Shown piece after piece: positions 1-64,000 of a stretch of 64,000 bases of DNA (position 1 is its first letter; the number at the start of each line of letters is the position of its first letter). Position numbers and translations under genes: made by a program. The notes beneath the pieces are model-generated. The model saw nothing but the letters and a program-made list of their open reading frames with translations, was not told the origin of the DNA and made no database searches. Source of the stretch: Zygnema circumcarinatum SAG 698-1b (Eukaryota > Plantae > Zygnematophyceae); assembly GCA_037447605.1 (NCBI GenBank), contig CM074806.1, forward strand, positions 1,302,001 through 1,366,000, written 5' to 3'.

Positions 1-811
1 CTATCTGCCCGTCCTCCATAGACGAACTGCTTCCCACTTCGTTGTAGTCACGTTGCAAAGGGCTCATGATCGCGTAGAGAAAGGCGACTCCGGGGCTGAT
101 GGTTGCCGCCACGAGGGTGATCCAAACAGCAGAAAGCGGCCGCTCACCTCGAGGATACGCCCAATAGATGATGGCCAGCGCGTACATGCTGATGCACATG
201 ATGTGAAGGAGGATGACGAGGTTCATCATGTGCAGCTGGTCGCGAGGCTTGCGGTGCCCTCCGCGGCAGTAGTACTCTCTCAGCTCCTTCTTGTCCTTGG
301 GAGTCCAACGGTAGAGCATGTAGGAGTGGCGAATGAAGACCGGATGGAAAACTGCGTTCATAAGCACGCAGAGCGCGTTCAGGATTTGCGTGGTGATGTC
401 GGCCCACTCCTCCCTCTTCTCCTTGCTTTCGAAGTATTTGTCGAGGAAGCCGAGCTCAAGGAGGCAGAGCAGCACAGTTCCAACGCCCGACAGGAGAAGC
501 CATATGACAAGCGCAACATTAAGGGGGTCCTTCATGAAGGTCTTGGTCCACTGCCATAGCTGCCCCCACGAGATCTCTCCGTACATGGGAATTTTCACCC
601 CATGCCGCAGACGAATTCTCTTCTTCTTTGCGTCGGCCGGCGAGCCCCCTACTTCAAAAGGGGGGACATCTCCCGCCTCCGCATCGCGTTCAGAGGGGAG
701 GCCTGCGGGGTCCGTCGGTGCTCCCAAAGTGTTCGTTGCCGCGAGCTTGATCTTATGAGGTTGCTCGTGCTGCAAGGGAGAGAGATTCGCTCCCTGCCCT
801 TGGCCGGCCAT
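1..811 (-). CDS. DUF2985/PLAC8-family membrane protein, 5' part (frame runs off the left edge)
   Basis: Open minus frame from ATG at 811 (MAGQGQGANL...) to the window edge, so absent from the ORF track. It contains DPLNVALVIWLL...EWADITTQILNALCVLM...YRWTPKDKKELREYYCRGGHRKP...LHIMCISMYAL...YPRGERP...MSPLQRDY, matching my recollection of plant DUF2985-PLAC8 proteins. Confidence 0.8.
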   Translation of the reverse strand, partial: MAGQGQGANLSPLQHEQPHKIKLAATNTLGAPTDPAGLPSERDAEAGDVPPFEVGGSPADAKKKRIRLRHGVKIPMYGEISWGQLWQWTKTFMKDPLNVALVIWLLLSGVGTVLLCLLELGFLDKYFESKEKREEWADITTQILNALCVLMNAVFHPVFIRHSYMLYRWTPKDKKELREYYCRGGHRKPRDQLHMMNLVILLHIMCISMYALAIIYWAYPRGERPLSAVWITLVAATISPGVAFLYAIMSPLQRDYNEVGSSSSMEDGQI

Positions 812-2821
812 AGTCGCTGCACGGTCATCCAGCAGCGAGTTGAAGTTAAGGACGCCAAACCTTACTGCGCATGCACAATCCCTATCCCGGTGGGAGGCAA
901 AAGGGCATTCTATGCAGTCACAGCACCCGTAGACTCGTCGTCTTTTATCAAGGGAATGACATGGCATAATATGGACAGAAAATTGCATGAACGACCATCG
1001 GATACCCGTTGTGGAGAGGGACCCAATATGCTGACATTATATAACATAAGATTACCCCATCGCTCACATCGTCCATTTCGGTCAAAAAGTCAACCATCAG
1101 CATTCTTTCACGTGCTGAGAAATCGTTTTCGCTTCTTCAGATTTCTTCGTCGCAGTCAAGTTTCTTGTCTAAATCACGTCAAAATCCAAACCTAACAGTG
1201 TCTTACAACCCAAGCAGACAAAGAGACGTTGTGCATGCGCATTAAGGGATACATTCCTGCAATTATTTGCCGCTGAAACCCACCGAGCTCGTTGCTCTCG
1301 TATACCTGTAATGTCATTGTGACTTCAACTAAAAAGCACTGTTTGATGCCAGAAAATTGCTATGGCTCACAAACAACGACAGGTGGAACCTGAAGGTTAC
1401 TTCTCCCATTCTGTGGATTAAGACCTTTTGACACAAAACAATCTTGCAATCCACATGATCAACCATTAACCCGCTACCCTTCAATGATCAGAGTTGCCCC
1501 TCTCGCCAACTAAAAGCTGTATTATCTCACTAATTTGTAATCTCCCGACTCCATTGACAGTGCCCAAGCCTGCCGTTACTGCAGTATTGAAAATAGAGAA
1601 ATGCAGATCTGCAGCAGTCGAACCAGAACCTCCCTCCCCGTTCGGCCAGCGACAACGGTCGACGGGATCGACCGAGAAGAGGAAATCGAAGCGGAGACCA
1701 AAGAATGAACGCGCCATTCCACAACCTTGAGACGACCGCGAAGAATGAACGAAGGCAAACTCACCACAAACAGCTCAAATGCTTTCAACGAAAGACGAAC
1801 GCCAACGTGCTGCTTCGCTCTCTAGCCTCTCCTCCCACCTCCCTGGCCGCCTCCCCTCCTACCCCGTCCTCCAGATCCGCACTCTTCGCCCCTTCCAGCG
1901 CCCCAGGTCCCTTCCTCCCAGAAGCGGCTCATTCACCCGCGGTCCCCCCCCCTCCCCTCCCCTCCCCTCCCCTCCTTTCCCCTCCCGTCCCTTCTTCCCC
2001 CCTTCTCTCCGCCTTCTCCCCGCCTTCCTCTCCCCCTCCCTCCTCCCCCACGCGGAAGCTTCCCTCCCTCCCCATCGGCACGGGGGAGCACCCGCCCAAG
2101 CGTGCGGCCGGCCGGCCCTGCCTCCACCCCCATACGGTCTGGTACGGAATGGTACAGCATTGTACGGCCCAGAACCGCACGGCAGGTGGAGGCCGGCACC
2201 CGGCGGGCGGGCGGGCGCGAGGGCCATTCGCACAGTGTGAACGGAGATGGCAATTTCAGTCAACGAGGGGGTAGGTTTGACCCGGCACTGCAGTACCGTA
2301 GCGCGGTTATCGACCGTACGTTCCCGTTCGTTGACATCGAACGAATTTCTCCGGCAGTTCCACGATGTTGGGAAAAACTTGTTCACGGAGATGGCATATC
2401 CGAGTCGGATGAAATTTATTTCAAGAAAGTACTCGTTATGGCCACAACACTAGTACTACTGGAGCGTCCACTTGTCGTTCGATCTCTCCACACGAGTCTG
2501 CAAGGGCCCGGCGCCAACCCCTTCCCGCCGCCCGTATGGCGGCGTGACACGTGCCGTTCGATTTCCCGCCACGTGTGCCTGGCCATACGGCCGCCCGCAG
2601 CTGCGCCGCCGCGAGGTTGGGAATTCTCCCGCGAAGTACGACCGCCGCCGGCGCGCGGTACGACCCGAGAGGGCAGTACAGGAGTGAGGCCTCGCCGTCG
2701 CCGCCGGCGGAGGGAGGGAGGGAGGGATGGAGCGAGGGAGAGCTGCCTGCTGCGGCAAGCGAGGGCTACTTCTCGCATCGCGCGCCTGCCTGCCTGCCTG
2801 CCACTCTCGTCCACGGCCGCT

Positions 2822-5640
2822 ATGGCTGCTCTCTCTGGGAAAGCAATTTGCGCGGCGGTCCTCGTGGCAGCGGTAACGGTGATCCTAGCGGCAGGAGCGA
2901 GCGCGCAGACACAGTGCTACACGTCGTACCGCTTCGTGCCGGGGAGCAACTACAGCACCTGCGCCGTCTTGAACGACAACTCCACGCTCGCGTGGACGCT
3001 CGACAGGACGGACAACGAAAACAAGGTGCTGCACGGGCTGTTCGTCTCCGTGGCCAAGCAGCCGGCGGGATGGGTCGCGTGGGGGGTCAACCGCGCTGGC
3101 AAGATTTCGCGGATGGCCAACTCCACCGTGCTCGCCTGCTACAACGGAGCGAACGGCCCTGCGATTTACCAACTGGCTCTGGGGGACGAAGACATCAACA
3201 CCGTGCTCCTGGACGAAGACAGCTCCCTCAATCCCTACAACTTCAGCTCATTCAACGTCACGAAGAAGGAGTGCTTCGTGGACGCCGCCTATCCCGAGGG
3301 CGAGAGGATCTTCATCAGATTCAGCGTCAGCGTTGGCGCCAAGGCAAAGTTCGTCAATGTCTACGGCAAAGGGCCGACATCGAGTTCGGGTGCTGGCGCA
3401 GCAGGCACTGGCATAGAGAACCACGACACGGGGGATTCTCGCACGGACGTTAAGTTGCGGGACTTCCGCGAGTTGCCTACCCCAACAGCCCTTGAGCCTC
3501 TGGCGCCGCCCTCCCCACCACTTGTGCATTCGCCGCCGCCTCCGTCATCTGTATGCGCATCCTTGCTGTTCCACTCATCATCCTGAAAATAGTGGAGGTC
3601 TTCATGGATATTTCTGCAATGCTGTGACCTGTCGATTTGCGTCATCTGAACGACGATTGGCAGGTTTTGTGGAGTGTTCATGCAGGCAAGCTGTCCGCTA
3701 GTAAGCTCTGCGTCTCCCGGAAAGGCGTACCTCGGATGCTCCTACTTGACTGGCGGTGGTCAACTGTTGTGGAAGTATGCGAGTGCGACGAGCACCTTTG
3801 ACGTTGTCTATTCACAGAAGCCCGCAGACTCTCAGAACTGGATATCATGGGGAATTAATGAGTTGGGCGAAGCAGAAATGTCCCCATCCAGCAGCTTGGT
3901 CTGCTTTCAAACAGACGCAGGAGATATGAAGGCCGCCCAGTATTACCTGGCAGAGGACGCGGACGATAAGGTTAACCCAGGGGGGAACCTGAATGTCACC
4001 AGCTTGGCTTGCGTTCGGGATTCTTCTGGAGTCATCTCTTTGGTCTTCTCCATACAGACAAACGCATCCCAGTTTGCGACCATTTGGGGATATGGCCCTG
4101 TCAGGGATTCCACGACCGGAAAGTTGTCGGAGCACTGTGGATCCTGTAGGCACTCAGCAGCCCTAAGAGATTTCAGCGTCTACGGCACGGAAATCATAGC
4201 GAAAGACACCGATCGACGGAAATTAAAAAATGTAGGTTCATCATACGTCTGCTTCCCTGTATACTGCCTGAAGTCCCGCAGCTTAGGTTTCTCCTTTTGG
4301 AGTGGGTGGCCTTTGACTAGGAAGGAATGTGCTCTCGATCGCGGGGTTGAACGGAGTTTTGAGGTTTGTGTGCAGGCCCACGGCATCCTGGCCGCCGTGG
4401 GGTGGGGCACCCTCCTCCCCGTGGGCGGCATGATCGCGCGCTACGCGAAGCCCTTCGCGGACCCGGCGTGGTTCTACTCGCACATCCTCGCGCAGGCGGG
4501 GGGGTACACGCTGGGAGTGGTCGCCTTCGCCCTCGGGATCCGCCTGCACGCGCTGGGGTTCAGGGACAACACGCACCTGGCCATCGCCGTGGCCATTCTT
4601 GTGCTGGGCACGCTGCAGGTCAGACTCACTCACTCACTCACTCACTCACTCACTCACTCACTCACTCACTCACTCACTCACTCACTCACTCACTCACCCA
4701 CTCACTCACCCACACTGACTGCTGCCGTCAAGGGAAGTGTTTGTCGGCTGCACTGAGTGTGCCAGTTCGCATGTGTGAAATGGGCGCTTTTTGGCATCTT
4801 GTGGTTGCGATAGGTAGAAGTGTTGGTTCCAGTTCTTCCCTCAGTGCCGCAGAGAGGGCGGAGCAGTATAGGGTAATGTTTCAGCCTGTGAATGATTGGA
4901 CATGGTCCTTCTTGGGAGTGGCATGAAGGCAGGTGATGTGTCGCATTGTCTGCACTTTGGTCTCCTGTAGAACACAGTTAGCGTGTAGGTATGCAGGATA
5001 CAGCTCACTTCTCACTGCAGTTTCTGCGGGGGAGGCGATTGTTTGTGAGCTCTAGTAAAGTATAGACATTTGCTAAAGATGGAAATGGGGGAAAAATGCA
5101 GATTTTGGTGGTGACGGTGAAGCCGGACAAGAAATCCCCCAGCCGCATCTACTGGAACATCTACCATCATGCTGGCGGCTACTGTACCATTGCGCTCTCC
5201 ATTGTCAACATCTTCATTGGGTTCCATTTGCTAGAGGTACGCCCTTCTTCAGAAGACACCCGGGCGCCTCATGTTAATGAGGAAGCTGTTCAGGGTTTTT
5301 AGGGTTTTTAAAGTGTCAAGCAAGCACTACCAAAGTGCTTGCAATGAGAATGCCTTCCAATGAACCTGTCAAGCCCTTTCAAAAGTCGTTTTTTTCCCAT
5401 TCAGCTAACGTTGAGTCGCTGAATGGATGATGGTTCGGTTTGTTGCAGGCGTACGGCAAGTGGAGGACTGTGTACATCGCGATCATCGCCGCCCTGGGCG
5501 GCCTCTCGCTGCTGCTGGAGGTGCTGACGTGGACCGTGTGGCTGCGGAGGCCCAGCGAGCAGGGCGACGCGGTGGCGCTCAAGGCCGCCAAAAGCGAGGA
5601 GGGGGGAGGCGAGCGCGCCGAAGGGGGGGAGGCCCCCTGA
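2822..5640 (+). CDS. CYBDOM copy 1: signal peptide + two DOMON domains + cytochrome b561 domain
   Basis: Exons 2822-3550, 3686-4231, 4376-4618, 5102-5236, 5449-5640, all phase 0 with GT-AG ends. Four b561 His (AHGIL, WFYSH, THLAI, WNIYHH) and Met/His pairs in both DOMON domains. Confidence 0.9.
4624..4717 (+). repeat. (ACTC)n microsatellite at the 5' end of intron 3 of CYBDOM copy 1 (shorter copy at 8213-8252)
   Basis: Direct reading; it gives the THSL repeats in the ORF track. Confidence 0.95.
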
Positions 5641-5667
5641 GCTGCCGCAGACGGGCAGGCACTCGGT

Positions 5668-5700
5668 TAGTCAGTCAGTCAGTCAGTCAGTCAGTCAGTC
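5668..5700 (+). repeat. (AGTC)n microsatellite just after the CYBDOM stop (paralogous run at about 9193-9214)
   Basis: Direct reading. Confidence 0.9.
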
Positions 5701-6380
5701 CGGCCGGGTAGGGAGGGAGGGAGGGAGGGGGGCCTAGGCTAGCTAGGCAGGTCACACGCGAATAAGCGCGCACGCCATTTTTGTCTATTTTAAAATCTGC
5801 CCGGCGAAAAATGGGGTGTGTCGATCCAAAAAAGGGGTGGATTTATCCCTACCTATTACTATTTATGTTTAATCTACTTCAACTGTCAACTGACTGAATA
5901 TATCATCTCTTTCTTCAACTGACAGTGCCATTTTCTTCATTCTAACTGCGAAGAAGTGATCTTGCGTTTGTGCGCCCACTGAACGCTTGGCAAATGTAGT
6001 AGTGGCCCCCTCGTCGACCGGCTGGTCTCCTGCTCGGTCCGCATTGCGCGATGTCCAAAAAGTACTGACGGCCGCATTCCAGCCAGTCAGTTTTACTGGA
6101 ACAAAATCTTACCGTTAGATTTCCGCACATGAATCCGAACGTGCCCCGCACCAGCCCCCGACCGTCCCCGCCCGCAGCGGCCGTACGCCTGTCCGTGCCA
6201 GTCCGTACAGTCGTACGGCCGCTGCTGGCGGCCCGGAGGGCATCTCCCGCAAAGGTGCGCCCGCCCGCCGCCGCCGCCGCGCGGTACGACCCGAGAGGGC
6301 GCTTCAAGGAGGCTTTGCTATAGCCGCCGCAGGTGGGAGGGAGGGAGAGCTGCCTGCTGCGGGAGCCGATCTCATCGCGC

Positions 6381-6381
6381 G

Positions 6382-6417
<36 letters not shown>

Positions 6418-6418
6418 C
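6381..6418 (+). repeat. (GCCT)n microsatellite in the CYBDOM copy 2 leader (shorter at about 2784-2801 in copy 1)
   Basis: Direct reading. Confidence 0.9.
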
Positions 6419-6442
6419 CAGCCACTCTCGTCCACGGCCGCC

Positions 6443-9174
6443 ATGGCTGTTCTCTCTGGAAAGGCGCTTCGCGCGGCGGCCTTCGTGGCAACGGTAACGG
6501 TGATCCTAGCGGCAGGAGCGAGCGCACAGACACAGTGTTACACGTCGTACAACTTCGTGCCGGGGAGCAACTACAGCACCTGCGCCGTCTTGAACGACAA
6601 CTCCACGCTCGCGTGGACGCTCGACAGGACGGACAACGAAAACAAGGTGCTTCACGGGCTATTCGTCTCCGTGGCGAGGGACACTGCGGGATGGGTCGCC
6701 TGGGGGGTCAACCGCGCTGGCAAGATTTCGCAGATGGGCAACTCCACCGTGCTCGCCTGCTACAACGGAGCGAACGGCCCTGCGATCTACCAGCTGTCTC
6801 TGGGGGACGAAGACATCGATACCGTGCTCCTGGACGAAGACAGCTCCCTCAATCCCTACAACTTCAGCTCATTCAACGTCACGAAGAAGGAGTGCTTCGT
6901 GGACGCCGCCTATCCCGAGGGCGAGAGGATCTTCATCAGATTCAGCGTCAGCGTTGGCGCCAAGGCAAAGTTCGTCAATGTCTACGGCAAAGGGCCGACA
7001 TCGAGTCCGCCTGGTGGCGCAGATGGCACTGGCATAGAGAACCACGGCACGGGGAATTCTCGCACGGATGTTCTGGTTCGGGACTTCCGCGAGTTTCCTA
7101 CCCCAACGGCCATCGAGCCTCTGGCGCCGCCCTCCCCACCACTTGTGCATTCGCCGCCGCCTCCGTCATCTGTAAGCGCACCCTTGCTGTTCCACTCATC
7201 ATCCTGGAAATAGTGGAGGTCGTCATGGATATTTCTGCAATGCTGTGACCTGTCGTCTTGTGTCATCTGAACGACGATTGGCAGGTTTTGTGGAGTGTTC
7301 ATGCAGGCAAGCTGTCCGCTAGTAAGCTCTGCGTCTCCCGGAAAGGCGTACCTCGGATGCTCCTACTTGACTGGCGGTGGTCAACTGTTGTGGAAGTATG
7401 CTAGTGCGACGAGCACCTTGGACGTCGTCTTTTCACAGAAGCCCGCAGACTCTCAGAACTGGATATCATGGGGAATTAATGATTTGGGCAAACCAGCAAT
7501 GCTCCCCTCCAGCAGCTTGGTCTGCTTTCAAACAGACGCAGGAGATATGAAGGCCGCCCAGTATTACCTGTCAGACGAAACGGAAGATGGTGTTAAGCCA
7601 GGGGGGAATCTGAATGTAACCAGCTTGGCTTGCGTTCGGGATTCTGCTGGAGTCATGTCTTTGGTCTTCTCCATACAGACAAACGGATCCCAGTTTGCGA
7701 CCATTTGGGCATATGGCCCTGTCAGCGATTCCACGACCGGAAGGCTGTCGGAGCACTGTGGATCCTGTAGGCAAACAGCAGTTCTAAGAGACTTCAGCGT
7801 CTACGGCACGGAAATCACAACGAAAAACACCGATCGACGGAAGCTAAAGAATGTAGGTTCATCATACGTCTGCTCGCAGCTTAGATTTCTCCTATTGGAG
7901 TGGGTGGCCTTTGACTAGGAATGAATGTGCTCTTCATCGTTTGCGATGCGCGGGGCGCGTGCAGGCCCACGGCATCCTGGCCGCCGTGGGGTGGGGCACC
8001 CTCCTCCCCGTGGGCGGCATGATCGCGCGCTACGCGAAGCCCTTCGCGGACCCGGCGTGGTTCTACTCGCACATCCTCGCGCAGGCGGGGGGGTACACGC
8101 TGGGAGTGGTCGCCTTCGCCCTCGGGATCCGCCTGCACGCGCTGGGGTTCAGGGACAACACGCACCTGGCCATCGCCGTGGCCATTCTTGTGCTGGGCAC
8201 GCTGCAGGTCAGACTCACTCACTCACTCACTCACTCACTCACTCACTCACTGACTGCTGCAGTCAGGGAAAGTGTTGTCGGCTGCACTGAGTGTGCCAGG
8301 TAGCATGTGTGAAATGGGCGCTTTTTGGCATTTTGTGGCTGCATTAGTTAGAATGGTTGGTTCCTGTTCCTCCCTCAGTGCCGCAGTGAAGGCGGATCAG
8401 TATAGGGTAACGTTCCATCCTGTGAATGATTGGACATGGTCCTTCTTGGGAGTGGCATGAAGGCAGGTGATGTGTGCCCATTGTCTGCACTTTGGTCTCC
8501 GTAGAACACACTTACCGTGTAGATATGCAGGATACAGCTCACTTCTCACTGCAGTTTCTGCGGAGGAGGCGGTTGTTTGCGAGCTCTTGTAAAGTATAGA
8601 CATTTGCTAAAGATGGAAATGGGGGAAAAATGCAGATTTTGGTGGTGACGGTGAAGCCGGACAAGAAATCCCCCAGCCGCATCTACTGGAACATCTACCA
8701 TCATGCTGGCGGCTACTGTACCATTGCGCTCTCCATTGTCAACATCTTCATTGGGTTCCATTTGCTAGAGGTACGCCCTTCTTCAGAAGACACCCGGGCG
8801 CCTCATGTTAATGAGGAAGCTGTTCAGGGTTTTTAGGGTTTTTAAAGTGTCAAGCAAGCACTACCAAAGTGCTTGCAATGAGAATGCCTTCCAATGAACC
8901 TGTCAAGCCCTTTCAAAAGTCGTTTTTTTCCCATTCAGGTAACGTTGAGTCGCTGAATGGATGATGGTTCGGTTTGTTGCAGGCGTACGGCAAGTGGAGG
9001 ACTGTGTACATCGCGATCATCGCCGCCCTGGGCGGCCTCTCGCTGCTGCTGGAGGTGCTGACGTGGACCGTGTGGCTGCGGAGGCCCAGCGAGCAGGGCG
9101 ACGCGGTGGCGCTCAAGGCCGCCAAAAGCGAGGAGGGGGGAGGCGAGCGCGCCGAAGGGGGGGAGGCCCCCTGA
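6443..9174 (+). CDS. CYBDOM copy 2 (tandem duplicate of copy 1)
   Basis: Exons 6443-7171, 7307-7852, 7965-8207, 8636-8770, 8983-9174. Exon lengths equal those of copy 1 and the frame is intact. Confidence 0.9.
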
Positions 9175-11127
9175 GCTGCCGCAGACGGGCACTCAGTCAG
9201 TCAGTCAGTCAGTCCGCCGGGTAGAGGGGGAGGGAGGGAGGGGCCTAGGCTAGCTAGGCAGGTCACACGCGAATAAGCGCGTACGTTTGGATCGATCGGA
9301 TCAGCAGGACGGGAGGATGCAGAGGGTTTCAATCGCATTGACATTATCATCATCTTATTATTATTTATGTTTAGTCGACTTCCACTGGCAGTGCCAGCTT
9401 CTTCATTTCAACTGCGAAGTGATCTTGCGTTTGTGCGCGTATTGCATGCTTGTCAAATGTAGTAGTAGCGGCCCCCTCGTCGATCGGCCGGTCTCCTGCT
9501 CGGAGCGCATTGTATGATGTCCACCGACCGTCCGACCGACGGCGAGCGCCGCGGCTCCTCCTGGCCGCTTCCCCCCGTCCTTGAAGGCGGGCGGGCAGGC
9601 ACGCGGGGGCCCAGCCGAGCCAGGCCGGGCCCTTCCCGCCCTTCCCCGGATGGTCCGGTCACGACCGTTGAGGGAGGTCCGTCCTTGAGGCTGAGCTTTC
9701 TCCCCCCCCCCCTCCCGCCCCCACCCCCTCCGTCCCTCCGAGCCGCAAACCACGAGTAGCCAACGGCCGCCCAAAGAGGTCGAGATGGCAACCAGCCCCG
9801 TGCAAGGGGCCCCAACGGCTCCGGAGCCGCCGACCGCTCCCAGGCGCGCCTCGCGGAGGGACTGTCGATCGGTCGGTGCCATGTCGGTGGTGGGCGCGTG
9901 GCCGTCCCACGACTGCAGCTTGCGTCGGCGAATATACCGTCCGTACGTCCGGGCCTGCACCGACGAGCGGGATCCCGGGCAGGTGCACTGCACCGCGCCG
10001 CCCGCCCGGCGTCTCGCAGAAGCGAACATGGCACGCCGCGTCGTGTAGCGCGCAGCCGGCTGGCGGCATCTGCAGACTGCAGGGCATCCCGCTGCCGCAG
10101 TCGCGCTGTCGCGCGTCGGGCGGGCGGATGACGAATGACGTCAGCAGCCGCCGCCGACTGGCACCACGTCACGTCACGAGGTGTCACGTCACCAATTAGG
10201 TTGAACACATAAGAAATTAAAGATTCTGGGCTTTTTGGGCCGCAGCTGATTTCTGCGCACCGTACGTCGCACTATTCCGTCCAGCTGCAAACAGTTGGCG
10301 AACAATACCATTGTCCGCCATTCGTTGGCTGGTTAATGGTTGCAACCGTTGGCGAGGGCGATCACCATTGACGCAATCAATGGTTGTAAGCATTGGATCT
10401 GATGGTTTGCAAACTTTCCAGTTGCTCGCTCCACTGGTTGCATCTGCGCAGTGTTGGAACCGTACAGTAGCAGAGCCTAGCACATGTCGGACCATTAGGA
10501 GTTTCACCCATTGACTGATGGAATTTCGAGTGTCTTGACCCCCTCGCCCAGATGGCCATGTCACACTGCGCACCATACCCAGCCCGCAACGCGACTTTGC
10601 TGAGTTACGGGCAAAGCTGACCAGCATAGATACATCTGAACCGTCGCAAAAGTTGGGACCCACACGAGGGGGCAAACACATTCAGAACTTGAAACAAGAC
10701 GAAATGAAGTCCAAAGACTCAATTGACAGCGCCTTTCCTTCCGAGCTCCCTTCTCCTTTCCGGAAACCACTCCCCTGTTCTTTGAGAGAAAACGAGGTGC
10801 TCGGCGCAACGAGACACATCAAAACCCTCTTAACTTTTCAAATGAAATGCCTATACAGAGTTGACATCTACTTGTGAAAGGCTTGCACATGCATTAAGAG
10901 CCAAGATTCACAAATAAAAATCAGACATACTTGGTGCTGTGAATTCAACACAGTGACTCCGATTTATCTCCCTGAAACCCCTTGAAGCTCCCCTTCAGCG
11001 AGGCGTGAGGATACCTGCTGCACAGTGACCTTATTCCTGGTTCAATTATGCTCTCCTCATTCGGAAAGACAATGTCTCTACACCTCCTCCGCATAATATG
11101 GCTGAACATCAGAATCATTACCACCCG

Positions 11128-14100
11128 TTAATCCTCCAAAGTGAAGATTTCAGAGCCCTTCGTTCCCCAAAACATGTCGTCAGGTTCTGCTTCCTGGAGT
11201 ATCGACACTGGAACATCTAATGCATCATCTTCATCATCCCCTTCCACCTCCTTCAGCCATTCCCGGACTCCCGGAGCTCGAACTTGCTCTTGGACTCCAG
11301 ACTTTCGACTTTCTTCATGCTGAATTTCACCCCCAGAATTTCCATACGAAGATTCAAGGCCAGTATGGTCAAGATCCCCTTCCTCTTGCTCCGCATATGA
11401 GAGGTGAATTTCGTCTTCTGATTCCAGTCTAATGCTGGTCAGAACAGCCAACCTCGTCGAACTTTGGCTTGCATCATTTTCTGATCTATTCAAACTCTCT
11501 CCTCTGCTTGGACCATGTCCTGTATCATCCTCATCACTCACATGGTCCAAAATGCTACTGAAATTGCTCCCTTCATGTGCTTCAGACATCGTGTCAGCCA
11601 CCCCTAGCATTTCCGCAGAGTTCTCTTTGCTCTCTGCATTGTCATCATCTACAAGCTGCCTGACAGGTAAAGTCAATGCCCCCAGTGGATCATCTATTAC
11701 GCCTCTCTGAGAAACACGTCCCGATGACGAAGGTGGTGAAGTCACAGATGGCATCTCCACTCGACTTGCCCAATCCTCAAAAGAGGAATCCCGCCGCTTA
11801 GCTTGTGATGTCTCCCTCTTCACATCGCTTCCAAGATCGAGGCTTCGAATACGGTGAATGGCACTGACGTTCTCACCTTCCTGTGCTACGCTTCTCAGCC
11901 CTGAAATTGAGTATCTTGCAGCTCTTCTTGCTCGACGTTCCTCCTCCATTGCTCCCCAGAACAGCCTGACGGCTGCGGTGGAGGATGCAACAGTTTCAAG
12001 GTCGGATAACTCTTGACTGCCAGATGTACTGGCTTCAGCCTCTTCCATTAAGCTTGTTCTTCTGTCTGCTGAGAGTAGATCAGGGGATGATATAGTTTTG
12101 GAAGTCCTGGCAATAGCTCGAGCATCCCTGAACTTCTCGTTCAGATTTCGCCTTTCTAGGGCGACCTCATCATCGTCATCTGAATTGTCATCGTCGTCCT
12201 CATCCGTATCCGCCGAGACCAGTCCTACACTTCTGTTTCTTTCAGGCCATCTCTCCTTTCCAGAAACTGGCACTTCATCAAAAGAGGGTCCTGAGCGCTC
12301 TGCACCAACATGGCGCAAGTGAAGTAGCAAATGCAGATTCACTTCATCTGCTCGTGAAAGGAAGGGGAAATCCCCTCCACTCTTAAGAAACGCCTTTCGA
12401 GCATTAGGGTACCGTATACACAAAGCATCCTTCAGTGCAGAGGGCACCGCTGCGTAGTCAAGCGAATCCATGATCGTAACTTTCGCATCGTCCAGTTGGA
12501 TATGACCAACTGAAGCTTCCTGAGTATTCAATACTAATCTAGATGCGAGCTCTGACTGCCCTAGCCTTTCCAGTCGTGCAACCACAAAATCGATGGCATC
12601 AGCGATAAGGGGTTCATGCGGGCCTTCACGAAGTCCCGAAAGAATTAGACGCTTTAGGACAAAGTCAGGGGTCCACGGAAACCTGCGAAAACACAACAGC
12701 AAGCAGAATGGTCAAGGAATGTCTGCCATTCTGATTATGTTCTGGACTTCAAACCAGCAAACTGCATGAGTTCGTACTGCTTCACATTCTTGACAGAAGG
12801 TCGACAGGCAAACAATTCCATACTTGTCCTTCACACAAACATATGGCCAGTAGTTCAGGACGACAAATAGCGACGAGTTTAAGCCAGTTCTCAAACTCTT
12901 GACAGGTAACTCTAAGTCTACGCATATGATTTACACTGCCCTCTGCGGGACTCAGCGCATGGTGTATAACGGAAGAGACCAGTACCTAATAATAGTTGCA
13001 GGCATTTTATGCTAAAACCCTTTGAACCCTAGAACTTCTGAAAGACTTCGCCATCAGAAAGATAGTATGCTCTGTAGTGATATCAGAGCAATGTAACTTC
13101 ATCTGTTTTGGATACTAGCTAAAACGAAAAACATTTCAAATGACTTCGACTACATTTGACACTATCCATTCCATACAAAGAACAAGGCCTGAGCGACGGG
13201 TCTACAGACAATTTGATAATTTAAGGCTCTATGATGACAAGAATGACGCATGGTGACAGATCTGAGCTTAAGCGATTTGAGAATCTTACACGGTGCTCCA
13301 CGGAGAGAAGGCAACATGAAAAGGACGAGTACCAAGAAAAGTGTTTGAGAGAATCAATGACAGGATTCGCCGTGGCCTATGTTGCGCATAAAGCTGGGCT
13401 AAAAACCCACCGAGAGAAGTGCCATACAAATGAATCTGGAGACATGCCACTCGAGGGAAAGCTCAGATACTGCTTACTCTCCATGAGGCGCTGCTTCCCT
13501 TCTTACACAGGGCAGTCAAACACCCAATGCTCCACATATCGAAAAAATGAATGCCTAAACATATCATTTGAATTCATCATATCCACAACTGTTGCACACA
13601 TTTGCAAGTCCAAAGGCAAGACGAAGGAAGCGCTTCCTGGCTCTCCAACTTTGGTAGGAAGGCTTACTTGGAACACTAGAGTCCCGAGCCTATCAACTGA
13701 TTAAATGCAGACCTAAGAAAAGGACTATGAAAATGACCCGCGCCAATGATTTTTTTTGCAGCAATGCATTCAAAACCAAAATTGAGGATCAAGGGCGAAA
13801 CCGTAATCAGCAAACTGTCCATAATGAAATACCCAGGCCTTTACGAATGATAAAGAATCCAATGCCCTATGTGGTACCTCATATATTTTAAGACTATCCA
13901 GGAATTGGTCGAAGGATGTTAGCCATTTCTGATGCGTCCAGACTGCAGGAGCGTCGACAGAGAGAACACGATAACCCTTTGCCGAGAGTGCAAGAATCGG
14001 TTTGTAGAAAACATCAGCAGTTGCAGCGACTCCGCCCAAGCAGACTAGAGGAGGAACAGTTTTGGGGCCATAATCAAAGAAGCGCCACCTGGAACAGCGT

Positions 14101-14717
14101 AAGCAAATTTTGTCAACGAACAAACCCAACAACTATAGGGTCGAGGATTTCAGAGTTTGAAAGTTAATTGTGATACACGAGCTAAATTCCCATCAGTCTC
14201 TGTAATGCGCAGACCAAGTACAACATGACATGTAAATGAAACTTAATCTAATGGTAATCCGAGGGCCACAAGGCATTAAGAGTGAACCAAGGGAGTCCGT
14301 GAGATCGCCAACATGCACATTGTATCAACAGGAACCTTTGCGTTTTCTGACTTTAAGGGACTTGAATGGCAAGATGTTGCGACCTTGGCACAAGCATGTA
14401 CTGCTACTGCCATCTCATTGACGCGAATGTGCACGTTAAGGAACTGATTGTTTTGAAAGATGAACGAGATGTCGGGTGATGCTGGACGCAGAATGTGACA
14501 TAGTTGCATCAAACAAAAATGGACTGTCACTCACGTTTAACGATTAAGACAAGCAGCTCATCAGCCAGGAAATACTTCGCAGCAAACGAGAATAAAGCCT
14601 CTCAAACGCGAAGGCCTCTCACCTTTGATCAACATCTCTACCACCAACAGAAATGTTCTGTTCTGGAACAGTCGCTTTAAAATATTTGTACTGATAATTC
14701 CCGTGATCCACCACCAT
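11128..14717 (-). CDS. SPG21: Maspardin (SPG21)-like alpha/beta-hydrolase-fold protein with a long acidic C-terminal extension
   Basis: Exons 14717-14623, 14078-13878, 13435-13290, 12682-11128 join in frame: YFKATVP...RWRFFDYGPKTVPPLVCLGGVAATADVFYK...IHLYGTSLGGFLAQLYAQHRPRR...FPWTPDFVLKR...YPNARKAFLKSGGDFPFLSRADEVNLHLLLHLR. Confidence 0.9.
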
Positions 14718-15167
14718 CACTGCCTGCTTCTATTCCTGCACAGCATTCGAGATGCTACTCATATCCTATCCCCTGATAGCGCTTTGCCTCTCCTCCCTGC
14801 ACGCACCGAAACGAGGTTCTGCTACAAATCTAGCATCCCGAGCATGCCGGGCAAGACACGCCTGACATACAAATGCAAACGTGTCTGCTTCCAGATATGG
14901 CGCCAGCGCAGAAAGAAAGGTCTTGCTTCAAAGGAGAGAAAATAGCGGTCTCCCTCTCCCTACTTTTGCGCACCGACAACTGCAATCTCCAGGCGCAGGA
15001 GCGTCTCGAAAGCGTCTTCAATGTGCTCAAAGCGTCCTTCCGTCAGAGTACCGCCGTCCCCAGGAGTCTGATACACGAAAAAGATCAGTTCCTGTTCCAC
15101 AGCCCTCGGAAATGTCTTCTCGTCCTCCTCCTTCCCGGGGCCAAGCCAAGAGAGGAGAGCTCCCGCC

Positions 15168-18100
15168 ATGGAAAGCTGTCCTGCACTCACAGTTCATGGC
15201 GGACAGGCATCTTGCGCTCTCCTGCATGCTAGAATTATTCCTGACCGCTGTCTTCCTTGCACCTTTACCTCTATTGGTCTTCCTAGTCGAGTGAATTCGT
15301 CAGAATGTTGGCAGCAGTCTTCCTCGAGGGCGGGCAGACACGAGGGTCGGAGGCTTCGTTGTGTGGTGGCTGGAAGTGGTGATAACCTAAATGCTGCTGG
15401 CAGCCATGGTGCAGAGAGCATGGCGCAGAGGCTGCGACAGCTGTTGGCAGGGCCCTCTCTCGTGCAAGGCCCTTGCTGTTATGATGCTCTCAGCGCTCGT
15501 CTTGTTGAAATGGCCGGATTTCCTCTAACGGTCATGAGCGGTGCGGAATTCGGCCTATTGAAGCAAAGCTCAGGGGGTGTGATTTGGCTGTTTGGTTGGT
15601 TGTTTCAATGGGCACGGGAAACTTGAACTGGAGTACATTCACTAGGGTGGTTGCATATTCGTTAACCACTGTCGGTCTCTGATTTTTCTTTAAAAAAGCC
15701 TGAAATCCTGTTACTTGAACCAGGAGTAATTACCTTAACGGCAATCTATTTGACACTCATTTTGAGCCAAGTTCGCTCATTGAAAATCCCCATCATTGCA
15801 ACCTCGCATTCTTCGTCGACTTTGGGCTATTCTTATAATCGTTAATGTTTTTGTATGTAAACTTGCTGCAATATTGCATATCCCAACTAACGGCCTGAAG
15901 TCTCAACACGTCCACATGTCTGTGTGCATCTTTTTTTTTTTTCGGTTAAATTTTTAAACCCCTTACGCTTTTGGGATCATCAAGTCCAGCTTCCGCATGA
16001 TGGAATTTCACATCCAATTTCCTTGGGACCTTTGGTGTCCTCTATACTTTGGCTTGCTCTCATAACATACTCTTATCAACTCCTTGCTTTCGTAAGCGCT
16101 CGACTCCTCTCGTTAGCACCCACAGCAACATTGCCCTCATTACAGCTATTTGGTCCTGGCTGCAGGCTTCTCTGTTTCTGCCTCTCGGCTAGGCCTGCCT
16201 GATGCCGGCCTCCTCTCGTACGGAGAAATGGTCGACCAGGCTGGCCTCATCGTCTCTGCAATCGGCATTCCCCTTATTGCAGATGCAGATACGGGATACG
16301 GCAATGCTGTTAATGTAAAACGAACTGTGAATGGTTATCGGCAATCTGGTGTCGGCGCAATCATTTTGGAGGATCAGGTGGAGAGTCTACACTTTCTGAC
16401 CTGCTTCTGGATGCAGTAGCTGCTTTTGGCACTCGTCTGATATATATGAAAGGTTAGTGATGCATCAGGAGCAGTGTTGGTCTCTACTTAATTAACACGT
16501 TGAGTGCAACCGTTTCCATCGAGGCGTATCTCAACGATTATTTGTCACTGCATTTAGAGTAACATCGGTCTTGGCGTTGCAGGTTTGGCCCAAGGCATGT
16601 GGTCATACAAGCGGCCGAAAAGTGGTGGGACGTGACGAAGCTGTCATGCGCATTCGTGCTGCTGTGGATGCACGAAATGAGGGACCGGGCGATATCCTCG
16701 TTGTAGGGAGGTATGGACAATGACGAGACTCAGCCTTACGAGAAAAAAACCCCAATCCCGAATGAATGGAAGCATTCGGACAAAGCGTAGCGCCTCCGGG
16801 CCATGCTTTAGTCTAAAAGCCTCTCCTTCTTGTTCGTCATTCAGTACTGTTTATCCTATTTCTTCCTCTTTCCTCAGCAACTTGACGTTGGCACACTGAT
16901 TGGACCTTGAGTATTCTAGAATGGCGAAATGCCAGTATCAATGCTTTTCCAGTCAAAACTTGAGAAAAGTTTATCCTCCACTTGCGCACTTTTTAGGCTT
17001 TCAGTAATTCCACCTTTGCAAACGCTCACTTGGACCCTCAAATCATGCACTACCTGAAGTTTACCCATCGTACCCATCTTTAGAATGCGACGCAGCATGT
17101 GTTTACTTCAGACAAGCGAAGGACTGAATTTTGGCTTTCGAGCTGTTTGTTTCTGGGGATAACCTTTGGGGTTTTCTCATGAATTCAAGACGGTGCCATT
17201 CAAAGTTACGAGCATGAACTGCATGCATAAATGGCCAACAGCCTGCATAGCGCTGCGATGTGGCAGACATGGTTCAATTGCCTTCAGAATGAAGCTCGTT
17301 GACTCCCGCCCTAGGCCAGGCCCCTAGTCATGGTCAAGATGTTTTAGGGTACCTAACCCAAGTTTCCCTTTGGAGGATTTTCGTGCCCGCCTCGTTAACC
17401 GCCGGCTGAGAGTGTGTGAGCCATCGCAGATCAGATGCGTGCCAGGCCCTGTCTAGGGAGGAAGCTATTTGGCGAGCTCAAGCATTTGCCGATGCGGGCG
17501 CGGACATGGTCTTTGTGGACGCCCTCGCATCGACTGACGACATGAAGGCCTTGTGCCGAGCATTGCCTCACGTCCCAAAAATGGTATCAGCGCATGCAGG
17601 GGGCCTTTGGCATGGGGATGTAGCTAATTGTTATGCAAAGGGAGGATTTTTTTCTACTTCTTGGGATGTGGAACCCTTAACAACTTCTTGCAGAGTCTTG
17701 TATTCGCGGTCTTTAGTAACAAAGTCGCTTGCTAGGGAATGACTTAACTCTGCTCGGGCTGCTTCAGAGTTGCCCAAGAGTTCAATTCAGGAGGGCGGCT
17801 CTTATAGGAAGTGAGGCTTTCAGCTCCGACTGCTTCAAGCAGCTTTGGGTGTGCTGCTTCCTTCATGTCAGTGTCTTATTCTTCTCACTGCTGCCCATGT
17901 CCATGTTCGGCATGACCGGCTCTCAGGTGAACATACTCGAGGGTGGTAAAACGCCTGTGCTCTCACCTTTGGAGCTTGAGGACTTAGGTTTCAAGCTGGC
18001 ACTCTACCCTCTTTCCCTTTTGGGCGTATCAATTAAGGCCATGCAGGTGATAAACGACCATATGCTTTTGCAGCCATTTCCCTTTTGTTTTAGTCGTTGG

Positions 18101-19707
18101 TTTATCTCAAAAAGTCTTTTCTTTTGCAATTTCAATTCTATCTGGTTGGAGCTTCCAATTTCAAAAGTCGTCTAGCATAATCTTTTTTTGCTTTAATTTC
18201 ATGACACATGTCTCGGAAGCCTCATTATGCATCCCACTCTAACCTCCCCTTTATGTCAATACAGGAAGCCCTCAGAGCGCTCAAGAGTGGACGGCTTCCT
18301 CCCTCTTCTATTCTTCCCACCTTTGAAGAAGTGAAAACAGTCGTGGGCTTCCCCCAGTACTACGCAGAGGAGCAGCGTTATGCTTCATCTTCATCAATCG
18401 CTCCTTCTGCAAGTCCACCTGCTCTTGAACCTGTGGATAACCAGGTGGCAGAGGAAGAGGAAGAGGCTGATGGGGAGGTGTGTATGGGAGACTTTGAGTG
18501 TGACGATGAGCAAACCCCTGAAGTGAAGGCTTGGGCGGCGGCAGCGTCCTCGGGCTCTGGCAGAGTGCCCGGAGCTGCAGCCTTTACTTCTCCAGAAAGT
18601 GCCGCATTGCGAGAGGAGGGTTTTGGAAATGGTGCACACACTCAGGGAGACACCTTGGGTTCAAAAGCAGAGACTGCTGTTGTGCAAAGAGGAGGAGCTC
18701 AAACAAGAGAAGGGACGAGAGGAAGGACAGAAGTTGTGGAGGCGGATGAAATCTTGCAGGATGGCGGAGGAAGCTACAGCAGTGGTAGAACGCGGAGTGG
18801 CAGCTTCGGCACTGCGGAGGGGCTGTGGTCCAGAGTCCTTCGCGTGAGAATAACGGACCGGATGGACAATGTGAAGCTTGACGTGCGCGTGCCTGTGAGT
18901 GCCACGCATGCTCCTTCCAGCCGGAAGCTGCATCACCTTTTCTTATGTCGAGCCTCTGTTGTATAGTTGGAGGGAAAAGTGGGCAATGCTGAAGGCAGAC
19001 TGTCGTGTTGTTCAGTGGATGTTGGTCTTTATTTGTGGGAACTGGCCTGGTTTACCTTTACCTCTCATGAGCGTCCATTTACAATCTCCGTTGTAGGGTG
19101 TTGCATAGCAGGAGGAAAGCATGGAGGATGACTTGTCTAGACTGCATCGAATGTTTTCACTCCTAGCTGTTGGGCACGTGCTAACAATGCGTGTTAGTGT
19201 TGTTGTCTGGTGGCTGACTGACATTTTTCAGGCAGGATTCTTGGACGGGCTGGCCTCCACTATTCCTGGTGAGTTACTTATCCCCCTTACATCCCAAATT
19301 GGCTCGCATTTAGTGTTTCTTTGAGGATGAACAGTCGGGGTCTTCCTAATTTTGGCATGTTTCTTTCCTCATAAAACTAGATTCGTCTTTTTTTCTTGTA
19401 TTGATTCGACTATATACCTTTGTTCTACTTGTTTTTTAAGCCTAGTACGAACGAAAACTTATTAGACGTTGGTATATATGGCAATTGCTGATTTTCCTTC
19501 CCTCCCTCTCCCTTTACATGAATGCCTTCACATGGAATTGCAAACTTCCTCAGCATGCATCCTTGTGCAATGCACTTGGCTCTGCTGTATCTATTTCTAG
19601 ATGTCGCAAAGGAGGACACTAACAGAATATCACTTTGTGGAGGTCGTCGAACGGAATCTAATGGCCTTAGGAGAACTAAAAACTGTCTAGTTAAAGGCTT
19701 GCGGTGA
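15168..19707 (+). CDS. Isocitrate lyase/PEP mutase superfamily enzyme (plant carboxyphosphonate phosphorylmutase / 2,3-dimethylmalate lyase-like), probable plastid transit peptide
   Basis: Exons about 15168-15540, 16165-16377, 16582-16710, 17430-17583, 17927-18046, 18265-18894, 19232-19268, 19601-19707. Motifs PCCYDALSARLVE, ADADTGYGNAVNVKRTV, ILEDQ, PKACGH, DALAS, NILEGGKTP. Start codon and last exon are less certain. Confidence 0.88.
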
Positions 19708-19897
19708 AAGTAGCCAGTTTGACGATAAGAAACTGGACTATGAAATGCGAAATGCAAGCGTGGCTCTTTGATCTCTGTAAGAGATGACGGCAAAGAAAAC
19801 TATCCAGTGACTGCGACAGCTGATTGTTCAGCTTTAAAATGGATACTCTTCAGCTAAACCAAACGATTGGCAGGAGGAAATTGAAGATGATGAATAG

Positions 19898-22800
19898 TTA
19901 TGCAAGGGTTGTTGAACTGAGGCAGTGGAGACGGGCAAGTTGTGGAAAAAGGTTGATGAGGAGGAACCTGAAAGTTGAATTTGGAGATGGGTGATTTCTG
20001 CAAGTCTTGACACATTCCGTGCCTTGCGCTTTGACTTTGACTTGGTGTGCAGCGGTGGCTGGGCTTGACTTCAAGGCCCTTTTGGGAGACAAGATTCGCG
20101 AGAATGCTACGGCTGAAACCTCGCCGCTCTTGGACTTCACAACAAGGGATGGGAGTGGAGACAGGGTGCAGATCTTCTTGGAGTGAGTGAACACAGATTT
20201 GAGCTTCAAGGTTCCTCCTCCGCGGGAACCCTGCTATGCCTATACGGCATTGAGCAGCTTGAAAATGGACCGTAGGGGATTCACCTGACTCAGATCTGGG
20301 AATGGAGGAAGGTGTGGAGGTGGTTATCTGTGGGCCGGGACTGTCCAGAGCAATACACTGTCTAAAAAATGCAGTCTATAGTCAAGAGTAGGTCGTATGC
20401 TGCTCCTGGTTCAGGAGTTTTTGTTGTCCTTGTATTCATTCAATGTATATTCGGGCTGGTGATTAGTATCTCATCTTGCAAGGCGCTGTCTTATGTATGA
20501 AGTGAACCAGCAAAGTTTGCTGCAGTTGAACCAGGGAAGCAAGTTATCAAGGCCCACGATTCGCAGGAGAACGGTAAAGAAGCGACTCAGGATTCAAACG
20601 GTGCGAGCACACAAACTGTCACAATACAAGTACAATCATGAACAGAACACACTTCCATGTGTACAGGCAGGCTGTGCACACTGTCCTGTTCAAGAACCAT
20701 GGTACAACGACCTACTGTTCCTAGCAAAGATAATCCTACAGCCGAATTTGGAACCCTGTACCTACCCTGTACTGAGTGTAATTATTAGAAAGGATTTCCA
20801 AAAACTCAGACAAACGCCTGCCTAGCTATTGCTGCCTAAACCTTGGCTCTGCTACATACTGCTTGGTGATGCGCCGAACGTACCAAGCCAAGCATTGTTA
20901 TAAAAGTACATTTAAAAATTGAGATGCGTCAGGTCACTTCGAGCAGGAGCGCTGTTGGCCTTCGAAGGGAGGAACGTCGTGATGAAAGCGGTGAAGTGAA
21001 ACCAGTGTGTGACTGTGAACACATTTGCAGACTTTGTAATCCCTTCCCAGAACTGCCTGAGTTATATTCCAGTGTGCCCCAAATCACCCGCGACTGACAA
21101 AATGCGTCCAGGTGTCTTTCCTCGCTGTCTGACCAGCAGACAACATTTCATGCCAATCTTACTCTCTTACTTCCAATCTTCCTCATAAATCGGCAACCCT
21201 TTCAGTCGCCTGCTCGTTTTCCATCACTTTCTCTATTTTGTTCCATCCCCGATGGAAGAGTCGATAAGTATTGTTCCCTTTTGCCTACCTTGTCCTTTGG
21301 TTCCACTCAGCGGCTCATTTGTTCGAAGCATCCTGCCTTCCTGCGCTGTTCCATCCTCGTCTTCCTCATCATCTTTCTCTTCCCCCTCATCGATTGTCGC
21401 ACTTCCGTCGTCCTCCTGTCCTCCCCCCCAGCCGCCTGCTCCAAAAAAGTCATCGCCTTCCCATTCCCCCTCCTGTTTACTCCGTAGCCTCAGCTTTTCC
21501 TTCTCCTGTACACCGAGAGCCTCGCCTTCCCACTCTCCCTCATGGCTTCTGCTATCCCAATCGCTTCTCATCCCCTTGAGGTCATGAATATCCGGGCCGA
21601 GAATGAGGCCTATCTTTCCCACCCATGACATCCTTCCTCGAGTCTTACTACTCCTCAGCCCAGTCAAGCTGCTGTACAGCAACTTCCTTCCACTCCAGCT
21701 CTCTGGCTTCTCGCCCACTTCACCTGGCCTAGCAATGCTGGATTCATCCAAGTCCCTCCTCCCTCCCTTTCCTCTATTCTGTTGATCATATCCGCCTCGT
21801 TCTATTCTCCCACGCCATCTGATTCTCCTATGGCTCCAGTTCTCTTCCCTCTGGTTCGGTGCCACCTGCAGGCCCTCAGTTGCAGTGCCGTCCTGAGCCT
21901 TCACTTGTTGCAGTGTCGCTGTCCTCGCAGGCTCACCTGCACTTTCCGAGCTCCTGCAGCAGCCACCCAAACCACGGTGAGAGCCACTCGTACTGAGTGC
22001 AGCAGCCTATCGCAGTGCTGCAGAAGTGTCCTCGTCCAAGCTCGACATCTGCTAGAACCTCTATTCGTCCTCGTGACTAGCCAGCCCTAGGTGAGACCAG
22101 TACATGTGGAAGACGTTGAACAATCCATTAGATTCAGAGCATAGCAGAAATCTAAATCTGAAAGAACAGCACTGGTCACTGGTGGCAGCTATCATAGACG
22201 ACTATCCTCCGCACGATTATCCTCAATGCAAACCAGTATTGTTAGTACTACTTGCTTTAGGACTGCACTATTGACTCCCTACGACTTCTTTCCCACTTCT
22301 CATAAAAGTGATCAAGAAGACGCCTCAATTAGGGTCGTCCGGATGCTCAACATATCTCGTGAGTACAAACACGCTGCTAACTCCCTAACAACAACTGAAT
22401 CCCAGCTTCTCCAGTGGCACTACAGCCTTGACACTTTTGTCCACCGCAACGCTGTCAGAACTCTAGAAACACTACAGAGAAAAGATAGTTGATTGAACAA
22501 AGGAAAATCTGCTTCGTCCGAGCAATGGCAGCAGCCAGTCGCATTACTGTTAGCTGACACTTTAAGCTTGTGAAAGAAAAGAAAACCACCCTATGACCTG
22601 CGAAACAACAACTCCAGGGCATAACTTGGGTAATGCAGGCTGCCAGAAAGTCTCTCATTAAAACCCTTTCAATGTATCTTCCTCACGTTGTAAAACATTC
22701 GTACAGTCGGCGCTAGACTTATTGCGGACTTCCAACCAAACTTGAAGACTTCACTTGAAAGAAGAATCCGAAGTGGAGGAACAGTATAATTCTCTAACGA

Positions 22801-23174
22801 TTCGTCGCCGCTCATACGGCTAGATGAATGCAATGAAGAGCAGGTTAGGTGCGAGATTATACCCTCCAACAGCGGTAGAGGTAGCCTGTGTTGTCGTGGT
22901 AAGGAGGAGGTAAACCGCGAGACGCCAAAATGTTGCCATCCAGAGAGACATCGGTTATATATGGCGCGTGGTACACTGCCAGGCTTCAGAAAGCTTCGGT
23001 TCCTCCTCTTGTCTCACCTCCCCACAATGCAAAGCTTTACCTGAAATCTGCGAAACCAAAAGCCGGACCTTTTCTACCCCCCTACCTGTGCCCCAAGCCC
23101 TTGATGAGATCGCGAGAGAGTGTCCCAAGCAGTTCCCTGCGCTGCTCCCCGCAATGCAACTGAACGGCGCCCAT
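19898..23174 (-). CDS. Multi-exon gene of unknown function (tentative model)
   Basis: Exon 1 23174-23086 (MGAVQLHCG...) splices in phase to exon 2 22975-22687 (...VPPLRILLSSEVFKFGWKSAISLAPTVRMFYN, donor GTGAGG). A long acidic/G-rich open frame runs from about 22006 to a donor near 21285, and a possible last exon lies at 20209-19898. Intervening exons are unresolved and no family was recognised. Confidence 0.45.
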
Positions 23175-23299
23175 CCTGCCAGCGCGGCTGCAAGAGGGCG
23201 GAGGAGGCGCAGGCCCTCCCACTCCCTCCCTCCCCTTTCCCTCTCCCTCTCCCTCCCCTCTTGGAGGCACCCTTTCCTCCCCCCGCCCTCACCCTAAAG

Positions 23300-23645
23300 T
23301 ACATTGTACGGCCCCATACGGCTCCGTACGGCGACGGCCAAAGCGGACCGCCCCGCGCGGCCGCATTCGCCGCGCGTCGCGTCAACTCGGCGTACGGAGG
23401 TTCAAACGCGCCGGCCGGCATCGCAACGCGACAAGAGGGCCTATCCGCGGCCACGTGGCAGCGCGTGCGGCAGTGTGGGTGTGTCGGCGCAGGTCAACCC
23501 GAGTCGGTTCATCCTCCGTACGGTACGGCCGATGGTCCTGGCGGGGCCGGGCGGTTGACGCGTTTGTACGGTTGGCGGCAGCCGACGGACGGTCCGGTCA
23601 ATGCCGGGGGTAGCCGTTGGGGGAGGGAGGGCCACTGTACGGACT
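23300..23645. promoter_or_regulatory. Cluster of 7 CCGTAC/GTACGG sites in a divergent promoter
   Basis: Sites at 23306, 23324 (palindrome CCGTACGG), 23392, 23516 (palindrome), 23523, 23566 and 23637, plus GCCACGTGGC at 23450. GTAC is the known SBP-domain (SPL/CRR1) core; function here is inferred. Confidence 0.6.
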
Positions 23646-23813
23646 ATACGAATTCATAGATCTGTACTTTTGTACAGTTTAGCGTGACACATGATGAGGA
23701 TCGTTTAGATTACTGTATTGCCTGAACAGGAACTAAACTGGGATTTTTGAGCTGGCACATGTGCACTGGAATGCAGGAGGGAGGGAGTGACGTAGGGAAG
23801 TGGGAGGCCAGCC

Positions 23814-25778
23814 ATGGCGGAGCCCCTCTTTCACGCGTACCTCGTGGTGGACTGGTCGGCGGCCAGCGCGCCGCGTCTGGGCGCGGACAGCATCTGGCTC
23901 GGGCAAGCGCGCCGCGCTGACTCTGCCTCCGACGAGCGGCGCGCCGCACGGAGGCGGAGAACCACGAGGACGGGCGAGCGGGAGGACGGGAGGTCCGCTG
24001 CCTCAGCGCAAGCAGGCGATGAGGAAGCCGCCTCCGGCTCAGTTTCGGTTGATCATGATTCAAGCAGAGGAGGGGGAGAAGTCTATGTTCATTCCGTCGT
24101 CAACGTGCCAACACGAGCGGCTGCTCAAGAGCATATTGTGGAGTTTGCCACCTCATGGCTGGAGAATGGCGGAAATAAACGAGCCTTGATTGGCTGGGAT
24201 TTTTCTCTAGGGTTTCCTCTCGGATTTGCTGATAGCTTGGGACTCACTGGTTGTCAAAGGCAAGAAGCGCACAGGACAGAAGCGCGTGCAGCGACTTTTG
24301 GTGATGATGATTATGGCAGCAGCCAACAATGCAAAGTAGAGGAACAGGACGTGTCACATCAAAGTGGCGCAATGGAACGTGAAAGGAAAGGTCCCCGCGA
24401 ATTCTTTTCTCAGGATATGAGGGATCATTCCTCAACGAAGGATGCGCAGCACAAAGGTAGAGTTCTTGTCCAGAGTGCAGAAGGCTGTGTCAGCGGAAAA
24501 TGGATGTTAGTCTGGGACTATTTGACTCGAGAAGTGGAGGATGCTGACAACAATGTCAACAACCGTTTTGAAGTTGCAGCAAGAATGAATGCGAAGGTAG
24601 AGGCTTTTCCGTTCTATTTTCTTGGATTGCTTTCAGCTCATATTGCAGGAAGGTCTGGATCGTATTGTAAAATGCTGGTTTCTTCAGAAGGAAACTCCTT
24701 CCTCAGACGATTCTTCACGATGATGATGGCCACCTTACCATTGCTGACCAATGTGTCCATCAACATTATGTGGACTTTTTCTGTGCAGATCTCTGGCTCA
24801 ACCTTCCCCTTTTGGGGTTGCCCTCGAGGAAAAGCGTCAGCATTTCTCAAGCCGACGAGGCCTAGTAGAGGTTCAGAGCATGAGAAAGGGCTGCCGCCTT
24901 CAGCACTCGCAGAGAGACGAGAGGCGGAGATTAGATGCAATGCTCAGTCGACTTGGAAGCTCTTCACGACTGGCGCCGTTGGCTCTCAGGTTGTCCCCTT
25001 GGCCTATTTCTAGTCAGGTGAGGCCTCTCTGCGCGAGGCAAAGGATTCCTGACTGTTGTCCATCTTAATCGTGACTTTTTGCAAAGGATCCCAAGGGAGT
25101 CAGCGAGGGAGCACATGCGACTCAATCAAGCAAGAACTTTGTGTGCTCCACAAGTTATGCTCCCTGAGTTATGGGTGGTGGATTTGTTGCCTAGCACTAG
25201 ACGCTTTTGGGAATCCCCCGAGTGCAAGCGGTGCGCCTTCATCCTTCTCTGCTCCACCATTCCGTTGTTTGGCCATTTGAGACGGGCTTTTCGGCCCCTG
25301 CACCGGCGGCACCAGGTGTCACGTCACATCTTGCTGCCAACGCAGAGGGCCATCCCCCACAGGAGCCGCGAATTATAATGGCAGAGGTCAGGAACTTGCA
25401 AGTTACACATCACCTGCTGGATCCTTTGAACTAGAGGGTAGACGGCACAGCCGGTGTGGCGGAACAACGGGAAGGCCGGTGTGCAAGAGGCGGGTTTCTC
25501 ATGCGATTCGTCCCTCGCTCCTGGCGACAGGTGTACCCTTCCTTGGTGCCTCCCGATTGCAAGGATGGAGAACCGAAAGATGCCGGCCAGGTAACAGCCC
25601 TCCCACTGCCACACCACACAGTGGTGAAGACGAGAGCAGATGCTTCTGCTATACCTCTTTTATTCAGGTGAAAGAGATTAGCGTTGCCACATTGCTGCTG
25701 CCGCTTGCACAGGCTTGGGCATTTTTTCAAACGTCAGCTTTTGGTCAATGGAGGCTTCTAGCAACTTCACTTCCTTAG
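23814..25778 (+). CDS. Bacterial-type RNase H-like/DUF429-like protein (family often auto-labelled 'CbiG' or 'MobB-related' in alphaproteobacteria), spliced
   Basis: Exons 23814-24596, 24789-24989, 25201-25386, 25531-25590 or beyond (3' end uncertain; stop at 25671 or 25778). Motifs LFHAYLVVDWSAAS.P..GADSIW, ALIGWDFSLGFP.GFA, DNNVNNRFEVA, FPFWGCP, STWKLFTTGAVGSQ|TLLGIP, VWPFETGF, AE|VYPSL, KDAGQ. Confidence 0.8.
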
Positions 25779-26328
25779 CTCCCTGAAATGGACGTAAAAT
25801 CTTTGTAATTGCACGAAGACTCAATGCTCGGATTGCAGCCAGCCTGAAGTCATGACGACATCGTGGCATGTTTCTCCATGAAGCAAAGTCTTTGCTTGCG
25901 CACATCGTAGCCGGACGGCTTGCTGAAACCCGATGTCATGTTCTTGGTAACGAAAGTTTATTGACGGTGCATATCAACTCCCCTTAGTACGTAATGATTT
26001 ATTCAAACTCCAGGCGCCGAGCGCCTTCTATCGTACACCATGTGCTTGTAAGTTGCAACTACACCACTTTACCCGCACAGCTGAAGGCTTATACAGTAAG
26101 TGCAAAAGTCAATGTCAGCATGCCCGAGTTCTCAGTACTATGCCGACATGAAAGAAAAGAGAAAGGTACGCATGGTGGTGACAAGAAAACAAAACGCACC
26201 ATTTATTTGCTTGCTTGTCTGCAGAGCGACGACAAATATGAAGTCACATTTTATTTCACTTGAAGGAAACGGGCCATACATTCTCCGAAACCCCCAACTT
26301 TGCTATGAGCACACCCCGTCCTGCACCC

Positions 26329-29300
26329 TCACTCGTCCTCTTCGGCCGCCCGCCGTCGGGCGACCACAGACTTGAAGTCCTCCTGCTCCGTGCGCAGCTG
26401 CAAGCTCAGCGCACGCCTGCGCTCCCCCCCGCACCCTGCCAGCCTCCCCCCGCCGCCAAAGCTGAGCCCGCCCACTGCCTCATGTTCGGGGTTGGTTTCC
26501 TGCGCCCTCCCCCACACCTCCTGTCAGGTGCGAAGTCGCTCTGGAGAGAGGCCTTCAAGACAATCAATATCTAATGTCGGCGACTACTCTTGACATCATC
26601 TAGTAAATCATCAAACGAAGCAGCTGCAGAACAGGTAAGAAAACGTTTTTGATCAAGAGCTAGGTGAATGGAAACAGCAGTCTGGGCGAAGTAGAAAACA
26701 CACGAACTCAATATGGGAGCTCATGGCGCCATTATCACAGGACTGAGAGGATTTGACATCAGAACCAAAAGTACACATCGAAGCAAAGTTGCCAGGAGAA
26801 GGTCAGGGCATACCGGAGTGTAGCCCTTGCCAGGTCCAATAATAAGCCGCTGCTTTTTGCTCGATGAACCACCGATGCTGAATCCGGCCTCCGATTCGTC
26901 CTTCTGTTGAATCTCCAGCATGCGTAAAACGCCAAAAAAAAACTTCAACTGAAGCACACATCCTACTTAATTAATGAAAGCATCAAGTCGTGGTATTAGG
27001 CAGTTATCCTTAATATACTTGGAGTGCTCGCTCGTCTCGCGCATTTAGCCGGAATAGGGACGACAAAGAAAAGATAAATGACACGAGATCGCTGAGAAAT
27101 CAAAAGTTGAATGGCTTCTACCTGCATTTCAACGTAGCTTTCTAAATTCAAGATGATTCTCATAAGCATTTCAAGTCTGTACCAGTGTGCCGGAGGCTTT
27201 TGTCCTATTCAGTTGAACTCCAGAACATATCGAATAACCAAAACTGCATAGAAGAGGTGCAGAAAAGTCTACCATTAGGTCTGCCCATGTGACGTGCTTC
27301 TTTCGATTCTGAAAACCCTCCCTTTTTGGTGACTTTTTTGAATAAGCTTGTAACAAACTCGCCAGGGGGTTGCTTCCTTCGCCGTCATTCTCTTCATCTT
27401 CCTCGTCGTCACTCTCTTCTGCTTGCTTTCTTTTCAAAATGCTCTTTACTGGCTTTAAAACGGGAGGTAAACAAGAATCTGGGGACTGTCCTGTCGCCTC
27501 TGAAACAGGCACTGCAGCAGACAAGACACAAACATCAACAATCAAGTGCAAACAGTGCTTGAATTCTCCCACATCCAGCTGTGGAAACCTTTTCCAATCA
27601 AATACCAAATTGACGGGGGAAGTCCCAGAAAGTGAAAAAAGCAGTCTCGAAACAATTCTCCGAGTTCTTTGACCTTATCGTCACATTTCCAGCAAAACAA
27701 CACCCATCCTTAAAAGGGGGCATCAGGGCTTGAAACAAACTTGCGCTAGTGAGTTTCTGCTCCTCCTTGGCGGAGGGTTTTTCAGCAGGTAGGCTCCTGT
27801 CTAACTCCTCTTCGTCAATCTCTTCCACTCTCGGCGGCATTATTCCCTGTTCCTCCGTGTCTCTCTCCATGTCATCTGCATCCATCTCTACCTGCAACCG
27901 AACCACATTTATTCCTTTTTTGGCCCCAGTTGAAGTGCCGGCATCGAAGAATCCTTAGGCTTCGTTCTAAGTTCAGTGAAAGATTTATCACCAGGATGCT
28001 GTCTGGCATATCTGATACAGCATCACCACCTAATACTTAGGCACAGGAAACAGAGAAGACACAATTTTTTAGCAAGCCAGACGTCGTTAGCCCTTCCTGA
28101 CCTCCACAATGTCCTCCTCTTCTAAAGTATCTTGGCGGAACAAGGCCTGCAAACGAAATGTAAAACACAAAACAACATTTAGGCACTCCACTTTTCTTAA
28201 GACCTTTGTGAGCATTCGATGATGGCATGTGGAAGCTGTCATCAGTCCCCTTCATCGTTTGAATCTAGCCCCAACAAGCATATTCCGTTGAAGCCTATTA
28301 CAGAACCCAGAAGCACAGAGGAAATGCATACCGTGACATCGAGGGCAAGGTAGTGGGAGGGCATAGGCTCCCACTGCTGAGCCATGGCTTCGACCTGCTC
28401 TGCCGTGAAGCCATGAATGTTGCGAGCAGCACAAGCCTGCTTGTTGGCGAAAATACAGCATGTCATATTCAACCAATTTGATTAGACATTGCAAAAACAG
28501 ACTCAGTCATAATATGATACACACACCATGCCCCTGAGTATCGGTGAAGGACATTCTCTATGCTTTTCTCGGAAAAAAAATAAGCTCAGGTAAGTAGAAA
28601 ACAGGCTTGAAGATTCTGCTGCAAGGTCATCAAATCCTCACAAAAACATCAAGCTTTTTCAGCAAGATTCTGGTTAACTCAACTGATCACTTCACCGACT
28701 AGGCAGACGTGCAGGAAAGTGTGGCAAAAACAGTGTAGTTTTCATGGGACATGTGTACAGCACGAATCAAAGAGAGACTAAAGTCCCAACCTTTTCAGCA
28801 GTATTGCCAGGAGTTGGAACAAACATGGAAATCATTTCAAGGAATCCGCATAGCAGCAGATCTTCCTTGCAGAACCGGTGTATGGGGGAAAGGAAATGAG
28901 AATTGGACGGCAACCACATCAAAATGAACCACAGGAATGGCTTTCACAGACACCACTAGTCTCCTAACCTATATTTAACAACTACCTGACCAACTTGAGA
29001 CAAAACTTCAAAAGTGCCCTTGAATAACCACTGTACATGACACCACTACTTCTACTGATGCAATGTCAGTTTTGCATACACAATGTTCAGGCAAAAAGAT
29101 GCGGTGGCGACTTCCCAAGGAAAAATAACTCGATAGTCTAATGCTGACTCAATTACAATTCTTGCAATACTCTGCAAAACGCTATTTTCAACTGAACTAT
29201 AGTCGCTGCCCAATTGTGCATTCGAACAGAACTTCCACAACAGCCAATGCAATGGCATAATGTGACTACCAAAAAGCTCCAACAGAGAATTCAATTTCAT

Positions 29301-31923
29301 AGCTAACAATAATCATACCGCTGGGTCTCCGCTGGCAGCTGCCTCCGCGATGTACACCTCATACCCCGCAAGCTGCTCCTCCAAACGAGCGAGATGCAGA
29401 CAGCGCCATAGTTCCAATGGAGGCAGGTAGAAGGGAACAAGACAAGGAAGGAGATTAAAATCAGTAAAGCGCATGGAGGGAATAGTCTACCTTCGAGATA
29501 TGGTAAGGTATGGGAACAGTGCCATCGGCCCGCTACAATTATAACCGTCGCCTCCAATGCCCAATGGATAAATGCCAACAAAGACCCTTGAAAATGCCAG
29601 CCCTTCTCCTTGTCCACTAGCAGACCACCACGAGGACCAGATCAGAGATTGATATTTCAGCCAATGTGTGGTATATGCCCAGGAACAATGCAGACGGGTC
29701 AGCTGCTGAGAAAGCGATGAAATAAACAGTTTGCAAGATAAGCTTTCAGGATAGACGCTAGCGTGGGGCAAAGCGTTGACTGTGAAAATCTTAAAAAAGC
29801 CTATGGATAGTGAAGGCAAGGTTTAGACTCCGCGCCCTTAATGTACTACAGCAACCAGGGCTTAGTGTACGACAGAAACATGAGAATTTGTTTCTGTTCA
29901 CAGAAAAAGTCGCACCAATAATCGAAACGACAACCTTGCAAGTATCTATAATAGCCAGTTAGACTACATTTCGACTAGTAACCGGAGTTGACTTCACCTT
30001 TAAGAACCTTCGCTTCATTCAATCATTGCTTTAAGGTCAACAAGAAGTGAAGGAAACGACATTGTCATGAGTAGATGCATGTCCCTGCAATTCCAAGCCA
30101 AAGACATGAAGTCCTGGACACAGCCTGTGACAGCATGGAAGCTATACCTTGGCAGAGGCCCAGAACTGAGCAAACTGAGCGACATGCACATGGCGGTCAT
30201 CCACTGGCCCAAGCAGTGACGCGGCGCAGCGCCCCCACACCTATGTCAGAGCCTCAGCCTCCGCCGCGCCCTGGCACAGCCTCCGCTATAGACACCTCAC
30301 AGCTGGCCAGGTGGCAGGGGGGGGGGGTGGTCGGTCCACCAGAGCAACTTCCCAGTAGGAGGACCGTTCACTCACCGCATTTGAACGAGGGGTGCAGGGC
30401 GGCACTGTGGAGGACTTTCGAATGCAGACTAGCTAAGCATGCACAGTTCGTGTCCAGTTTGGAATTACTTCATTTGGCTGTGCATAACTACAACAGCTTC
30501 TGTTCGGATGGACGATCGTTAAATCGTTTAGCATATCATGCTGGCAGGTATGTTATTCTAGTTGAAACCCATCAGAGAGTTTACTAGCCAGCTATTTCCA
30601 TCTGCAAGTACTAGCCAACGACATTAGAGATGCAAATAGTCATATAAAGGAAGTCCATGATGGCATCTTCGTTGTCACAGACGCACAGGACAGAAATGAA
30701 CTGGCACAACAAAAGTCAAACAAGAAGTGTTAGGTGGGTGCAGCACTTGTCTTTGCTAGATACCTATGATGAATGAAAACCGCTTCTCCTCCAGCGTCTT
30801 GCAAAAAGCTCGCAACATACTTGCTCGATAAACCTGCAAGAAAAAAGTGATTCATCAGAGGAGTACAATAACACGAACATGCCTCTACGTAACTCATACA
30901 GTGTTCAAAATGGGTCCTGAATGAAACACAGTAAAAGTTGGCCATAGAAAAAAAAATCAAAAATCAAAAAAAATGTTGCGGGGAGAGCAGACATTCATTC
31001 ATTCAACAATTGTATTGTAATTACTTTTCTGAAATAGCACAGCATTACCCCGCAAAATGACACTATAGCGAAAGCAAGAACCAATCATCACATATAACAA
31101 ACTGGGAGAAAATAAATCAGTGCAAGGAGTCCAAGAAAAATTTCAAACCTCCTCCATCTCAGGCTCAAAATGATATTTCATTTCGGCAGGGCCCGCAGAC
31201 GAAGTTTTCCTCTTTCTCTTGCCCGCCCTCAAGTCTTCCTCCTGGCAACTCAGACAGACGGAAAGGCAACCCAGATCAGTAAGGAAAAGTTACTGTCGAA
31301 GCAGGGACCCAATACACATGTGGTTTAGACTGTTCGCAGCAGAAACTTTGGGTGAAAGGTAGCTATGGCGACACTCGCTGACAGATTCTAATCCTCAATT
31401 TTCACTTAGTCATTCAGCTAAATCTAAGAGCTCCTACACCACATGTGTGTCTACGAGACACTAAATCGCTGTCGTGAGTAACTGCATCGCTCTCGGCAGC
31501 AACTGCCTTAAACCATCACAGTCAGCGATGCTGCTGTTAATTGTTCACCGGGAATTTTAGGTGAAGCTACATAAACTTATGGGAAAGCGAAATAAAGAGT
31601 TCATTCCAACTAGTCGAATACCGCTTCAAGCAAATGCAGAATCTAAATCCTCAAACTGCAACCATTCGCACAGGCTGCAAAACTTGCCTCATCCTCTTCC
31701 GTCATGAAGTAATCATCCATGGCAAAAATGCGTGGAGCACTGCCGCCGTTCATAACCTCAACATCACGAAGAGCCTTTGCCAGGTAGCTCTTTCCACTTC
31801 CTGCAATGCAGCACAGAAAGTCAAAACAACGGAAGCACATGCTTGAAAGGTCCATTCTCTTTAGCAAGAAGAGCTGACAATGACATGACCAATCTGTAAA
31901 ACATGTCCCCTGGAGAGGCAGAG

Positions 31924-31960
<37 letters not shown>

Positions 31961-34275
31961 CTTAATCGTGGCTTAATGAAACCACAATGTAACCCCCTAT
32001 TTAGTTCCTCCGAGGTACTTTCCAAACGTCGAAAGCTCTAAAGTCCCCACGAAGGGCGCCGGCACAGCCCACAGTTCAAGCCCTCCATCCCTGTAGTGGG
32101 AATAAATCTCCAAACCAAGCATACATGGAGTAGAGCCCTGGAAACCAATTATCGCTTCAGTCCTACCTGGAAGCCCCCGAAGGATGACAACAAGCCGCGC
32201 AGGCCTGGCCTCCCTGCCGGGCTTGCGGAAGACTGCCGAAGCATCGACCACTCGCACAGATTCCTGAGTGCCTGCAGGTAAGCCGGGCTGCATGTACTGT
32301 GGGGGGCGCACGATGGAAGGGGGCGCTCCTGGAGGCTGCTGACTGAGGGACCCGCCAGCAAAAGATGGAATTGAATCTTGATGCGCCTGCAAAGGCATCG
32401 GCTGAACCCCAGAGCCACCATGCATACGAATCAATTTTGATATATCCGGCATAGCTATTCCAGGGAGTTCTCAATCATCCACACGCAGTATACAGTGCTG
32501 CTAATCTCCCAGAAAAAGAACCCTTCTCCATGCAAAGGATATAGGCAGTGTGACTTCATAACTGGCAACAACCCAATGATTGTGAGCAACTGCAAAGGTC
32601 AAGCCATCAGGCTTATGCATTGCAACAGGTTCTGTGCACTCGGCAACGCTGGTGGAGCACATACTGGATGCAGAGAGGCTGGCCTCGGCGCGTTCTGGTA
32701 TCCCGAACTTGCCGACGATGCATCACGGACAGCACTAAAACCTTCAGAACTCCGCGATCCTGCTTGGAGCTGATATTGTATGCCTGAAGAACTCGGCCCT
32801 CCAATCGGTGATGGAGCAGACCAGCTGCTATCTGTTATTGTGGTGTGGCTTTTGGCCAAAACATAGTCTATTTGCCCATTTTGTGGTTGACCAACTGTAG
32901 GCGTTGGGACTGGAGGTCGACTTTCACATGCGTGACTGCCACTAGCATCTTTCTTGTAGGTCAGCTCTGACGCCTGCAAGTCATAATGCTCACTTTGCTC
33001 TTGCTCACGAAGCTCCTGCTCATATTCTTCCTGCCTCCTTCGCATATACTCTTCATCAGGAAAATCATGTTCGTCCTGTTTCTTATATGTTCCGTCCCTA
33101 TAAGAATCTGCCCACACACAAAGGCAATGATGCAGAAGTTTGCAAGCCTGTTTTATTGAATGTTTAGTTCCAGCAATTAGAACAGATTGACAAAAAGGTG
33201 CCTGATCCGACGGGTGACGGGTGCTTGAGAAACGCAGATAAAAAAAATTGACGTTGTAAAAAAGCTCAATAATTATATTGAGCTCTGTGCGAACAACAAA
33301 CTTACTCTGAGTTGCCAGCTGCACAGTCCGCAAATCCCGTCCATCTTCAGGCACACTGCTCACTGGTTGCCATCCAAAACTTTCGACCTGTTGGAGTTTG
33401 TGGGCGGAAGCTCCTGTCGGTCTATCCTCTGCGTGCTCATGGCCACTGCTTCCGGTGTTGTCGCCAGCAAACCGAATGTGCTGTGCGTTCTGTCCCAATG
33501 CTTGCCTTGGCAGTCCTGTGTTCACGACACTGTATGTGTCCGGTGGGACACTTAAATTGCTTATAGATGCAGAGTTAAAGTGGTGCGGCTGGGGATTGTA
33601 GCGATGCATAGGGCCTGCACTTGGTCCATTTATTTGACCTTGTACGGTATAGGGCATGGAGCCCTGAGAAGCGAAACTAGCATCTGGCGGATAGTGGTTT
33701 GGAGGAGGCGGTCTCGGGGGATAAGTATGTGGTGGTGGCTCTGGAGGATGGAGAGGAAAAGAGGGAGGCGGACGAGACATTGGAATAGGGCGAGGCGGAG
33801 GGGCTATCGTGGGAGGAACTTGTGACGAATGTGTGGACCAAACTTCTGCACCATTCATAACCTGTCCGTATCTGAATGCGCTCAGAGTGCCATTTCCTTC
33901 CCGAGGGGCTCTTAAAACAGAATTAGAAAGTGCGTCGTGGACACCATTTGGCATGAAGTATGAAGGGTTCTCTGGCCTATGTCCAACATTAGTGACTGCT
34001 AGTGGAACGTTTCCACAGTGAGGGAAGTGCAAATGACCGCAATATGGGCAGGTCGATGCATTGCCACCGTCTTGCCTTCCGCTTGCCATCGCATACGCGT
34101 ACTCAGGAGCTGGAAACGAACGGCTTGAATCACCAGAAGGATAAGACGGATCTCCTGACGGCACACAGTGAGGATAGTGGTGCCTCCCACAAATAGGACA
34201 GGCGGCGGGACCAGGATGTGCCCACCCTCCGCCATAGCCGCCGTGAGCGGCGTGGGGATTCCCGTTGTTCCACAT
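26329..34275 (-). CDS. YLPM1: YLP-motif-containing protein 1 (YLPM1/ZAP3)-like P-loop protein, plant type, about 14 exons
   Basis: N-terminal CPICGRHHYPHC and a Pro-rich region. LVVILRGLPG|SGKSYLAKALRDVE...APRIFAMDDYFMTE, YHFEPEMEE, VYRASMLRAFCKTLEE, VDDRHVHVAQFAQFW, ACAARNIHGFT, C-terminal LQLRTEQEDFKSVVARRR. Some exon boundaries are unresolved. Confidence 0.88.
31927..31955. repeat. (AG)n microsatellite in a YLPM1-like intron
   Basis: Direct reading. Confidence 0.9.
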
Positions 34276-34883
34276 ATCTAGTCACGATAAAGAGGCGGGA
34301 GACATGGCAGTGCAGTGGGATACAGGGACGCCCTATCCCTCTGCTTGCAGCAGAATGACCTGCAAGCTTCCTCTGTTCCCCCGCGGCCACGAATATGGCA
34401 GCAGACCCAGCAGAAAAAGCAGGTGCAGGAACAGGAAGGCCTGTCAGACCTTCAGCTTGCATACTTATTTTTTAACCGTAACGACAAAAGTTTTAATTCT
34501 GGCCCGCCCCTCGTACCGCGTTCCGTCCTGGAGGGAGGCCGCGGCGAAACAAATAACAAATCTGGGACCCTCCACGCATTTTCCTCGTGCTCGTCTCTCC
34601 CCTTTTTTTTTACGAGTACGAAACCGTACGACGGACAATCCGATACGCCGGTACATACCGTACGGCGCGGTGCGGTCGCACGTGCGAGCGGGCAGAGGGT
34701 TTGGAGGGAGGCGCCTCACTTAGCTGGCTGGCAGTGCAAAGTCTGCACTGCAGACCGAGGCCTGGACCTGGACATCGAACCGGCCCGCCCTGCAGCAGCG
34801 AGGAGGAGGAAGGAGACACGCGTCTGCTTCGTCTGGCAACCGCGAGCTCGCCTCGTCGCACGCCTCTCCTTCCAACTGTCGGG

Positions 34884-37195
34884 ATGTATCAGGTGCTCCT
34901 ATTTCACTTATCCTTTCGTTTCTAGTCATATGCACTCTCGAAAAATGGGATTTGTGAGTTTTGATGTGCCTGTGAGTCTATGTTAGCTGTTGTTTACTGC
35001 TGGTCTAAAATATCATTTTCATGCTTTCTATGTATTATGCAGATGCAGGCAGCCGATTTCAATTCGCCCGGGCCAAAGCGCCCGCGAACAGGTGAAAGTC
35101 ACAACCCTAGTGATAAGTTTTGCTGCTGGCTCTACGTGAAATCCAGACATAGTTTAGGTACCTTTTCTTTCCATTGTGAATATTCCTTTCGACGTTTTTG
35201 CCTCTTGCATAGCTCAGGCTTTCCTTTAATCAACTGCAGGTGCCAAGGTGGAAGGCGATTGGACGTGTCCTAACTGCGGGAATATCAACTTTGCTTTTCG
35301 GACAACTTGCAACATGCGGAAATGTTCAACGCCCAAACCAGGGGAAAATCCTATTGTACCGGTTGGTCGTCCTCGCCGTCTTTGATTTCCCAAAAACAGT
35401 AGTTACAGTAATTTCTAATCTTCAGCATTTACTCTCTCGCCTGACTCCTGGCATGTCTTTGATTTTCCTGATCTTTTGTATCTTTGGCAAGTTGCTATTG
35501 TCTGTGCAGGTTACTCAGATGCAGGCGTATAATGCTCCCCTCCCCATCTACGAGCAGCCTCCTACTCCGCAGTACGTGGGTGGTCCCGGGGCTCCCCCCA
35601 TGTCAGGCTATGTCCAGGCTCCTAGCTACAGTCCGCAGATGATGGTCAATCCCTCGGTTGCGCCCTTCACTGGAGCTGCGCCGCCGACATATCCTCCGCA
35701 GGGAGGCTACATGCCAGTGATGAATGGCATGCAAGGTTGACCCACGCTCCTTCTGCAACATGTTTTTCTGCTCGATTTTAGCTAATTGGTCTTCAGTTTT
35801 GACGTGGGAGTGGCTCGAAGCCTATTTGACTTGAAGCCTTGTAAGCCTGTGTAGGACCTGGATATGGCGCGCCACCAATCGACAATTACGGGATGAGCCG
35901 AGGTCCACCGGTACGTAATTTGCTTGTCAATTTGCAGTCTTCTGCAAGTTCCATCAATTCTTCTGCTTCATTGTTTTTCTTCTGAATTTTTGTTAACCCT
36001 TTTTGGGGAGCCTGACTTTGTTTCTGGCTGAGTAGGTCATGGATGGTCCACCATTGGGTCGAGGGCCGTTGTCCTATAATTCCCCACAAGATGCCATGCG
36101 GAAACGCCGTGGTGGTAAGATCTCTCAAGCCATGATGTTCATACCAGCTTACCCCGTCTAGATATGCAGTAGCTCCATCTTTGAAGGCTGAGAGCTTTTA
36201 TTGAAGGCTGAGAGCTTTTATTGAAGGCTGAGAGCTTTTATTGAAGGCTGAGAGCTTTTACTGAAGCTGTCACAACAGACTGAAATTTCTCTGTGTAAAC
36301 ACTGCAGGACCAGAGAGTGGTTCTGATGGTGACTGGACGTGCCCCAAGTGTGGAAACACAAACTTCGCTTTTCGCACAGTTTGTAACATGCGCAAGTGCA
36401 GTGAACCAAAGCCTGTTGACACCCCACCACCATACCACGGAGGCCAGGTGGTAAGAATAGAGTCCTAAAGAGCAGTTGAATAGAAAGCTACTGTTTCAAG
36501 GTGGGCTGTAATTTGTTGCAACTAGCTGCTTTACTTTTTTATCGACATTTTAGAAGTCAAAGTAAGAAACTCACTGACATTTCTGAACAATTCTTCACTA
36601 TCCTGATTTTGGGATCTGCAGCAGACCCCGCGATTTGTTGCCAATGGTGGACCTGCCAGGCCATCTCCAGCTCGTAAGTGGACCTCCGATCAATTCCAGT
36701 ATTAATGAAGCCCTGCCCAAACAACTTTGAATATATCCATGATCGAAGGGTTGGCAATTACAGGTAGCTGTTTCACGGTAGTGGAGGAATAAATCGCCCA
36801 TGAGTTGTTCTCGAGTTCACTTTAATTTATGTCGTGTCTTCTTGACATATATGGCAGAGTCAGCACCTCCGGACGGAAGCTGGACATGTAAAGCTTGTGG
36901 AAATGTGAATTACCCATTCCGGACGCACTGCAACCGTCGTAATTGTGGCGTGGAAAAGCCTACGGAATCAGAGGCACCGGGAACTGCTGCAGAAGCAGAG
37001 GTCAGTTTCGCCCTTCGTTTTTTGTGAGGGGTGGGCATTAATTGCACAACATGTGGCATGGGATTTTCTTTCTTTTTATCCTTATGGAACAGGGCCGTCG
37101 GGCATCATGTTCTCCTTATTTGGCTGACACCTGCGACTGGGTCAGGTCAGTTTAGCTACCTTATTGATTGTTATCGATCTGGTTTGTTTCAGTGA
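34884..37195 (+). CDS. RanBP2-type zinc-finger protein with three fingers (At1g67325-like)
   Basis: DWTCPNCGNINFAFRTTCNMRKC (35240+), DWTCPKCGNTNFAFRTVCNMRKC (36308+) and SWTCKACGNVNYPFRTHCNRRNC (36858+), linked by Pro/Gly/Met-rich exons. Start (MYQ|MQAAD) and stop (TGA right after the acceptor near 37192) are inferred. Confidence 0.85.
36181..36260 (+). repeat. Perfect 20-bp minisatellite, (TTGAAGGCTGAGAGCTTTTA)x4, intronic
   Basis: Four exact head-to-tail copies followed by a degenerate partial unit. Confidence 0.95.
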
Positions 37196-39800
37196 GAGAA
37201 TTTGTTGTCACGTCGTGGAGGTCCGGGCATGGTCCGGTCGTCGTCGTCGTCATCGTCGTCGTCTCGGTATCTTAGATCCCTCAAGGATCTGGAGTCCGGT
37301 CCTGTTGGATGTCGGAGCGGTGTCGAGGCGAATCTGGAGCAAGCTGTCACTGTCAAGCTGTCAGGAGCGAACCTTTGTCCCAGGTGGGCAGCCGCAGAGA
37401 AACAGGCCAGCAGTTAGGTACATGTTGACTCTGTCGCAGAGGTACGGGCCATTGGTGGTTTCGGTGTTTAGTTTCATTCGCCAGTTTTGAAACTAGAACC
37501 ATGTCATGTTCACTCCCTATAGGCTTTTTGTAGTCACTTTATAGGCGTTTGTAGCTCAGGAGGTTATGTCTCTAAACCTGGCAGTGGGTTGTTCAGGTCC
37601 GTTTCTAGATCTCGGCAAAGTCAAGTAGAGATGGCAGGTGCTCACATAGGTACTCTCATTCTTACTTAGGTTGTCCTCAAAGGCATGTGGATTTCGCTTC
37701 TTGTCAAAAAGTGTCTGACTGGTTATCGTGCTGGTTGTGGAGGGGTCCAGTATTATGTCGTGGTTTGTGATGTACTAATGGCTGGCTTCTGGATGTGATG
37801 GCTAGAGTTGTCCGTATTGATCTCTGTTGTCCCAAACTGGCTTAGAGAGGGCTATTTTAGCCAGTGTATATTTCGTGGCCAAGTTGTCTCTCTTCTGAGT
37901 TCAGTGCTTTGTGGAAATGTCAAGTATTCCTTTTTTGACTAGCTTTGTTGTGAATGAGCGCTGAGATGTTCGGCCTGGGTTGGTCAGGGCTTTGCCGGTG
38001 TCGTAGTGGTTTGTAGCTTCGTGTGTTCCTTTTGCCTTCTGAAATGCAGACATGAGTGGTTTTGGGGTCCTGCGTGGAAGCACGCTACTGGGGATGGTTA
38101 TGAACCTTGTACAGAGCAGTCTGATAGCACATAAGGTTTGTTGTCACTGGGTTCTCCTTTTTGCTGGAACTAAAGGAAAGTGTAATTATTACAGTGACAG
38201 TCTGTGTTTTAAATACTGGCTGAGAGCTGGTGATTTGGTTTGTCTGATATATCCATGCACCCAACTTCTAATTCTCGCTTGCATACGCGTTTGACAGCTT
38301 AAGTTCTTTCAAAATGTCGTGTAAAAATTACAGTGAAGCTTGTCTTCAGCCTTTCTTTTGGCAAACGGTGTCTTATTTTCTAAGATCTTGTCCTGAGACA
38401 GCTTTCCTTTCGGAAGCATGTCACTGACTATGTTTGGTCTATGTCCGGCTTGTGTTGTGCTTACATCTGTGCCCTGCCGTCGAGGCTTTCTCAGAATATG
38501 TGCTATAGGTTTGGTCCAAATGTGGAAAGACGAAGCCATGATACTGTTTACTTTTGTTTATCCTTCACTACCCTCTGAAAAAAAGTGGTTCTCGTTTTTA
38601 CTTGCTTAAAATGAATAGGCTTGCTTTATCGGGACTGCACCTCTTGTGACTGCACCACTTGTGCTTTTCATGAAGGTTTGGATTGAACTGTTGAGCCAAC
38701 CGCCTAACCCTCCCGTTTTTGAAAACAGAGTACGCCTGAAGGCAGGGGGTGAATTTGGTAAGTTGATTTGCAGGTGGACCTGTTTGTGCTGAAGTAGTCG
38801 TCTAAAAGATTATTCTGCGTTGATAGAAGTAATTGTAGTTAGCATTGCTTCGTGGTTAGGTTTTCTTCCTCGTCTCTACGTCCATTTTCTACTTGGTTAC
38901 CATCTCCTTTGGTAAAGTTGTCTGGAAGCTTTGAATTTGGAGTCCGACGAAGGCTGGCCGTTTCTCTAGCGTCTACTGTCAAACATTTGAAAACACAGAT
39001 GAATGGCAAGTTAGCGTCGAATGTGATTGTTGGTGTAACCTATGCACAGTGCAACCTGTTTTCAGTATTCGGTTGCCCTACACCCCGTGTAAAGTATACC
39101 AGTGGAAATTTTGTCATTGGATCCTTGTGACACGTGATGATATTTCTCTCGATTTTTTGCTTGTTTAATGGAGCAAATAACGACCTGCATTAGTGAAAAT
39201 GCACTCAAGAACTCCTCAATGTTCTTCAGAAAAAAGACCTGCTAACAACAGCAGGCTACAGTGATTTGATTCGAGTTGACTCTCCTTCATGTCTTGCCAT
39301 TTCTGGTGTTGGTGTTACAAATGCTTCAGCCAATGTGCAGAGAAATCAAGCTGGCAATCTCGTCTTTATCAATGTCCTCGTACGATTGTCTGTTTGATTG
39401 TGAAGTGTATCCGGGCCAACTATTCTCTTACATGCAGAATCCTGCCATGCAAATCTTACCTGCAGAGAGAAACAGACATGTCCTACCTGCGTAGAGAGAA
39501 ATCCGTCAGACACTAGACATTACTGCTGCTTTTTTCCTCGCTCGCAATAGAAAAAAAAAGTTACAAAGATACAAGGCAGGATAAAAGCAACATCGGCAGT
39601 TACGCAACAGACCATACACCACACAAGAGTGTCGTCTGCGCAACAAAACTGACTACAGCACCACGGCAAAAATAGTCCGAGACGGACAGTTTTATGTACA
39701 ACCTTGTCACAAAAATCCAACATCTCCCAAGGCATGCGTCATTCTTCGTCTGAACAAGCTTTGTACAGCGCCGAATTTTAGAGCAGCGCTGGCAGAGTGG

Positions 39801-41321
39801 TTACGGATTTGAGCCGTTTCCGGAGGAAGCGAATGGAACTTCCTTCAGCTCTGTGGCCCAGCCCCTCCCGCTGACCTTCCAGTGGTCCGCCAGGGGATCC
39901 ACCCCTCCGGGCGGCGGCTCTATCGACTTCCGCGACTCGTTCCGGTCATGTGTGGAGATGCCGTACTGCTTATCTCTCGCCTCTATGAGCGGCTCCGGGA
40001 TCTGTCCAGGCTCGTCTCCCTGAGGTGACACCATCAACGCTGGGGGACCAAGTGGCAATTTATCGCCTGCATGTCAAGGAGGGGGTGCAGATCACAACGG
40101 GATGGATCAGTACTGCAGAAGCCAAATCCCCCATTCGTATCTACCGACTGCCAAGTAGTAAAGGAAAACCAGTAGAAGGCGAGCGGCAGAGAGTGGCTCC
40201 ACTCACCTCGATCAAATTGCCAAGTCAGCCAGAATTTGCCATACGTCCTGGCCAGCCGTTGTAGTTCCGGCTTTGCCATCACCTCCGGCACACCCGGATT
40301 AACCCACAGGCCTGTTCTAATCTGCAAGTCAGAGATAGATCTCCACAAGGTTGTCAGATGCTATCAAGAGCGCTCTTCAGCAACGTAATATTTCGCGTGG
40401 TTCCATCACGCACCTCATGGAAGTGAGAGTGCCACAATTTTTTTTCATCTGTTGGCAGAGTGCCAAAGAGGCGATCGGAGATGACATATTCGATGCCTGT
40501 TGAAACACACACACACATGGCAACAGCTTCAGAGGGTGTAGATCGAACAGACACTCGATTTCTTCTTCTCACCTTGCAGAGGAGAATTTGAATTCCTTGC
40601 TGCATGCAATGAAAAAAGAAGGAATTACCCATCCTTGTTGCACTTTATCAAAAAGGTGTCAAGCGACCAAAAAACCGCAAGCACCCGAAGCACGAACATC
40701 TCTCTGTCTCCCTCTCTCTCAAAATTTCAAGATATTGGGAAAGGAGGTGAGGCTGTGCACAGAAATGGGCCCCACCGATGACTCGAGCATTCGATTCGCC
40801 GGAGTCGAACACAATACACTGCAGAACATCTTCGTTCAGACGCGACACGCAATGGTGGGTCTGAATTTTCCGGCTCAGATCCTGCGAATACAGCGCCCAC
40901 GTGCACACGTGCTGCCCAGTGCCCCGGACCACTTCCCAACCAAACTCAGTCCACCACCTCCTTCTGTCGGCTCTACCAGCCTTAAGCCCGCTTACCGACT
41001 CAACTCACGTTCCAAACTAACAATTTCAAGCTATTACGTACTGGCGTTAAGTCTCCAGTTCGTCGTTCCATCCACTCAGCTCAACAAAGTGCGAGCAAAA
41101 AAACATTAAAGCAAAAAACTATTGAAAAAAAATACATACAACTTTTATAAAGGCGTGTCTGAGTAGCAAACCTGGTCAAAATTCTTGATGGGCTTCAGAG
41201 ACTGCAGCGGAGAGGCAGCCGCCTCCACCATCCGGGTGCTCGTCTTCGTGGCGCGCCCGGGCACGTCCTCCGGCAGTGAGGGCTGCCCCGCCGTGGGGTT
41301 GCGCTCGCTACTCGCCGCCAT
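39801..41321 (-). CDS. OBAP: Oil body-associated protein (OBAP, DUF1264 family)
   Basis: Exons 41321-41172, 40911-40776, 40496-40414, 40321-40207, 40066-39801 join in frame. LQSLKPIKNFDQHVCTWALY, THHCVSRLNEDVLQCIVFDS, IEYVISDRLF..LP.DEKKLWHSH.HE, TYGKFW.TWQ.DRGDKLPLGPPALM. Confidence 0.93.
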
Positions 41322-41579
41322 GGCTTCCGCCTTTTCCGCCCAGTCACCTGTCCCACCCCTCTCCCCCCTCTCCCTCTCCCTCTCTCCTCTCCCTCTCTCT
41401 CTCCCTCTCCCTCTCGCACCCCTCTCCCCTCTTCCGTCTCCTCTCCCCTCCCCCGGCCCTGCCCTTGGCAGCATGCAGCGGCGTCCCTCGCCCTCCCCCG
41501 CACGTGTGAGGAGCTCCCCGCCCTTCGCCCGTGCTCGGCTCCGCGCGCGCTGTCTCCTCCGCGGAGGCGAGGACAGGCC

Positions 41580-41619
41580 GCCACGTGGCGCGCCTGCAGC
41601 AGGACGGCTGCCACGTGGC
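41580..41619. promoter_or_regulatory. Two perfect GCCACGTGGC (G-box/ABRE) palindromes 30 bp apart, upstream of OBAP
   Basis: 41580-41589 and 41610-41619, about 260-300 bp upstream of the OBAP ATG. Confidence 0.6.
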
Positions 41620-42023
41620 AGTAGGCATGGTGCCCCGTGGCAACACGCATGGCGCCACGCGGCCGATCGAGCGGGTTCTCCGGTCGTGAACAGCGCCACG
41701 CTGGCAGTTGACTCCATGCGTGTCGTTTACCGTTACCGCCGTCCAGTTCGGCCCGTCACGGCATCACGGAACAGGGCCATGGAGACGGATTGCATGGCTT
41801 GACAGTACGGACATGGTTCCAATGGGTCCCGACCCCATGGGCCCATGGGTCCATGAGGTCCATGGGGTCCATGGGCCGCCCGGCGGAGCTTCTACAGGAG
41901 GCGGTGCCAGAAGCATCTGTTGGAAAGGCTGGGAGAGGAAGGAGACAGCGAGGGAAGGAGGAGGATACAGGGGGGGAGGGAAGGAGGAGGTGAGGTGAAG
42001 GGAGAGTCTTGTAGGACGGCTTC

Positions 42024-44233
42024 ATGGCGGTTAATCCGCAGCTGGACAGTGTGGGCCGGCCGGTCCCTTTCATCAATGAGATGATGGCGTTAGCACGGGA
42101 TGGCGTGGAGCTGCAAGTGGATGGCTTGGCAGAGTGAGCACCGCGGTCCTTTTCAAGCCGTCGGGGGCTTCATGTGGTGGCAAGATGTTCTGTGGGAGGG
42201 TTCGCTGGGGTTTCTGGATGCTGGAGGGCGGAAGACATTCTGCTCGCTAAAAGCGCGGACTGCAAGCTTTCGATAGATCAAAGTTTTATTGACTTTTCAA
42301 TTCATGCCTTAATTAAAGGCATGAATTGCGATTTTTTCCCTTGTCCGTTTAGTTCCACGACAGAAAATTGTTCGGAAACAGCATTGGAGTAGTAACGAGT
42401 AGCTTTATAGCTTTTTTTTTCCTCCTATGTTCTTTTTTTAATCGTTTTTAATTCCTGCTATAAATTTATTAAATCCTTACATGTTGTGGGAAAGGCGCCT
42501 TGGTGATGTTCATTAGCTATGTGCTTAGTTCGATTCTCTCGTAGATGATCCGTGACTGAAAAGGTAAAGTAAGCACCTCTCGAGTTACTTTGCCATCCTG
42601 CTAAAGTGTTAAAGGCCCGGAAGAGCAAGAACAGTTCTTTGTAAGAATGAAGCTTGCACAAATTGTTCGTGCAACTCGAACAAAAGGCTCATGCCAGTAA
42701 GATTTTGCGCTGTATGTCTAAGCAGTAGTTCGTCAACTGACATCCCGAGTCTTCACATGGGAATTGAGATCATCACCTTCCTTGAGAACGATGCGGTTGT
42801 CTTTCCGCTGGGACACAAATTGGGGGGGCGCTTACATCATTTGTATCATCATGTCCATAGTGACTTCAAAGTTTCACTCCCATTTGACTCCAATGCATTC
42901 ATTCATGAGCACCGGGACTCTTGCTAGCTGACAAACATTTGGCACAGAGGCTGTCCCGCTGACAGTTGCATAGACTTTTCTCTCTCCTTTGCAGATGTCC
43001 AGGGGGAAAGTGGTCTGCACGCGGAACTCTCTTTCTCTCAAGTATGCGAATTGTCTTTGTTGCAAATCAGCCACGGCCGCCAATTGTTGCGTTTGATATG
43101 CCCTTGGTACGCTTCACGCACTCGCCATGTCGGAGCCGTTGACAAATTTAGCTTGCTTGTTGACTTCTATGGACTATGGCTCTCTCACATTCTATGCATT
43201 CTTGTTCAGCGAAGTTGTTGAAGGTGGAATAATTGCACTTTTGGCGAGGGCCACATGTACTATATTTTGGTTGTTATGGAACTTCAGAAGTAACTTGTCT
43301 TCACTTGGATCTGGGTGCTGTGGCTCAGCTATTCGTCCGAGAGGAGAAATTCAACCAGCCAATTTTCGCTTGCAACAATCTGTCGGGCAAGGTGCTGCGG
43401 GTATGCTCCAAGGTCCTTGTTGCCCGTCGGGCTCTGCTTCCTTCTGCCGTAGAATAATTCTTCTTTTTCTTATTCTTCGTCTTCTTCTTCTGCCTCCTCC
43501 TTTTCTCCGTCTACTTCTTGGTTCTTTTCGTCTTCTTCTTTTTCTTCTCTTGTTTTTTCCTGTTGTTCTGAAAAAAACAGGACTAACCACTCGCTATAGC
43601 ATCACTGAAGTTCCTGTAGGATGAAAAGGGGAGTATAGGTGGCGTACAGAACTGATGCAATTTGGTTCATGTGTTCCAGGTATTGCCAGAAGGGATTGAT
43701 ACCTCCTCAGTTGAACCGTACAGCTTCAAATTCCTTTTTAAAGAAGGAGGAGTGGGCACCTTCGTTCCCGTGTTCTTTAATCTTCTGAGCTCATTGAGGG
43801 CTCTTTCTGCCGTTCACACGCCGACCCCTTCTTACTCCGATGATGCGCAGTCCCGGCTGATGGTGGATCCCCTGCCTGCGCAGCAGCCGCCTGTGGAAGA
43901 AATGATCCGCCATGCGTAAGTTCTGTCCTGGGTTGGTGTGGGGCCACCTCAGAGTAAGCCTTTCCTAATGCGCATAGCACACTGCAATGAGTAGCAGGTG
44001 GCCAGTGAAGTTCACAGCGTGCTTGGAACAAAGTGAAGCAGACATCAACAAGGACTTTCTCCTCATCTCACACTTCTAGTTGTTCTGTGCCCCTTGGGTG
44101 CTTCACTTCCTGCAGGTATGTCGACCCGAACGACCCGTCCCAGTTGTACCTTCAGCAGCCCCCCGAGTCCAGAACAGGCCTTCGTCGAAGGCACTACAAT
44201 TCTTCAGCGATGTCGAGCAATGAGTCGCACTAA
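42024..44233 (+). CDS. WBP2: WW-domain-binding protein 2 (WBP2)/GRAM-like protein
   Basis: Exons 42024-42133, 42995-43106, 43330-43403, about 43679-43914, about 44116-44233. MAVNPQL...PVPFINEM, GTLFLSSMRIVFVA, FDMPL|LFVREEKFNQPIFACNNLSG, FKFLFKEGGVGTFVPVFFNL, YVDPNDPSQLYLQQP. Confidence 0.88.
43450..43570 (+). repeat. T/C-rich low-complexity tract, (TTC/TCT)n-like, in a WBP2-like intron
   Basis: Direct reading; explains the K/R-rich antisense ORF 43351-43590. Confidence 0.85.
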
Positions 44234-45272
44234 ACGTGCGGACAAGATTTTGAACTTGTGAAGCAGCGAACCTGTGGACGTTCTGTACAAGTTTTTCAGT
44301 TTATTGGTATGACAAAAATATGTACATTTAGTGTTTGTTACATAACTAGGCGTGGTTTCAACAGTGCCTTCTTGTTCATACGTCGGCGTCAAAATAGGCT
44401 TCAACTGGGAACAGAATACAATCTGGCCGGTGATATTCATTTGAGATATTGCTCAACAGCGTGTAGTTATAGGTAGTGAAATGTGGGTGGGTGATGGGAT
44501 AGCTTTCAGTGGAAAGGGCTATGGACCTCCCGCTGGTTACTCCTCATGCCAACCTCGATAGCCTTATTGCATTCCCCTCTGGACACTCGCCCTGTCTCCA
44601 TGCATGAGCTTGTGACTATTGCCTATCTAGAGCTAGAACATGGTTGGCTGCTGAGCGTTGGTTATCATTTTTGGTTCTGAATCTGGTCGTTTGTGGCAAA
44701 TTTTACATCAAATTTTGACGACGTCTCAACTTGTATGAACATTGATAATTTTACCAAAAAGGATTGTCGAACATCTATGGAACGCCTAGCTTTTCTTTCG
44801 TTCCTAGGTATATATGTGACCGGTGTTCCTTTGGTTCCCCATGTTGACTTTGATCATGTACATTTGATGGCAGTGCCATGCGTGAGACCATTGCCAGTTC
44901 CTGTCGCCCACAAGAGAGAGGAATATTTACGATCTCAACTGCCACAACAATGTTGTGCAGTGTTGTACGGCAACAGTGCTAGTATCACATGAACTGCAAC
45001 TAAAGCGACCAGCGAGCATGGAGAGGTTGTCGGACTCTCCGAGTACCGTATCGTACCGTTTTCGGTATGGCCCTTGCAGGGCCCGATACTGCCCCTCGGG
45101 CCTCCGCTCCTCCGGCGAGTGGAGGGGAAGGGGAAGGGGAAGGGAGAGGACTTTTGCCGGAGCAGAGTTCAGAGGTGCCTCCTCGCTCGGTGGCTCGCCT
45201 GCCGGCGCTGCTCGCGAGTCCCTGCGCAGCCTCGGAGCCAAAGCGGGGGATGGTGCTGGACAAGACTGGGCC

Positions 45273-48200
45273 ATGGGTCGCGGCTGTGCCAGCGGTGGCG
45301 GAGTAGCGACTGCGCCCCGCCCCGCCAAGCCTCTACTAGCTTCACTGCGCCCGCTTTTGGCCGGAGTGGTTGCCTGCGTCGTCTTGGTTTCCATTCATTC
45401 TTTGGTGAGCGCGGGATCTGGCCTCAAATCTGGATCAGTCAGAAGGTTTAAAGGCGGTCTTTCTAGTAATGCTCGATGGGCATTCTCCATTTTATGGAAG
45501 CTGAGAGTAAGGAATGATTCAGCAGAGGTTGTACTGCAAGATCTTCAAGATCGGAAAGAATCCACCTGCAGCTTCATGACTACATTGCCTTGTGTCGATC
45601 GATTTGTGGATCGGGTCTCTTGAGCTTGGGCTGGAGCTCATTGGTGCTGCAATCGCGTTTGGTTGGATTCTGCCTTTGGGATTGGATCTTAAAGTTAACG
45701 GTAACTCGCGGAAGCGGCTCAACAGGCTCATGAGCATACCGTGCCGTGGATACAGGGGTTAGATGGGCAAGTGATTGTAGAAAGTCAGGCATCAGAACCT
45801 TTGATTTCAAGTATTTTCTCATCGTGAACAGCCCATAGCCAGAAAAGGTCTTGTTTATGTGCGAAATGATGACCTTAAGCTAAATTGCGCCACTTCTGGA
45901 CGCCTTATATAAATATTTACCCCCCCGGTTACTTGTTGATCGTACACTTTCACTAATTGTCAGCCTCGTTTTTTTTGCTGACGTCTGTGTTTTGGATTTG
46001 TAGAAATTTATCGCTTCTCGTGGATCAGGTCCGCTTATTTCAAATAACACGAAGGTGTGTTTACTCGCGCCCTACTCCTTGCACGGCTTTTCCACGGGAA
46101 CTACTGAATCGACACTCAAGTGGCCTAAAGCGAAAAAGTGCTTAATCATCTTAGAAAGAGGGGTCATTGAATTTTGTGTCAACGAAGTGGAGATAGGAGA
46201 CCACCATGATGGTCAAGGACAAGAATTAGTATAATTTCGTTGAACCATCGTATATTAATAACCAGGACATTTTGTTTGCCCATGGGAGTCCTTGCACATA
46301 AATTCCAGGAAAGCAAAATCCTGGAAAAGGATGCATTTTAAATCGTCTTACGCGTTGCTCGGATGCTCACGCAAATTTGGAAGGTGGCAAAGGCTATTGT
46401 TTGATTCAATGTCCGGACTCGGCTTGTGATTTGAACGCACCATCTATGTCGATCTTGTAGGGTAATATTTTAAAAGCGCTATCTAGGTAAAAATACCACT
46501 TTAAAAATCAACCACGAACGTGTGATGGATGTGGTCGAAACTTGTTGAGTGGAACGCAATTAACTCACCAGTTTACTGTGCTTTATATTTAACTCAGAAC
46601 ATTTCCTAGTTGATGCAAATAATACACTATTCCACTATGTGTTCACAATCCAGAGGATGTGGTGCTGGCCAGAGATTAGTGGTAGCGGGTATTAATACTA
46701 AATCATGGGGGAAATGCAGGTTCTGGAATCTTTACAGATACCTCCAGGGCAGTCAGGAGTTATCCGGAACGTAGGTGAGTTAGCTCTAGGCTTTCTTGCA
46801 GCAGGAGCCATTCATCCAGACGTAGTGCTTTCGGCTTTTTTGCTATGGGACCACATTAGTTGCTGGTGTTAAGTGTCCGGGTTGCCAAGAACCTGGTAAG
46901 GGTGCAGCTCGTTTGCTCACTCATTGTGTATGGTCGAGGCTGCTTGGACATCTGACTGGACTGCATTTTGAGTTTCATGACGACTGATTACCTGTGTGAA
47001 TGGCATAGCTCAATATCTAGAGCTGTAGTCGCTTGCAAGGATACAGACAATGTTTCAAATTATGTGAGCAAGTCAGCCTAACTGCCTGCATGCATCATAA
47101 AGCTTCAGAGAGTCCATCTGATGTGCACATACTAAAATCGCCGCATGTGACACGTATTTGTCGCCGAATGCCAATGCAGGAAGGAATGACGGCCTGCCAC
47201 CAGGAGCCATTGAGGTAGATAAGAGAGAAAGTATAGGTGTGGTTATTATAACTGCCGACGATGGCGCAAAGGAGGGGAAACGGGCCGTTCATGAAGTACA
47301 TTCAGACAAGAAGGAGAACCCAAGTGTTAGTGGCCAAGGAAGCAAAGAGCAAGGAGTAGCAGGTGGGCTCAGAACGAGCAACAAGGAGACCGCCCAAGAA
47401 GAAGGCGTGAACCAATCCTCTGGAGTTGATAATAGTTTGAAAGTAGAAGTCGCTCCCAGTGACATAAAAAAAACTAAAGTTCCGTCAGCTATGGATAAAT
47501 TAATATCCCAAGCGGACGATAACCGACGGAAATATTTTCCATCTGACCTTGAAGATAATCAATTTGATCGCCAAACAGGCGGAAGCCTTATACCCCTTGT
47601 AACTACAATCACAACGAAATTGCCTGCCAACAAGCTTTGCCGAAAGACCTCTCCGATTTACAAAAACTTGGAGGTGGGTAAGTCAAGCCTCAATCCTGCA
47701 TTTCCCGGTTCTCAGTTTATGAAGCCTTTAGGATTTCAAGACTATTGTATCCTATGGAAGGGCACGATTTGAACATTCAACAATCTGGCAGTCGTCCTGA
47801 TGGAGGCCTGAGAGTGAGCTTAGTCAGGTGATCTGGAGGTGAAAAACAGTAGCTTTTGTAGAGTGAATTTCCTATGCGCGTCAAGGTAGCATAGGTGGAC
47901 TCCTAGCTCATGGTCCTGTAGGTTTGCTTGGTTTGTATTTCGTTATTGATTACAACATCCATAGTCTCGTGAAATGAAACGAAGGTTCTTGCTAATTGTC
48001 TAACAGATCATACGCAACAGTTCAGTGAAAATGTGACATGTCGAGAGTTTTTCTCCCTTCTCAAAGTGACAGGCATTGCTGCGCATTCCCTTGCTAGCAA
48101 CCCCCCTGAAGAGAGAATCTCGATTGCCTTCGTGGATTGCCGTGCCTTGATTGATCTGGCGAGTGGGATGTTCTTCCGTTCCAGTTTATTCGAACAAGAA

Positions 48201-49995
48201 ATGAGCTTGTGCACCTAATTGGACCACCTTCCTGCAGCCTTCTGAAGAATGTGGGCATCAAAACCGAGCTGTGGAGCAGCTACAGCCATGTTTTGGAGGC
48301 CTTCCGAGAGGACGTTGGGTGGCCAAAGCCTCTGCATGTGAGTTTCGTCCTCCCTTCAGTATGGGGACTTGATTCATTGAAACCGCTCTCACCTGGGCAT
48401 GCATGCAAGCACCGCAATAATGGACTGCTATTAGCATTCTTGGATGGGAAAGGACCAGGATGCCCAAAGAGTTAGAAAGCTTTGCCAGTTGATCCGCCCC
48501 ATTTCAATGTTACTCAATAGTGTGTAGTGTGTAGTGTGTTTGAAGAAGAACATGTTTCGAGCAGGGTATTCAGTTCTGTTTCCCAACTTTGCTCTATACC
48601 TGGGGATGTGGTTCAGGCTCGGTGGTATGTGTTGAAGGAATTCATGGAAAGGCATCAGTACCATCAAATTTTCTACTTTGAGCCGGACATAAGGATTTTC
48701 GCCAACATCACTGAAGCAGTCGACCTTGTGGGTTGGCTCCCTTACCTGGGACACCCTCTCATGCCACTAATATGATCACCAAACTTTTGCAGTTGTTTTG
48801 GGAAAGACTTATAAGTATATATTAGAGATTGGAGGGGAAACCAGTCCCAATATTGAAGCATGTGCTTGAGTGCTGGTTGCTGTTGTACCTCTGTGGGGTT
48901 GCATCGATGGCAATGGCAGACTGATACTACTGATATGCTACTGATACACTACTGATATACTACTGATATACTGCCCGGCACGTGCAGCTTCTTGAACCGG
49001 AAGAGCGCCACGTCATGCTGGTTCAGACGTGGCCCGACCTCGCCGATCCCGCCATAGTGGCGAGAAAAAGTTCGGGACTCGAAACGTGGGGTCAGACCTC
49101 GCTGTGGTCGTACAGAGGCCTGCTCGACTTTCTTGCTTTTCACACGTATTTTTTGTCCATGGACATCTTGTACGGGAGGTCCACAACAAAGTTTCTCGTC
49201 GAGCTTCAGGTGGGATGTTCTTTGCCAAAGGAAAGGTTACTCCACTGGGTTGGAGCTGGGTGCTGTCGTTGAATGGACTGACGTGGCATGGCACTCTTGT
49301 GAGTTCAGTAACAGTTGATGATTTTTTTTGTTCGTCAGCTATGTGCTGCCAGTACGTTTTGATTGCATAGGTAATGTTTGGCCTTTCTGACATGGCTCAT
49401 CTGGAGAAAATCAGTTCTACGTCGACCCCGTGATTTTGGGATGGTACACATACACCGATTGCTGGCGCTGTGGAAAAGCTGCGAAGGTTTGCAAACCGGA
49501 GACGAAGTCAGGATTCACTCCTCACCGTGTGGCACGCGTCTGTGGGAAATTCAACGTCAGGTGAGCCCTGTCTCAGCTTCAATTTGCTGCGCACCGACCA
49601 TGGCTCGGTAAATGAGAGGCTAGCAAGCATGGTCAGAGAGAGCATGCTTCGAATTTTGGATTCAGTGGTCGATTGTTGACTAGGCGCTTTGTTAGACTGT
49701 GGCGTTCTTCCAAAATAAGCCCTCTGAAACGAGTTAGATCGGTCTGGTTTGCAGGTTTAACGTCACTTCAGCAGTGAAGCCACGGATGTGCAACATGACA
49801 TCGTGGTCGGATCCTGGGTGGTGTGTGTTTGGACATGGAAACCCTAAAAAGCTCATGGTGTTTAAGGAGGGGACGAAATGTCCAACAGTGAAAGATTATT
49901 GGGGTTTGCCTTTGTGGCTGGGAAATAACTCGCCGAAGAAAGCCGTAGTCCAGTTTCTTACAGCTCGAGTAGACAACGAACAGCTGTGGTTCTAA
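45273..49995 (+). CDS. Putative type II membrane glycosyltransferase-like (GT-A-like) protein
   Basis: Exon 1 45273-45404 encodes one hydrophobic anchor (LLAGVVACVVLVSIHSL). A low-complexity stem exon lies near 47185-47670, then ARWYVLKEFMERHQYHQIFYFEPDIRIFANITEA (48617+), GQTSLWSYRGLLDF and MCNMTSW, with a stop at 49995. Exon chain only partly resolved; the GT call is an inference from topology and a DxD-like position. Confidence 0.5.
48921..48973 (+). repeat. 11-bp tandem repeat CTACTGATA(TG/CA/TA), about 4.5 units, next to a 3' splice site
   Basis: CTGAT at 48921, 48930, 48941, 48952 and 48963; acceptor AG at 48986-48987. Confidence 0.9.
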
Positions 49996-50499
49996 CGCTG
50001 GCTGGAGAGGTAGGCAGGGAGCACATTTAAATGGGATCTAAAAATTGACGGAATTTTCAATGATCTGGCTTCCTGTGTTGAAAACTTTGCTCGAACTTTG
50101 CTTGGACTGAATTTGTAAGGGGGAGTCATTGATTGGGGTCGGGAGTTCTTCGTGGGGCCACATCCTGCTGTCCTCATAACTTGCAATTTCAGTGCATCAG
50201 CTCGAACCGTATCTATTCTCTGTCTTTAAGATCGTGCAAATGCGACCCCAGACGGCCATGGTGTAGTTTCGAAGCCTCTCTATTTACCAAATTTCTCGCG
50301 GGTAAAAACACTCAGCAAGCCCCCCAGCTTCTTGTCCTACATTATTGTGTCTCTAGAGCTCGACTTCGCCCTGTACTGTGCTCCCATGCTCCTCCTCTGC
50401 GCCTCGTCAGAGCCCAGAGCGCCGCCTCTCCTCGCCTTGCTCCACGAACGCTAAAAAATTGACGGCTTGGGTCCCTGGGGCCCAGCCGCGGAGGAGGCT

Positions 50500-50551
50500 C
50501 CCCGGTCCCCAGACCCCAGTCCCCAGTCCCCAGAGTCCCCAGCAGTCCCCC
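50500..50551 (-). repeat. (GGGGACT)-like heptamer array with seven G4 runs, upstream of the CBS-PB1 gene
   Basis: C-runs on the + strand at 50500, 50507, 50514, 50521, 50528, 50537 and 50547. Confidence 0.85.
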
Positions 50552-50785
50552 AAAAACAAAGGCGCGGTTGCAGCACGGTCCCCGGGACAGTCCCCGTCAG
50601 CGCCAGCTGGAGAAGCGCAGGGACCAGGGCTGGCCCGTCCCCCGTGGCAGCGGGCAGCCCCCCCCCCCCCCTTCCTACTCGGCTCCTGCGCTGCGCTGCA
50701 GAGGAGAGGAGAGGGAGAGGAGGAGCGGGTACCCTCACCGCATTCCCTCTCTCTCGCGCAGCCGAAGTCGCTGATCTGCGGCAGG

Positions 50786-53700
50786 ATGAGCGCTAGTGGC
50801 TCCATCCCCCCGGCAGGCAGTGCTGCCGGGCCGACCACCACAAAGCAGCCAACGAAGAAACTGGTGCGCAAGAAGACATTCGCGACAAATGGATCTGCGC
50901 GCAGGGGCTCGAATAGGTGAGACATTAGTGGCGTGTTCGCTGCTCAGAAGTGAGTGGCGTTCGGTGCTTGGATCCATTCTTTAATCCTTGTATTTTCTGA
51001 CCGAAAAGGAAGAAGCGCCTGAGGTTTCGGCGCTTTGTTTTGTTATTAAACACGGTATCTTTTCCCTTTCGGTTCCAATCAGTAAAGAAGCCTGCCATAT
51101 TGTATTCGTACAGTTCATTCTAGCGAAACTTTTTTCCTTAATCCTTCGATATATTTAAAACAGAGATTAAGTTTGAGGGGCATTTGTACCCTTGTCTATC
51201 TTCAACTAGCTGCGTCGCTTAAACCAGGTGCGATGAGGTTGGTTGTTGATTTTCTCACCTTTGTGAATACAGTGGCGATCGTACCGTACGGCGGTTACGG
51301 CTTTCCAAAGCTCTGACTATTCCGGATGAACTCACTGTCGCTGAAACCTGCCGGAGGATGGCCGCCCGCCGGACAGATGCAGTGCTCCTCACTGACGCCA
51401 AGGGCCTGTTGTGCGGCATTGTGACAGACAGGGTCAGGATCATTTCCTCAAAAGCGGTTCATTTCATGTTTGAGTTAACAGAAACAAGTTATTATTTTGT
51501 CATTGTATCTTTCAGACAATGCGGAACAATGGGTTCCTCAGTGATGCCTTACAATTTTAAGAGGTCCAACTTCGAGCTCGTCCGGGGCAGTAACTCTGGA
51601 GCATATTTTAATTTTAAAATGCTGACAGTCTTGCTTGCTATAAATCTGCATCATATGGGTAGTTTCTTTGTAAGCATGCTAGTTATGCTTTCAATTTGTT
51701 GGGATATCTTTAGGGAAGGAAAGTTTTCGGGTGACTTACATCTACAGGTTTGAGAGTGCTACTTCGTTTTTTGCGAGTTTTTTTTTTGCTTCTTCTGCAT
51801 TCCTGTTTCATTTCTTCGAGTAACTCGTAACAATTTCCTTATCATGCAGGATATGTCAATGAAATTTGTCGGTGAGGGGCTGAGCAATGACACTCCAGTT
51901 TCAAAAATCATGACGAAGAATCCCGTGTTTGTCACAATCGATTCATCCGCAGTAGACGCTTTGCAAAAGATGGTTCAAGGTAAGGCTGGAGAAATGCAAA
52001 TAATATCCACGAATGTTGTTGATGCAGTGCAGGCGATTTATGGGCTTTTCTAAGTTCTCCATGAAGTTACGTTCTGATAGATGTCGAGGATGATTGACGG
52101 AGATAGACCTTCTTGTTACTCATCTCTGCCTTCACCTTCTAATGGGGCAATAGTGCATGATCGTCCTTTGCCGCTTATCACTGTCTCCCTTTGGCCATTT
52201 TTTTCTTTCGCGTGGCTCTTCAGGAAGATTTCGCCATCTTCCAGTCGTTGAGGATGGTGAGGTCGTCGCTTTACTCGACATAACCAAATGCCTTTACGAT
52301 GCGATTGCTCGCATGGAGAAGGCTGCTGAGAAGGGAAATGCGATGGCTTTGGCTTTGGAGGGTGTGGAGCGTCAATATGGAAACACTTCAGGTGAGCCCA
52401 TAGAGAGCCCACCCTAATCTGCTGTTTTGAATCTCCCTCGTTTTTTCACGATCCTTGTCAGGGATACCAGCTTTACTGTAAGTTTGTAGAGCGAAGCTTA
52501 GCATAGAATCCTGCTTATGTCAGCGGCAAAATAGCACAAGTTCATGAGGTCGTTTGTTTGAGTTCCGGAGAAAACTCCTGCGGCCGCTCCCTCCATAATG
52601 GCGCCTGATTTTGGGGCTGACGTGGGTCGGTCCAGCCAACCCGAGCTTCATTGAGACATTTCGGGATAAAATGTTCCGTCCGACGTTGGGGTCGTTGATC
52701 GGCGAACAGACTAAGTGAGTTTGTTTAGCATTCTGAAGGCTATGTTCCTTTACGGGAAGAGTTTGGAACGAGCATACTGTTTTGAAACAAAGACTATGCA
52801 TACCTGTTGAAGTGCTTTGTTTTCAGGTGGAGTGGCCACCAGAGTTTCAAAACTTGGAGATTGGGGCCGAGGAGCCACGAATGCTTAATTCTGTTGGTGT
52901 TTTTTCATTTCATTTCTTTACAATTCAGCAAGCTTTCTTACTACATACATTTTGACACTTGTTTGATGTGGGTACTCTACAGGCTCGCCACAGTTCAAGG
53001 CTCTGATGCTGTCTATGTCGCTGCCAAGAAAATGCGAGAACTTAAAGTGAGTTCCGTCATTGTTACAGGGGAGAACAGCAACAAGCCTCGTGGCATCCTG
53101 ACGTGAGTAATTCAACCGAGAAATTGCCCAATGCACTTTAGTGATCTTGAGGTTTTGTAGATCGAGCGTGATCTGGTTATTGGCTCGTGTTGTTTCAAAC
53201 TCGTTTTGCTCTCACTTCATAACAGTTTAAGTTCAACCCTTCCGCCAGTCCTTACAGAGATAAGAGGTCGTTGTTTGCCTTCTCCAATTTACCAGATAGG
53301 TGCATTTACCTCCTCCTGCTCAGGTCTTAAGGTGTGGCAATCTCTTTTTCTCTTCTTTGGAATTCACAGGAGGAGATAACGTCTGTGTGCACACAGGTCA
53401 AAGGACATCCTCATGCGCGTGCTCGCGCTCGGCCTGCCGCCCGAAGAAACTCCCATTGAGAAGGTGCAGCGAATGCAGACCCCTACTTGCCGTCCCTCTT
53501 TCTCCTGCAAGCAAGGGCAAGAAAGGAAAGGCATCCACCCTATGAGTGGCCTGCGTGCCGTTACATGCAGGCCTGAAATGTCTCTCCTTGTGTCGGCCCG
53601 CAGGTGATGACCCCCAACCCCGAGTGCGCGAGTCTGGACACCACTATTGTGGATGCCCTCCACACAATGCACGACGGGAAATTCTTGCATCTTCCTCTGG

Positions 53701-56221
53701 TGGACCGCAGTACGTGTATCTTCTCCATCTAGGGTTTTTGTTCTCTGCATGTGTCTCCTTTCTCGTTGTTTCAGTTGAATCACAGGCATATGGAGGGCAA
53801 TCTTTTTGCAACGTGTTGATTGATCGTGTTGAGGGAACGAGTACTTGTTCATAAGGAGGCTTTTCAGATTTGGCCTATTGTTGACTGGACTACGGCAGTT
53901 CTTTGGTTATCTTTCCATCCCGATTTTTTCATTGGAGCATGTTTGGTTGTGGTTGGGAGCAGGCGGGAATGCTGTCGCATGTGTTGACGTCATCCAGCTG
54001 ACGCATGGCGCCGTGAAGACGGCGGTAAGCCCTCAAACATGACCCACTTCAGTTCACTCGCTTGCAAACGCTCAAGATCTAAGTGGTTTATGTGCTTTCA
54101 CATGTCCTAGATATAAACCGCTATCTTAATGCTATGGCTGCCAGAACCCATGTCGGTCAGAATTGAGAATTAAAACTCACCTTCTGTTGTGTATACCTTA
54201 AAACTCGTTATGGAAATGAGAACGAACGGAACGGTTCTTTGCTGCTGCGGAAGCTCCCTATAGCTCCTGCCTCACACGTGGTGTTTTTTATCCGCTCGCT
54301 CGAGCTGTCTAATCTTCGTAGTGTTGACATCATGCTCTCTCCCTCTCCTTGCCAGGTGGGCAACAGCGGCGGCGGGGCGGAGCAGGCCGACACAATGATG
54401 CAGCGATTTTGGGACTCTGCGCTCGCGTTGGACCCGCCGGATGTGGACGATGACGCCACCAGGTGGGCACCCACCCTCCTGCCGAAACCCACATACAGCT
54501 TTCTAACAGGCCAAAGCAACAGTCACTTTGAAGAGGAGGCGAGGGCTTGGGAAATTGTTTTGTTAAGGACCTGGATCTGTTTGGTTAATGGACATGCATG
54601 CATCTTCCTGACACACAAAAGTAGTAGCTGCAGAACTCCGACTTAAAACAACGAGGCGGGGTTTTGTGACTGAATGCGATTGCGTGCTCGCTGTTGCTGC
54701 CTTCTAACCACGCATAGGGCTCAAAAAGTGATGAGTTTTTCCGTTCGTTTGTGCATTGCGGTGCAGCGTGCGGAGCAGCGAGTTCTCGGAGCAGGTCCCC
54801 ATGGAGAGGCTCGGAGCGGGCCCGCCGGCCGGCACCTTCGCCTTCAAAATGGAGGACAGGAGGGGCCGCGTGCACAGGTTCAACTGCGGTACGCGCAAAT
54901 GGGCTACTGCCGTATCTATTAGGGTTGTGATTGGATTGAGGGCAAATGTTGTGAGATTGAAAATGCGGGCCGATGCGTGTGTGAACAAGAGCTTGGGGCT
55001 GTTTTCAGCTGCCCTACATGCTCGAGCTTTTAGTCCTTACTCGCAAATGCAGATATGTGTTTTGTGCAATACAATGGCATTCCTGTAGCTGATGTCATGG
55101 GGGGGGCGCTTTGTAGGGCAGGATATGTCTGAAAGGTTTTTTGAGGTGGCTGTGTGATGATTGGTCATTGTTTGGCGAGGTGGCGTCTTGCAGGAACGGA
55201 AAGTTTGACCGAGCTGACTGCCTCCATCGCTGCGCGCTGTGGGGGCGACTATGAGAGCGAGAATCCTCCTCTCATCATGGTCGGTTTGCACTCTCAATCG
55301 GATGCTCGCATGTCATTGAGGAATGTGAAGCAATTTGTTCCATGATAATGATTGCCGCGTCCTTACATGGAACTGGTCCCGTACATGATAAGTCTATCCA
55401 TTCTCTGGTGCCTTTTTCTCTATGCGCCTTTGTTTACCCAGTTCTTTGTGCATCGGAAGTGGCCCTACCTGAAAGGTTTGGGTTTGATTCATGTGCAGTA
55501 CATCGATGAGGACGGGGATAAAGTGATGTTGAGCAACGATTCAGATTTGAGTGCAGCGGTTCAGTTCGCGCGGACATCTCACGCCAAGGTGCGCTATGTG
55601 CCTACTATTGGGAAGGGTTCATTCTTGCAGTGGTCATCTGTCACAGCAGAATGGACAGAGAGTGGGCGTGGCTTTTACCAGCATAGTACCATCGTTCTGT
55701 CTAGCGATCATTTCTTTATATCTATCTACCTTGCAGTATGTTCCTTGCTCGGGGTTGATCGTAGTTACTTGCATGTCTTCGTACTTCGCGCTGCTGAAAC
55801 GAGAGTCCCTTGTAGTGCAAGATGCTTTTCTAGCGGTTGACGAAATGGCCATTTACCTGCTGAAGGTGCTTTCATCCCTTCCGCAGTTCAGAATGGTAGA
55901 ATCCCACTTGCAGAATGGTCACGATCGCCGTAAACTCTCCAAACTGTACATTCCTCAGTTGCGTTTGGTTTGGATGCTCTGTTGTTCGCATGTGAGCAGA
56001 GCCTTAAGCTCCACGTGGACTTCACCCGCAAAGAATCCCTTCCTCCCCCGAGAGAGGAATCCGCCGCTACAGTTGTCGGCGCTGCCCCTCTGGGCGGTGG
56101 CCTCGAGGTGGCGCGGCCCCGCGCTGCCTTGAACAGCTACACGCTCTCCGTCCTCGCGGCTACAGCCGTCGCCTGCGTCAGCGTTGGCGTCACGCTCTAC
56201 ATCAGGAGGCGCTCAGCTTGA
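50786..56221 (+). CDS. CBSCBSPB: CBS-CBS-PB1 domain protein with a C-terminal transmembrane tail (CBSCBSPB family)
   Basis: RTVRRLRLSKALTIP, ARRTDAVLLTDAKGLLCGIVTDR, FRHLPVVEDGEVVALLDITKCLYDAIARMEKAAEKG, VMTPNPEC, MHDGKFLHLP, FAFKMEDRRGRVHRFNCG, YIDEDGDKVMLSNDSDL, hydrophobic C-terminus ending at TGA 56219-56221. Confidence 0.93.
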
Positions 56222-57084
56222 GCTGGCCCTCAAGATGCGGGAGGGAAGGGCTCAGGGGGGCTGAGGGGGGGGGTGGGGAAGCTTCTCGGAGCTTCAAGCA
56301 GTCACGTTTATCTGTGCTGACATATCCAGCAGACAAAAAGAAGAGCTTACAGGGGAGGCGTGTAAAAGGTTGAGCTGCCTTCGCTTGCGCTTCCTAAGTG
56401 TACCTAAGGATGGCTTGAACCTATGGCAGCTGTTGCAGTGGGTAAGGGGGGCATTGGGTCGGTGAGGGGCGCGAAGTGCAGAGCCCTAGGAGGCCTGTCT
56501 GCTCGCTTGCCGGCGTAGGGGAGGGCCCTGGGGAGGTTGACAGAGGGAGGGAGGGAGGGAGGGAGGGAGCGTCTGCCATGACCTGATGATGACGAAAAAA
56601 TGAAATCGGTGCCTGCGGTATGTCAACCGGCACCGTTTTTATCCCTATTTCTGTTGGCCCGTCCGCTTGGACTGAACTGGAATGGTGGTTGCGCACTCGC
56701 GGCACATCTATCTGCTTCAGAGCACCGCCCTGCGTCCAAAGCCTTCCCTTTACTGAGCAGTATGGCGAGGGCTTGCAAGAATACCCTCGTGCAGTAGCAA
56801 GCAGATGCAGGGAGTTGGAATGAAGAAAGCAATAGCAAAGTCGCCTGCCTTGTCTTTGTCTCAATCCCTTAAAAATCCTGCGCACATGCGGCATGTTAGC
56901 CCGGCAGCCTCCCTCCCTGCCTGCCATCAGTCCGTCCCCTCCAGGTCGCCCTCGTCCTCGCCCTCCCATGGCGGACTACCACCTCGACTTGCCTCCTTGA
57001 AGCTTAGGAAGCGCCCCTCTCTCTCACACCAAGCTTGGCGGCCCACTCCATGTCCCGAAATCCGTTGAATTCAACGCGCAAAAA

Positions 57085-57130
57085 ACGCGAACACGAACGC
57101 GAACGCGAACGCGAACGAATGCGAACGCGA
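57085..57130 (+). repeat. (GAACGC)n hexamer repeat, about 7 imperfect units, upstream of CYBDOM copy 3
   Basis: Direct reading. Confidence 0.85.
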
Positions 57131-57472
57131 TGCACGGAACGCCCATCTCCGAATCTAGAGGCGCCGCCGAATCCTTCCTTCCTCCGAGGTCCCATTGGCT
57201 CGCCCCGGATACCGTACGAACATCTGCCACGTGGAGGCCCCACGCGGGGCCTATGTCCACGTGGCGCCTAGAGCACAATATTGTGGGTGTCGGCGGGTCC
57301 AATCTCGCCGTCGGGTCAACGGGACGATTGCCGATGTCAGTACCGTCTGTACGAGCACTGTACGAAAAAGTAACCGTACGGACGTGAAGGCCAGTCTCAG
57401 TGTACGGATGCAAGGCCCGGCGGCCCCTGCGCGGCGGCGCCACTGTCGCTGCCGGCCGGGGGGGGAGCAGCC

Positions 57473-59938
57473 ATGGCGGCACTGGGGGGGGCCGCTACAG
57501 CGGCGCTCATGGCGGCGCTGGTTTCTGTGGCGGCTGTCAGTGGCCAGACGCAGTGCTACACGTCGTACAGCTTCGTGCCGGGGAGCAACTACAGCACCTG
57601 CGCCGTCTTGAACGACAACTCCACGCTCGCGTGGACGCTCGACAGGACGGACAACGAAAACAAGGTCCTGCACGGGCTGTTCGTCTCCGTGGCGAGGGAG
57701 AGGGGGGGATGGGTTTCGTGGGGAGTTAATCTGGAGGACAAGATCGGTGCGATGGCGCCGTCTTCTGTCCTCGCGTGCTACGGAGGGGCTTCCGGGGCGG
57801 TGCTGCAGCAGCTCTACCTATCGTCCTCTAAAGGATCAGGCGTGGCGGTAGACAACAGCACAATGTATATGGATTTCAATAGTAAAGAGTGCCTAATTGA
57901 CGGTGCATATTCCCTGGGGGAGAGGATCTTCATCAAGTTTAGCGTAATCCTTGGCTCAAAGCCGAAGTACGTGGGCGTGTACGCAAGGGGACCCACAAAA
58001 CCTGACGGTAATGGAGTTGCAGGGACCACCATTAAAAAACATTCTGAAGCACGCACTGACATCGCTCTCCATGACTTCAGCAACTTCACAGCTGTCGCCC
58101 TCAGCGAGCCGCCAGCTCCGCCCTCTCCACCCACAACCTTCCCCCCCCAGCCAGGTCCATCTATAGCGGTAAGTAACACCTCCTTCCATATATTCCCCTC
58201 TCGCACATCCTCCTCGTACAGCAAATTCAAGAGACAGCCTTCCGGAGGGTAACATAAGACCCAAATTACTTGATCAACATATCCGACATATTTTCTACCT
58301 GGGATGAGTAACCCGGTGGATTCCTTACCAGAACTGCTAGACTGGAGAGTCTCTCATAATTGTGGGGCCATGGGCGCAGCAGGGGTGCCCTCTAAGCAGC
58401 CCGTTGACTCCGGGGAAATCCTTCAGTGCGTGCTCACCATTGAGTGGAAATGCAGAGCTCCTTTGGTCATGGAGCAACGACACAAGGGCCCTCGACATCG
58501 TCTTCTCCCTGAAGCCGAAAGAAGCAGGGCAGTGGGTTGCATGGGGAGTGAACCACGAAGGCAGGGAACGGATGTATCCATCAAGCGTTTTCGCATGCTA
58601 CCCCACCTCGGCAGGGGTGAAGGTTTCGCAGTACTATCTGGCGGGAGTGGAAGGGAGTAAAGTGAGCCTCGGGGGGTTGCTGAACGCGAGCAGCATATCA
58701 TGCGATGTAGACGTCGCAACCGGAACTGTCAGGATGGCCCTCACTATGCCGTTAGGCGAGCCTCGATGGGCGACAATATGGGGCTACGGCCCTGTTGCTG
58801 ATGCCGATGCGGGGGAACTCGGCAAACACTGCAGCGACTGCGTTTACCACGCACCTGTGAAGGACTTCAGCAACTACCTAATCTTGACGCCTTCCCACCA
58901 CTCTACCAAGAGCCTCAAAATCGTAAGTGCTCCTGTGCCGTTTCCCCTTATCGACCCCCACCCCCTCCCCCCCCCCCCTCCCCCCCCAAACCGGCAACCT
59001 TCTACATTCGAGACAAGGGGTAATTGCGAGAGATTGCTAATGTAGTGCTCCTTGTGCCCGAGCAGACCCACGGCTTCCTGGGCGGCATTGGGTGGGGCGT
59101 CCTGCTGCCCGCGGGCGCTATGGTGGCGCGGTACATGAAGGGCCCGGCGGGCCCCTCGTGGTTCTATCTGCACGCGGCGGTGCAGGCGGGCGGCTATGGC
59201 CTCGGCGTGGCGGCCTTCGGCTTCGGCGTCCGCCTGCGCGCCCTCCGCGAGAGGGCTCCCGCGCACTTCGCCCTCGCGCTCGCCATCGTCGTCCTCGCCA
59301 CTCTGCAGGTCGGTCAGGGCTTGCGGAATAGGGCAACTGCATGGCTGTTCACGGCGGAAACACTGAAATACGAGGATGGTTTGAAATTGAAGGCGGGAGG
59401 GTCTTCAACGTGGAGGAACTGGGCATCGTGTGCACGCGCTGCGACAGTAGACATCAGGGTAGTCGATGTCAAGGAGGTCGACAACAGAGGCATGTCTAAA
59501 GGGCATTGGAGGAAATGGTATTTCAGATTGCTGGGGTGGCCGTGAAGCCGCACAAGAAGGCGCGCAGGCGCATGCTCTGGAACGTGTGGCATTGGGCGGC
59601 AGGATATGGCATCGTTGCGCTGAGCGTCTCCAACGTCTTCATTGGACTGCGCCTCCTCGAGGTGAGTGAGCCTGCACTCGGCTGCATTCTAGCGTGGAGG
59701 GCCTCCGTCTGCCCTCCAAATCCTTTTACCGTGCGTACAATCTTATTTCACTTATCGCAGAGCTTCAAAGGGGACTGATAAACGAAAGCATACAAACCAT
59801 CACTGAAGAGTGAATGAAGCAAAGTATGTTTTGTTGCAGGCTGACAGCAATTGGCGAATCGTGTACATCGTCATCATCTGTGTGTTTGGAGGGCTCGCGT
59901 TGCTGTTAGAGGTGCTTTCATGGGCGACGTGGCTGTAA
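57473..59938 (+). CDS. CYBDOM copy 3 (diverged double-DOMON + cytochrome b561 paralog)
   Basis: Exons 57473-58168, 58380/58383-58922, 59066-59308, 59527-59661, 59840-59938. Same intron positions and phases as copies 1 and 2; four b561 His conserved (THGFL, WFYLH, AHFAL, WNVWH). Confidence 0.9.
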
Positions 59939-61299
59939 ATGAAGCGGCGGATGAATGCACTGCAGCCCCTCCAGACCGCAAATAATGATATTAGCAGCCC
60001 ACATTAAGGAGTCCAGGATCCCATTTTCGCTCGTCACACACAGAAGACGAGCGAAAGCAGTTGTTACGTGTACTAGCCCTTCTGCTTCTTGGAGGCAACA
60101 GACGCTGCACATTAAGCTGCATTTTACTATTTTGAAGCCCCTCTTCTTCTGCGAGGCTACTATAGGGAATCATGCATTCTGAATCCTATTTACTGGAGAC
60201 TCTCTTGCAGACATTTACAAATTGTTTCAACGATATGCCTGATGCGTGAAGCTCAGGCATCATGTAGTGACAAAAAAACAACGAGAGATCAGCAGGAGTC
60301 ACATGTGCCCAATCCTGGAAAGGTATTTGTGTTATGGAAAACCCCTCATGGCGGTGGAGCTGCCACGGCCTTCAGAAGCGCATGATATGCATTTCGAACA
60401 AAAAAAGAGTATGCAGGATCATGCAGCTTATATTTCATGTCGAGTTAAGAAACCTTTCTCATGACTTCCCATCATCGGATTCCATTGCTTTCAATTTTAC
60501 TTTCTCAAGTACAGTACCTTCCTTCCAAGCCCTGAATGCATGCCTGCTTCTCCACGCATAACACACAGTTAGGCCTTTGAACGCTAACTCTATTCAATTT
60601 CTGTGATCAAATTGTTTTTCTACTCGCTGTATGTCAATTTATCATATTATGAGTCATTTTTTAGGGATTTCTTCTTCTTCAGCACGTTCAACGGAGTCAC
60701 AAGATGAGGTTAAGTATAACACATGCAGTGCCACTGCTCATGTTGCTGCAAACTCCGGCGAGGCTACCATAGATTCTCCACTTTTCCTTTTCTGGGGCAG
60801 TTGTAAAGAGAAGCGGAGTTCGTAGACGCAAGATACGAGAAATCTCCAACAGCTTTACCGAGTTGCCAGTTTCACCTAACGGTGTACAAAAATGGAGGCG
60901 GCAGGTTGTCAGTGCCTTCCATGCCCGACGCGTAAGCATAGTCGCGGAAATTGCTATTCGCCATTTATCAAGCCTGGGAAATTCCTTCTCCTCCGCTCTG
61001 CTGAGATGGGAAGGCAGCGCTCGTTTCTGACTCTTCCTCTCACTCCATTACTGCTTCTGCACTCAGTGAAGGCGACGAGCTCGTCAGGAGGGCGGGGCTG
61101 CACTGAGCGTAAACCGTGACGAGATGGACCAATCACAGCATGCCACCTCAGAAATCATGCCCAGGTGGTGAGCTGTGATTCGCTGTACACAGCGCAGGCG
61201 CTGCTGCAAGTGCCGCTGCTCCCTCCGCCGTGAGGGGGATGCTCCTCGACGTGCATCCTGCACCGCATTTTGAATGCGGATGAGAATCGTGAAATGCAG

Positions 61300-61700
61300 A
61301 AGGCGCGATGCAGACTGTGCGCAATGCACTTTGCGTTCTGTGTTTCTTCCATGCAAAACGCAAACGTGAGTGTGGAGAATGCACTCTGCACCATATTTTG
61401 CTTAATACATTTAATTTTGCATTTTGCCTCTGAATGCAAAATGTAAAACGCAAAATGTAAAACGCAAAAGGTAGAGAATGTACTTTGCATCCTGCGTTTT
61501 GCACTTCGCATGCAGAAGGCAAACTCAAGTGTGGAGAATGCGCTCTGCACCTTGTATTATGCATAATGCATTTACTCCTGCATCTTGCTTCTAGTTGCAA
61601 AGTGTGAGATGCACAATGCACCATAAGAAAGTTAAAGAATGCGCTCTGCATTCTGATTTTTCCAGTTTGCATATGGAATGCGAAATTCAAAAGCCAGCCA
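61300..61700. repeat. Degenerate ~155-160-bp tandem repeat (about 2.5 units) built from a GAGAATGCRCTYTGCA motif
   Basis: A 24-mer AGTGTGGAGAATGC(A/G)CTCTGCACC at 61369 and 61528; a second related motif at 61323, 61477 and 61638. Confidence 0.65.
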
Positions 61701-62181
61701 GCCAGGAGCGAGCGTAGAAGCACAGTGCCCAATAATCGGCCCACTGCCGCCTGCCCTCATGCAGCCCTAAAGCACGAGCAGTAAGTTCCGGGATACCCTT
61801 CCATGTGACTGTTCCGTTTAGCGTGATCCAACGGTTCGTTTCCCGCTGTTCTACGAGTCGTGTAACAGCGACACGTAGCGGCGTACAAACGACCCTCCCT
61901 GCTTGAAGGTGACGCTAACGCCTGCCTATCTCCTCCCCGCGCTCCCTCTCTCCCTTCCTCCCCGAGGAAACAGCGTGGTGCAGCGTTGCTCGCGGGGGGA
62001 AGGAGAAGCGGGGTCACTTTTAGGGTTGCGGATGAGGCTGCTGGAGCCCTGGCTCCGCTGCGGGCTACCTGCTAAGCAGCTCGTTTGGGTTTCCGTTGCA
62101 GAAGTCGTAGCAGGAATTAGAGGATAGGAACAGCTGTTACAAGTAAAGCCTGTGGGCAGGACTTCGATTGGGTCGAAGAAA

Positions 62182-63954
62182 ATGGCATTTGTTTCCCGCA
62201 CCTTCTACCGCGCAGCAACTGCTCTTTTGCCCCTCGTGAAGCCGGGAAGCAGATGCTGCAAACTGCAGTCAGCCGCATTTTGCCCCGGCAATGTGCCCCT
62301 TCTTTCGTCCGACCGCTTTTTCCGTCTCTCTTTTTCTCGTGGGCGGGTAACTTACCGAAACACTGTGGAAGCCAAGGCTCTGGCTAAGGCTGCCAAGAAG
62401 CCACCGGGCAATGCAGTCCTTCCTTCCGGTGCGGATGACGTACGCGCCAGAAAGGTGGGAGATTGTATGGAGTGTGAATCTGAAAAGCATTTTGGTTGGG
62501 TTTGGGTTTAGAAGCTTGACAAAACACTTGTAGGTCGGGAGGATTCAGACTATGCTTACCCAAGCATCTCAAGCCTTGTAGGTTCGGCTGAGCCATTTTT
62601 CTATTTGATTTTTGTAGGAAAGTAGCACAGAGCTTGCTTGCATTCTGCAATAAAATTTCCTTATGATCCTTTAATTTGAAATTACGAGAGTATCAACGAA
62701 TTGAAGTGTTTGCGTGCTAGAAAGAAGGTTCATATTATTTAAAAAGACCCGAATTCTAGAATTTAAAATTCTCTTTAGACGCTTGAATTTGGCTAGATAT
62801 TCAAATCACCATACGATGTTGGCATGATCCTTGTGAAAATACATGCTTTCCAGTAAATATTCATGACAAACCGCAATGTCTATCTTGGAAGGACGGGGAG
62901 ACGAAATGGAAAGTCCTGCCTGGAATTTTTAGGCAGTGCTAACAAGAAATTTGGATTTAACTAGGGCAGCTCATAGTCCTGGGCGAGGATATGAAGGTGG
63001 TGCTTGCCTGGGCATCAAGCAATTTGAAAATTAATTGACTTTTTTTGGCTTACCAATAATGTTCAATTTTGGCCGCTGTTTATGTGACATAGGTTGGTCA
63101 TGTAGCATTAAAACGGAGCTGGGAACTTCTTTGGTACAAACAAAGTTTGGGAGCAGCTTTATGAGTGGCAGTTCAGAGGGAAATGGTGATTTGAAAATTC
63201 TTTCTGTCATGTAAGCGGAATCAAGTTAACGTTTATTTTCATGACGAAAGTTGAAGATGTCTTGGCGTGCATGCAGAGGAAAGCTCTGGATGACGTTTTG
63301 GCTGAGGTCAAGAGTCAGCATGGAAATGGAATTATAATGGTGCTTGGTGAATCAGGAACTTCTGAAGTGTACGTTTCATAATTCCCTTACGTGAATTGTA
63401 AATTGTAGCTCACTCGCTCTTTGTTTGTGACTAACTATAGCTGGTCAATCATGATGCCCATATAAGCTGGGCTCCATCTGCAGTTGCTACTACAATCAGA
63501 GTGATCATGCTTGGTTTGAACTGCTGCAGCAATGTTGCTTTCACATCAACTTCTCTCGTTGGAAATGGTCATCTTCTTATTTGGAGCATTGGAAATCACC
63601 AGAAATTGCCTGTCTTGGTTAAGCATCGACTTGTAGAGTTATGCTGAGTATTATCATGACATTGGTGGTATGTTTGTGCATTGTTATCATCGTTGGCCAT
63701 GCATATACTGTTGTAGCTTGCAGCCCCCATTGAGCTTGCCTTGAGCCATTCCAGTTATTGTGCTTCTAACATTGTGGTTTGAGTTGTTCTAGCCTGTTAT
63801 ACCTACAGTGAGACTTGCTTGTCGATGCTGTTGCCTGTGTTCTTGAGCCGTGAGAATTTTGTTGTGCTGATTGCGCAGAGAAATGGTCCCCTCCGGTATC
63901 CTGCCACTTGATGATGTACTTGGAGGAGGGCTTCCAAAGGGCCGCATCCTGGAG
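62182..63954 (+). CDS. recA: Nuclear-encoded organellar RecA, 5' part (continues beyond the window)
   Basis: Exon 62182-62454 looks like a transit peptide. Exon 63277-63368 RKALDDVLAEVKSQHGNGIIMVLG; exon 63879-63954 EMVPSGILPLDDVLGGGLPKGRILE, the RecA N-terminal signature. Phases are compatible. Confidence 0.88.
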
Positions 63955-64000
63955 GTTAGCTACAATGGTCTGTCCTCTCCGGTCCAAAGTAGACTATCGT

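Follow-up and report, generated by a model that had tools for sequence, protein, structure and literature searches.

The window analysed here, a 64,000-nucleotide stretch of Zygnema circumcarinatum DNA, carries on its plus strand a spliced gene that begins at the ATG at 23814 and whose features are collected in Table 1. The encoded motifs run in the order LFHAYLVVDWSAASAPRLGADSIW, GWDFSLGFPLGFA, DNNVNNRFEVA, FPFWGCP, WKLFTTGAVGSQ/TLLGIP, WPFETGF, AE/VYPSL and KDAGQ (slashes mark introns), so that all the motifs listed in a preliminary description of this DNA, made from the letters alone, are present and in the order given there. That description had also counted at least three GT-AG introns; we found four, of which the first two are confirmed by RNA and the last two are supported by their GT-AG ends and by the same intron positions in algal homologs. 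Exons 1 to 4 are free of frameshifts and stop codons, and removal of all four introns would give a 446-aa product. Each of these exons matches an HMM of a bacterial protein family (i-E 1.6e-14 to 1.7e-3), and no other part of the 64 kb scores with it; judged from the sequence, the homology of exons 1 to 4 to the family is far above chance.

Table 1. Features of the gene and its surroundings in window positions. Introns 1 to 4 all have GT-AG ends and lie in phase 0.
Feature	Position	Strand	Description
GTAC cluster, 9 sites	23306-23672	.	Proximal upstream, ~140-500 bp before the ATG
Exon 1	23814-24596	+	261 codons: strand 1 (VVDWS, Asp), TR, GWDFSLGF (Asp), NNVNNRFEVA...N, two lineage-variable insertions; RNA contigs 23809-24456 and 24427-24594
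Insertion 1	23913-24086	+	~58 residues of low complexity, RRAARRRR among them; sits in the loop that joins strands 2 and 3
Insertion 2	24270-24494	+	~75-81 acidic/polar low-complexity residues
Alternative intron	24457-24788	+	Internal donor 24457; RNA joint 24454->24787 (cut +2) in 4/4 runs, depth 16-26
Intron 1	24597-24788	+	192 nt; open in frame; RNA joint
Exon 2	24789-24989	+	67 codons: FPFWGCP, ...ERR..., WKLFTTGAVGSQ; HMM i-E 1.6e-14
Intron 2	24990-25200	+	211 nt; mostly retained in the RNA examined
Exon 3	25201-25386	+	62 codons: TLLGIPRV, VVWPFETGF, short Pro/Ala-rich insertion, ...IIMAE (invariant Glu); HMM i-E 6e-6
Intron 3	25387-25530	+	144 nt; splits AE/VYP; predicted
Exon 4	25531-25590	+	20 codons: VYPSLVPPDCKDGEPKDAGQ (invariant Asp and Gln); HMM i-E 1.7e-3
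Intron 4	25591-25667	+	77 nt; predicted
Putative last exon 5	25668-25778	+	36 codons and stop; start inferred from the intron position common with homologs
Approximate 3' end of the gene's RNA	25821-25839	+	Meets 3' UTR of convergent neighbour

Splicing was followed in assembled RNA contigs from four runs (X1-X4), which are strandless and from which rare isoforms are dropped. The intron 1 junction is present in all four runs at a depth of 26-79, and about one-quarter to one-third of intron-1 splicing uses instead a frame-shifting donor within exon 1, which drops the NNVNNRFEVA motif and yields a computed product of 239 aa. The intron 2 junction was found in X3 only, at a depth of 19.6 versus ~61 for the unspliced form (~75% retained); X1, X2 and X4 have no splice junction there, one colinear contig spanning 24787-26498. 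No joint for intron 3 or 4 was present in any of the four runs, and the X3 contig 25199-25839 (depth 68.6), which reaches the 3' end of the gene's RNA and is followed there by a second X3 contig (25821-26401, depth 15.2), is colinear with the genome; retention of introns 3 and 4 in such contigs does not prove that spliced mRNA is absent. For intron 3, which had been described as splitting AE/VYP and is placed there by our prediction as well, frame and homology hold on both flanks and one eukaryotic homolog (L005) has the same AE/gt donor. Retention of introns 2 to 4 brings in stops at 25011-25013 or 25432-25434, and with intron 4 retained the frame ends at 25669-25671; no RNA was seen that connects the last two acidic motifs with the other parts of the gene. 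Because in two of these runs, X1 and X3, an intron of the neighbouring gene is only 3-15% retained, the retention is specific to this gene and not run-wide. RNA had been proposed as the means of fixing the 3' exons, and this succeeded in part: introns 1 and 2 are seen spliced, but introns 2 to 4 are mostly retained and no junction supports 3 or 4.

The same evidence bears on whether the segment is bacterial DNA assembled into the contig by mistake. The bacterial affinity of the protein, and nothing more, would favor such a contaminant, but the RNA junctions confirm spliceosomal introns, a convergent gene with five spliced introns (stop codon near 26329) lies less than 1 kb away, and the GC content at the gene is continuous with that of its flanks. 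Contamination, already considered unlikely in the preliminary description, can thus be ruled out for practical purposes: the junctions of introns 1 and 2 and the spliced neighbor place the gene within a transcribed eukaryotic chromosome. Long ORFs elsewhere in the window contain no Pfam domain.

Outside a small eukaryotic clade, the homologs are exclusively bacterial and largely alphaproteobacterial. They are proteins of ~290 aa, found in at least 513 GTDB species, with the best 80 all from Caulobacterales and allies, and fusions to CbiC, MobB or MoeA are frequent among them. They carry the automatic name "CbiG" or match an NCBIfam model of a "MobB/unknown domain fusion" (NF011066), which bears out the kinship to alphaproteobacterial proteins with CbiG or molybdopterin names that had been proposed for this gene; Rhodovulum bhavnagarense EV663_10115 is an example of a family member misnamed "CbiG" that represents the unknown domain of this model (PRK14495). 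NF011066 itself matches exon 1 (E 1.2e-8, 34 bits) and exon 2 (E 1.7e-5, 24 bits), covering profile positions 257-345 only and none of the MobB part; with an equivalog threshold of 596 bits, this makes the window protein homologous to the unknown domain but no equivalog. The likeness to the bacterial family is that of true sequence homologs, with the same motif order and 43 of 44 near-invariant columns in common through KDAGQ. Whereas the bacterial proteins have no large loop insertions and no introns and always end in EEGWILG, the window protein has three insertions, four introns and no C-terminal module.

The family's automatic name is misleading, as the preliminary description had suspected. 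A Pfam scan of the four window exons and of four full-length bacterial homologs (P0002, P0004, P0011 and P0027) returned nothing at E<=10, and CbiG_N (PF11760) and CbiG_C (PF01890) are absent from the window exons and the homologs. We therefore reject true CbiG (cobalt-precorrin-5A hydrolase), whose likeness to the family consists of the automatic name and an occasional location in cob clusters only; where a fused copy of the family lies inside a complete cob cluster, the same cluster contains a separate gene with genuine CbiG domains.

Eukaryotic homologs are present in Klebsormidium nitens (GAQ85358.1, KFL_002310140), in Spirogloea muscicola (SM000218S06598) and on several further eukaryotic contigs, the first two being the only named eukaryotes among the matches. 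We found no mention of eukaryotic members in the literature. The eukaryotic sequences form one clade among the bacterial diversity (support 100/99, IQ-TREE LG+C20), which is also monophyletic in both FastTree runs, and all pairs within it are ~45-57% identical. The Klebsormidium and Spirogloea proteins have insertions in the same two loops as the window protein and share the signatures TLLGIPR and GEPKDAGQV, but are only 52-55% identical to it in conserved blocks and keep a C-terminal VRALA.HFAALD...EEGW(I/V)LG that it is without. The public gene models of both homologs look partly mis-annotated. Introns 1 and 2 are common to all eukaryotic homologs compared, the position of intron 1 being the same in L003, L004, L005, P0099, P0152, P0127, P0081 and P0234 and that of intron 2 in L003, L004 and L005. 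Intron 3 is absent from Klebsormidium-like loci, and intron 4 has the same position and phase in two of these (L003 and L004, KDAGQ/gt...ag/VRAL).

The preliminary description had presented the gene as transferred and intron-bearing, and its bacterial affinity and its introns are real; a recent transfer private to this genome, followed by rapid intron gain, is nonetheless very improbable. Our first word-indexed search, which returned bacterial proteins only, and the lack of any protein above 103 bits among 1.84 billion representatives would suit that explanation. However, the orthologs in Klebsormidium, Spirogloea and other eukaryotes have two to three introns at the same position and in the same phase as the window gene and form with it the single clade described above, and cross-contamination of the algal loci from Zygnema is excluded by the ~50% identity. 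The shared introns and the single clade thus point to a transfer, if it was one, that is ancient and not private to the window's genome.

Alternatively, one could envision that no separate transfer took place and that the gene, either mitochondrion-derived (alphaproteobacterial) or anciently eukaryotic, survived in streptophyte algae but disappeared almost everywhere else. In favor of this, the family is centered on Alphaproteobacteria, and the eukaryotic clade has no robust bacterial sister group. Against this, a search with a profile built from the eukaryotic sequences found no named eukaryote outside streptophyte algae before bacteria began at rank 6, very many independent losses would be demanded, and the protein has no N-terminal targeting extension; we regard this origin as improbable, though less so than a private transfer. 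Which bacteria would have been the source is a separate matter. The tree is unrooted and the sister group shifts with sampling, being Caulobacterales (FastTree, 0.89), the pair P0102 and P0053 (FastTree, 0.83) or a CbiC-fused pair (IQ-TREE, 71/56). Because of this instability we name no donor lineage, and donor and direction of transfer are read from the distribution of the family. The homolog search and maximum-likelihood tree that had been suggested as a check gave a eukaryotic clade inside bacterial diversity, as would be expected of a transferred gene, within which descent was probably vertical. We thus favor, with a probability of roughly 0.6, a nuclear transcribed gene that goes back to a single ancient transfer from bacteria, where the family is centered on Alphaproteobacteria, into the streptophyte lineage, that encodes a probable phosphodiester hydrolase of RNase H fold and that is present here as an atypical, trimmed copy. 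After such a transfer, of which both age and direction are conjectural, the gene would have been inherited vertically in a small eukaryotic clade whose named members are all streptophyte algae.

The trimming concerns the C-terminus. While 43 of 44 near-invariant family columns are kept through KDAGQ, none of the 5 beyond is, and the conserved C-terminal ~50 residues, including the invariant EEGW, are missing. The missing exon was not found in register by tblastn, by an HMM search through all six frames of the window or by hhalign, and no C-terminal HMM match occurs anywhere in the window; compared with the family profile by hhalign, the putative last exon has no in-register similarity to the C-terminal module. 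On these comparisons of sequence, the window copy has lost the conserved tail, which is retained in the Spirogloea and Klebsormidium-like loci. The four acidic residues to which metal binding had been attributed (D of VDWS, D of WDFS, E of AEVYP and D of KDAG) are all present and all fall in invariant columns of the family. To call the acidic motifs intact was nevertheless too generous, as the E of EEGW, a fifth invariant acidic position, is absent from the window copy, and RNA linking the last two of the four to the remainder was not seen.

With the ~50 C-terminal residues lost and introns 2 to 4 still present in most of the RNA examined, this copy may yield little full-length active protein, or it may be in decay. 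A stronger form of this explanation, that the window copy is a decaying (unitary) pseudogene, or gives truncated products only, and is transcribed without still encoding the ancestral enzyme, appears doubtful to us, but is the most serious of the alternatives. It would account for the loss of a module that the algal homologs keep and whose E, E, W and G columns are invariant, for the predominantly retained introns and the premature stops that they bring, and for the share of intron-1 splicing that shifts the frame. It sits poorly with exons 1 to 4 that are uninterrupted and keep nearly all near-invariant columns, and with four introns that are still GT-AG and in phase 0; intron retention, moreover, may be regulatory or condition-specific.

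What the protein might do was approached through an AlphaFold model of a bacterial homolog (P0004, pLDDT 96.3), so that all comparisons of fold concern this homolog and not the window protein itself. Its secondary structure (E8-13, E28-33, E39-42, H47-63, E68-72 ... E228-232, H248-265) follows the order of an RNase H-like core, namely three strands, helix, strand, helix, fifth strand and C-terminal helix. Foldseek against AlphaFold DB clusters found DUF429-named models (E 1.9e-14, 9.7e-13 and 6.4e-11; TM 0.62-0.73), as did an Atlas structure search (DUF429 cluster, TM 0.68/0.75). All top matches in the PDB belong to the RNase H-like nucleases (RuvC, Cas12/Cas9 RuvC domains, terminase nuclease and YqgF/Spt6), although these matches are middling (Z 5-7.5; Foldseek E 0.018 or worse), and a profile search of PDB sequences gave no match. 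The best neighbors of solved structure, RuvC, YqgF (RuvX), terminase nuclease and Cas12 RuvC, have in common with the family an RNase H-like core of ~110-165 residues, but at an identity of only 6-15%, and the window family has large extra helical elements.

These comparisons support an RNase H-like fold whose nearest relatives are DUF429-annotated models, a statement that holds at the level of the predicted fold only. DUF429 (PF04250) has been placed in clade D of the RNase H-like proteins (PMC3985635), with which the fold matches of P0004 agree, and shares with the window family its predicted fold and topology (Foldseek E 1e-14 to 1e-11, TM 0.6-0.75), acidic residues on strand 1 and after strand 4, and occasional fusions to nucleotide or cofactor enzymes. 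In sequence, by contrast, the two are only 13-21% identical, the Pfam HMM does not match even at E 10, and NNRFEVA, PFWGCP, WPFETG and EEGW are signatures of the window family and not DUF429 features. The assignment to DUF429/RNase H-like proteins in the preliminary description therefore stands for the fold, where the structure search that it proposed led to DUF429-named models and RuvC/YqgF-type nucleases, and fails for Pfam DUF429 membership. We thus regard the protein as likely to adopt an RNase H-like fold of the RuvC/YqgF type and as distantly related in structure to DUF429.

Of the invariant carboxylates, the Asp of VVDWS lies on strand 1 and that of GWDF follows strand 4, the Glu of AEVYP ends strand 5, and the Asp of KDAGQ lies where the C-terminal helix begins; D13, D73, E232 and D249 of P0004 are invariant across 48 sequences. 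We infer that the protein would be a divalent-metal-dependent phosphodiester hydrolase, its substrate most likely nucleic acid, for example branched DNA or an RNA:DNA hybrid. Cleavage of RNA:DNA hybrids and R-loops has been reported (PMC4429107, PMC7591505) for the RNase HII-like DUF429 domain of M. smegmatis RelZ/MSMEG_5849; this different and distantly related domain is the only relative that has been assayed, and nuclease activity of the window family is a prediction. The ATG lies only 4 codons ahead of strand 1 and leaves no room for an N-terminal presequence, so that the protein probably works in the cytosol or nucleus.

The nuclease reading is weakened by the bacterial fusions, which are to cofactor enzymes (CbiC, MobB and MoeA) and not to nucleic-acid enzymes and which would suit a role other than that of a nuclease no less well. 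The family might thus consist of accessory enzymes or carriers of corrinoid or Moco metabolism, in which the RNase H-like scaffold binds a metal and a nucleotide-linked intermediate, and the algal gene would keep a role connected with Moco or B12. The fusion to CbiC recurs in ~70 of the top 120 matches, accompanied by MobB and MoeA fusions, the Rhodovulum gene overlaps a MobA-like gene, and one fused copy occupies the complete cob cluster mentioned above. However, standalone copies (in Caulobacterales, Acidobacteria and other Alphaproteobacteria) lie among unrelated genes for MatE, ADH, GFO and ABC transporters; at 80 Caulobacterales loci, the neighbors are conserved but uninformative (MatE on the opposite strand, and ADH-type and GFO oxidoreductases). 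The structural neighbors of known function are all nucleases, and Rv2228c, an RNase HI/CobC fusion in which an RNase H domain is joined to a cobalamin-pathway domain (PMC4429107), provides a precedent for a nuclease in such company. We consider a cofactor role unlikely, if only slightly more so than decay of the window copy. A PADLOC scan for defense systems gave no match.

If the favored reading of one ancient transfer is right, the gene is a well-documented addition to the bacterial genes fixed early in streptophyte evolution, with shared introns, a single clade and RNA support. The family to which it belongs has thousands of bacterial members without a Pfam model or solved structure, which systematically go under the wrong names "CbiG" or "precorrin-8X methylmutase"; direct targets for mutagenesis follow from the fold assignment and the invariant residues, and a testable functional lead from the fusions to CobH, MobB and MoeA. 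Comparison of the intact algal copies with the trimmed and poorly spliced one here affords a view of the loss or remodelling of an acquired gene. One could speculate further, as a long shot, that streptophyte algae, the lineage of this genome included, kept a bacterial RNase H-fold enzyme, welded in bacteria to CobH, MobB or MoeA, either for an unrecognised step that corrinoid and Moco handling have in common or as a nuclear nuclease of R-loops or branched DNA, and that it was then lost or dismantled toward vascular plants; the window copy would then be an acquired enzyme caught while being trimmed.

The two low-complexity insertions that had been described are present, the first with its RRAARRRR, at sizes of ~58 and ~81 residues and not 50 and 90. 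This basic stretch, in a surface loop, is a putative NLS. Two other lineages also have basic clusters there, Klebsormidium with RRKSKR and KRQGRKR, and P0081 and P0234 with KPKKKVK and KPKKKLK; Spirogloea and L005 have none at this site. The site of insertion 2 is likewise occupied in Klebsormidium, Spirogloea and P0081, with differing length and sequence. The gene had further been said to sit under the densest GTAC cluster of the window; that cluster lies upstream of the ATG and, at 7 sites per 300 bp, where the window averages 0.84, ties with a second one near 20626. RNA depth climbs only past ~23694, after the upstream cluster.

Our analysis of the spliced gene at 23814-25778 points to a bacterial gene that streptophytes probably acquired long ago, and to a branch of the RNase H-like superfamily that has yet to be characterised. 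All of the motifs listed in the preliminary description are present, in the order claimed, in an ATG-started plus-strand frame from 23814, and where at least three GT-AG introns had been claimed, four were located (table below), whose removal gives a computed product of 446 aa. Relative to bacterial homologs, exon 1 carries two large low-complexity insertions, a first of about 58 residues that includes RRAARRRR and a second of about 81, and exon 3 carries a smaller Pro/Ala-rich one. Exon 5 is accepted mainly because the position of intron 4 is shared with homologs, though an RNA joint is absent. Intron 1 is stop-free in frame for 64 codons, so that a prokaryote-style ORF call yields one 399-aa ORF spanning exons 1 and 2; the equivalent of this intron in the homolog P0234 is likewise open in frame.

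Coordinates of the gene and its convergent neighbour in the window
Feature	Position	Strand	Basis or remark
Exon 1	23814-24596	+	String search, frame check
Intron 1	24597-24788	+	GT-AG, phase 0
Exon 2	24789-24989	+	String search, frame check
Intron 2	24990-25200	+	GT-AG, phase 0
Exon 3	25201-25386	+	String search, frame check
Intron 3	25387-25530	+	GT-AG, phase 0; divides AE from VYP
Exon 4	25531-25590	+	String search, frame check
Intron 4	25591-25667	+	GT-AG, phase 0
Exon 5	25668-25778	+	Putative last exon
Neighbour gene	26329-28437	-	Five CT..AC introns confirmed by RNA joints
Neighbour intron	26500-26813	-	RNA joint
Neighbour intron	26904-27272	-	RNA joint
Neighbour intron	27512-27740	-	RNA joint
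Neighbour intron	27892-28101	-	RNA joint
Neighbour intron	28147-28331	-	RNA joint

The bacterial affinity first proposed for the gene holds: word-indexed and exhaustive HMMER searches returned hundreds of bacterial proteins of ~290 aa (779 at E<=1e-3; top score <=103 bits). Many are fused to a C-terminal CbiC (PF02570) or an N-terminal MobB (PF03205) domain and one to a SnoaL-like domain, with MoeA fusions added by Atlas. Among GTDB species genomes, at least 513 species proved to carry the gene; those most similar to the query profile (the best 80 of at least 513) all belong to Caulobacter, Phenylobacterium, Brevundimonas, Hyphomonadaceae and their allies, and further named members belong to Rhodobacterales, Rhodospirillales, Stellaceae and Acidobacteria. 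Exons 1 and 2 match NCBIfam NF011066 ("MobB/unknown domain fusion protein"), as do the homologs over their whole length. Pfam models gave no match to the domain in exons or homologs, DUF429 being absent even at E 10; PADLOC models gave no match, and a PDB sequence search no relative. Standalone members are named "cobalamin biosynthesis protein CbiG" by NCBI, as stated in the preliminary description, and "precorrin-8X methylmutase" by JGI, and the further suspicion that they are not true CbiG was correct, no CbiG domain being found by Pfam in exons or homologs.

For the bacterial homolog P0004, AlphaFold2 gave a model of very high confidence from a 48-sequence alignment (pLDDT 96.3, pTM 0.93). 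Among AlphaFold DB clusters it matched its own family first, then A0A2W7NGP4, a "three-Cys-motif partner protein" (E 6e-21, TM 0.79), and several "DUF429 domain-containing" models (E 1.9e-14 to 6e-11, TM 0.6-0.73); an Atlas structure search likewise gave a DUF429 cluster (TM 0.68/0.75). The three-Cys-motif model is thus structurally closer to the family than those named DUF429, and its match may point to a wider superfamily. Among solved structures, Foldseek and an independent aligner returned only RNase H-like nucleases (phage and bacterial RuvC, RuvC domains of Cas12 and Cas9, terminase nucleases, YqgF/RuvX, the YqgF domains of Spt6/Tex, and integrase cores), with modest scores (Z 5-7.5; Foldseek E 0.018 or worse). 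This structural neighbourhood is the same as that published for DUF429, which Majorek et al. placed in RNase H-like clade D (PMC3985635). The earlier RNase H-like, DUF429-like assignment therefore stands at the level of the modelled fold, but not as Pfam DUF429 membership by sequence. Four columns are invariant (P0004 numbering): D13 ends strand 1, D73 lies just past strand 4, E232 ends strand 5 and D249 begins the C-terminal helix, which on the model are the canonical places of RNase H-like metal ligands.

We consider a metal-dependent nuclease of RuvC/DUF429 type the leading reading of the modelled family, with a probability of about 0.45. The sole biochemical anchor, a distant one, is the DUF429 domain forming the N-terminal half of M. 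smegmatis RelZ/MSMEG_5849, for which hydrolysis of RNA:DNA hybrids and R-loops has been reported (PMC4429107, PMC7591505). Genomic context splits the bacterial family, fused copies being cofactor-linked and standalone copies lying among unrelated genes (in Caulobacterales, an alphaproteobacterial MAG, an acidobacterial MAG and another lineage). The fused homolog P0010 is surrounded by a full cob cluster (CobW, CobN, CobO, CobB, CobD, CbiX, the domain-CbiC fusion, several methyltransferases, CbiG-CobJ, CobK and CbiD), and a Rhodovulum copy overlaps a MobA-like gene. On bacterial contig ERZ25766247 contig_2 (8001-9557), a domain-CbiC fusion within a complete aerobic-type cob cluster adjoins a separate, genuine CbiG-domain gene, which marks the "CbiG" name of standalone members as an annotation error. 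The domain fusions speak instead for a cofactor-pathway accessory on the same scaffold, a second and less probable mechanism; every structural neighbour and the carboxylate pattern speak for the nuclease.

The exhaustive search also returned proteins with the traits of the window gene (TLLGIPR, GEPKDAGQV and insertions in the same two loops), in which an intron is read through exactly past ...MN(K)K and ahead of V. Exact look-up identified Klebsormidium nitens GAQ85358.1 (KFL_002310140) and Spirogloea muscicola SM000218S06598, and further window-like homologs lay on ENA, JGI and Logan contigs (P0081/P0234, P0112/L005, P0127/L003, P0147, P0152/L004, P0198, P0235 and P0252); a eukaryote-derived profile gave no more named eukaryotes before bacteria appeared at rank 6 (among the 241-768-aa matches listed). 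Both public models look wrong: that of Klebsormidium begins past the VVDWS strand, which the related locus L003 encodes, and that of Spirogloea is joined at its N-terminus to an LRR protein, runs on through intron 1 and omits the PFWGCP exon. Splice sites were verified on three fetched loci (L003, L004 and L005). Intron 1 (after MNxK/M) and intron 2 (between GSQ and T(L/I)LGIP) are identical in position and phase in the window and all three; intron 4 (between KDAGQ and V plus a basic residue) is common to the window, L003 and L004, and intron 3 (between AE and V) to the window and L005, being absent from the Klebsormidium-like loci.

Sequences were aligned to the family HMM, match columns retained, and unrooted trees built with FastTree (two runs, of 201 and 186 rows) and with IQ-TREE LG+C20+F+G4 (PMSF; 73 rows); fragments below ~80-85% of columns were excluded, as were redundant bacterial sequences and, for their shortness, P0198 and P0147. 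All three trees unite the seven usable eukaryotic sequences in one clade (support 1.0, 0.98 and 100/99), inside which only the three Klebsormidium-type sequences are resolved and the window and Spirogloea pair weakly (71/44). Pairwise identity between eukaryotic lineages is 45-57% in conserved blocks, indicating deep divergences. The bacterial sister group varies with sampling (Caulobacterales, then P0102 with P0053, then a CbiC-fused pair, 71/56); the direction from bacteria to eukaryote is argued by the distribution, the gene occurring in hundreds of bacterial species spread over several phyla but in only a few streptophyte-type eukaryotes. The best reading of these sequences would be a single ancient acquisition ahead of the Klebsormidiophyceae-Zygnematophyceae split, after which the gene was inherited vertically and gained introns; a mitochondrial or older origin, requiring massive loss, is less parsimonious. 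Transfer into this eukaryote had been proposed, and its bacterial origin stands, but a private transfer into this genome is countered by the shared introns and the single clade with Klebsormidium and Spirogloea. Our literature search found no paper on the Klebsormidium gene, nor any tying the family to streptophyte gene transfer. Insertion 1 carries basic clusters in three lineages (RRAARRRR in the window, RRKSKR/KRQGRKR in Klebsormidium, KPKKKVK/KPKKKLK in P0081/P0234) and the start ATG, four codons ahead of the first conserved strand, leaves no N-terminal targeting extension; clusters and absent presequence together argue for a predicted cytosolic or nuclear protein. The nuclear nuclease suggested in the preliminary description is to be read with that qualification.

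Of 49 columns conserved at >=93% in 308 bacterial sequences, 44 lie up to and including KDAGQ and five beyond it. The window keeps 43 of the former, the sole exception being a conservative L to V, and none of the latter (L259, E280, E281, W283 and G286, HMM numbering; ...L...EEGW..G), all of which Spirogloea and both Klebsormidium-like loci keep. There is no trace of this C-terminal module on either strand of the 64 kb, and putative exon 5 has no in-register similarity to it. The acidic motifs, described as intact, are thus four-fifths so: the four named residues are present, but the invariant Glu of EEGW, which may be catalytic or structural, went with the module.

The locus is present in four public runs of the same organism (X1-X4), which are RNA because splice joints occur in all; the contigs are unstranded and, with rare isoforms dropped, show dominant forms rather than absences. 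Intron 1 is joined in all four runs (depth 26-79), as is an alternative donor at 24457 (depth 16-26), whose use removes NNVNNRFEVA and shifts the frame to a computed 239-aa product. Intron 2 is joined in X3 only (19.6 versus ~61 unspliced), and one colinear contig crosses 24787-26498 with the intron 2 region unspliced in X1, X2 and X4. None of the four runs gives a joint for intron 3 or 4, and in X3 a continuous contig (25199-25839, depth 68.6) runs through both. Retention of intron 2, 3 or 4 would give 335 aa (stop 25011-25013), 405 aa (stop 25432-25434) or 436 aa. The neighbour's 3' UTR, at 15.2 in X3, cannot explain the 68.6-deep signal, and retention of its intron 26500-26813 is as low as 3-15% in X1 and X3, so retention of introns 2-4 is gene-specific. 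The C-terminal loss, intron retention and frame-shifting donor leave two live readings. One is an early-stage pseudogene, which we regard as somewhat unlikely; the other is a trimmed yet constrained enzyme, towards which the near-perfectly conserved exons 1-4 and the intact splice sites point.

Bacterial contaminant DNA, already doubted in the preliminary description, is ruled out: the gene has introns and RNA junctions, and its neighbour is spliced. The neighbour has its stop codon near 26329, and no Pfam domain in the two exons scanned; in X1 coverage of its upstream exons is 10-20 times that of its last exon, suggesting that an earlier, alternative 3' end is used. The densest GTAC cluster had been placed over the gene; it is real (9 sites in 23306-23672; 7 per 300 bp versus a window mean of 0.84), but sits on the 5' side of the ATG, and a cluster near 20626 equals it. 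SBP-box and copper-response elements have GTAC as their core, and such a link is offered as a lead only. Comparable patches occur at 20626-20925 and 57126-57625 (6-7 per 300 bp). Identical chance-level protein matches recur ~3.5 kb apart (4516-4611 and 8105-8200; 5155-5229 and 8689-8763), pointing to a unit repeated in tandem within the GC-rich left part of the window.
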